DNA of 50,817 nucleotides, from contig QPMI01000345.1 in the NCBI GenBank assembly GCA_004431415.1, positions 1 to 50,817 of the forward strand, read 5' to 3'. Every line of letters begins with the position of its first letter. The first letter of the stretch is position 1. Under the pieces are notes generated by a model. The model searched no databases. It had not been told where the DNA came from and saw only the letters and a program-made list of their open reading frames with translations. Shown here piece after piece: positions 1 to 50,817 of the stretch. Position numbers and translations under genes: made by a program. The DNA comes from Cyanophora paradoxa CCMP329. Lineage: Eukaryota > Plantae > Glaucophyta.

Positions 1-1655
1 ACCCGCTTCATGTCCCACGTGTCGATCATGTTCGGCCACCAGACGCACAGCGCGAACCTGCCGCCGGCCTCAGCGCGACCGGCGCGGCGGCCCGGGGTAC
101 ACGGCGCGCACTCCTTGTACACCCCGTGCTTGTTCTCCACTGCGCGGCGCGAGGGTCGGCGGTGGCGCGATCTCAGTGCTCCGGGGGAGGGGTACCGTGG
201 TACTTCTCGAAGAGGCCCGTGGCGGCGGCGTAGGTGAAGTAGATGCCGTACTCCGTGTAGCTGTCCCACCTGCCCTCGCGGCGCTGAGCGGCGGGCGGCG
301 AGGGGCGGGGGCCGGGGGCGGGGCCGGGGGCGGGGCGCGGACACGCGGTCGACGAGGTGGTCGCGCCAGCAGACGCCGAACTTCTCCTCGATGTGCCGCC
401 CGATGCTCCGCGTCACCTGCCCCGGCCGCCACGCGCCCCGCGCCTCAGCCCCGCCGCCCTGGGCGGGGCCGGGGGCGGGGGGGGCACGGTGGTGGAGAGG
501 ATGGCGGGGGTGACGCCGAAGCGCTGCGGCTGCGACTCGGGGATGGCCACGCCGAGGACCTTGGCGGAGCCCTCCCACCAGGCGGGGATCGTCAGCCCCA
601 GCCGGTCCTTGTGCTCCATGTTCGTCTTCCCCTGCGCCCCGCCGTGAGCCGCGCCGGCGGCGCCGGGCGGGGCGGGGCGGTGCGGCGCGCCTTGCCGCCG
701 ACGAAGAGGGTGTCGAGGCCGCACTTCTGGACGGCGATAATGTCCGAGTCGAACGTGATGTAGTACTTCGTCCGCACTTGCGACGCCATCGAGAGCTGCC
801 GCCCCCCGCCCCCTCCCTCAGCGCCCGGCGCGGGGGGCCAGCGCGGGCCGTGCGCGGGGGCCCCGGCTCGCCTTGAGGATCTGCTGGCGGATCCAGTTGG
901 GGACCTCCCACCTGCGCCGGCGCTCAGGGCGCCGCGGCGCGCCGCGGGGCGGGGCGGGCGGCGCGCTTCTTGAGCTCGGGGACGAGCTGGTTCTCCTTGA
1001 GGACGCGGATGTGGGGCGTCAGCCAGAGGCCCTTGAGCCCCTCCGCCACCTCCTCCGCCTCCTTGTCGATCACGATCATCAGGATCTCGCACACGCCTGC
1101 GCCGCCGCGCGGGCCCGCGGCCGCCGTCACGCGCGCGCGCGGTCTGAGGAGAGGAGGGCGGGCGGCGCGGGCACCGCTCATGTCGAAGAACTTCTTCATG
1201 GACTTGTCGAGGATCTTGAAGCGCGGGAAGTCGTTCAGCGTGAGCGGCAGCACGAAAGTCACCGTGTCGCCCGGGTCGCAGTGGGGCAGCCCGTCCCTGC
1301 CGCCCCGGCGCGCGTCAGGAGAGCGCGCGCGCCCGCCGTGAGCGCTGACGCACTGCTCGCGCTTCTTCAGCCGGCTGCCGAGGAAGAATGGCGTGTCCGG
1401 CGCCGCCGGGCACTTCGCGGACTGCCAGTCAAGGGGCTCGGCTTCCTTCGACGACGCGGCGAGCGTCTCGCTGATCGCCGCTTCCTCGCTCGCCGCAATC
1501 GTCGTCGCAGCTACGCTCCCGGCTACGGGCAGCGTCGGTCTCCGCAGCCAGAAGCCGAACTGTGTGATGAAGAACGCCGCGAGAAGAAGCATCGCCCATT
1601 TTCGTACCGTTGAGCCCTTCGTCGCGCGCTGCACTCGCCGTGCGACGCCCCGCAT
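1..1655 (-). CDS. Type II membrane GT-A-fold glycosyltransferase-like protein (DUF6492-like), multi-exon, 3' end runs off the window
   Basis: Short basic N-tail then a hydrophobic anchor (WAMLLLAAFFITQFGFWL). Spliced exons give TVTFVLPLTLNDFPRFKILDKSMKKFF, VCEILMIVIDKE, NWIRQQILKLSMASQVRTKYYITFDSDII (DxD motif), FGVTPAILST, YTEYGIYFTY. Family assignment is from recalled motifs, not a search. Confidence 0.65.
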
Positions 1656-1804
1656 GGCGCGGGCTCAACACAGAACCCTGAGCCTTCAGCGACCCCCGCA
1701 ATCGCTACTAAGCCTAACCGCGCAACGTACAGAGGCCTGGCTTTCAACGGAGCTGAGCGCGCTGACCTCGAGTTGTACCCACCCTGACGAGGGGGTACTC
1801 GTCG

Positions 1805-4800
1805 ATGGCGGGCAAGAAAGCGCGGCCGCCCGCGGGCGACGTGCAAGTCAAAGATGAGCGCTTCAAGCACATGCATGATGACCCGCGGTTCAAGAAGATG
1901 CCGAAGAACCTCAGCAAAGTCAAGATCGACCAGCGGTTCGCGAGCATGTTCACAGACAAGCGCTTTCAGGTCGAATGTTCGTAGCTCGCGATTCAGTGCC
2001 TGTACCAGCGCCCGTACGCGCCGCGGCGCAAGTATCGACGCGATCGCGTTTCGCCCGCAGACAAGGTCGACAAGTACGGGCGCAAGATCAAGAAGAAGGC
2101 GGAGGACGACATGAAGCGCTTCTACCAGGTCGACGAGGACGAGGAGAAGCCGGCGGATGAGGACGCAGAGGAGCAGGAGGCACCGCAGCCGCCGCCGAAG
2201 GAATCGAAGAAGGCGGCCAAGCGCGCCCAGCCGCAGAGCGAATCCGAACCCGAGGAGGAGGACGAGGATGAGCCTGAAGCAGACGAGTGCGCACGGCAAC
2301 CCGCCCGCCGCGGCTCAATTTTTGATCCAGCGCGTCAGGCAGGAGGGGGACGGGGCGGCGAGCGACGAGGAGGGAGCGGAGGAGGACGGGAGCGAGCGGA
2401 GTTTCCAGTGGGACGGCAAGTCGAGCTCCTCCGAGGACGAGGCGCTGCCGGCGCCCGAGGAGGACGAGGGCGAGGACCTGGTGAGCCCGCCCCGCGCCCC
2501 GGCCCCCGCCCCGCCCCCGACGCGGCGGCGCGCAGTGGGAGTCGGTGAACGAGAGGAAAGACGTGCCGACGCTCGAGGAGGCGACCCCGCGGCTCGCCGT
2601 AGTCAACATGGACTGGTCGCGCATCAAGGCGCGCCCCGGCCCCCCGGCGCGCCCGCCCCGCCGCCCCTGCTGACGCCGCGGCAGGCGGTCGACATCATGG
2701 CGCTGCTCCAGTCCTTCGTGCCCAAGGGCGGCCTCATCCGGCGCGTCACGGTGTACCCCTCGGACTTCGGCCTGGAGCAGATGGCCAAGGTGCCGCGTGC
2801 CCCGCGCTGCGCGCTCGGGCGGCCGACGCTGATGCGCGGCGGCGCAGGAGGAGAGGTACGGGCCGCAGGGGATCTGGAAGGAGGGGGCGGGCGGCTCGGC
2901 GTCGGGCTCGGCGGACGAGGCGGCGGCCCCGAAGCCGGCGAGGAGGCGGGGCGGCAAGGCCGGCAGCGGCGGCAGGGCCCCGGCGGCCTCGAGCAGCGGC
3001 GACGAGTCGGGCAGCGGCGGCGAGGAGGCGCAGGATGACGAGAGCGGGGAGGAGGGCGGGGAGGAGGGCGAGGGCTCGGAGGGCGAGCCCAGCGGCAGCG
3101 AGAACGAGGTGGCAGCGCGGAGGCGGAAGGAAGAGGTGCGCCGGCGCGCCCCGCGGCCGGCCGGCGGCGGCGGCGCCTGACCTCACGCGGGGCGCCCCCT
3201 GACACGGGGCGCGGCGCAGGAGTCGTCGCTGGACGCGCGGCGGCTGCGGGAGTACGAGCTGAGCAAGCTGCGCTGGTACTACGCCGTCGTCGACTGCGAC
3301 ACCGCCGCCACCGCCAACGCCATCTACGAGCAGGTGCCCCGCCCGCCCCGCCCGGGCCCGGGCCCCCTCTCGCTGGGCCCTTTGGGTTCCCCCGCCTCTC
3401 GTTTCCTGGGCCTCTGTTCTTCGATTTCGGGGTGGGGTCTGGGTCTCCTGGGTTCCGCTGCCGCGAGATGATGCAACATATTTTTCCCTCATCCGAATCC
3501 AATAATGAGGATTTGCAAAGTTACGGATGCTGATCTCGAGCGCCGCTCTAAATAACCCTAAAACGGGCCTCTTCGTCGAAATGATGAACAAAATTTTTCC
3601 CTCATCCGAGAAATCGTGAGGATTATCAAAAGTTACGGATGCTGATCTCGACGCATGGCCCGTCATTAGCTGCTAAATTTTTCAAACTCGAGCTCTTGCT
3701 CACTTCTCAATCTAGAGCTCTTGCCCAGCCGGGGGTCGAAATGATGAACAAAATTTTTCCCTCATCCGAAATTCCGTGAGGATTATCTAAAAGTTACGGA
3801 TGCTGATCTCGACGCATGGCCCGTCATTAGCTGCTAAATTTTTCAAACTCGAGCTCTTGCTCACTTCTCAATCTAGAGCTCTTGCCCAGCCGGGGGTCGA
3901 AATGATGAACAAAATTTTTCCCTCATCCGAAATTCTGTGAGGATTATCTAAAAGTTACGGATGCTGATCTCGACGCATGGCCCGTCATTAGCTGCTAAAT
4001 TTTTCAAACTCGAGCTCTTGCTCACTTCTCAATCTAGAGCTCTTGCCCAGCCGGGGGTCGAAATGATGAACAAAATTTTTCCCTCATCCGAAATTCCGTG
4101 AGGATTATCTAAAAGTTACGGATGCTGATCTCGACCCCCCGGCTCTTACTCTAAAGAGGCGGCCGCCTTAGTTGATGAGTACACTTTTCATCGCATTCTC
4201 TGACCCGAATGAGGAGAAATCAAAGTGCATCGCCAGTTTCTGATGCAAGGCGGCCGCCTCTAGATCTTGGGTTTCGTTTTTGCGAGTATTTCCGCCACGT
4301 GCAGTCCGCTATGATGACCTCAAGTTTTTCCCTCAACTGAATGCTAGTGAGGATAAACAACCGTTCGCTTTAAATACCTGATCGTCGGACCGCTTCTTCG
4401 GCTTCTTCCCCCCTTCCCCCCCCGGCGCGCCCTCGCCGCGCCCACGCCGCGCTGACCCCCGCGGGGTTTGCAGTGCGACGGGCTGGAGTACGGGCGCTCG
4501 TCGAACGTGCTGGACCTGCGCTTCGTGCCCGACGGCCAGGATTTCTCCGAGCGCAAGATGCGGTCCGCCCCGCCCCGCGCCGCCACGTCCCTGCCCGCCC
4601 CGCCCCGACCGAGCGGGGCGGGGCGGGCAGGGACGTGGCGACCGAAGTGCCGCCCAAGTACGCGCCGCCGACGTTCGAGACGAAGGCGCTGCAGAGCACG
4701 CGCGTCGAGTGCACGTGGGAGGCCGGCGACGAGGACGCCAACCGCACCCGCCTCACCTCCGACAAGTGCGCCCTCCGCGCCGCCGCGCCCGGGCCGCGGC

Positions 4801-6154
4801 CGCCGGGGCCGACGCGGGGCGCAGGGTCTTCCGCAAGCAGAAGGACGTGCGCTACCGCGACTACAATGCCCTTCTCGCCTCTTCGGACGAGGAGGAGGAG
4901 GAGGAGGAGGCGGGCGGGGAGGGGAGCGGGGGCGAGTGGGACGCGGCGAGCAGCCGGGCGAGCAGCAAGAAGAGCACGCTCTCCAAGGCCGAGCGGCGCG
5001 CGAAGCGCCGCGAGATGCGCGACAAGTACACGTGCGCCGCCGCCCCGCCGCGGGGGCGCCCCCGCATGCGCAGCGAGCGCCCACACGACCGCCGCGTGCG
5101 CAGGGCGCTGCTCTTCGGCGACGGCGACAAGGCGAAGAAGAACCCGGGGTGCGCCGGGCCCGGGCCCGGGTCGGAGCGCGGGGCGGGGGGGCTGAGAGAC
5201 GGGGCCAGGGACATGGAGGCGACGTTCGTGCCGGGGGCGGCGGCGCGGGGCCGGGAGCTCGCGGAGAAGCTGCAGAACAAGGGCGGGGAGGAGGAGAAGA
5301 CGGTCTGGGAGAAGTACCTGGAGGAGCGCAAGCGCCGCCGCAAAGAGCGCCGCAAGGCCCGCCAGGCCGGCGACTCTTCCGGCGCCGAGGCCAGTGGCGC
5401 CGACGAGGACGAGGGCGATGGCGAGGGCGAGGGGGCGGGCCCGTCGGGCAAGGGGGAGATGAAGGCGGACGTGTTCGGGGGCGCGGACCTCGGCTTCAAC
5501 GACCCCTTCTTCCTCGGGGCCGGCGCCCGCCCGCCCAAGCCCTCCAAGGCCGCCGCCCGCGAGAAGCAGCGCGCCGAGGCGGCCGAGGAGCGGGCGCGGG
5601 AGAAGGAGGAGGCGCGGCGCGAGGAGGAAAAGCGCCGCGCGGAGCTCGAGCTGCTCATGATGGACGAGTCGCTGCCCGCGGAGGGCGCCGAGCGCAAGCG
5701 CGGCTTCAACACCAAGGAGGACAAGAAGAAGAAGAAGGACAAGGCGAAGAAGAAGGGCGGCAGGGGCGCGGAGGAGGCGGCCGGGGAGGAGGAGGCGGCC
5801 GGCTTCAAGATCGACACGGCGGACCCGCGCTTCGCGGCGCTCTTCTCGTCCCCGGCCTTCGCCATCGATCCCACGCACCCGCAGTTCAAGAAGACGGCCG
5901 TCACGCTCCAGATCCAGGCCGAGCGCCAGAAGCGCCGCGCCGCCCCCGCCGAGCCCGCCCCCGCCCCCGAGAGGCCCGCGCCCTCGTCCGCGGCCGGCGG
6001 GGCGGGGCGGGAGGAGGACGGGGCGGACCGGCGCCCGCTCTCCGCGATCGTGAGCGCGCTGAAGCGCAAGGCGGCGGCGGCGGCCGAGCCGGCGCCGCGG
6101 CCCGCGCCGGCCCCCGTCAAGGCCCCGCCGCCCAAGAAGCCCAAGGCCAAGTAG
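1805..6154 (+). CDS. ESF1: Pre-rRNA processing protein ESF1 (NUC153 domain), multi-exon
   Basis: Motifs DPRFKKMPKNLSKVKIDQRF, VDKYGRK, RLAVVNMDWSRIKAVDI, VTVYPSDFGLEQM, LREYELSKLRWYYAVVDCD, IYEQ|CDGLEYGRSSNVLDLRFVPD, TVWEKYLE, and C-terminal DPRFAALFSSPAFAIDPTHPQFKKT. Confidence 0.95.
3464..3538 (+). ncRNA. Intronic box C/D snoRNA, family A copy 1 (diverged)
   Basis: Terminal stem CGAGA/TCTCG; C box ATGATGC 3468-3474; D' CCGA; C' ATGAGGA 3505-3511; D CTGA 3530-3533; guides TTTTTCCCTCAT and AAAGTTACGGATG. Confidence 0.85.
3575..3652 (+). ncRNA. Intronic box C/D snoRNA, family A copy 2
   Basis: Stem GTCGA/TCGAC; C box ATGATGA 3581-3587; D' CCGA; C' GTGAGGA; D CTGA 3642-3645; same two guides. 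Confidence 0.88.
3735..3813 (+). ncRNA. Intronic box C/D snoRNA, family A copy 3
   Basis: C box ATGATGA 3741-3747; D CTGA 3803-3806; GTCGA/TCGAC stem; guides identical to copy 2. Confidence 0.88.
3896..3974 (+). ncRNA. Intronic box C/D snoRNA, family A copy 4
   Basis: C box ATGATGA 3902-3908; D CTGA 3964-3967; one C>T difference from copy 3 between D' and C'. Confidence 0.88.
4049..4144 (+). ncRNA. Intronic box C/D snoRNA, family A copy 5 (extended external stem)
   Basis: C box 4063-4069; D box 4125-4128; flanks AGCCGGGGGTCGA and TCGACCCCCCGGCT pair with one bulged C. Confidence 0.88.
4155..4261 (+). ncRNA. Intronic box C/D snoRNA B
   Basis: Perfect 15-bp terminal stem AGAGGCGGCCGCCTT (4155-4169) / AAGGCGGCCGCCTCT (4247-4261); C TTGATGA 4172-4178; D' CTGA 4200-4203; C' ATGAGGA 4209-4215; D CTGA 4240-4243. 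D guide GCATCGCCAGTT is complementary to the conserved LSU rRNA sequence AACUGGCGAUGC (recalled). Confidence 0.88.
4304..4390 (+). ncRNA. Intronic box C/D snoRNA C (shares its D' guide with family A)
   Basis: Stem GTCCG/CGGAC; C ATGATGA 4311-4317; D' CTGA 4337-4340; C' GTGAGGA 4347-4353; D CTGA 4378-4381; D' guide TTTTTCCCTCA. Confidence 0.85.
4581..4640. repeat. Perfect 27-bp inverted repeat with a 6-nt loop, spanning an ESF1 intron/exon junction
   Basis: CGCCACGTCCCTGCCCGCCCCGCCCCG (4581-4607), loop ACCGAG, then the exact reverse complement at 4614-4640; the acceptor AG at 4629-4630 lies in the right arm. Confidence 0.95.
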
Positions 6155-6461
6155 CCCTCAGGGCCCTTTCACCCTTTCCGCAGCAGCTGTAGCTCTAGCA
6201 GATTCTAGCTGTAGGCAGTTTCAAGTTTCAACCAGGAAAGGTAGCGCAGCCAGGCAGTGTAAGTTTCAACCAGACTCTCTGAGTGCCTCCTTTAGTGTTT
6301 GAGTGAGGGCAGGAATCCTGCAGGTCGTGATAGTTCACGCTGAAATGCAAAATTTTCTTTCAAAGCGCACGCCCGCCCTAATTTCCGTAGCAAACGGGGT
6401 GCGAGGGGGGGGGGGGGGGGGGGGGGGGAGGGGCGGCGGGGCGGCGGGGCTGTGCAGGGGG

Positions 6462-9400
6462 CTACTGGACGAGGGGGACGCCGGGCTCCCAGCGGGGCAG
6501 GAGGCCGCGGAGGCGGAAGCAGGCGCGCTCGGCGGGGCGGCAGCCGGCGAGGGCGACGTCGCTCGCGAGCGCGCGGCACGGGAGCAGGCCCGGGTCGGGC
6601 TCCGAGAAGAGCGTCGGGGCGGCAGGGGCCCCTCGGGGCGTGGGCCTGGCGGCGGCCTCGCGGGGGCGGTGGCGGAGGAGGCGGGAGGGGCGGAGGAGGC
6701 CCGAGGCCTCGAGGGCGTCGAGCAGCTCGGCGAGGGAGCGGCCGCTCGCGAGGCCGCCCAGCTCCCGCTCCAGGGCCCCGCCGTGATCCCGGCCGCCGCG
6801 CCACCAGCCCCGCGGCGCGCGCGAGGAGCACCCTCGCCACGGGGCGCGCCAGGCCGCCGTCGAGCCGCCGCCACGGCCGCCCCGGGGTCGCCTCGTCCCA
6901 GCGGCCCTCCTGCACCGCCACCGCCCCCGTGGCCAGCTCGCGGGCGAGCGGGTAGAGGCACCAGGGGCGGGCGCAGGCGGCGGCGACGAGGCGCGGCTCG
7001 GGGCCACTGCCGGCGCGCACGAGGGCGCAGAAGTTGGCGGCGTGCGCCGCGTAGCGCTCCAGCCAGGCGGCAGCGCCGCGGGCGCGCCAGCCGAGGGCGG
7101 GGAGGAGGCGGGAGGGGGCGAGCCGGGCCAGCCAGCCGCCGTCAGGGCCGCCTCCAGCGCGAGCAGCGCCCCCGCGTGCGCCTCCGCCGCCTCCACCGGG
7201 CCCCACCCCTCGGCCCCCTCCTCCTCGTCGTCATCGTCGTCGTCGCCGGCGAGGGCAGGCCGCTCGGCGCGCCAGGGGCGAGGGCGAGGCCGCGGAGGGC
7301 GTCGCGCCAGGTCTCGGGGGCCTCCGCCGTGCGGGCCGCGAGCGCGGCGACCACCTCGGGCGGGCCGCCTCGGGGGCGTCCCCCGCCGCGTCCGGCGGCC
7401 CCGCGAAGGGCGCCCGGGCGGGGGCGGCGTGAGGCCGAGCTCCGCGAAGGGCGCCGCCGCGTCCACGCGCGCCCGCGCCGCCGCCGCCGCCGCCCGGCCC
7501 CCTCCAGGAGCGGCCGCCCCGCCGCCGGGGCCCCGCGCGCCGGCGCCGCCTCGGCGGGCGGGGCGGGCGAGAAGAGGGGCCCTCGGGGCGGAAGGGCGCC
7601 TCGCCGGCCGCCCGCACGACGACCTCTGCGGGGCGGCTCGCGGGGGGCAGGGCGGGCGGGCGGGGCGGGCGGGGAGGGCGCACTGAAGCGGGCAGGGTGA
7701 GCCGCACCTCCGCGAGCCGCGTCTCGTCCCGTCGAGCTTCTCCGCCGCCCCGATCTGCCCCGCCCCGTGAGCGGGGAGAGGGGGGGGGGGGGGGGGGGGG
7801 GGGCGGGCCTTCAGGAGGTGGCGAGAGACGCCGCCGGAGTTGACGCGCTCGCCGCGGACGTCGACGGGCTCGCGCTCCGAGAGGGGCTCCACGACGGGCT
7901 CCAGCGCCGCCCGCCCCGCCGCCGCCAGCGCCAGCGCCTGCGCCACCACGCCGCTCGCCGGCTGCTCCCCCACCTCGATCTCCCCGCCCCGCGCCTCGCA
8001 CTCTGCGCCCCGGCCCGTTCGCTCCCCGCCGGCCTCGCCCGGGGCGGGCGGGGCGGGGGCGGCACCGGCGCGGAAGCGGGCGGCGAAGGCGGCGGCGGTC
8101 TCGGAGAGGTCCTTGGGGTAGCCGGCCTCGTGCAGCATCTCCCGCGCCCTGCCCCGCCCCGGCCCCGCCGTGAGCGCCCGGCCGCCGGCAGGGGAGCGGG
8201 GGCGCGGGGCACCGGGAGGCGATGTGGAAGGCGCGGCCGGTGGTCGCCTTGGCGCCCTTGGTGCGGACGAGGAGGCCGCGGGCGCGGAGGTCGCGGAAGG
8301 CGGCGCCGAGGGCCTCGTCGCCGAAGGGAGCGAGCAGCGCGTACGCCGCCTCCGCCGCGTACTCCCGGTCCCGATCAGCATGATCATCTGCCGGCGGCCC
8401 CTCAGCCGCCTCGCGCTGCACGGCTCGCCCGCGCGCCGGCCGCGGCGCACCCGCAGGTGGTCGGCGACGGCGGCGGCGGCGAGTGCCTCGGTCGAGTCGC
8501 TCTCGGGGCACCGTCGTCGCTGGGCGGCGGCCCCGCCTCGCCCTCGCCGGCCCCGGGACTGTCGCCGTGTGCACGGTGAACTGCGGGGGCGGGGCGCCTC
8601 AGGGGGCGGGCGCGCGGGGCCGCGGGGCGGGGCGGGACCTCCTCGAGGATGGCCTCCACGCTCGCCGGCAGCTCCAGCGGCCGCGGCGCCGGCACCGAGA
8701 GCGCCAGCTCGGGGGCCGCCCCGGGCGCCCCCCCGGCGCCCCCCGCGGGGTCCTCGGCGGGGGCGGTGGGCGAGGGCAGGGGCGGCTGGTGCCGCAGGGG
8801 CACCGAGGGCATGCGGCGGCGGGAGCTGGAGCCGAGGAGGGCGGTAAGGGGGGCGATGGGCCCCTGCGGGTCGGCCCACGCCCGCTGCACCATCGCGTTG
8901 TGCACGGCCCGCCGCACGTCCGGGTTCCGCTGGTGCCGCTGCCAGCGCCGCTTGCACTGCGCGAGGGTCTTCTGCGGGGGCAGCCGGTCCTCGACGAGCT
9001 CCCAGAGGAGGTTCTTGTTGTTCGGGTGGCGCCGCGGGTCCGCCACCCCCGCCGCCTTCACCTCCGCCACGAGCTGCAGCAGCACCGCGTCCTCCGCCGC
9101 CGTCCACCGCGAGCGCGCCATGAACTCGCGCCGCCGCCCCACGTTCCACTTGCCTTTGTCCACCGCCTCGCCCAGGCCCGAGCGGCGGTTCCCCTCCTCC
9201 CCGCCGCTGCTCCCGCCGCTGCCCTCGGACCCGGAAGAGCTCGCGCCCTCCTCGTCGGCCTCCAGCGCCCGCTTCTTGCCGACCCCCGGCGCCGCCTCCT
9301 CCTCGCCCTTCGCCGCCCCCGCGCCTTGCGCGCCCTCGCCGCACGCGGCGGCTGCGGCGCCCCGCCCGCGCCCGCGCCCGCGCCCACGCCCGCGGCCCCG

Positions 9401-12400
9401 GCCCGGGCCGCGCGCCGCTCCCGCTCCCCGGCCGCGCGCCGCTCCTGCTCCCGCTCCCGCGCCGCGACCCCGGCCGCGGCCACGGCCGCGCCCACTGGGG
9501 ACGGCGGCGCGGCCGCCGGGTTTGGGGGCCGGCGGCTGGCGCCCCGGGGCCGCCGGCGTGTCGACGTCCATACTCTCGGGCCCATCGTGCGCGGGCTCGG
9601 CCTTCACGGCCACCAGCGCGGCCGCCTCGGGGACGCTCGTCTGCGGGAGGAGCGGGACCGCCGGCGAGGCGATGATGACCGGCCCCGGGGGCGCGCGGGG
9701 GGCGCCCAGCGGCGGCCTCGGGAGCTGCGCCGGGGTGGGGACGCGGATGTTGGGGTCGACGGGTGCCGCCTTGCGGGGGGGCTCGGGGGCGAGCTCCTTG
9801 GGGATCTGCCTGCCGGACGCCGACGCGAAGGCCATCGCCAGCGGCGGCAGCGGCACCGAGACTCGCGGCGCCGCCGCGGCCGCCTTCGCGCCGGCCGGAA
9901 CGGGTGGGACGGGTGGGACAAGGGCCGGGGCAAAAGCCGGAATGGGCGGGGCCAATGCCGGAACGGGCGGGGCCAAAGCCGGAACGGGCGGGGCAAGAAG
10001 AGCCGATGCCACCGCGGGCGGGGCCGGAACGGGCGGGGCCAAAGCCGGAACGGGCGGGGCAAGAAGAGCCGATGCCACCGCGGGCGGGGCCGGAACGGGC
10101 GGGGCCAGGCTGGGCGTCGCCGGCACAGGTGCAGCCGGAACGGGCGGGGCCAGTGCGGGTGTGATCCAAGCGGGCGCGGTCGGAGCGGGCGCGGGGGGAA
10201 TCGGAGCCGCTTGCACGGTTGGGGCTGAGGGTACGGCAGGAGCAGATGCGGCCGCCGCTGGCATGGGGCTGCAGGTTTCCGAGCACTCCAGAGGGCCAGG
10301 TGAGTCCCAGAAGAACGACTCGCCGCTGTCGCTGTCGCTGTCGCTGTCGCTCTCGTCGGTGCCGTCGCTGCAGCCCGGCGCCGGGTGATCCACGCCGGCC
10401 GTGGGGCCGGAGTCGGGCTCCGGCTCGCCCCGCCTGCGCTTGAGACGCCTCCGATCGTCCTCGTCCTCGTCGCCCTGGCCGCCGCCTCCGCCGCCGCCGC
10501 CGCCGCCGCCGCCCCCGTTGCTCCCGTCGCCTCCACTGCCGCCGCTGGCGCCGCCGCCCGAGTTGCCACCGCCGCCGCCGCCGCCATCGCCGCCGCCGCC
10601 GCCACCACCACTGCCGGGGCCCCAGTCGGGCTCGCCCTCGCCCTCGTCCTCCTCGTCGACGTCGCTGCCGTAGTCGTCGTCCTCGTCCTCCGTCTCCCGC
10701 TTCCGCCGCTTCCCCTTGCCCCGCCCCGAGCGCCGCCGCGGCTGCAGCACGGGCAGCGACGGCATCTCGTCGGCCGCCGAGCCGATCTCGACGGGGGCGC
10801 CGCCGCGGGCGCGCTGGAGGGCGGCGATGGCGGCCTCGGAGTCGGGGGCGGCGCGCTGGAGGTAGCTGGCGCGCGCGTGCAGGTAGTAGCGGACGACGCG
10901 CTCCACGGAGATCGCCAGCTTCCGCACGCTCCGCATCACATCCTCCGCCGTCGCCACGCCGTCGCTCCTGCCCGCCCCCGCCCCGTCACCGGCCCCGCGC
11001 GCGGCGGCTGGGCGGCCGGCGGGCGCGGGCGCGCACGGGAGGTGGGTGTCGAGGTGGCGCGTGTGCCCGCCGTGGACCTGGTGCCGGTCCTGGCCCCAGT
11101 TCCGCGAGACGAAGAGCTCGTAGGGGGAGCAGGGCGGCATGGGGGCGGGCGGGACGATGCGCAGGCGGTCCGCCCGGTTGCGGGGGTCCTCCCCCACCGA
11201 CGAGGGGCGGGCGCCCGAGTCGGAGTGGCCTTCGCCCTCCTCGTCGGGGCGGCGGCGGCGGGCGCCGCGGTGGCCGAAGCGCCAGGGCCGCTCGACCTCG
11301 AGCTGCTCCCAGGAGCGCAGCTCGAGGTCGCGCCAGAAGGCGCGGGCCTCCTCGAGAGAGGCGGCGAGGTGGTAGAGGCGGTGCGGGCCCTCCGGCGCCT
11401 CCAGCGCCACGCTCTCCGTCAGCGCGCACGCGTCGAAGTAGGACATGCCCGTCGGGTACTTGGCCTCCGGGTCCTGCTGCGGCGCCTCCGCCCCGGCCGG
11501 CAGCGACTCGGAGTCGAGGCGGGCGAGGCCGAGCTTGGCGAGGAGCTGGAAGAGGTGCTTGAGGCGGTACGGGGCGTGCGCGGGGCGCCCGAAGAAGAGG
11601 CGCCGGAGCACGGGCGGCGCCTCGGCGACGCTCTGGCGGCGGGCGATGGCGGCGTCGATGGCGGCGGCCTCCTCGGGCGACGTGCGCTGCACGCCGACGA
11701 GGCGGAGGTAGAGGAGCACGGGCATGCGCTCCAACACGTCCCGCACCACGAAGTAGCACCGCGCCGGGTCGCTCTTGTCGTCCCCCGCCGTCAGCGCCGG
11801 CGCCGCCGGCGCCCCGACCGCCGCCGCGTAGGGCGCCTCCACGGCGGCGCTGACCGCCGGCTGCGGCGCCGGCGCCGGCCCGAGCAGCGCCTGCATGAGC
11901 GTGGGCGTGGCGGGGACGCCCTGCGCCGACACCTCCTCGGGGGCGTGCTCGGGGATGGCGGCGGAGACGACGATCTGGCCGGGCGCGGCGGCGGGGCGGG
12001 CCTGCGACTGGAGGCGCCAGCCGCAGCCGTCCATGTCCGCGTACTCGTCCTCGTCGCCGGGGCCAAGGGCGACGCCGCGGTGGAGGAGGGCGAGGCGCCA
12101 GAGGTAGAGGTGCAGGGCCCGAATCCGCACCAGCTTGGCCGCCGCGAAGCCCTGCAGCAGCGTCTCCGCCTGCTGCAGCGTCTTCTCGTCCGGCTCCTCC
12201 TCGCCGCCCGTGCCGGCCCCCGAGTACTCGCCCTGCTGCCCGGCCTCGCCGCGGGGCCCCGCGCTGGAGCGGCCCCCCGCGCTGCGGCGGTAGGAGCGGC
12301 GGGTGCTGGGCGGGGCGACGCCGAAGCCGGCGCCGCTCGTGCGGGCGATGTCGGCGCTCGAGATCTCGGGGATGGGGCCCGCGAAGGGGACCTTCTCCTC

Positions 12401-15400
12401 CTGGGCCTGGTAGAGGGGCGCGACGGCGAGCTTCTTAAGCTTGATCATGTAGTCCCGGAGGAGGGGCGAGGCCTCGTCCACGTCGGGCGCCAGGCAGACC
12501 TTGTACGTCCGCGTGCCCCCCGTGGAGAGCGGCGTCGTGCTCGTCGTCATCTTGATCCGCCCCTCCTCCTCCAGGCTCTTCAGGATCCGGTTCATCGTCC
12601 GCTTGTCGATCCGCTCCCCGATGTTCTCCGCCTCTGCCCCCGCGCCGCGCTCAGCGGGGCGGGCGGGGGCGGGGCGGGGCGGGGCGGGGCGGGCACTCTC
12701 GATGGAGCGGGCGAGGTCGTAGACGACGACGGTGCGCTCGGCGAGGACGCGCGCCAGCACGTGCTCCCGCCTCGTCAGGAAGTTCGACGTCCCGAAGAGC
12801 CGCGATGGCCCCGCCCCGGGCCCTGGGCCCCGCCCCGGCACCGCCAGCGGCGCGGCGGCGGCGGCGGCGGCGACGAGGGGCGAGGAGGCGGCGGCGTAGG
12901 CGGCGTGCGGGTCGTAGGCGGCCTGCTGGAGGTCGGCGGCGGGGATCACGGTCGGCAGGCCCCCGCGAAGCCGCCGGCCTCCACCTGGAGCAGCGAGGCG
13001 TCCGGCGCCGCCCCGGCCGGGGCGGCGAGGCCCGGGTCGGGCTGCTGCGCGGGGCGCCCGCGCCGAAGAAGGGCGACCGCTGCGCGCCGGGCATGGGGCC
13101 CGCGCGGCGAGGCCGGCGCGGGACGGGAGCGGCTGGGGCGCCGAGGGCGGCTGGGAGAAGAGGCCGCCGGCCCGCGGGGCATGGGCGCGGACAGGGGCAC
13201 GGGCGTCCGCATGGCCAGGACGGCGGCGGCCGACGGGGCCGGGATGGGCGCGGGAGGAGGGGCCCCGCCGCCGCCGAAGCCGAAGATGGAGGGGACCTGG
13301 GTGATGCGGGAGCCGGCGGGCTGCGGCGCCGGGTGCGCGGGGGCGGCGGAGAGCGGGGCGGCCATCATCCCGGGGTGCGCCTGGTGCGCGGGGGCCATCG
13401 CCGCGTAGGCCGGCATGGCGAGGCCGGCGTGCTCGGGGGCCACGTGGACGGCGAGCGGGGCGGGCACGGGCTCCGGGAGCGGGGCGCTCACGGGCCCGGG
13501 GGTCGGGTCGAGGATCGGGGGTGGCGGGGGGAAGGGGACCCCGAACTCGTCGCCGGGCATGGGGACGGGGGCGGGGAGGCCCTCCTGGGGCAGGGGGACC
13601 TCGTGGAAGGCGGGGACCAGCACGATCGCCGGCCCCGCCTCCTGGCCCGCCTCGGCCGCCGTGGCCGGGCTCTCCAGCCCGCCCTCGCCGCCCTCGCCAC
13701 GCCGCCGCCCCCCGCCGCCTCTCTTCGGCCCGCCGCCGCGCAGGCGCAGGACGGCCGGCTCCGGAGCGTCGTGGGGGGGAACGGCAAAGGGACTGTCTTC
13801 TTCAACGGTCTTGGGGGTATTCATGTTCTGACCGGGGCACACCCCTCCGCGCACCCAGTCAGCCGGTCGGAAAAAACTGCGCGCCGCCGCTGTCGGGGGC
13901 CGGCTGGTCGGCGCCGGGCGCCGGGGCGTAGTGCCCGGCCTGCTGCGCCGCCTCCGGGTGCCCGTGCACCCCCGCGTGCTCCACCGCCCCCTGCGCAGCG
14001 TAGTGCGCCGGCGCCGGGGGCGGCGCGTAGTGCCCGCCGTGCTGCGCCTGGGCCGCCTCCTGGGCGGCGTAGTGGGCGGCGTGCTGGGCCGCCTCCTGCG
14101 GGGCGTAGTGGCCCTGGTGGGCGACGTGGTGCCCGTACTCGCCGTGCTGGGCCGCGTGCTGCTGGGCCTCGTGGTAGGCCGCCTGCTGCTGCTGCTGCTG
14201 CTGCTGGTAGTGCTGCTGCTGCAGGGAGGCGTCGTAGTACGCCATCGCCTCCGGCGGCGCGCCGTACTGCTGCTGCTGCGCCTGCTGCTGCTCGGCGGGG
14301 ACCATCGCGCCGGCGGCGGCCGGGTCCGTGAGCATGGCGACCGACGCGGCGGCCGGCGGCGAGGGCGCCATGCCCGGCAGCTCGATGCCCGACTTCTTCA
14401 GCTCCTCGGTGAGGCGCGTCTTCTTCCAGCTCTGGTACATGTTGCGCTGCACCAGCTCCTGCAGCTCCGCCGGCGCCCGGTCCTGGTAGTACCGGTGCGC
14501 CACCAGCCGGTACTGCGACTGCCGCCCCGTCTGCCGGCCCCCGCGCGTGAGGCGCGAGGCGAGCACGCCGGCGCGGCGTGGGCCCCGGACCTTCTCTGCG
14601 ATGGCGAGGACGCCGTAGTTGGAGATGAGCCGCTTCGTGATCTCGTACAGCCACTTCTGGTCCACGCCCAGGTCGCTGTACAGGTCCTGGTGGGCGCAGG
14701 CGACGCGATGAGAGGAGAGGAGAGAGCGGCGGGCGGGGCGCAGAGGGCGCACGGGGTGGGTGGTGCCGTCGGGCCCGGCCTCCTCGATGCGGTCCAGGAC
14801 CTGCTGCTCGACGAAGATCTCCGCCCGCAGCTTCTCCACGTCGTCGTCCATCGCCTCCTGCGCCCGCTTCATGTCTGCGCCGCCCCCGCCGGCCTCAGCG
14901 GTGGCGCCCCGCGGTGGAGGCGCGCGCCGCCCCCGCGCACCGTCGTCGCTCCACTGCTTGAGGCTCTTCACGCAGGTCACGAGCTTCTTGCCGTCCAGCT
15001 TGAAGCGCGTCTGTCGCCGGCGTCGGCGCTGGCGGCGCGGCCGGCGCCGGGAGCGGCGGCGGCGCCCCGCACCATCTCGACGAGTCCCATCTTGATGAGC
15101 TTGCGCTTGATGCGGTTCCACGAGCGCGCCTGCTTGCGCTTGTTCCCGGGCAGTTTCTGGCGGCGAGGTGGGCCTCGGGGGCGGGCGGGCGGGAAGCACG
15201 AGGGGGCCGAGAGGCGCACGAGGGTCGCCTTGATGTCGCTCTCGATGAGGAGGCCGTTGTGCGTCTTGCCGAGCAGCTGGCACACCTCCTTGCACATCTC
15301 CGGGTCGCGGGCCAGAACGAAGGCGCCCTCTGCGGCCGCCCCGCTCAGCGACGCCGGCCGGCGCGGCGCGGGGGAGGGGCGGCCGCGCGCCCTGCGCCTC

Positions 15401-16728
15401 GTCCTCGTCCGAGTCGCCCTCCTCGTCCTCCTCGCCGCCCTCGCCCTCCTCCTCCCCCTCCTCGTTGCTCTTGCGCTTCCGGCCGCCGGCGCCGCCCGCG
15501 CGGGAGGAGGCCCCCTGGGCCGGCGCCCCCGCCACCGGCCCCGACGGCGCGAAGCGCTTGATGTGCATCAAGTTCGTGTGAGACGAGAAGTTCCCCTGCC
15601 CGCTCGCCGACTGTGGCTGCTGGGCGCGGTTCAGGATGATCTGCTGCCGCACACTGCGCGGGGAGGGGCGCCGTCAGCCCGGGCGGCAGAGCGGACAGCG
15701 GCAAAGGGCGCACATGAGGTTCGCAGATTCGAGGTTCCGCAGGTGGTGGAACAGGTTGCGTGGCTCGATCTGCGGCCGTCGATCGGGGGCGGCGGACTTG
15801 GCGTCCGTGAGGGCTCTGGCGGACCTCGAAGATCTTGGAGACTTCCATCTGCATCGCCCCCTCGCGGCGGCGCCGCCCGATGAACTCGAGAATGGTGTAC
15901 TGCAAGTCCGTGATCGGCTTCTCGGGCTGCCAGCGTGTGAATGAAGCGCCTGTGCGAGGAGAAGGGGAAGGCGCACATCGTGAACGCCCAGCGCGCTCTC
16001 CCGGATAGGCTGCGTTGCGACCATACGGAGCGACTCCTCGTACTGCTGCATAAGCTCGTGCACCGGCCGCGCGAGGATGGCCCTGTCGGGGACCGGCTGG
16101 AAGGCGAAATCGCGCTTTCCGCGAGCCCTGCGCGACCTGTAAGAGCCACGGAAGAAACAAAAAACAAAGCGAAACCCGGAACGTACACGCTCTCCTTGTC
16201 CTTTGCAGCGTTCGAGCCAGCCAAACCCACACTGGCCCCGCTCTTGCGGGAGCCCTTCTTGCCCTTCTCGTCAGCACCTTGCCCCGGCAGAAGAGGGCCC
16301 GTCTGTGAAGCGAGAGGCTAGGTTACGGCGCGCGCGGCGCGAAGGCAGCTGGCGCTTGCGGACCTGGAAGATGAATTCGATTTCAGGGCGCTCCCGCAGT
16401 TCCCGCCAGATCCACTCCTTGACTCCATCGTCAATCTTGCCCTTGAACACACTGGCGACGTCCTCGCTTTGTGCCAGGCGCGAGAAGAGCGTCGACAGCG
16501 AACAACCTACGGCATCGCGGTCGTCGGAAATTTGCAGAACCACCCGCCATTGGGGCGCGAATTCAAGCGCACGGGGCGCCCTGCACTAGCCCGTTCGCCC
16601 GGAACGCCGCGTTCAAGGCCCGCCCCCACCGAGGTTCGAACCCAACACGCACCTTGCAAGCCCTCCAGCGCAACCTCCTGCACGCTAGCGAGCAGGAGGC
16701 TCGGCAAGTCGCAGGCCCCGGCCGCCAT
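6462..16728 (-). CDS. GTF3C1: General transcription factor IIIC subunit 1 (B-block binding, TFC3/TFIIIC220-like), very large multi-exon gene
   Basis: N-terminal LASVQEVALEGLQG-CSLSTLFSRL; B-block region LQYTILEFIGRRRREGAMQMEVSKIFEIEPRNLFHHLRNLESANL, HTNLMHIKRF; winged-helix-like IDKRTMNRILKSLEEEG; QGFAAAKLVRIRALHLYLW. Several apparent frameshifts in GC runs. Confidence 0.85.
9895..10150 (-). repeat. Coding minisatellite in GTF3C1: 21-nt (ALAPPVP) units nested in a duplicated 66-nt (22-aa) unit
   Basis: Repeated GCCGGAACGGGCGGGGC; ALAPPVPAPPAVASALLAPPVP occurs twice. Confidence 0.85.
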
Positions 16729-16809
16729 GCTGGAATGAGCCAATCGAGCCGATCGCTCGCTGCTTCTGTGCGGAGTCGCGTCTGTCTGGGGGGGTAGAGG
16801 CTGACAAAG

Positions 16810-19800
16810 ATGATGGGCCCCCGCGGCCGGCTGGTCGCCCCCGAAGAAGACGACGATGGTCGCGGCGACTTCGAAGAGACCTGGGGCAGGAGGTGCGCCC
16901 GAGCCAGCGCTCCCGCCTCGTTCCCGGTCGGCTAGCGCTTGTTAGGGAGCACGCATGGGAGCGCGCACGTGAGCACGTCTAGCACAGGATGCGCCTGTTC
17001 TGGTGCGCGGCGCGGGTCATGTGCGGCTACAAGTTGACGAGGAAGGTTCATGCACATGCACGAGCGATTTCACGCGGCTAATGCTTCGCGCTCTCAGAGG
17101 GACCAGTGGATGAAGCCGGCTGGCCAGGGACCTAATGATAGCACGCCGGAACAAGATCGCATGTGGCACGCACGCCGGCCGCGGTCCGGTGGTCATACGC
17201 GTCGCCGCATCTTGACGCGCCGCGCCTCCGCAGGGAGGCAGCGCACCGCAAATATTCCAAACTGATCCTCAATACGATCACGAAGGAGCGCGGCTTCTGG
17301 GGTGCACGCGCTCGCGGGCGCTAGCGCTCCGTGCGCTCCATCGCGCGCCGGGCACGTGTCACAGCGTGGGGCGCAGTGAAGACGGGCCAGTACATGTCTT
17401 CGAGGGCGGACGTGCTGCCGAAGCCGTACATCGAGGAGCTGGCGCGGCTGCAGGACGCGCTGCCGCCGCACCCGATGAAGGAGATCCTGCAGACGCTCGA
17501 GGAGGAGCTCGCCGCCTCGGGGCGCACCGTAGCCGACACCTTCGAGCGCATCGACCCGGAGCCCCTCGGCGCCGCCAGCATCGCGCAGGCGCGCGCCCTC
17601 CTGCGCCCTGCGCCCTGCGCCCTGTACCGTCGGCCCACGCGCGCGCAGGTTCACCGGGCCTGGGTCAAGGGCACGGGCGAGGAGGTGGTGGTCAAGGCGA
17701 GTGCGGTGCGGCGTCGCCCCGGCCCGCGACTTTGACGCACCCGCGCAGGTGCAGCACCGGGGCATCGCGCGGCAGCTCAAGCAGGACCTCAGGACCCTGA
17801 TGGACATCATGAGGGTGAGCGCCGGCCGCCCCCGCCGCCTCCTCCTCCTGCGCCGCGCTGACGTGCCGCGCGCCGGGGGCAGGCGGTGGCGTACTTCGAG
17901 CCGCAGTTCGACTTCCGGGTGCTGATGGAGGAGTGGAACAAGGAGGTCTCGAAGGAGGTCGACTTCGAGAACGAGGCGCGCCCCGCTCGCCCCCGCCCGC
18001 GCCGGCGCCGCGGCCCCTCGAGCTCGAGCCCCCGGGGCGCGCGCGCGCGCGCAGGCGAAGAACACGATCGACGTCGCCAACGAGTACGCCCTCTCCGTCG
18101 CCCAGGCCGCCGTGCGCATCCGTGGCGCGCTGCCCGCTCCCCCGCCTCCCCTGATCCCCGCACCTCCGGGGCGGCAGTCGCGGCAGGGCGCGCTCGAGGA
18201 GGTCGGGTTCGACCCGCTGCCCCCCATCGTGGCCCGCATCCCGTGCGCCCCCCGTCTCCCCTCCCCTCCCGCCTGGTCCGGCCCGCTGCTCACGGGATCG
18301 CCGCGGCAGGCGCGTCGTGGACTCGCTCGTATCCAGGCGCCTCCTCACCATGCACTTTGTCGACGGGTGCGCGGGCCTCCCGCCCCCCGCCCCTCGCCGG
18401 CGCCCCGCCGGGCGGGCCGACGTGGACGCCGGGCAGGGTGAAGGTGAACGACGTGCGGCGGCTGGAGGAGTGGGGCGTGGACAAGGAGAAGCTCGTGCGG
18501 CACGTCTTCGAGGCGTACGCGCACCAGATCCACATCGGCGGCCTCGTCAACGCCGACCCCCACCCGGGCGAGCCCTGGCCCCAGCCGCCCGCCCCGCTGC
18601 CGCCCCGGCGCCGGCTGACGGGGCTTGGGCAGGGAACATCCTGGTGGTGCGGGACGCGGAGCACGGGGCGGTCCCCGTGCTCCTCGACTTCGGCCTCGCC
18701 AAGCGCCTCGCCCCCAAGGCCCGCCCGCCCCGCGCGCCCCCCGCGCGCCCCCCGCTCGCCCCCCGCGAGCGCCGCCCGCCTCAGGTGCGGGTGGCGTTCG
18801 CGCGGCTCGTCTACTCCGTCGCCACCGTCGACTACGCCGGTCTCCTCCGCGCCTTCGACGTCCGCCCCGGCCCCGCTCCACCGCCCCGCCCCGCCCCCGA
18901 CGCGGCGCCCAGGAGCTGGGCTTCGTCCTGAACCCCGCCGACCCGGCGTCCAAGGACCCCTCTGTCGCCATGCGCATCATGCGTGCGCCTCTCCCTTCCC
19001 CTCCCTCTCTTCTCCTCGGAGCGACGTGCCCGGCAGGCTTCTGGATGCGCCGCAGCGCCACGCGGGACGAGGAGGTCGCCGAGATCAGGAAGTGCCCCTA
19101 CTCCCCGCTCCCTTGCCCTCGCCCTCGCCCCAGGCTGAAGCCGTGCCCCGGCAGGTACAAGGCGGAGCGGGACGAGATCATCGAGAAGGACCCGTGCGCG
19201 CCGCCCTCCGCCGCCGCCGCCCTCGCCGCCTGAAGGGGCGCGGGCCTCGGGGCAGGGCGGTGAAGCGGATGCCGGTGGACGCGTTCCCCGCGGAGCTCAT
19301 CTTCGTCTTCCGCGTCTTCCAGCTCCTCCGCGGTACCCCCGGGGGCCCCCGGCCCGCGGCCCCTCCCGCCCCTGACAGCCGGCAGGCCTCTCGACGGCGC
19401 TGGGGGTGCGCAGCTCGTACATCTACGCCTTCGCGCCCTACGCCAAGCGCGCCCTGCTCGAGACCGTGCCCCCAGAGGCCCGCGCCAAGACCATCGTCTG
19501 GCCCTCCCCCTCCCCCGGGCCCCTCGACGCCAAGGCACGTCCCCGCACCCTCCCCCCTCGCAACGCCCTCACGCCACGCCCCGGCACCCTCGCACCCTCC
19601 CCCCTCGCCACGCCCTCTCGCCGGCACAGGTCCGGGCCCTGCTCGAGGAGCTCTACAAGACCAAGAAAGTCACCGGCATCCAGGCGCGCCCGCGTCCGCG
19701 CTCTCCGCGCCCTGGATCCCCTCACCCCAAGCTTCCGCCGGGCAGGTGTACGCCTGGAAGGACGGCCGCACCGTCGTCGACTGCTGCGCCGGCTCGCCCG

Positions 19801-22132
19801 GCCCCTCCCCTCCGCCGCCCCCGCCCGCTCCTGACCGCCCCGTAGGGACGCTCTCGGACGTGGACCTGCGGCCCGTGCGCCCCGACACCCTCTTCAACTG
19901 CTGGTGGGCCCCTCCTGCCTTCCCTCCCTCCCGCCCTCCCTCCTCTCATGCGCGGCAGGTCGGTGACGAAGTCGGTGACGGCGCTCGCGGCGCACATCCT
20001 CCTCGACGAGTGCGCCCCGCCGGGCCCCGCCGCCCCGGCCCGCCTTGAGCTTCCTCTCTGAGGCGCCCTCCCAAGGGGCCTGCTGGACGCGACGCGCCTC
20101 GTGACGGACTACTGGCCGACCTTCGCGGGGCCCTCCCCCGCCCACGCCCCCAAGCGCCGCACCCGGGCCCGCCCCGCCCTCCCTCGCCCTCCCGCGCGCG
20201 CCGGTGACGGGGCGGGCCGGGGCGCGGGTGCAGGTGTTCCACCTGCTGACGCACACGGCGGGGCTCGCGAACGCGATGCCCGAGGACCTCTCCCACGAGC
20301 GCCTCGTCGACTGGCCCGCCATGGCCCGCCCCCAGCCTCCCTCCCTTTCCCCCCCCCCCTCCTCCGCGCTCTGACCGGGGCGCGCGGCCAGCTTCGCTGC
20401 ATGGAGGAGGCGACCCCCGAGCACGAGCCGGGCGGTGCGCCCCCCTTCCCTCCCCCAGCGGCCCCCCGCCGAGGCCTCGGCAGAGTCGGCGGCGTACCAC
20501 TACCTGACCTTCGGCTGGCTGGTGGGCGGCCTCGTCGAGAAGGCCCTCGCCCTCGCCAAGCGGGGCACCTCCTTCCGCGACTTCGGCGCGCCCGCGCCGG
20601 CGCCGGCCCCCCGCCCCCCGCCGCGCCCTCCTGGCTTACGGCCCGCGCGCAGTCCGCACGCGCATCGCCGAGCCGCTGGGCGTCGCCGTGCGCCCGCCGC
20701 GGCCCGCCGCGGGCCTCCAGACTCGCCGCCGGCCCCGCCGCTCACGCGGGGGTACCGGCGCAGGGCGAGTTCCACATCGGGATCCCCCCGGGGCCGAGGA
20801 GCGCGCGGCGAGCCTCGTGAACGGTGCGCGCCGCGCCGCCCCTCTCCCCCGCAGCCCCGCCGAACCGAACGCGTGCGGGCAGGGTACGTGGAGCAGTTCG
20901 TGGAGAGCCACGGGATCGCGAAGGCGGGGGGATGGACGCGATGGAGGCCGTGATGGACCCGCAGGCCGCCGGCGAGCGCGGCATCGCCGACGAGGCCCCC
21001 GACGCCGCCGAGGACGGGGCCGGGCCGGGGCGGGGCGGCGCAGGGCGGCCCCGCGGCTCCCGCTTCGTGCGCAACCTCGCCAGCGACCCGCGCCTCGGCG
21101 GCCTCGCCAAGCGCGTCATGTGCGCCCGGGGACCTGCCCGGCCGCCCGCCCCGCCCGAGCGCCGGCTCCGCCTGCGTGACGGCTGCGGGGGGCAGGGAGA
21201 GGCCGTGGCTGGCGGACCCGCTCTTCTTCAACTCGCTGCAGGTGCGGCGCGCCGTCATCCCCGCCGCCAACGGTCCGCCCCGCCCCGCCCCCGCCTCCCC
21301 TCCCCCCCCGCCCTCACCGCGGCGCAGGGCACTTCTCGGCGCGGGCGCTCGGCGCGATGTACGCGTGCCTGGCTGGCGGTGGGGTGATCGCCGGCTCCGG
21401 GGGCGGCTCTGCGAGGGCGGGGCGGCTGCTCTCGGAGGGGCAGCTGGCGGAGCTGCCGTCGACGGCGCTGCTGGGCGCGCAGCAGCCGCTGGAGATGTCG
21501 GGGACGACCTTCGGCATGGGCTTCATCCGCGTCCCCTTCGAGGGGCCCGCCCCCGGCGAGCGCCGCACCGCCTTCGGCCACGGCGGCCTCGGCGGCAGGC
21601 CCGCCCCGCCCCCTCCCCCCTCCCGCCCCCGGGCCCCGCACGGTTGGCGTGGCTGACGCGTGGAGCACGCCGCAGCTACGCGATGTGCGACCCCTCGAAG
21701 CGCTTCGCGGTGCGCCGCGCCCGTACCCCCCCTGTCTGCCCCCTGTGACGCCCCGCGGCCGCCAGCTCGCGGTGGTCATCAACAGGATGACCCAGGCGCG
21801 CGCCCCCTCTCCCCGCCCCCCGCCCCCCGCCCCCAGCCTGAGGCCCTGGGGCAGCACATGGAGGGGACGCACGCGGTCGTCAACCTCGTCTGCCAAGAGC
21901 TCGGCGTCGGCCAGGTTCGCTCTCTTCTGTTCTGTTCCCGAGGCCCCCGCCGCAAATTAAAGGCTGCGGCCGGCTGACCGCGCCCCCCGCGTGCAGGTGC
22001 TGCGCTTCAAGGAAGACACGGTGCCCCCGAGGCATGCGCGGCCCCCTGCTCTCCTGCTCACCCCGCCCCCTCGCCCCGCAGACGACCTCGCTGCGCGGCG
22101 TCCTCCCCGGCGCCTCGCCCCCTGCCCGATGA
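16810..22132 (+). CDS. ABC1/ADCK (UbiB-family) atypical kinase fused to a C-terminal serine beta-lactamase-like domain, about 37 exons
   Basis: ABC1 motifs FWVKTGQYMSSRADVLP, PLGAASIAQVHRA, VVVKVQH, EVDFENEA, NADPHPGNIL, LLDFGLAK; beta-lactamase motifs TLFNCWSVTK (SxxK), VFHLLTHTAGL, AYHYLTFGW, IPAANGHFSARAL, FGHGGLGGS. The same fusion architecture is known from land plants. Confidence 0.93.
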
Positions 22133-23028
22133 GCCCCGCCCGGGGCACGTCTGCAGCTGGGCCGAACCGGGGCCCCCTTGTGTCGATGGGGGCAAACGAT
22201 GTAAGCATATTTCGAAATTATTGGGACAGAAATACACTAGAGCACAGGACAGGAAGGAAGAACTTTGGGGGGAAATGTCACTGCTCAACGGGACCCGCAA
22301 GGGATAAGGATCGCCCTTCAGGTACAAAAAAGCAGAATATCCATTTTCCTGCCGCTTCATGGCTTAGATCACGAGTTCACTAAGCCACAAATTCAGACAG
22401 GTACGAAAAGAGCCACCAGGGCTCGTCTCATGAGAAAAAGATCGAAGCGGGGGGAGGAAGCGAAGCGACAGCTAGATAAAAGCATCGGAAGGAAAGGCTG
22501 GAGACGGTTCAGTTCGCTCTGGAAGGCGAATTGAGAACACGCCGAGTGGAACTCGCCAGAGTGTCCGGCTTGGTTTCGCGCGATCGAGAGACTGAAGGCT
22601 CAAAAGAAGCACGCGCATCCCCAGAACGCGAAGCGCGTAAGCGATCGCGAGCGCCGCGGATGCACCAGACGAGCGCTCGGCGATCGCCGACGACAGGCAC
22701 GGCCTGCGGAGCCGGGGTGAGATCTCGGCGGTTGCACGGTCAGGGTTGAGCAGCCGCACCTCAGGGATTGCCTGGATGGCGCGGAAGAAAGGGCAGCAAA
22801 AGGCGGCACTTTTGGCGGGGGTAGACTGGTTTGTCCAGCCGGGTACGCGGACAGCGCAGCCGCCCAACCTCGCGGTCTTCGTTCCTAGCCTCGAAGCCGA
22901 ACGTGAGCTTCCCTGCTTGCGCCTGCGCGACGTTCGGCGGGCCCAGCAGCGGCGCTCACGATCACAAGTTAGTCCGCGATTCGTCAAGCGCACCAGCGCC
23001 CTAGGCTCGTCGGGTATCCGATCTCGCA

Positions 23029-24925
<1,897 letters not shown>

Positions 24926-25100
24926 CGCTAGCCCCGCCTTATGGTTGCCGCCCCAAGCTTCGCAAACCGCCAAGATCCGACGCCGCCTGGCCTCCTTTGC
25001 AAATTGCACAGAGAGATAGTTACAGCCGGAGGGGCGGGCAGGCAGGGCACACGGCGAAACGGATGCAGAGCCGCTGTGCATATGCATGGGCGCCGGCGCC

Positions 25101-25986
25101 TCAGAAGAAGCGCGAGAAGAACGCCCGGGCGGCCTTCACCGCGTTGCTCTCCATGCCGTCCGCGGCCTCCCCGTGGTGCTTCACAGCGCACTGGATCTGC
25201 AGATCGAGCGTCAACCCTCGCGGCGAGACGGCCGGCGACAGCGTTTCTTACGCGGAGGTAGGCGTGGACGGATCCCTTGGAGGCGTCCTCGCAGGCGGTC
25301 GGCATCCTGTGCGGGAAACAACCGCCTCTCGGGCCGGGCGGGGATCATGGGGGGGCGGAGAGCGGGGCGCGACTCACTTGCCGGCATCCAGAAGCGTGGT
25401 GCACTTGTCATCGGTGTAGAACGCCTGAGTTGCTGTGAGCTCGAGCGACAAAATCGCGCAACCCAATGCCGGACCTCGACAAATTCGCCATCCTTGCTGC
25501 AGGCGAGCTTGACAGAGCCCGAGCCCTTCGGAAAACTGACGAGTCCCCTCTTAAATGGGAGCGTGACGTCGCCAGAGTGTGTGGCGGGCAGGTCCTCGGG
25601 CGTGTAGCACTGCCGAAATTTTCGGCGCGTTCAGAGCTCAAGCAGCGGTCGACCACGAGAGACAAGCGCGCGGCTTCAGCAAGGGCGCGCGCGGAGAATG
25701 AGAGCGCGTATCTATCTCCCTCGCATGCGTGCGTTTGCGCGCGGGGCGCCGCGGACCTCGTTGTCATTGAAAGTGAGGGTAAGCGGCGGGATGGGGTGCG
25801 GCGCCTGCGCGGCGCGTCAGTAAAGCGCGGTTCTGCGCGCGTTTCTCACTTGGGCGCGAATCTTACCACGCGCTGAGTGCACTGCTCGTCCTTGAAGAAG
25901 TCGACTGTCACCTCATCCGTCTTCGCGGCCGCGAGCGACGCCGCGCAGACGACGAGGAGCGCGAGGAGGGCGTTAGACCGGGCCAT
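25101..25986 (-). CDS. Small secreted Cys-rich protein of unknown function, paralog 1
   Basis: Signal peptide MARSNALLALLVVCAASLAAA; exons KTDEVTVDFFKDEQCTQR, CYTPEDLP...GSGSVKLACSKDGEFVE, AFYTDDKCTTLLDAG, CEDASKGSVHAYLR, IQCAVKHHGEAADGMESNAVKAARAFFSRFF*. Confidence 0.8.
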
Positions 25987-26059
25987 GTTTCCGAATCGAT
26001 ATCGCGGTACCCCGGGAAGCTCGGGGTACACAGCACGCGAAGCACAACACCACCAGGCG

Positions 26060-27111
26060 ATGGCCCGCTCGACTGCCCTCCTCGCGCTCCTCCTCGTCTG
26101 CGTAGCCTCTCTCGCAGCCGCGAAGACGGACGAGGTTACAGTCAATTTCTTCAGGGACGACCAGTGCACTCATCGGCTGGTACGCGCCGAAGCGCGAAAT
26201 CTGAGCGCATAATTGACGCGCCGTTCAGGCTCTGGGGCTCATCCCGCGCATGACCCTCACTTTTGACGACCACGAGGTCCGGCGCCCCGCCGCGCGCGCA
26301 AACGCACGCACGCGAGGCAGATAGATCACCCCCGCGCGCGCCCTTGCTGAAGCCGCCGTGCGGTACCGGCGACGCGCGCTCGCGCTAATTCTCCGCTCGC
26401 GTGTCCGGCGCCGCCGGTCCCGGGTGCCGCTCGGTCGATGTCCGCAGTGCTACACGCCGGACGACGCGCCGGCCACACACGCCGGCCCGGTCACTCTGCC
26501 GCCCGAGAAGGGACTTTTGAGTGCGCCATATCCCGGCGGCGGTGTCGTCATCGATATAATCGATCGCTGCGATGCAGAGTTTCCCGAAGGCTCGGGCTCC
26601 GTCAAGCTCGCCTGCAGCAACGACGGCGCATTCGTCGAGGTTCGCAACTTCTCGGCCCTGTTTGTTGTCATCGCTAACGTTCAGCTTGTAGGCGTTCTAC
26701 AGCGACGACAAGGTCTTTGAGCTCCGCGTTAGCTCTCTAGATCTGCTAGCGCTGCCTGGCGCCTGACCAAGCTGACGCTGCCGTCGCCGATAGTGCACCA
26801 AGCTTATGGACCAGGGCAAGTGCGTAGCGTCGTGCCGCGCCGCGGCGCCAGCCCATTCCCCCAATCCCAATCCGCTTATTCGCGCAGGACTCGGGTGCCG
26901 AACGACTGTGAGGATGCCTCGAAAGGCCCCATGCGCGCCTATTTCCGTGTGAGCAATGCCCCCGGATGCCGGCTGTCTCGCCGCGAGGCCCTTAGGGTCG
27001 ACGTACGGCCCCCAGATCAAGTGCGCTGTGAAGCCAAATGAGGCGGCCGCGGACGGCATGGAGAGCAATGCTGTGAAAGCCGCCCGAGTGTTCTTCTCGC
27101 GCTTCTTCTGA
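26060..27111 (+). CDS. Small secreted Cys-rich protein of unknown function, paralog 2
   Basis: MARSTALLALLLVCVASLAAAKTDEVTVNFFRDDQCTHR...GSGSVKLACSNDGAFVE...CEDASKGPMRAYFR...IKCAVKPNEAAADGMESNAVKAARVFFSRFF*; exon-by-exon homology with paralog 1. Confidence 0.8.
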
Positions 27112-27484
27112 GGCCCCGATGCCCGCGGCCAGCCGCTCTGCTAGCGCTGCCCGCGCGCTTCTCCGAGGCTCCGGTTGTAACTATATCTCTGTGCAATATT
27201 GATGCGCGTGTGCTTCGTGGCCTTCAGCTTGTATCCCGAACTTCGGACTCGCGGTCGGGGCTGGCATTTCAATTGACATGCGGGCGGCCGCGGCGGGGTT
27301 GGTGATTTGCAAGCCCCGGCCCTTTCACCTTGCGAGGGCAGAGGGCTTCGCGCCCGGCGCCCGCGTGGCTGTTTTGGGTGCTGGCGCAGCGGCAGATCTA
27401 GATGCGGCGGGGCCGCCCGGCCTGCGTCCTCGTCGGTCGAGCGCTAGCAGCACCTCTGCGCGGCGAGCGCATGTGGCCAGCAGC

Positions 27485-29867
27485 TTACCTTGTAGCTGGC
27501 GTAGGGGCCGCTGAGGGCCGGCCGGGCCCGCGCGACGCGGGGGCTGCGCTCGCGGAGGCGGCAGCAGAGGCGACGGCCGCCGCCGGGGCTTGCGTGGGGG
27601 CCGCCGAAGGCCGGCCGGGCCCGCGGGAGGCGGGCGCTGCGCTCGCGGGGCGGGGGCGGCGGCGGAGGCGGCGGCAGAGGCGGCGGCGGAGGCCGGGAGA
27701 GAGGGGTCGGAGGCCTTTATCTGGGCCACTAGCGCCCGCAGGTCCGCGTCCGCGAAGCTGCCTCTGCGGCACGCCTCGCTCGAGGCACGGCTAGGCGGGC
27801 GGCGGGCGGCGGGGGCGGACCGCTGCGCGATCTCGTGCGTGGCAGCGTTGAAGGGGAAGATGAGGTCGAACCCGCCCCAGCGGCTCGGGCGCCCGTCCGC
27901 TGCGGCGCCGCGGGTGAGCGTAGCAGGCGCGGGGGCGAGCGCGCTCAGGAGCGGCCGCACGGGGCTCGAAGGCGGGTGGGGACGGGCCGGCAGCCCGCGC
28001 CGTACCCGTGGAGCCTTCTTCTTGGGGTGTCCGGGCGGAAGCAGGGGTGGCATGGGTGGGGAGGTCGGTAGGGGGCGGTGGCGCGGGCGGGTCGGAGGGG
28101 TAGGCGCATGGGAGGCGGAGGCGGGGAGGGCCGGGGCGCGCGGCCGGGGCCGGGCGCGGGGCGGGCCGGGGGCCGAGGATGCGGGCCGGGGCGGCGCGGG
28201 GCGGGGCGGCGGCGGCGTCGAGGCGGTCCTCGCCCTCCACCGCCGCCATCAGGTCCGCCAGCATCGGCTGCGGGGGCGGCGGGCGGAAGGACTCGACCCC
28301 CCGTGACGGGGCGGGCGGGGCGGGCGGGGCGGGGGGGACCTCCTTGACGAGGGCGTCCACGGGCCCGTCGAGGCCGAGCGCCGGCGCGGCGTTCACCTGC
28401 AGGCGCGCTCACCGCCCGCGCCGGCGGTGGCGGGGCGGGGCGGGACGTGGGCGGGAGGGCGGGCCTCGAGGAGCCAGGGCTTGAGGTCGGCGTCCAGCAG
28501 CACGTCGAAGCCGTACACTGCGCGCCCCGCGCTCGGGCCCGCCCCGCGCGGCGCCGGCGGCCGGGGGCGGGCTCGAGGGGCCGCACGCTCGAAGGCCGCC
28601 GGGGCGCCCTTCTTCACCGCCGTCGCGAGCGAGAGCAGCGTCAGGCAGATGATCGCCCGCACCCTGCTCCCCGTCACGCCCGGGGTATGGGGGGGATACG
28701 GGAAGGTGGGAGGGAGGGAGGGGGGGCACCGGCCCCAGAGGCGCTCCAAGTCGACGTTGGCGCGGCGGAGGTGGGCCCACAGCTCCGCGAAGGACCACTT
28801 GCAGCCGGGGCCCACCGCCCCCTGCGCGGCCGGTCAAGGGCGGGTGGAGGGATGGGACGGGAAGGGGGGAGGGGGGGGGGGGGGGGGGGGGGGGGGGAGC
28901 GCCTTGCCGTCGAGGAGCGTCGGGCTGTGCTTGTTGATCGAGCAGTTCGTGAGGTGCGCGTACAGGTTCTCCAGCGCCCCCTTGTCATACCTGCCCGGGT
29001 ACCGTGTCACCCGGGAGGTAGATGGCAGCAGGAGGGGGTCTCACACCGTTGGGTGCTGAAGCGGGCCAGGCCGTCCCGGTACAAGAAGACGCGCAGGGGG
29101 TAGACGCTCGTCACGAGGACGTACCTGAGGGGGCGCTGGAGATCAGGCATGCAAAGAGGCGGTTTCATGGCCCGGGGCGCGGACAAGCGCAAATCGAACT
29201 TGAACCCGGAGATGAGGAGGGGGTTGTCGACGTATTTTTGAACGACGTACTTCGTGTTGTACTGCAGGTTTGCGAGATCCCGGAACAGGAAGATGCCCCG
29301 CCCCCGGCTCAGCTCTGCCGGCTTTCCGATCCAGATGCTCTGCGCGGCGCGGGCGTGGTGTTCAGCAAGAACGAGGCTCAATGAGAAGGGGAGGAAAGTA
29401 CCCCCGGGTCTGCCTCGCTCTGGGCGCAAAATGCTGTCACAAACTTCTCGTACTCGAGAGGCAGCGTGTACGTCTGCAGTGCGGGCCGCGTTCGGTGCAG
29501 CGGGCGCCGCTGCTGATGCCTCCCGCACCTCGGGATAGAAAGCGAAGACGCTCCCGTGCACGGCCTTGAACTTGCGCAGGTTCCTTCGCAGGAACCTTAG
29601 CTAGGCGTCGTTGCACGTTCTAGTTTATTCTGACCTGAGCAACTTGTCTTTCAGAGTGATGCTCCCGCTCCCTACGAAGTACGGCGTCCGTGTTTTCGGC
29701 AGCATCGCTTTCCATTCATCGACCTGAGAGCGAACTGAGCAGGGAGTGCGCCACCGGAGAGCGGAGCGAACCTTGAATCTGCCAGAAGGAGAGCGCCAAC
29801 GAGGAAGCGCTTTTTCGCTCGGCTGTGAGCTCGAGGCGGCGCTGGCAAGCTCATCTTCGTCGCTCAT
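27485..29867 (-). CDS. TTLL2: Tubulin-tyrosine-ligase-like polyglutamylase, TTLL2-like; 3' end approximate
   Basis: [108 protein letters not shown]. Confidence 0.88.
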
Positions 29868-29961
29868 CTCAGGCGCGCGCGTGCGCTACCGTGCGACGCG
29901 AGCCGGCTGCAAGCTAGATCACTCCTGGACCCCCAGGCAGTGGCCCCCGCCCCCTGCCGCA

Positions 29962-31118
29962 ATGCAAGTGCCGTCGTGGCGGCGGGTGACGACGTCGCCG
30001 ACGACGCCCGAGGTCGGGCGCGACACGAAGCCCCACTCCAGCTATCAGCTACCCTTGCCGCTCGCAATCGATCGCCGACGGCTGCTACGACGCAGCTGCG
30101 CGCAAGCTGAGCTGCGCAGAACGATTTGCGTGTGTACCCCCCGCGGCTTTAAGTAAGAATCGACTTGTGAGCCTAGGAGGCAGCGTGCAACCATGCGGGA
30201 CGGTTCGCGGCCCCCGTCGGACGATTCCGCGCCAACTCTTACTCGAGCAGGGCGCCCCGGCGCCGAGAGTGCGAGGCTTCTCAAGGTTCGCCCACGGCCG
30301 CCTCCACTCCCGGCCGCGGACTGCTAACTGGCCGCTAACGAACAGGAGTACTTCTCGGTGCGTCCCCGCGCCCAGCGAGGGCACCGCCGTCGACGCTCCG
30401 ACGCGATGAGCTAGCGCGTCCAGCTGACATGTCAACTGGCTTACCATACCGCTTGCAGCTGCCTTATAATCAGACCGTCGTATTCGGCTTCGACGCCGAG
30501 CTAGCAGGCTCGCGCCCTTCTTCAGTGGCGTGCGTGTTTGTCGCTGAGCGCTGCGGCGTGCACAGATGCCTACGAGGACTTGGTAGCCGGCCGCGTCTGG
30601 GTATTCCAAAACTTCATCTGCTTTGAGAGCGAGGAGGGGTCGCAGCGGAAGGCACGCGTCCGGTGCACAAGCGAACCGTGCCCGGCTCTGACGCCCCGCC
30701 GCAGTGCATCGCCCTTGCTGATGTGGCCGACGTGTGGACGGACACCGATTCGATGCGGGAAGGAGCGCCGCACAACTTGCTTCTAATCAGGCTAGAAAAT
30801 GCGCGCGCCCGCGCGGGCTTCCGGCCCCGCCCCGCGCGCCCAGCCGCCGCTAACTCTTGCTGCAGGACAGCCGGGTGACGTTTCACGCAGGTCAACACAC
30901 ACGTGCTACGTTTCGCTTTGTCAGCAAGCCGCTAACATTTCAACAGGCATTCACACGACGCGTGCTTACGAGGAGATCCACTCTGGTGCGCTGCTCTAGC
31001 CCCTCGCATCCGCCTCTCCCGGCCTGACGGCGCCCGTGCAGCGTGGGAGGAGCAGAGCCCCTTCTGGCAGAAGGCGGCGATCGTCCTCGACACGCTCTGC
31101 TCGTTCCCCGGCCTCTAG
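29962..31118 (+). CDS. Small GRAM/PH-like domain protein, multi-exon (missed by the ORF track)
   Basis: Spliced exons give LLKEYFSLPYNQTVVFGFDAELA...VAGRVWVFQNFICFES...CIALADVADVW...LLIRLE...VTFHA...AYEEIHSAWEE, which resembles the GRAM pattern F-x-LP...GR(L/V)Y...N.ICF.S...I.L.D. Confidence 0.55.
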
Positions 31119-31310
31119 CGGCCAGCCCCCGCCCGTGTACAGCTCGCTCCATTCGACCCTCTGGCCCCGCCCGGATCGGAGCGGCGGCCTGCTTGCTTGC
31201 ATCGATCCGATCAGCTTAGCAGCGGACCAGCTGCCTGTATGTACTGCATTGCCTAGATAGCAGACGAAGCGAACAGACTCGGAACGCTCAGTGTCGCATC
31301 CAGCACCGGG

Positions 31311-33908
31311 CTAGCTGGCGCTGGGGCCCGGGGCGTCGCGGCGGGGCCCGGCGCCGGCCGCGGGGTGCTGCAGCTGGGCGCTGTTGCCGGCGGCGCCGGC
31401 GTGGCGGGCCCAGTGGCGGGCGGCGCCGACGTTGCCGCGGCCGGCGGCGTAGGCGCGCATGGCCTCGAAGGTGGGGCGCCGGAGCGGGAGCTCCTGGGCG
31501 AGGGCGCGCCGGATGAGCAGCGAGGCCGCCCGTACGCGTCCCGCCCCAGCGACTCCGCCACCAGCCGCTCGTACGCCGTCGCCAGCTCCATCGCGCCGCC
31601 CTTGTCGCCGGCTGCGGCAAGCGCGGTCAGGCGCGGCGGGGCCGTGGGCCGGGGGCGGGAGGGGTTTGGGGGCTCGGACCCTGCTCGGCGAGGTGGAGCT
31701 CGCGGAAGGCGGGGAGGAGGTCGCTGTCGGCCGAGCCGGCGGCCGGCCCCGCCTCGAGCAGCGCCCGCGCCCGCCACGCGTGCCACGCCCGCGGCCCCAG
31801 CAGCGCCCGCGCCCCGCGCGCGTCCAGCACGGCCGCCACCTCGGCCGCGCGCCGCGGCCGGGCGGCGAAGAGGGTCTCGAGGAGGCCGCGGATGCCGACG
31901 GGGACGCCGGCGGCGGGGCGCCAGACGCGCTCGGCGCGCGCGATCTCGTGCTGGGGCGCCTCGGGGTTGAGCCCCTCGAGGAAGGCGCGCGCCGCCTCGA
32001 CGGCCGCCTGCATCGTCCGCGGCTCGAGCAGCAGCCCGGCCGTCCACTCCGCGTTCATCAGCGAGCGCCGGCCCTTGGCGTCGCAGAGGGGCGCCGCCGC
32101 CGCCGCCGTCTTGGCGACGAGGGCCTGGTCCTCACGCTCGTTGGAGGCGAGCAGGGCGCGGGCCCAGCCGACGGCGAAGTTTGACATGCCGGCGGCGTCG
32201 CGGCCCGGGTTGTAGGAGACGTCGGGGGCCGCCGAGGGGGTCGGGCCGGGCGCGGCCTGCCCCCTGCGCGAGAGGAGCTCGGCGGCGGCGCGGAGGTCGG
32301 CGGGGAGGGAGGCGTCGCCGGCGCTCATCGCCCGGCTCGAGTCGCCCCTCCGCCACCGCGCGAGGACGGCGAGGATGACGGGCGCCGCCCCGTGCCGCAC
32401 GAGCTCCGGGGCGGCGTTCCCCATGGCGGCGAGGGCGCGGCGGCTGCGGACGCGGCCGGCGAGCGCCTCGTAGGCCTCCGCGCCGTCCTTGGTGCGCCCG
32501 GCGCGCAGCTTCCCCAGCACGATCTCCAGCAGCACCTGCGCCGCCGGCGCCCTCAGGGAGGCGCTCGGGGCGGGTGCGGGCGGGGCGGGCCTCGAAGTGG
32601 AGGAGGCGCGGGTCGCCGCGGCCGTGGCGGAGCGGCTCGACGCGGTCGCGCGCGTCCGCCTCCAGCGCCGCCTCTGCCGCCGCCGCGATCCGCTCCGCCA
32701 CGTCCACCCGCCCCGCCTTCACCGCCTCCCGCGCCGCCGCCCGCCGCAGCCCCGGCAGCGCCGGCCGCCACACGGCGTCCGTCGCCGCCGCAGCCAGGAA
32801 GTCCTCCAGGCAGGCCGGCGGGGCGCCGCGCAGGCCCGAGACCGCGAGCCACGTCAGCAGGCCACGCGAGCTCGAGGGGAAGCCGGGGAGCGCAGAGGTT
32901 GCCGTCAGCAGCGAGGAGAAGGCGGCCTGGGAGGAGGGGGCGCCGGCGCCGAGGGCGGCGGCGGAGCGGGGGCCGATGGCGGCGCGGCGCTGGCGGACGA
33001 GGCCGGCGAGGGCGCGGAAGAGGATGCGGGTGCGGTACTCGTGCTGGCGGGGGTCTGATTGGATCTCCGCCAGCACGGCCTCCACCTCGCCCAGCATGCA
33101 GCGCCCGATCGCCAGCGTCCCCACGAAGCTGCGCTGCCGCGGCGGGAGGATCGAGTCGGGGAGGCCCTCCGCGCGCGCCAGCGCCTGCCACCGCTCGTGC
33201 TCGTGCGCCAGTATCAGGTGGCGGAAGAGCAAGAGCAGGAGGTTCATGGACCGCGGGTGCCCGGCGTTCCGCAGCGCCTCCACGATCCGCTCCGCCGCAG
33301 ACGCGTCGCCGGCGGCGAGCAGCGAGCGTACGGCCGCGGTCGAGACCGTCGCAATAGAGACGACTGCGTATGGCCGCCTCTGCTGCTGCTGCCACTGGTT
33401 CATCTGCTGCTGCTGCTGTTGTTGTTGCTGCTGCTCCTGGTTCTGTTGCTGATGCGCGCCCTCCTGCGGCTTCGGCGCTCTGGAAGCCTCCTCTTCGGCC
33501 GCGCTGACGATAGCGGCGATCGCCTTCTCCATGCTGCCGGCCACAGCCGCTTGCTGGCTCGCTCGGGACAGCTTGCCCGCCAGCGCGTCGATCCTCCGCT
33601 GGATGCGTTCCGCTTGCATCCGGTCGCTTTGATAGTACGCGTTCTTCCTCGCCTCCTTCTGCTCGGGCGCTCCATTGCTAGGCGCTGTAGCTGGCGCTGA
33701 AGTAGACGACGAAGCGACTGCGGTTCCGTGGAGGGGCCGGATCGCGATCGGCGTGGCCGCGTCCGCAATCGCGCGTAGTCGCCTCCTGGCAAGGCGGCCA
33801 CCTGTGTCTGCGCAGCGGGGCCCGCTCAGACTCGACGGCGCCGTGCCACCCGGCGCGGCGCGCTCGTCGCGAACCTGAGGCCGCGCGCCGAATCACACGA
33901 CCCCACAT
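31311..33908 (-). CDS. Unknown alpha-helical protein with a mitochondrial-type presequence and a polyQ tract
   Basis: After one intron the N-terminus reads MWGRVIRRAASGGRLARRRLRAIADAATPIAIRPLHGTAVASS (Arg-rich, few acidic residues); long coding-like exons; probable 1-nt indel near 31530. Confidence 0.6.
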
Positions 33909-34386
33909 CGCGCGCTCTTGCTCAAGCTCGGGCAGCTGCTAAGGGCTAGGAACTGGGCTGGAGGGGTAGGCGATTTCGAACTTCCAACCTTCGGCTCAGC
34001 AGCTTGCAAAAAATTGCGCATATGCATGCGCATGCCGCCTTGATCATGAGCTTCCCCGAATCTGATTCGGCCTTCAGTTGACTGACTCAATGAGCATATG
34101 CATGCACGCCCGGCGGCCGGAGCCGCGCGCGGGGCGCTCGCAGAGTTGAAATTGAGATCGATATAGATAATTACTTCAAGATCATCTCAAACACGATTTC
34201 CTGCGCATGCTGACACAGCGAGCCAATTCGAAGCAGGAAGATCGAAGCATCTGAATGAGGCGCAGCCCTTGCACTAGCGGCTGCGGGAGCGCACTGGGCG
34301 CTCGGATCGGAAGGCATGCAGAAAAAGAAACGGATGTCCGGAAAGGGTAAAGCGAAATGCTGAGGGTGAAAAAGTAGGGGCGGGTC

Positions 34387-36042
34387 TCAGTTTGCGGCGG
34401 AGAACGCGTTCTTCAGAGCGACCTGCGCGGGCGCGGCGTGTTGGTCGCCGCGGGGCGCGCGGCGGGCGGGCGGGGCGTGCCTGCGCGGCGAGGTAGTCCC
34501 GGGTGCCCTTCATGACGGAGAGGAGGACCTCGAGACGCTTCAGCGTCTCCTGCATCTCCAGGAGCTGCGCGGGTGCCGCGTTCGGAGGGGGCAGCGCGCC
34601 CGGCGGGGGCAGAGCGCGGGGCACCAGCTGCAGCTCGGCGAGCTCCATGTCGAGCGTGCCGGCCACCGCGAAGCTGAACTCCTGCCGGGGCGTCAGGGGC
34701 GCGCGAGGCACGCGGGCAGGGGTGCGCCTCGCCTCGTAGAGCGGGCTCGAGGGGCCCTCGGCGACGGCCCGCTCGCACCACGAGTCCAGCACCTGCAGGC
34801 TCTTCTCGGGCGCCGTCCCGCTCAGCTTGCCGGACAGCTCGAGCACGTCCCGCAGCGCGCCGGCCACCTCCGCCCTCCGCCCCTCCAGGCTCTCGAATCC
34901 CTCCGCCGCTGCCGGCGGCACGTCGTCCAGCCACTGGACAATAGCCTGCGAACGAAGGCTCACCCCCCCGCGGAGGCCGGCGGGGCGCGCTCGCCGGCGG
35001 CGCACCTTGACGTAAGGCTTCTGCTGCGTGATCTGCACGATCCGGAAGCGCTTCTTCGCGTGCGTTATCACGATCAGCTGCCCGTCCTCCAGCTTCTCCG
35101 TCTGCGTCACCTCCGCGCAACAACCCACAGTGGCAAGCTGGTGCGGGTGAGCGCAGGGCAGAGCGTTGCGAGGGCGGCGGCTCACCGTCCCCCGTCCCTC
35201 GTCCTCGCTGTACAACACTACCCCAAACAGCTTATCCGCATCCAGTATATCCTTGAACATCAACTTGTAGCGGTCTGCGTGAGATGGAATCAGAATGTGG
35301 TCCCGTCTCGGGGGCACAGAGATGCGCGGACGGCATGTGCACCCTCGAAAATATGTAGTGGCATCACCGTTCCAGGGAAGAGAACGACAGAGAGCGGAAA
35401 GAGGCAAATCTCTGACCGCTCGTGCACATTTGGAGTGAGCGGTTGCGAGCACGACCCCGGCGGGGCGAGCGCAGTAAACGTGCACACCGGAGAGGCCGTA
35501 GAGAGTCGGCCCGCTGGAACCGCCGACGTCCAGATTGTCCGCGGGCGCGATGTTGTCGAACTTTGATGGCCGCACCAGCGGAGCCGGCACACTGCTCGCC
35601 TCCTCGTCGCCGCTGTCGTCGTCGTCCTCGCTGTCATTCTCCTCCGGCTCCTGGGATGCCACGCGTCAGAGCGCGCGTGCACGCTCTCTCCGCTGCGCCG
35701 GCACGTTCCGCGCACCGCCCCGCCACTGTTTGTTATGAAACACGGAGGCACCGAGCGGCCCGAGCGATCTGCATGCAGATGCCGATAACCCGTGCCGGCC
35801 GCTGCTGACGGCTGTTTTGGCCGACGGAAGCGAAGTGCCGAGTTGAATCCAAAACTCCAACCGCCGCCGAAAGCGCGCGCACGCCGCAAAGGCGGCGAGA
35901 GCTTGCTCGCAAGGCGGCCATCTGCCGCCGGGGAGACGGCGGCAGCGAACGAGGCTTGTCTGCTCCTAGAACATGCCGACGGGCTCGACGGCAGGGGCGA
36001 GACGAAAGCCGAAGATGGCGCTGAGCGCCTATAACTGTTCAT
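34387..36042 (-). CDS. Stand-alone Lon protease N-terminal (substrate-binding) domain protein with a plastid transit peptide
   Basis: Ser/Ala/Arg-rich N-terminus (SSAFVSPLPSS...); ICLFPLSVVLFPGTVMPLHIFE-RYKLMFKDILDADKLFGVV, LATVGCCAEV, EDGQLIVITHAKKRFRI, FSFAVA, LLEMQETLKRL. Confidence 0.88.
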
Positions 36043-36237
36043 GTTCCAGCGCTGGTTTTCTCATCGCCGGCAGAACCGGCAGGCGCGCAGATCTTGATCA
36101 CCGACTGAACCCCCCACCGGCTTGCCCCCCAGGGTAGGCTTGCCCCCCCCAAAAAAAAAAAACAATCGCTGCTGTGCGCGCGCATGCGTGTCTCTAGCTC
36201 TTCTCGGTCCCAATGCGTATGTATTGATGCAGTTACT

Positions 36238-38976
36238 CTAGAAGACGTCGCAGTCTGGGGTGAGGTGCCTGGCGGAGCCGCAGAGGGTGCAGCGGCCAGC
36301 GCCGATGCTGCCGCTCCGCGGCGAGGCGCGGAGGCTCGCGTGGAGGGCCGGGGAGGAGAGGAGTGCGGAGGAGTTGCCGGCGCCGCGGCGGAGTGGGGCG
36401 GAGCCGGGGCGGGCGTGGGAGCGGGGGGCGGGGGGCGGGAGGGTTCGCGCCGGTGGCGCCGGTGTGGATGGCGCGAGTGCGGAGGCCTCCAGGGCGGCGT
36501 TGGCCTCGCGCGAGGCGTCGGACATGAGGTGGCGCGCCACGGCGGCACGCAGGTCGGCGATCAGCGCCGCCTGGTCCGCGATGTGGCTCGCCGCCCGCTG
36601 CATCTCCGCCGCCAGCCGGCGCGACCCCGCCCGCGCCCTCTCCAGCTGCGCCCCGCGTCAGCCTCGGAGCGAGGGAGTCGAACGGGTAGGGGCGCGCGCC
36701 TCGGCGCGGAGGCCGGCGCGCTGCTCCTCGCCGCGGACGGCGACGGCGCGGGCGGCGGCCGCCTCCTCCTCCAGCTTCGCCCGCTCCTTGTCGAACTCGT
36801 ACTGCGCCGCCCGCTTCCCGACTCCTGCGCACGCGCCGCCGCGCTCGAGGGAGCGGCGGGCGGGCGCCGGGGCGGGGCGGCGCGCACGAAGAGCTGCTTG
36901 ACGCGGGAGCGGGAGTCCCCGGCGGCCGCCTGCGGGGCGCCTCGCGCCGGGCCGGGCCGGGCGGGGCGAGGGGGCGGGGCGGGGACGGCGCACGGCGTCG
37001 GCGGCGTCGGCGCGGAGGGCCTCGGCGGCGGCGCGCTGCTTGAGCTCCCGCACCTCCCGGTCCCGCTGCGCCAGCATCTGCACCGGGGCGGCCGCTCAGC
37101 GCGCGCGCCGGGGCCCCCGGAGGGCGGGCCCCGCCCGCACGGCGCTCTTGGAGGCAAGCGCCTCCTCCAGGTCCTTCATCTGCTGCCGCAGCTCCGCGAC
37201 CTGCCCCCGCCCATCGCCGGGGGCGCGGGGCCGTCGCGGGCGGGCGGGCGCGCACGTCGACCATGCGGGAGGCGGAGCGCGGCACGCGGACGCTCGACGC
37301 GTTCGTGCGCCCCGTCTCCCCGTCCTTCTCCTCCGTCCCCTGCGCCCCCGGCCCCGCTCGCCAAGCCGCAGAAGAGGAGCGGCGAGCACGCGGGCGGGGG
37401 TACCGGGGCGAAGCGGAAGCGGCGGGAGGCGCGGGGCTCGACGCGGAAGCGCAGGTGGAGCTCGCCCGAGACCTGCTCGCCCGGCTTCGAGGACTGCGGG
37501 GGCGGCCGGGTCAAGCGGGGGGCGGGGGAGGCGGCGCGCGGCCGGGGGGCGCACGGCGACGGGGAACCAGTGGTCCCAGGGGGCCCCCTCGCGCTGGAGG
37601 GCCGCCAGCGAGACCGCGACCTCGCCCATATAGTCCGACGCCTGCGCTGGCGGACGTCAGACGCCGCGGGGCGCTGGGGCCGCCGCCGCCGCGGGGGCGC
37701 GCCGTGACGGCGTCCCAGTCGAGGACGGTGACAACCAGCACGCCCCTGCGCGCCAGGGCGGGGCGGTCAGGGCGGGCGCGGCGCGGCGCCGGCGGGGGCA
37801 GGGCGCGCTTGGGGTCCGAGACGGCGAAGGAGGCCTCGTAGTCCCAGCGCGGCTTGAGCGTACGCCTCCGGATCTGCAGGGGGCGGTCGGGCAGGGTGGG
37901 GCGCCGGGCGGGGCGGGGCGGGGCGGGCCTCGGTGCGGCCGAGCTCCTCGGGCCCGCAGGTGAGGGTGCAGTAGGGGTCGCTGAGGCCGTTCGCGTCCTT
38001 CGAGGCGAGGGCCCGCCCCTCGACCACCTCCACGATCACCTGCCCGCCGCCTCGCGCCCGGCCCCATCCCCTCCGCGGGGCGCCCCGCCCGCACCTTGTC
38101 GCCCCGCTTGACGCCCCGCTCGCTCCCCGGGGCGGGCGCCAGGCCGAGCTGCTCCTTCTTCCTCCGCTCCGTGGCGCCATCGTCCTGCGCGCCGCTCGGC
38201 CCGCGGGCCTCGCCTGGGGCGGGGCGGGGGCAGAGGGCGCGGACCCGCTCGAACTGGAACTCGATGGTGATGCGGCCGGTCTCCTTGTCCTCCTCGCCGC
38301 GAAGGATGTACTCCCCGATGCGGTTCTCGTCCGCCTGGAGGGAGGCGAGGACGTTCAGGGGCACCTGGACGTCCCCGCAGAAGGCGTCGCCCCCGGCCGC
38401 CCGCTTCTCCCACACGTCCAGCTCCAGCAGGTCCCGCGAGAGGTCGTCCACCGCGCTGCGCCGGCCCCGGCCCCCGCTCGGCGATCGCCGGGGCCGCGGA
38501 GAGCGCGCGGGGCCGCGTGCGCACAAGAGCGGGAGGACCTCGTTGCCCCAGTTGGCGTTCATGGTCGAGCCGTCCGACCAGAGCGCGCCGCGCGCGAGCC
38601 CCGTGCGCTCCTCCTGCTGGAGGCAGCGCGCCTTGACGTACAGGTTGCGGCCCTCCAGCGCCTTCGCCGCTGCGCGGGAGCTGAGCTCAGCGGAGGCCGC
38701 GAGCGAGAAGGCGCCCCGGCGACGCGCACGCTTCGCGCCCTTCTTCACGGGGGCGGGCGCGGCCTCGGGCGGCGGCGAGGTCAGGATGCAGCTGTGTACG
38801 GCGACCGCGAGGCAGCCGGACACTCCGACGGCCTCCCCCGCGCCGAGATCCCCCAGCGACGAGCCGAGCGACGCGGAGAGCGTAAGGGTCTTCTCATCCT
38901 TCGTCTTCTGTCTGTCCTTGGTCTTGCCGGCGCCGACCTTGGACAGGTCTAGCTTCAGCTCGTCCCGCGGGTCCAT
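36238..38976 (-). CDS. Multi-C2-domain protein with a coiled coil and a C-terminal CCHC zinc knuckle
   Basis: C2 motifs LLELDVWEKRAAGGDAFCGDVQVPL, VIVEVVEGRALASKDANGLSDPYCTL, TLKPRWDYE, VVTVLDWD, YMGEVAVSL, VSGELHLRF; C-terminal CTLCGSARHLTPDC (C-x2-C-x4-H-x4-C). Confidence 0.8.
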
Positions 38977-39238
38977 TTCCGCTCCCAGATCGCTCTCTGG
39001 AGCTTGTGATTCCTGTTCTACGGCCCTCGGCCCGCTGCGCCAACCGTAGCTAAAGACTGCTGAGCAGTTGCAGCGCGCTTCGAGAGTCCAGGTTAGGCGT
39101 ACTCAACATGCGGCGCTGCCGCTGGAAGAAATACGGCGCTGTCAGCTTTCTAAGTCTCGCCTTGTGTCAGGCGGCGACTGCGTGTGCGGGCGTCTTGCAG
39201 ACCGCCGTGTTCGTCTTGGCGAGCAGATAAGGCGAGGT

Positions 39239-39287
39239 GCGCTTAGGCTTTGAGCAGCTCAGCGCTTAGGCTTTGAGCAGCTCAGCG
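39239..39287. repeat. Perfect 23-bp tandem duplication in a divergent intergenic region
   Basis: GCGCTTAGGCTTTGAGCAGCTCA occurs twice in tandem. Confidence 0.95.
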
Positions 39288-39386
39288 TTTGGAGAACTCG
39301 CTGCACGAGCGCGCGATACCCCCCCAGACCAAACCCAGGAAAGCCAAAAGCTGCTGAACCCCAACGGCCGTAGCCGCAGTGTGTGC

Positions 39387-40432
39387 ATGGCGCAACGGGG
39401 CGAGGCTTCGTATCCCCCGATGGAACCGCACGGCACAATCGCGGAGCCGCCGCTGGACTCGAACGGGGCGCGCAGGGACGGGAGAAGCTGGGACGACGCA
39501 AGACCAATCTGTCAGCGCCTGCCCACGCGATCCGCGCGACCCGGCGCTGACGATCGAGCACCCATGCAGTTCTCAAGACGGGCGTCGTGAGCCAGGCGAG
39601 TGGATCGGCATATGTCGAGATGAACAAGACGAAAGTGATCTGCGCCGTGTGCGTGGCCCCACATAGCTAGCGCACCGCGCGTGAGAAGCCTGATGCGCGT
39701 ACGCAGCTACGGGCCAAGGCAGTCGGACAAGATGCAGTACAGCGATACAGGAAAGCTCAACTGCGACTTCAAATTCGCAGCGTTCGCGACGCCCGTGAGG
39801 AAACGCGGGCTGCAGGTCGGCGTGATCCGCCCCGCCCGCGCCTGCTGCAAGCTGAGTGCGCCCGCAGACCCAGGAGGAGAAAGAGGCGAGCTCGGTGATC
39901 CAACAGGCGCTGGGCGCGGCGGTGCAGGTGGCGAAGTTCCCTAAGTCTGTCCTGGACGTCTTCCTGTTCGTTGTGGAGTCGGATGGCGGCGCGCTCGCGG
40001 CGGGCGTCACGGCGGCGGCACTCGCAGTCGCCGACGCCGGCGTGGAGATGTACGACCTGGTAGCAGGGGCGTCGGCGGTGCGCGAGGCAGCCGCGCGCCG
40101 TGTTGGGGAAGCGCCGGCCCACTCCCCGCGCAGGCGGCGGTGGGGGGCAAGCTGCTGCTGGACCCGACGGCGGCGGAGGAGCGGGCGCAGAGCGGGAGCG
40201 TGCTGCTGGCGACGATGCCCTCGCTAAGGCAGGTCACCCACGTGCTGCAGCTCGGGCAGCTCTCCCAGCGCGCCGCCGTGGAGGTGCGCGGCCGCCCCGG
40301 CCCCCACGGCGCCTCCGCCCCGCCCCCGACCGGCCGCAGGCGATGGAGCTGTGCGAGGACGCGTGCGGGAAGCTGCACGCGGCGATGCGGGAGTGCCTCG
40401 TGGCGTCCGTGGGCGCCAAGGGCAGGAGCTAG
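39387..40432 (+). CDS. MTR3: RNA exosome RNase PH-like subunit, MTR3/EXOSC6-like
   Basis: RRDGRSWDDARPIFLKTGVVSQASGSAYVEMNKTKVICAVYGPR, LNCDFKFAAFA, FPKSVLDVFLFVVESDGGALAAGVTAAALAVADAGVEMYDLV, LLLDPTAAEE. FKFAxF and MYDLV favour MTR3 over RRP41. Confidence 0.85.
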
Positions 40433-40464
40433 CCTCTCTTGTAACAGAGGGGACTGGACGCGCG

Positions 40465-42540
40465 CTACCTGCCGCGGGTGGAGGCCGAGGCGGGGCGCGC
40501 GCGGCCGGGCTGCGAGGGCGAGGGCGACGGGGCGGCCGGCGGGGCGGCCGGCGCGAGGGCACGGCGCTGCGGGGCCGCGTGACGGGCACGGAGGAGGGCA
40601 GCATGGCGATGGAGGCGGATGGGTAGTAGACCTGTCGGGGCCCGGAAGGTAAGATGGACAAACAGCGAGCCGCGGGGCGGACGTCGGCGCACGGGGATGG
40701 GGGCGTGCCATTCCACGGGGCGCGCGGGGCGCGCGGGGCGGCCGCCTGGCGGGGCGCGGCGGGGTGGGCGTGGCCGTGGCCGTGGCCGTGGGCGGGTGCG
40801 GGGGCGGGGGCGGGGGACGTGGGCGAGGAGGCGCCGGGCCCGTCCCAGGGCCCGAAGCCGGAGCCGAGGGAGTCGCGGAGGTCGTGCTCCGGGGCGGCCA
40901 CGCTCGCCTCGCTGGGCTTGCGCGAGAGGGCCTCCGCCAGCACCCGCGGCACGTCCACCGCGATCGACAGCGCCGCCCCGGGCCCCAGGCCCGTCCCCGG
41001 CCCCGCGCCCGCCCGCGGCGTCCCCGCCCACGCCCCCAGGAACTCGTGCAGCAGCCGCGGCGACGTCTGCGCGGCGCCCTCCCGCCGCTCCACCGGCTCC
41101 GCGCTTCGCTGCGCCGCCTCGAGCTGCGCGCGCTCAGAGGAAGGCGGGGCGTGAGGGCGGGGGCGGGGGCGGCGGGCACCATGGCCTGGAGGTGGCGGCC
41201 CTGGCGCTCGGCGGCCTGGCGCTCGGCGCGCTCCCGCTCGTACATCTCGGAGACGGCCTGCAGCTCCGCCGCGAGGCGGTACTGTTCCGCCTCCAGCGCC
41301 GCGATCCGCTCCTCCTGCGCCGCCGCCGCCCGCCCCGCCGCCTCCAGCTCCCGCTCCAGCTGCCCCGGCCGCGCCGCCGCCTCCGCTCTTGGCGCCGCCG
41401 CAGCCTCCGCCGCCTGCGTGGCGCGCCGCGCCGCCGCCGCCGCCGCCGCCCCGCCGCCGGCCGGCGCGTGCAGCGAGGAGAGCGAGTGCGAGCGGGGGCG
41501 CCCGCCGCGCGTTTCGGGTTCGGGGGCGGCGCGGGGGGCGGGGGCGGCGCCGCCTCCTCTGCGGGCGCCAGGGCGGGCGGGGGTACAGGCAGGACCTCGT
41601 CGGGCGGCGGAGGGGAGTAGGGGCGCGACGGCTCGTGCAGGGAGGGTGCCGGGGCGACGCCGTGGGCCGGGGCGATGGGGTGCGCCGAGGAGGGGGCCGA
41701 GGAGGCGGACGTTGATGCGTAGGAGGAAGGGTGAGAAGGCTGGGGCGCCGAGGCGCTGGTCGGGGCCGGGGCGGGGGCGGGCGGGGGTCGCGGGGGTGGG
41801 TGGGCGATGGCGCTGCGGAGCTGGGAGCGGATAGCGGATACGAGGGAGGCGTCCCCGCCTTCGGCGGGGGCATCGGGCCAGGCATCCTCCCGCCGGGGGC
41901 GCAGCCCGAACCGCTCCGCTACACTCGCCGCGTCCAGAGACACGGGGTACGAAGGCGGCGGAGACGGGGCGGGCGGCGACGCGGGGGGCGCGTCCTCCCA
42001 AGGGGGTACACCCCGGGCGGAGCGCCGCTCGACGCCCGCGCTCGTCGGTCGAGTGGGCCGCTGGATGAAGAACCCGCCGCCCAACGGGACAGGGACAGGG
42101 CGCGGGGCGGCTGCGGGGAGTGGTGAGGGCTCTGCTGTGTGTGGCGAGCGGGGCGGGGCATGCGCACGGGCGTTTCCGGCGAGGATGAAGCCTGGCGCGG
42201 GAGAGGCCGAGGTGGGCCGCTTGCGCTCCATCGCGCTCGAAGGGCGAGCCCGCGAGAAGCCCGCCCCAGTGCTGTAGGGCGGCAGGGGCTGGCCGGGCGC
42301 CGGCGTGGGTTCCGGACCCGCGTACGCATAGCTCGGCTGCGGGGCGGGAGGGGCGGGCGGAGGGTGACCCGGGGCCGGCATCGGCGAGGGAGGGCTCCGC
42401 GGTACTGCGTGCCCTGCCGACGACGCGCGTCTGCTCTGCTCCCAGAGCGCAGGATTGCCATTGAAGGCCTTCAAGATGGCGTCTGGATCAACGGGAGGTG
42501 GCTTGTTTGAGTCACGCCTCTTTCCGTGGTTCCAAAACAT
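40465..42540 (-). CDS. Pro-rich, low-complexity protein with a central coiled coil, unknown function; boundaries approximate
   Basis: MFWNHGKRRDSNKPPPVDPDAILKAF..., repeated RP(S/T)SA motifs, coiled coil LERELEAAGRAAAAQEERIAALEAEQYRLAAELQAVSEMYERE; one or more indels or introns break the frame. Confidence 0.55.
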
Positions 42541-42581
42541 CCTCTCGTGGATGCTTGGCACCTGGCGGGGGTTCGCTTTTT

Positions 42582-42644
42582 ACGCTTAGCTACTCTCCAT
42601 CACAGCTGAGCACAGCTGAGTACGGCACACGCTTAGCTACTCTC
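42582..42644. promoter_or_regulatory. Nested direct repeats in the bidirectional promoter upstream of THO2
   Basis: ACGCTTAGCTACTCTC at 42582 and 42629 flank tandem CACAGCTGAG x2 (42601-42620). The repeats are seen; a regulatory role is inferred from position only. Confidence 0.4.
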
Positions 42645-42696
42645 TATCGATAGCGTACCCGTCGGTGCGAAAAAGAAGGAGCGCGCCGCGCCTCGA

Positions 42697-45600
42697 ATGG
42701 AGGCCTTCACGGCGGAGCTCCTGGCCCGCTGGGAAGATGGAGGCCGCGCGGAGGGGTTCGCGCATCGCAGTCGCGCTGCACCGTCGTTCGCTAACTCTGC
42801 GCCCTCGCAGCCTGAAATTGTTCAAAGACGTCGTCGATGGTCGAGGTCGGTCGCCTCCTACGCCCCGACCATCGCGCATCGCCGTGCTAAGCGCTGCGCC
42901 GACAGAGACCGCGGACGCGAAGAAGCGGGCCATCTACGAGCTCGTCCTACAGGCGATGCGTAACGCGATCCCACACGCGAAGGCCGCCGCCTTCCTGGCC
43001 GAGCTGAAGGCCGGAATGGATGAGGTGCCCTCGCTCGCCGCACGGTCGAACGCCCACCCTACATGACGCCCCCGGTTCGACAGGCGCAAGGCAAGGCCTT
43101 CGCCTCCGTCCTCGTCGACGTGATCTGGCTTGCATGTGCGCCCCGCAGGCGGCCGTCAGCATAGCTAGGCTGACTCGTGCTTCCGCAGCGGTCGAGGCGG
43201 AGCTCATTGAGGAGTACAGGCAGCGGCTGGCTCCGCTCGTGCGGGACCTGATGGTGCGCCGTGCTCGCCGCGGGCGCGGGCGGTCGCCGCGCGTGTGGGT
43301 GAGCCCGCCCCGCAGCAGGCGGGCACGGTGAGCGCCCAGATGCTGGTGGAGCGCATTGAGGACGAGAACTTCCTGCATCTCTGCAACGCGATCACCGACG
43401 TCAAGCGTCACAAGGAGAAGGCGAGCGCGCCGCGCCCGCGCGCGGCGCCGTGCACGACGTGCGACCGTGCGGCGCAGGTGATCAAGACGCGCACGAAGAT
43501 GCTCTACACGCAGCAGAAGTACAATCTGATGCGCGAGGAGACGGAGGGCTACTCGAAGCTCGTGACGGAGGTGAACCAGGCGGGCCTCACGGCCGCCAAC
43601 GCCCCCGTCGTCCTGAAGGCGCGCCCCCCGCCCCGCACCGCCCCCGCCCCTCACCCGGCGCTCGCTGCGCGCAGAACGTGCAAAGTCTGATCGGCTACTT
43701 CGATCTGGACCCGAACCGCGTGGCCGACATCGTGCTGGATGCGTACGAGGCGAACCTCGCGTGCGCCCCTCCGCCCGCGCTTCGTCCGGCTCCCTCTCGT
43801 GGCCGGGCCTCACGCGGCACAGCTCGACCGCGTACCCGGTCCTGCTGAAGGCGCTCTGCAAGCCGGCGTACCTGCCCCACCTCCTCGGCTTCAAGTTCCA
43901 GGTCCGCCGCCGACACCCGCGCCCTCGGGAGGGAGTTGCGTGCCAGCGCCATCGCGCAGTTCTACCAGCGGCAGGCCGCGGCCGCGTCGCTGGCCACGGC
44001 CACGGGTCCCTTCGTCGGGTCCGAGGCGCCGGCGGAGGGCGCGGCGGCGGCGGCCCCGCGGCGGCGCCGGCGGGGGCGGCGGGGGCGCCGGCGGCGACGC
44101 CGCAGCGGCTGTATCGGCTGGCGGGGCTCCTGATCCGGCAGAAGCTGGTGACGGTGGACGAGCTGTACCCGCACCTGGCGCCGGACGACGCGACGGCGCG
44201 GCGCGAGTACGACGAGCTGCACAAGGCGCTCCTCGAGGCGGCCAAGAAGATCGGCTCCGTCAACCTCGCCGCCACCGCCAACGCCCCGGACGGGCCCGAC
44301 GCCGACAAGGACAAGAAGCCCGACGAGAAGAAGCCGGCGGCGCCGGCCGCGGCGGCGGGGGAGAAGGGCGGCGCGGCGGCGGCGGCGGCGGCGAAGGCGG
44401 AGCAACTGGCGAACATGTCGCTGGAGGAGCTGCAGGCGGCGGCGGCGCAGAAGGCCGGGGAGAACCAGAAGCTGGGGCTCATCGTGGGCCTCCTGGAGGT
44501 CCGCCACTGGTCGGCCGCCGAGGCGCTCCTGCGGCGGCTGGCGCACCTGGACCCCGCGGCGCACCCGCCCATCCACCGCGCCCTCTGCACCATCGTCGCC
44601 CACTGCGTGGACCCCATCTACCGCCTCCACTCCCCGACCCGCCTCATCGCCGCCGCCGCCGCGCCCCTCCCGCCCGCCCCCTCCCCGATGCCCGCCCCCG
44701 CCGCCCCGGCCCCGGCCGCCCCGGCCCCGGCGGCGGCGGCGGCGGCGGAGGCGCTGCCGGAGCTGCCGTGGGAGGAGGACGTGAAGCCGGTGGTGGCGCT
44801 GCAGAACCTGCCCCGCCTCTTCCCCGTGCTCGCGCACCTCGGGCTCTACCTCCACGCCGACCCCGTCCTCCACGCCAAGATCCTCCGCCTCCTCAAGGCC
44901 TACGTCGTCAAGTGCGGGAGCGACCCCAAGGCCCAGGAGGAGGTCGAGGGTGCGCCGCCCCCCTCTGGCCGCCGCGCGGGGCGGCGGGGGCCGGGGCCGA
45001 GGCCGAGGCGGGGCGGGCAGGGATGGCGGCGCGGAGCCTCTTCCCGGCGCTGGCGATGGTGAGCGAGGTGCCGTTCGTGGCGTACGAGACGTGGGAGGTC
45101 GTGCGCTACCTGCCCCACGTCGTCCGCTTCCGCATGTACGGCACCGTCAAGCGCGAGATGTACGAGCGCTCGGCGCGGCTCGCCGTCGTGCGCGCCCAGG
45201 CGATCGTGGAGATGAAGAAGCACCTGCGGCGCATCTCGAAGGAGAAGGAGATCCTCAAGCAGATGGCCCGCAAGGTCGTGAAGGCGACGCTCGCGAACCC
45301 GCTGCCGACCCTCGAGGTGGCCCTGGACCAGCTGCAGGCCTACGACAACCTCATCCAGATGTTCGTCGACGTCTTCAAGCAGTTCACCCCGCTCCAGTTC
45401 GACTGCCTCGGCTGTCCGCGCCCCCCGCCCCCCCGCCCCCCCGCCCGGGCCGGCCTTTCTCACCGGCGGCGGGGCGCAGACCTGATCGTGGAGCACCTGT
45501 GCAAGGACCGGGAGCGGATCAAGCGGGACGGGACGAACACGGCGCTCTGGCTGGCGGGGCTGGCGACCTTCGCGGGGCTGCTGTGCCGCAAGTACCCCGG

Positions 45601-48600
45601 CTCGGTGGAGGTGCAGGCGCTGGTGCAGTACGTGATCAACCAGCTCAAGGAGGACAACCACGTGGAGCTGGTGCTGCTCCGCGAGCTCGTCGGCAAGATG
45701 TCGGGGGTGGAGCCGAGCGAGGACCTGCGGGACGACCAGGCGGACGCGCAGGCCGGCGGGGAGACGCTGCGGGCCGAGACGGCCATGAACCTCGTCAAGG
45801 CCAACTACAAGAAGTCGTGCACGAAGCTGCGGGACGTGCTCCTCGGCTCCGGGGCGGCCTTCCCGCTGCTGGCGCTCATCGGCCAGCAGCGCCGCGCCGT
45901 CGTCGAGCTCATGGGCGGCGACTCCGAGTTCCCCCTCAAGGCCCGCCCGCCCCCGTTCCCCTCCCTCCCCGCCCGGCCCCTCCGCCGAGCGCCGCGCAGA
46001 TGGTGGGCGACTCGTTCGACAAGATCCACGAGACGCTCATCCAGTACGTCGAGTTCCTCCAGGTGCCCCCCAACCCCCGCTCCCAGAGAGCCCGGCGCGC
46101 CCTCGCGTGACCGCGCCGGCGGGCGGGGCGGGGCAGACGAACGTGCCGGCGGAGCAGTACGCGAAGCTGCTGCCGTCGATGCAGGAGCTCTGCGTCAAGT
46201 ACCAGCTGGAGCCGGAGGTCGTCTGGCACATCGCCCGCCCCGCCCTCCCCTACCTCCCCGGCGAGGAGGGCGCCCCGGCCCCGGCCCCGGCCCCGGGCGC
46301 CCAGGAGCTCGTCCCCGCGCACGTCGTCCGCGCCATCCGCCACATGGCCCCCGTCCACGACGTGCGCCCCCGGCCCCCCGCCCCTCCCCGGCCCCGCTGG
46401 CCCCCGCCGATGCCGGGGGGGCAGGCGGTGGGCCGGAAGGTCTTCGCGGCGGAGCTGTACGCCGCCTTCTGGTCCCTCTCCCTCTACGACATATACGTGC
46501 CCAAGGCGCGCTACGAGGCGGAGATCGCCAAGTGCCGCGAGCAGCTGCGCGTCCTGGACGACCCGCGCGAGCGCGAGAAGGACCGCACCGAGCTCGAGCG
46601 CTCCGACCGCAAGAAGAAGCGCGAGCGGGCCCAGGCGCGCCAGCACCCCACGCCGCGCCCTGTCCTGTTCCGCGCTGATCCTCCACCCTGGCAGGGCGTG
46701 CTGGAGAAGCTGGAGGCGGAGCTGGCGGCGCACGAGAAGCACCACGCCGCCGTCAAGGACAAGTTCGAGCGCGCCAAGGACACCTTCCTCCGTGCGGCCC
46801 CGGCCTTCGCGCCCCGAGGGTAGCTTTAGCCCACTGACGGCCCCGAGCAGCGCGCTACCACAAGGATTTCATCATGTCCTTCCTCCAGCTCTGCATCTTC
46901 CCCCGCTCCGCCTACTCCCTCCTCGACGCCTCCTACTGCATGAAGGCGCCCCCGGCCCCGCCCCGTCCCCTCCCCTGCCCTCTGAGCCGCGCCGCGCCGG
47001 GCCGCAGTTCGTGCTGCTGCTGCACTTCTCCTCGGCCAAGTGCTTCTCCACCCTCGCCTTCTTCCAGAAGGCGCGCCGCCCGCCCCAGCTCCCCCGCCGG
47101 CCCCGCCCCGGCCGCCTGACGCCGGGGGGCGGGCAGAGCATCTCGGTGATGCGGGACCACATCTTCTCCTGCACCGAGAAGGAGGCCTCCCGCGTCGGTG
47201 CCCCGCCCCTTGCCTCGCCTTCTGCGCTCCGTCGCCCCGCGCCGACACACGCGCCGCCTCAGGCAAGTTCATGGCGGAGCTCATCGGGGTGTGGCAGCAG
47301 TGGACGGCGAACCAGGCGGCCTTCGACAAGTCCTGCGCCGCCTACCCGGGCTTCTCCACCAACTTCGGGGACCTCTCCGCCAAGCGCGCCTCGTACAACC
47401 AGTTCCAGGGCGTCGTCGACAAGTGGTACGGCAAGCTCGTCGACGCCTTCAAGAGCCTCCTCGAGAGCAAGGAGTTCATGGAGCGCCGCAACGCCCTCCT
47501 CATCCTCTCCCGGGCCCGCCCCCGCCCCTGCCGCCCCCGCCGCCCCCGCCCGCGGGCCGCCGGCTCGCGCTGAGCCGCCCCTCGGCGCGCAGCTGGCGCA
47601 GGCGAAGATCTTCCCGCCGGTGCGGCGGCCCGGCATGGAGAAGGCCGCCCGCGAGATCGAGGCCCTCGTCTCCAAGTGCCCCGCCCCCCCCGCCCCCGCC
47701 CCGCCGGCCGCCGACCCCGCGCCGCAGGATGAAGGAGGAGGAGACGCGCGAGGACATCAAGGCCCTCGCCGCCCGGTGCGCCTTGCCGTGCGGCGGGAGG
47801 GGCCGCGCTGAGGCCGCCCCGCCCCGCAGCTACCACGGCATGCTCGTCGCCATGCTCCCCAAGAAGCCGGCCGCCCGGGGGGCGCCGCCGCCGCCGCCGC
47901 CGGCCCCGCCGCCGCCGCCTCGCCCCGCCCGCCGCCGGTCCCGCGCCGGCCCCGCTGCGGTCCGCTTTCCCCCTGGCGCCGCAAGGAGCGAGCTGACAGC
48001 GCGACAGGCGAAGCCGCGCGCTGAGGCACCCGTGGGGGCCTCGGGAGCTGGCGGGCGGGAGCCGGCGCGCCGCCTCCGGCACGCGGGCCCGGCGGCGCCG
48101 TCGCCGCTGCGGCGGCCGCCGCGGCCGCGGACGCGCGGGGGGCGACCAAGCCGGGGCAGGCCCAGCCGCCGCCGCCGGCGCGCGACGGGCCGCGGCAGCG
48201 GGAGGGCCAGAGCCTGAACCCCAACGCGCCCGACTTCGTGCCCAGCGGGGCCCCGCGGGTGCGCGCTGCTGCCGGTTCGGGGCGCCGCTGCGTCGCTCAC
48301 GGACCGCGTAGGAGGGGAAGGGCGCCCCGCCGGAGCCGAGGCGCGCCCCGCCGCCGGCCGACCGCAACAGGGACGGAGACCGCGATCCGCCCGCCCGCAG
48401 GCCGCCCCGGCCGCCGCGAGCGCGGCGGACGGCGGGAGGGCGGCGCCGCCGCGGGCGCCGCTGCCTCCGGGCCCTCGGCGCGCTGCCGCCGCGGGGGGGC
48501 AGCGGGAGGCGGCGGCGGCGAAGGAGGGGGCGGGGACGGGGGCGGCCACGGCGGCGCCCGCTCGGGAGGCGCGCGAGGCGCGGGACGGGAAGCGCGGCGG

Positions 48601-49834
48601 CGCCGACGCCGAGCCGGTCGACGACAATGGTCCGGTACCCCCCCCCCCCCCCCGCCCCGCCCTCCCGCCCCGCCTCCAGAGGGCGCGCGCTGACGGTCGG
48701 GCCGGCAGCCTCGAAGCGGCGGCGGGCGGCCGGCTCGGCGCCGAGCTCGCAGCCGGTGTCGGGGACGGCGACGCCCTCGGACGACCGCGGGCGCCCGCCC
48801 CGGCCCGCTCCATCTCGCCCGCCCGGCCGCCCCCCGGCGCCCTCCCCCGGCTGCGGCCCGCAACGAGCGCGAGCGGGAGCGCGAGCGGGAGCGGGAGCGC
48901 GAGCGCGAGCGCGAGCGGGAACGGGACGCGAAGGACAAGGGCGGCGAGCGGAAGCGGAGCGCGAGGAGCCGCCGCCGCGCCCGAGGCGGCGCCCAAGCGC
49001 CGCCGGACGAGGAGGAGGGTGCGCGCGCCCCGCCCGCCCGCCCGGGCCCCGCGCGCTCGCTCGGCGGGCGCTGAGGGCGGGCCCGGGCAGAGGCGGCGGC
49101 GCGGAGGGCGCGGGCGTCGAGCCGCGAGGTCTCCCGCGAGGCCCGCGACCGCGACCGCGACCGCGAGCGCGACAAGGAGCGGGAGCGGGAGCGCGAGAAG
49201 GAGGAGCGGAGAAGCGGGAGCGGGAGAAGGAGGAGGAGCGGGAGCGGGAGGCCAAGGGGCGCGACAAGGAGCGCCCCGGGCGGGAGGAGAAGAAGGAGGA
49301 GAAGAAGGAGGAGGGGCGGGAGGAGAAGGCGGCCGCCCCGCCCCGCCGCGTCGTCAAGATCGCCAAGGGCTCCTCCCACAAGGACGCCCCCGCCGCCTCG
49401 GGGCCCGCCCCGCCCCCGGAGGCCGCCCCCTCCACCTCCGTCCCCACCCCGCCCTCGGCCTCGGGGCGCGCCCCGTCCCCGCGCGAGGGCCGCGACAAGG
49501 AGAAGGAGAAGGAGCGGGACGGCCGCGAGAAGGACCGCAAGGAGGAGAAGGGTGCGCCCCCGCCCCACGCCCGCTTCGGTGCGCGCCTCACGGCCCGCGC
49601 GCAGCGGAGCGCAAGCGGGACAAGGAGGAGAAGAAGGAGAAGGAGAAGGACAAGGACGACGAGGAGAAGAAGGAGAAGCGGCGCGACAAGGAGAAGGAGA
49701 AGGACAAGGAGAAGGAGTGCGTCGCCGCCGCGCCCCGGGCGCCCCGCCGCCGCCCGCCGCCGCCCGCCGCCCCTCACCCGTCCCCGCCCGCGCGCCGCAG
49801 GCCGTCATCCGAGAAGCGGCGGCGCGGCAAGTGA
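42697..49834 (+). CDS. THO2: THO complex subunit 2, multi-exon
   Basis: KTRTKMLYTQQKYNLMREETEGYSKLVTE, SLIGYFDLDPNRVADIVLDAYE, GENQKLGL, LQAYDNLI, LWLAGLATFAG, YAAFWSLSLYDIYVP, FLQLCIFPR, SCTEKEASR, SKEFMERRNALLIL, REDIKALA; Lys/Arg/Glu-rich tail. Confidence 0.96.
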
Positions 49835-49955
49835 GCGGGCGGCGCGGAGCTCGAGCCCCGCGCACTCGCGCACCCTCGCCGCTCGCACCGCGCCAGCGGA
49901 GCCGAGTGTCGAATTGTCCAAAAAGACTAGAGTACACGCGCGCTGGGGCCGGGGG

Positions 49956-50817
49956 CTAGACGAAGATGTCGGACCAGGAGCGGGCGACGGGGCGGTCCTC
50001 GCGCAGCTCGAAGCGCCACTCGCCGTCCGCACCGCGCGCCCGCGCGAAGAGGTCCCCGACGAGGCCGTCCCCAGCGCCGGCGAGCGGGCCCCAGCCCGCC
50101 CCGGCCGCTGCGTCGCCCGCTGCGTCGGCGAGCCGGCGCCGGGGCGGGCCCCGCTCGGGCTGGACGGCTGGCCGGGCGCGTGCCCTGGGAGAGGTCCGCG
50201 AGGAGAGGGGCTGCCAGGCGCGGGGCCGGGCGATGGGAGGCGGGCGACGCGGGGGCGGGGCGGGCGAGGGCGGCGGGGGCACGTCGGCCCCGGAGCTCTC
50301 CAGGCCGGACTCGCTGCTGCTGCCCTCCTCGCCGTCCTCGTCGTCCGAGCGCAGCCGGTGCTTCTCGGGGAGAGGGGCCGGAAGGCCTCCGCCAGGGCCG
50401 ACACCCGCGCCCGGCCCTCCTCCTCCCGGGTCCCCGCTCCCCCGCCGCCCGGGCCCCCCGCCACGCTCCCCCGCCGCAGCGCGGACGCGCTCCCCGGCCT
50501 CGAAGCGGCGGCGCTCCCGGGCCGCGAGGCGGACGCGCTCCTGGGCGGGATGCGGCAGCGCTGTGGGGCCGGAGCGGCGAGGCGCTCTGGGCCGGGACGG
50601 GGAGGAGGCGGCGGCGCTCGGGGCCGGGGCGGCGGCATCGGCTCCCCGACGCGCGCCCGCACCGCCGCCCGCAGCGTCGCCAGGCACCGCGGCTGCGGGG
50701 CGGGGCGTCAGGGGCGCGCGGGCGGGCCGGGCGCGGGGCGCGGGCCTGGTTGCTGTTGAAGAACTCGGCGGTGCGGGCCTCCACCCCGGGGTCCCCCTTG
50801 GCGTCGAACTGCGCGGG
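49956..50817 (-). CDS. 3' end of an unknown protein-coding gene (5' part outside the window)
   Basis: Coding-like exons AQFDAKGDPGVEARTAEFFNSNQ (followed by a GC donor), an acidic Ser-rich segment, and the end ...DGEWRFELREDRPVARSWSDIFV*. Confidence 0.5.
   Translation of the reverse strand, partial: PRSSTPRGTPGWRPAPPSSSTATRPAPRARPARAPLTPRPAAAVPGDAAGGGAGARRGADAAAPAPSAAASSPSRPRAPRRSGPTALPHPAQERVRLAARERRRFEAGERVRAAAGERGGGPGRRGSGDPGGGGPGAGVGPGGGLPAPLPEKHRLRSDDEDGEEGSSSESGLESSGADVPPPPSPAPPPRRPPPIARPRAWQPLSSRTSPRARARPAVQPERGPPRRRLADAAGDAAAGAGWGPLAGAGDGLVGDLFARARGADGEWRFELREDRPVARSWSDIFV

Follow-up and report, generated by a model that had tools for sequence, protein, structure and literature searches.

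Seven putative box C/D snoRNA genes of three species in a single ESF1 intron of Cyanophora paradoxa

One intron of the ribosome-biogenesis gene ESF1 of Cyanophora paradoxa very probably carries seven box C/D snoRNA genes arranged as a polycistronic cluster; they belong to three snoRNA species and probably guide 2′-O-methylation of the large subunit (LSU) rRNA. The stretch of DNA that was analysed, here termed the window, is 50.8 kb in length. Both strands of the whole window were scanned, and the full layout of C, D′, C′ and D boxes with a terminal stem is confined to seven places, all of them within this intron. The snoRNA units share the strand of ESF1 (+).

The host intron spans positions 3334-4473 (1140 nt, GT..AG), with the codons …Y-E-Q upstream and C-D-G downstream. 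An intron at this place, far longer than is typical locally, had been proposed in a preliminary description based on the sequence. Spliced contigs from two RNA studies (X1 and X7) skip exactly these 1140 nt and join position 3333 to 4474 (joint 3329->4470, cut +4), and the neighboring introns, also spliced in X1/X7 contigs, measure 84, 68 and 59 nt. The identification of ESF1 as host is likewise upheld. In an exon by exon Pfam search, the RRM_ESF1 profile is continuous across the junction, with profile positions 83-118 in the upstream exon and 119-145 in the downstream exon, and a NUC153 match is found in another part of the ESF1-like gene. The features of the locus are as follows.

3220..3333, + strand: ESF1 exon upstream of the host intron, ending …IYEQ; RRM_ESF1 83-118, E 1.1e-12; present in spliced contigs X1 and X7.
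3334..4473, + strand: host intron, GT..AG, 1140 nt; joint found in contigs from two RNA studies.
3464..3538, + strand: U1; C box AUGAUGC, D′ CCGA, C′ UGAGGA, D CUGA, stem CGAG(A)/(U)CUCG.
3574..3653, + strand: U2, copy 2; 6-bp stem CGUCGA/UCGACG; sub-threshold SNORD12 match of 24.3 bits.
3654..3734, 3814-3895 and 3975-4052, + strand: spacers of the 161-bp repeat; boxless, with no significant fold (z +0.24).
3735..3813, + strand: U3, copy 3; 5-bp stem GUCGA/UCGAC; part of the 161-bp tandem repeat.
3896..3974, + strand: U4, copy 4; its 161-bp unit differs from that of U3 by one base, in the D′-C′ loop.
4053..4139, + strand: U5, copy 5; 9-bp stem GGGGGUCGA/UCGACCCCC; fold z -2.3; SNORD12 match of 33.3 bits.
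4155..4261, + strand: U6, a distinct snoRNA; C box UUGAUGA, D′ CUGA, C′ UGAGGA, D CUGA; 15-bp GC-rich terminal stem.
4304..4390, + strand: U7, a distinct snoRNA; 5′ half paralogous to U1-U5, canonical D′ box CUGA, its own D guide.
4474..4562, + strand: ESF1 exon downstream of the host intron, starting CDG…; RRM_ESF1 119-145, E 3.8e-8; present in spliced contigs.

The core of the cluster (positions 3461-4392) is 46% GC, compared with 73-78% in the flanks of the intron and 73.5% in the whole window, in keeping with the AT-richness noted earlier for the intron. All seven units described at that time are present and complete: each runs from C through D′ and C′ to D and has a terminal stem, although some boxes and stems depart from consensus. 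It should be noted, however, that the seven units represent only three distinct snoRNA species, i.e., the paralogues U1-U5, U6, and U7. The predicted snoRNA sizes are 75-107 nt and not the approximately 70 nt that had been expected. Elsewhere in the window there are three weak C/D-like matches and other low-GC islands; these have the appearance of UTR or intergenic sequences and are without a D′/C′ pair.

The D box is CUGA and the C′ box UGAGGA in every unit. The C box is AUGAUGA in five of the seven, the exceptions being AUGAUGC in U1 and UUGAUGA in U6 (consensus RUGAUGA), and the D′ box is CCGA in U1-U5 and CUGA in U6 and U7. The D′-C′ loop is 6-9 nt long across the units. Terminal stems of U1 to U7 have 4-5, 6, 5, 5, 9, 15 and 5 bp, respectively, all at or above the 4 bp expected of a C/D snoRNA; that of U7 is set 2-4 nt off its boxes. 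A comparison of the stems of U2-U5 (GUCGA/UCGAC) with that of U7 (GUCCG/CGGAC) reveals two compensatory pair changes. U6 folds with an MFE of -48.2 (z -5.7).

A search of the whole window with Rfam at gathering thresholds gave zero matches. With E values up to 10 there are 37 sub-threshold matches. C/D snoRNA families account for 35 of these, and every one of the 35 falls on the + strand, in register with a unit. Thus the Rfam check proposed in the preliminary description yields C/D families in the correct register but no family at gathering score, and since the matches are generic and sub-threshold, no family is assigned. The best-scoring family is SNORD12/SNORD106 (RF00581), which shows a similar box spacing and a similar T-rich D′ guide (UUUUUUCCCCAUC vs UUUUUCCCUCAUC). 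The guides diverge, however, at the positions that decide the target, and the best score, 33.3 bits on U5 (E 1e-4), falls below the gathering score of 43; membership in this family was therefore rejected. In the plant snoRNA family supplements no guide was found that matches those of the cluster.

The five U1-U5 units appear to be the product of tandem duplication. Tandem Repeats Finder (TRF) describes U2-U5 as a 161-bp tandem repeat of 3.5 copies with 98% matches, which fits the earlier guess that automated annotation would label this region a repeat. That U3, U4 and U5 are nearly identical speaks for recent duplication or homogenisation. U1 has the same D′, C′ and D boxes and the same two guides as U2-U5, but its C box ends in a different base and its linkers and flanks have diverged; with its shared guides and different linkers, U1 appears to be the oldest copy of this snoRNA. 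U7 retains the 11-nt D′ guide of U1-U5, UUUUUCCCUCA, in register, with changes in the D′ box (CUGA vs CCGA), the linkers and the D guide. Six genes (U1-U5 and U7) would therefore serve one D′ site.

The cluster might also be read as a decaying or selfishly amplified tandem repeat derived from a snoRNA, in which one or two units are functional and the others have been made redundant through unequal crossing-over. This is somewhat unlikely. The near-identical U3-U5, the 98% matches of the 161-bp repeat and the single D′ guide common to six genes would be expected of such a repeat, as would the U1 unit with its C box AUGAUGC and stem of 4-5 bp; because of this non-consensus C box and weak stem, U1 itself may be decaying. 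However, every copy has kept both guides and its D′, C′ and D boxes intact, only the C box of U1 is off, by one base, and multi-copy isoforms are usual in snoRNA clusters of plants and Chlamydomonas. Amplification of this kind refines the explanation as a snoRNA gene cluster and is not a replacement for it.

Guide complementarity was judged on LSU rRNAs of other eukaryotes, and the predicted target is the nucleotide opposite the fifth guide position before D or D′. The D guide of U1-U5 forms 11 Watson-Crick bp with the LSU, and its predicted target is the second C in AUC[C]GUAACUU, which is C1918 of S. cerevisiae (Sc). The D guide of U6 pairs with LSU AACUGGCGAUGC through 12 Watson-Crick bp plus 2 G-U pairs, with a predicted target at the U in AAC[U]GGCGAUGC (Sc U1138). 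The D′ guide of U1-U5 and U7 forms 9 Watson-Crick bp and flanking pairs, 13 in all; the predicted target is the G in GUGA[G]GGAAAG (S. cerevisiae position 362). The three complementarities proposed in the preliminary description are thus all present in real LSU sequences of other eukaryotes, and the fifth-nucleotide rule leads to the same three nucleotides that were named then (the second C, the G after UGA, and the U).

AUCCGUAACUU is found in 117 of 117 fetched eukaryotic LSU loci, a result built into the sampling, as the loci were fetched with a pattern that includes this sequence. Of the 78 LSU loci that cover the region of UGAGGGAAA, 42 contain it, and the target of the D′ guide accordingly appears to be lineage-specific among the sampled LSUs; AACUGGCGAUGC is present in 33 of the 92 loci with coverage there. 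All three targets occur in their best form within single LSU loci, e.g., L001 and L053. In a shuffle test based on the median score over 12 complete LSUs, the observed score is reached by 2 of 400 shuffles of the U1-U5 D guide and by 0 of 400 shuffles of the U6 D guide. When all LSUs are taken together, the complementarity of the D′ guide does not differ significantly from that of shuffled guides. An earlier form of the test, which took the maximum over divergent rDNAs including variable regions, was uninformative, the observed score being reached by 17-108 of 300 shuffles.

Among the eukaryotic LSUs examined, complementarity of 10 or more nt is displayed by three of the six distinct guides, and a fourth, the D′ guide of U7, repeats the target of the U1-U5 D′ guide. 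For the U6 D′ and U7 D guides, the rRNA searched offers no convincing target. The weak candidates for these two guides are 5.8S AAUGCGAU, with 8 bp (10 bp in a single locus), and SSU GUGU[U]CAAAGC, where 14 of 16 positions match, 2 are mismatched, and the contiguous stretch reaches 11 in two loci; neither is claimed as a target.

The predicted sites were compared with known methylation maps on the numbering of an S. cerevisiae-type rDNA locus (L095), which was validated at 20 of 20 known LSU sites and 17 of 17 known SSU sites. None of Sc 362, U1138 and C1918 is among the known methylation sites of yeast. In Arabidopsis RiboMeth-seq data the equivalents G359 and U1148 are scored ‘No’, and C1922 is missing from the lists of Nm sites. 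Two apparent correspondences were ruled out: the C in AUCCGUAACUU is not yeast Cm2197/human Cm3680 but C1918 on the validated numbering, and the D′ target is not Arabidopsis Gm399, as the table reads U398-G399-C400 there and the equivalent G is the unmethylated G359.

The snoRNAs of the cluster probably direct rRNA methylation, judging from their base pairing. A quite improbable alternative is that these are genuine C/D RNPs of which some have no role in rRNA methylation, and that they act as chaperones of pre-rRNA folding, have other targets (snRNA, tRNA or mRNA) or are orphans. The three predicted sites are not known Nm positions in yeast or Arabidopsis, and the U6 D′ and U7 D guides lack a convincing rRNA target, as this alternative would have it. 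Against it is the complementarity of 11-14 bp in the exact D/D′ register, which covers the 9-bp core and lies in conserved LSU segments; moreover, methylation maps vary widely by lineage, and Ostreococcus has only about half of its sites in common with plants. More specifically, it is put forward tentatively, at slightly under an even chance, that the cluster installs three LSU 2′-O-methylations, at Sc 362, 1138 and 1918, which yeast and Arabidopsis lack. If so, a deep-branching and very GC-rich alga would have a layer of ribosome modification specific to its lineage, with one site served by six of the seven genes.

It is hardly credible that the intron is a satellite or transposon relic, AT-richer and repetitive, in which boxes and complementarities arose by chance and from which no snoRNA is made: the TRF tandem-repeat call on part of the region and the want of an Rfam family at gathering score would suit it, but seven complete architectures occur in 930 nt with none elsewhere in the ~100 kb of strand scanned, two diverged paralogues hold the same guide in register, stems show compensatory changes, and controls with shuffled guides give 0-2 of 400.

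Pol II transcribes the cluster within the ESF1 pre-mRNA, from which the intron is removed by splicing. RNA runs X1 and X7 contain contigs internal to the intron, with next to no coverage of its GC-rich 5′ part; the contigs are blind to RNA ends and levels, and their breaks track the repeat structure. By the processing route proposed here for the snoRNA cluster, Snu13/15.5K, Nop56, Nop58 and fibrillarin would assemble on each C/D kink-turn. The units would be parted by endonucleolytic cuts, as in plants and yeast, either in the spacers of the 161-bp repeat, which are the presumed place of separation, or within the extended stems that close U5 and U6. Exonucleases would then trim the pieces to the snoRNP boundary, leaving RNAs of ~75-105 nt, and the mature snoRNPs would guide 2′-O-methylation of the LSU rRNA through the base pairing described above. 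A Rnt1-type hairpin was sought by folding the spacers; they fold no better than shuffles, thus there is no hairpin of this type in them.

No description of Cyanophora snoRNAs was found in the literature searched, and the snoRNAs of this organism appear undescribed; the cluster adds to it a set of unannotated snoRNA genes together with three candidate sites of rRNA methylation. Non-coding RNA genes in this genome can readily be flagged by low-GC islands in long introns, which repeat masking would hide. If the cluster does install the three methylations, the AT-richer snoRNA island would represent a footprint of selection against extreme GC pressure. What is known of how snoRNAs work is left unchanged. 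The cluster is not hidden biology of a new sort; intronic snoRNA clusters and their endonuclease-dependent processing are textbook matter for plants and algae.

The yeast snR72-78 genes, as cited in PMC2780460 (Qu et al. 1999), give rise to seven methylation-guide snoRNAs from one transcript by means of RNase III (Rnt1p) and Rat1p. To the extent of that account, the number of C/D snoRNAs per precursor is the same, and endonucleolytic separation followed by exonucleolytic trimming would be needed in the ESF1 cluster as in yeast. However, the yeast transcript is independent and non-intronic. The ESF1 spacers are without a Rnt1-type stem loop, and U5 and U6, with their long stems, offer the only obvious duplex substrates. 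In Ostreococcus tauri (PMC7671301), uncapped snoRNAs are derived from introns and a third of the host genes function in ribosome biogenesis; its clusters 3 and 5 are intronic, as is the ESF1 cluster. The O. tauri snoRNAs are almost all single-copy, whereas one species is found five times in the ESF1 cluster, and Ot-CDsno44 targets a neighboring A (the equivalent of Sc A1133), not U1138.

Intronic snoRNA gene clusters have been described in rice, Drosophila, Chlamydomonas and Ostreococcus, and multi-copy isoforms are the rule in those of plants and Chlamydomonas. A close comparison is with Chlamydomonas reinhardtii (Chen et al. 2008, Genetics 179:21, as cited in PMC7671301) and rice (Liang et al. 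2002, NAR 30:3262, as cited in PMC2780460). As far as the citing papers describe them, these clusters differ from the present one, which is found in a very GC-rich organism, has ESF1 as host and carries guides unmatched to any described family. They resemble it in their tandem box C/D genes on the host strand within a single intron of a protein-coding gene, in isoforms that arise through local duplication, and in the presumed processing of a polycistronic intronic precursor. Since the arrangement is already known in rice, fruit flies and green algae, the ESF1 cluster is a sound but ordinary find.

The intron at 3334-4473 starts with GT, ends with AG, and is flanked by exons encoding ...IYEQ upstream and CDG... 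downstream. A long intron between the YEQ and CDG codons had been proposed in the preliminary description, and in two independent RNA studies (sequencing runs X1 and X7) assembled contigs pass directly from 3333 to 4474, leaving out exactly 1140 nt. Neighbouring introns are spliced in the same contigs. Thus the 1140-nt intron is real and about 15 times the length of its neighbours, a clear length outlier among the contig-confirmed ESF1 introns. In Pfam searches with each exon separately, the host gene is identified by profile similarity as ESF1. Positions 83-118 of the RRM_ESF1 profile fall on 3220-3333 and positions 119-145 on 4474-4560, an exact continuity over the intron, and NUC153 matches are found in the first coding exon and in the last.

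Other contig-confirmed introns and the stop codon of ESF1
3136-3219, intron of 84 nt, very GC-rich, spliced in contigs
4563-4630, intron of 68 nt, very GC-rich, spliced in contigs
4766-4824, intron of 59 nt, very GC-rich, spliced in contigs
6152-6154, stop codon

About 250 nt 3′ of the stop codon, 24 consecutive G (6405-6428) border the next, very GC-rich region.

GC content is 73.5% in the window; within the intron it is 73% over the first 127 nt, 78% over the last 81 nt and 46% in the core (3461-4392), where seven units lie head-to-tail on the + strand.

Box C/D snoRNA-like units of the ESF1 intron
U1, 3464-3538, +, C box AUGAUGC, stem 4-5 bp
U2, 3574-3653, +, stem 6 bp
U3, 3735-3813, +, stem 5 bp
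U4, 3896-3974, +, stem 5 bp
U5, 4053-4139, +, stem 9 bp
U6, 4155-4261, +, C box UUGAUGA, GC-rich 15-bp stem, fold z -5.7
U7, 4304-4390, +, stem 5 bp, 2-4 nt from the boxes

The C box, present in 7/7 units, is AUGAUGA in the remaining five. The D′ box is CCGA in U1-U5 and CUGA in U6 and U7, C′ is UGAGGA in every unit, 6-9 nt past D′, and all seven have a CUGA D box and a terminal stem. Both strands of the whole window were scanned for units combining a C-like box, a CUGA located 45-115 nt downstream of it, at least 4 bp of stem and an internal D′/C′ pair. Exactly U1-U7 were recovered, in line with the seven units with C, D′, C′ and D boxes and terminal stem of the preliminary description, and no further complete C/D unit was found. 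Judged by its sequence, the locus has the boxes and stems of box C/D snoRNAs and the layout of an intronic cluster.

Weak C/D-like candidates, in which a C box of GUGAUGC type and CUGA are accompanied by a stem of 5-6 bp, are seen at 29656-29740 (+), 33449-33510 (+) and 35290-35370 (-); a D′/C′ pair is not recognisable in any of the three. The first and last lie within low-GC islands. Islands below 55% GC are found at 1851-2000, 6151-6400, 22151-22575, 29526-29750, 30851-31000, 33951-34375, 35201-35400 and 42451-42675; by eye these eight look like UTR or intergenic sequence, not snoRNA arrays.

The locus is not a member of any Rfam family, and no match was obtained at gathering thresholds. At E up to 10, C/D snoRNA families account for 35/37 matches; these fall on the + strand and follow the register of the units. 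SNORD12 scores highest, with 33.3 bits on U5 vs a threshold of 43.

U2-U5 form a 161-bp tandem repeat, consisting of snoRNA and an 81-nt spacer, with 98% matches, and a single base separates the U3 repeat unit from that of U4. U1 is an older copy relative to U2-U5: its linkers and flanks are different, its two guides (antisense elements upstream of D′ and D) and its D′, C′ and D boxes are identical, and the C box is one base off. In its 5′ half, U7 is a paralogue of U1-U5 with the 11-nt D′ guide retained in unchanged register; the D′ box, linkers and D guide are all different. The terminal stems, GUCGA/UCGAC in U2-U5 and GUCCG/CGGAC in U7, display two compensatory pair changes. The comparison of the copies is compatible with their amplification through unequal crossing-over.

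The window holds none of the organism's rRNA, and the guides were therefore compared with 117 eukaryotic rDNA loci from metagenomes, fetched by a 31-nt universal LSU pattern. One metagenome contig (L095) is an S. cerevisiae-type rDNA unit; it carries the right base at 20/20 known yeast 25S Nm positions in range and 17/17 18S positions (37 total), and therefore supplies the yeast (Sc) numbering.

Predicted LSU targets (target nucleotide in single brackets)
U1-U5 D guide, AUC[C]GUAACUU, 11 Watson-Crick bp, Sc C1918, 117/117 sampled loci by construction, since the fetch pattern includes this target
U6 D guide, AAC[U]GGCGAUGC, 12 Watson-Crick bp and 2 G-U, Sc U1138, 33/92 sampled loci
U1-U5 and U7 D′ guide, GUGA[G]GGAAAGAUGA, core of 9 Watson-Crick, 13 bp including G-U, Sc 362 (U in yeast); segment UGAGGGAAAG in 42/78 sampled loci

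The three complementarities proposed in the preliminary description are all real in the sampled LSU loci, and the fifth-nucleotide rule gives the very target nucleotides named there. All three occur in best form within single loci, e.g., L001 and L053. In a shuffle control, with the median best score across 12 complete LSUs, shuffled guides reach the observed median in 2/400 trials for the U1-U5 D guide and 0/400 for that of U6. The former result is not circular, since shuffled guides were scored on the same loci. The D′ guide of U1-U5 and U7 has no significance in this control, because its target is lineage-specific. For U6 D′ and U7 D there are only weak candidates, which are not claimed: 5.8S AAUGCGAU (8 bp) and SSU GUGU[U]CAAAGC (14/16 positions, two mismatches).

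The 5′ portion of the antisense region on the U6 D′ side (4184-4192, CUUUUCAUC) is perfectly complementary over 9 nt to LSU GAUGAAAAG, the segment immediately 3′ of GUGAGGGAAAG, the D′ target of U1-U5 and U7. This pairing is out of register with the U6 D′ box and could be chance (an A/U-rich motif) or accessory pairing.

As far as the yeast and Arabidopsis maps can show, the three predicted sites are not known methylation sites. Positions 362, 1138 and 1918 are not known to be Nm sites in yeast, and none is an Nm site in the yeast column of a published table. The Arabidopsis per-nucleotide RiboMeth-seq table has G359, in G357-A358-G359, as 'No', and likewise U1148, in the segment A1143 (Nm, U38) ... 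C1147-U1148-G1149 (PMC8053127). Arabidopsis C1922 lies 30 nt 3′ of Um1892, which corresponds to yeast Um1888, and is absent from both Arabidopsis Nm lists checked. Two candidate equivalences proved wrong: the C target is Sc C1918, not yeast Cm2197, and the G target, by the Arabidopsis segment, is not Gm399. Novel methylation sites are plausible as predictions, since Nm maps vary strongly among lineages; Ostreococcus has only about half its sites in common with plants.

X1 and X7 are RNA runs, since both contain spliced ESF1 mRNA. Inside the cluster, X1 contigs cover 3431-3604, 3575-3764 and 4232-4486, the last spanning the 3′ splice site, and an X7 contig covers 3740-3930. Word depth is about 3-12 in intron-internal contigs vs 48-59 in the mRNA, and in the intron's GC-rich 5′ part both runs have essentially no contig coverage. 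X4 and X5, runs that may be of RNA or DNA, gave only intron contigs. Contig ends track the 161-bp repeat, with lengths of 190-191 nt equal to the period plus k-1, and thus carry no information on RNA ends. What the contigs show is cluster sequence in RNA, not discrete mature snoRNAs.

The cluster is co-transcribed with ESF1 and then removed by splicing. As had been argued earlier, and soundly, internal units are not releasable by debranching alone. By plant, algal and yeast precedent, snoRNPs would assemble at each kink-turn, and the units would be separated endonucleolytically and trimmed by exonucleases. Spacer folds show nothing beyond shuffles. Speculatively, the 9-bp stem of U5 and the 15-bp stem of U6, both extended and the sole evident duplexes, might serve as substrates for an enzyme of the RNase III type. 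With a ribosome-biogenesis gene as host, snoRNA supply would be coupled to the making of ribosomes, as is reported for one third of the intronic snoRNAs of Ostreococcus (PMC7671301).

The cluster is well supported at the sequence level, and the concept is ordinary; its modest interest lies in the predicted new methylation sites and in the lineage. No description of Cyanophora snoRNAs was found in the literature searched. Intronic snoRNA clusters are known from Chlamydomonas (Chen et al. 2008, cited in PMC7671301), and Ostreococcus has two (PMC7671301).
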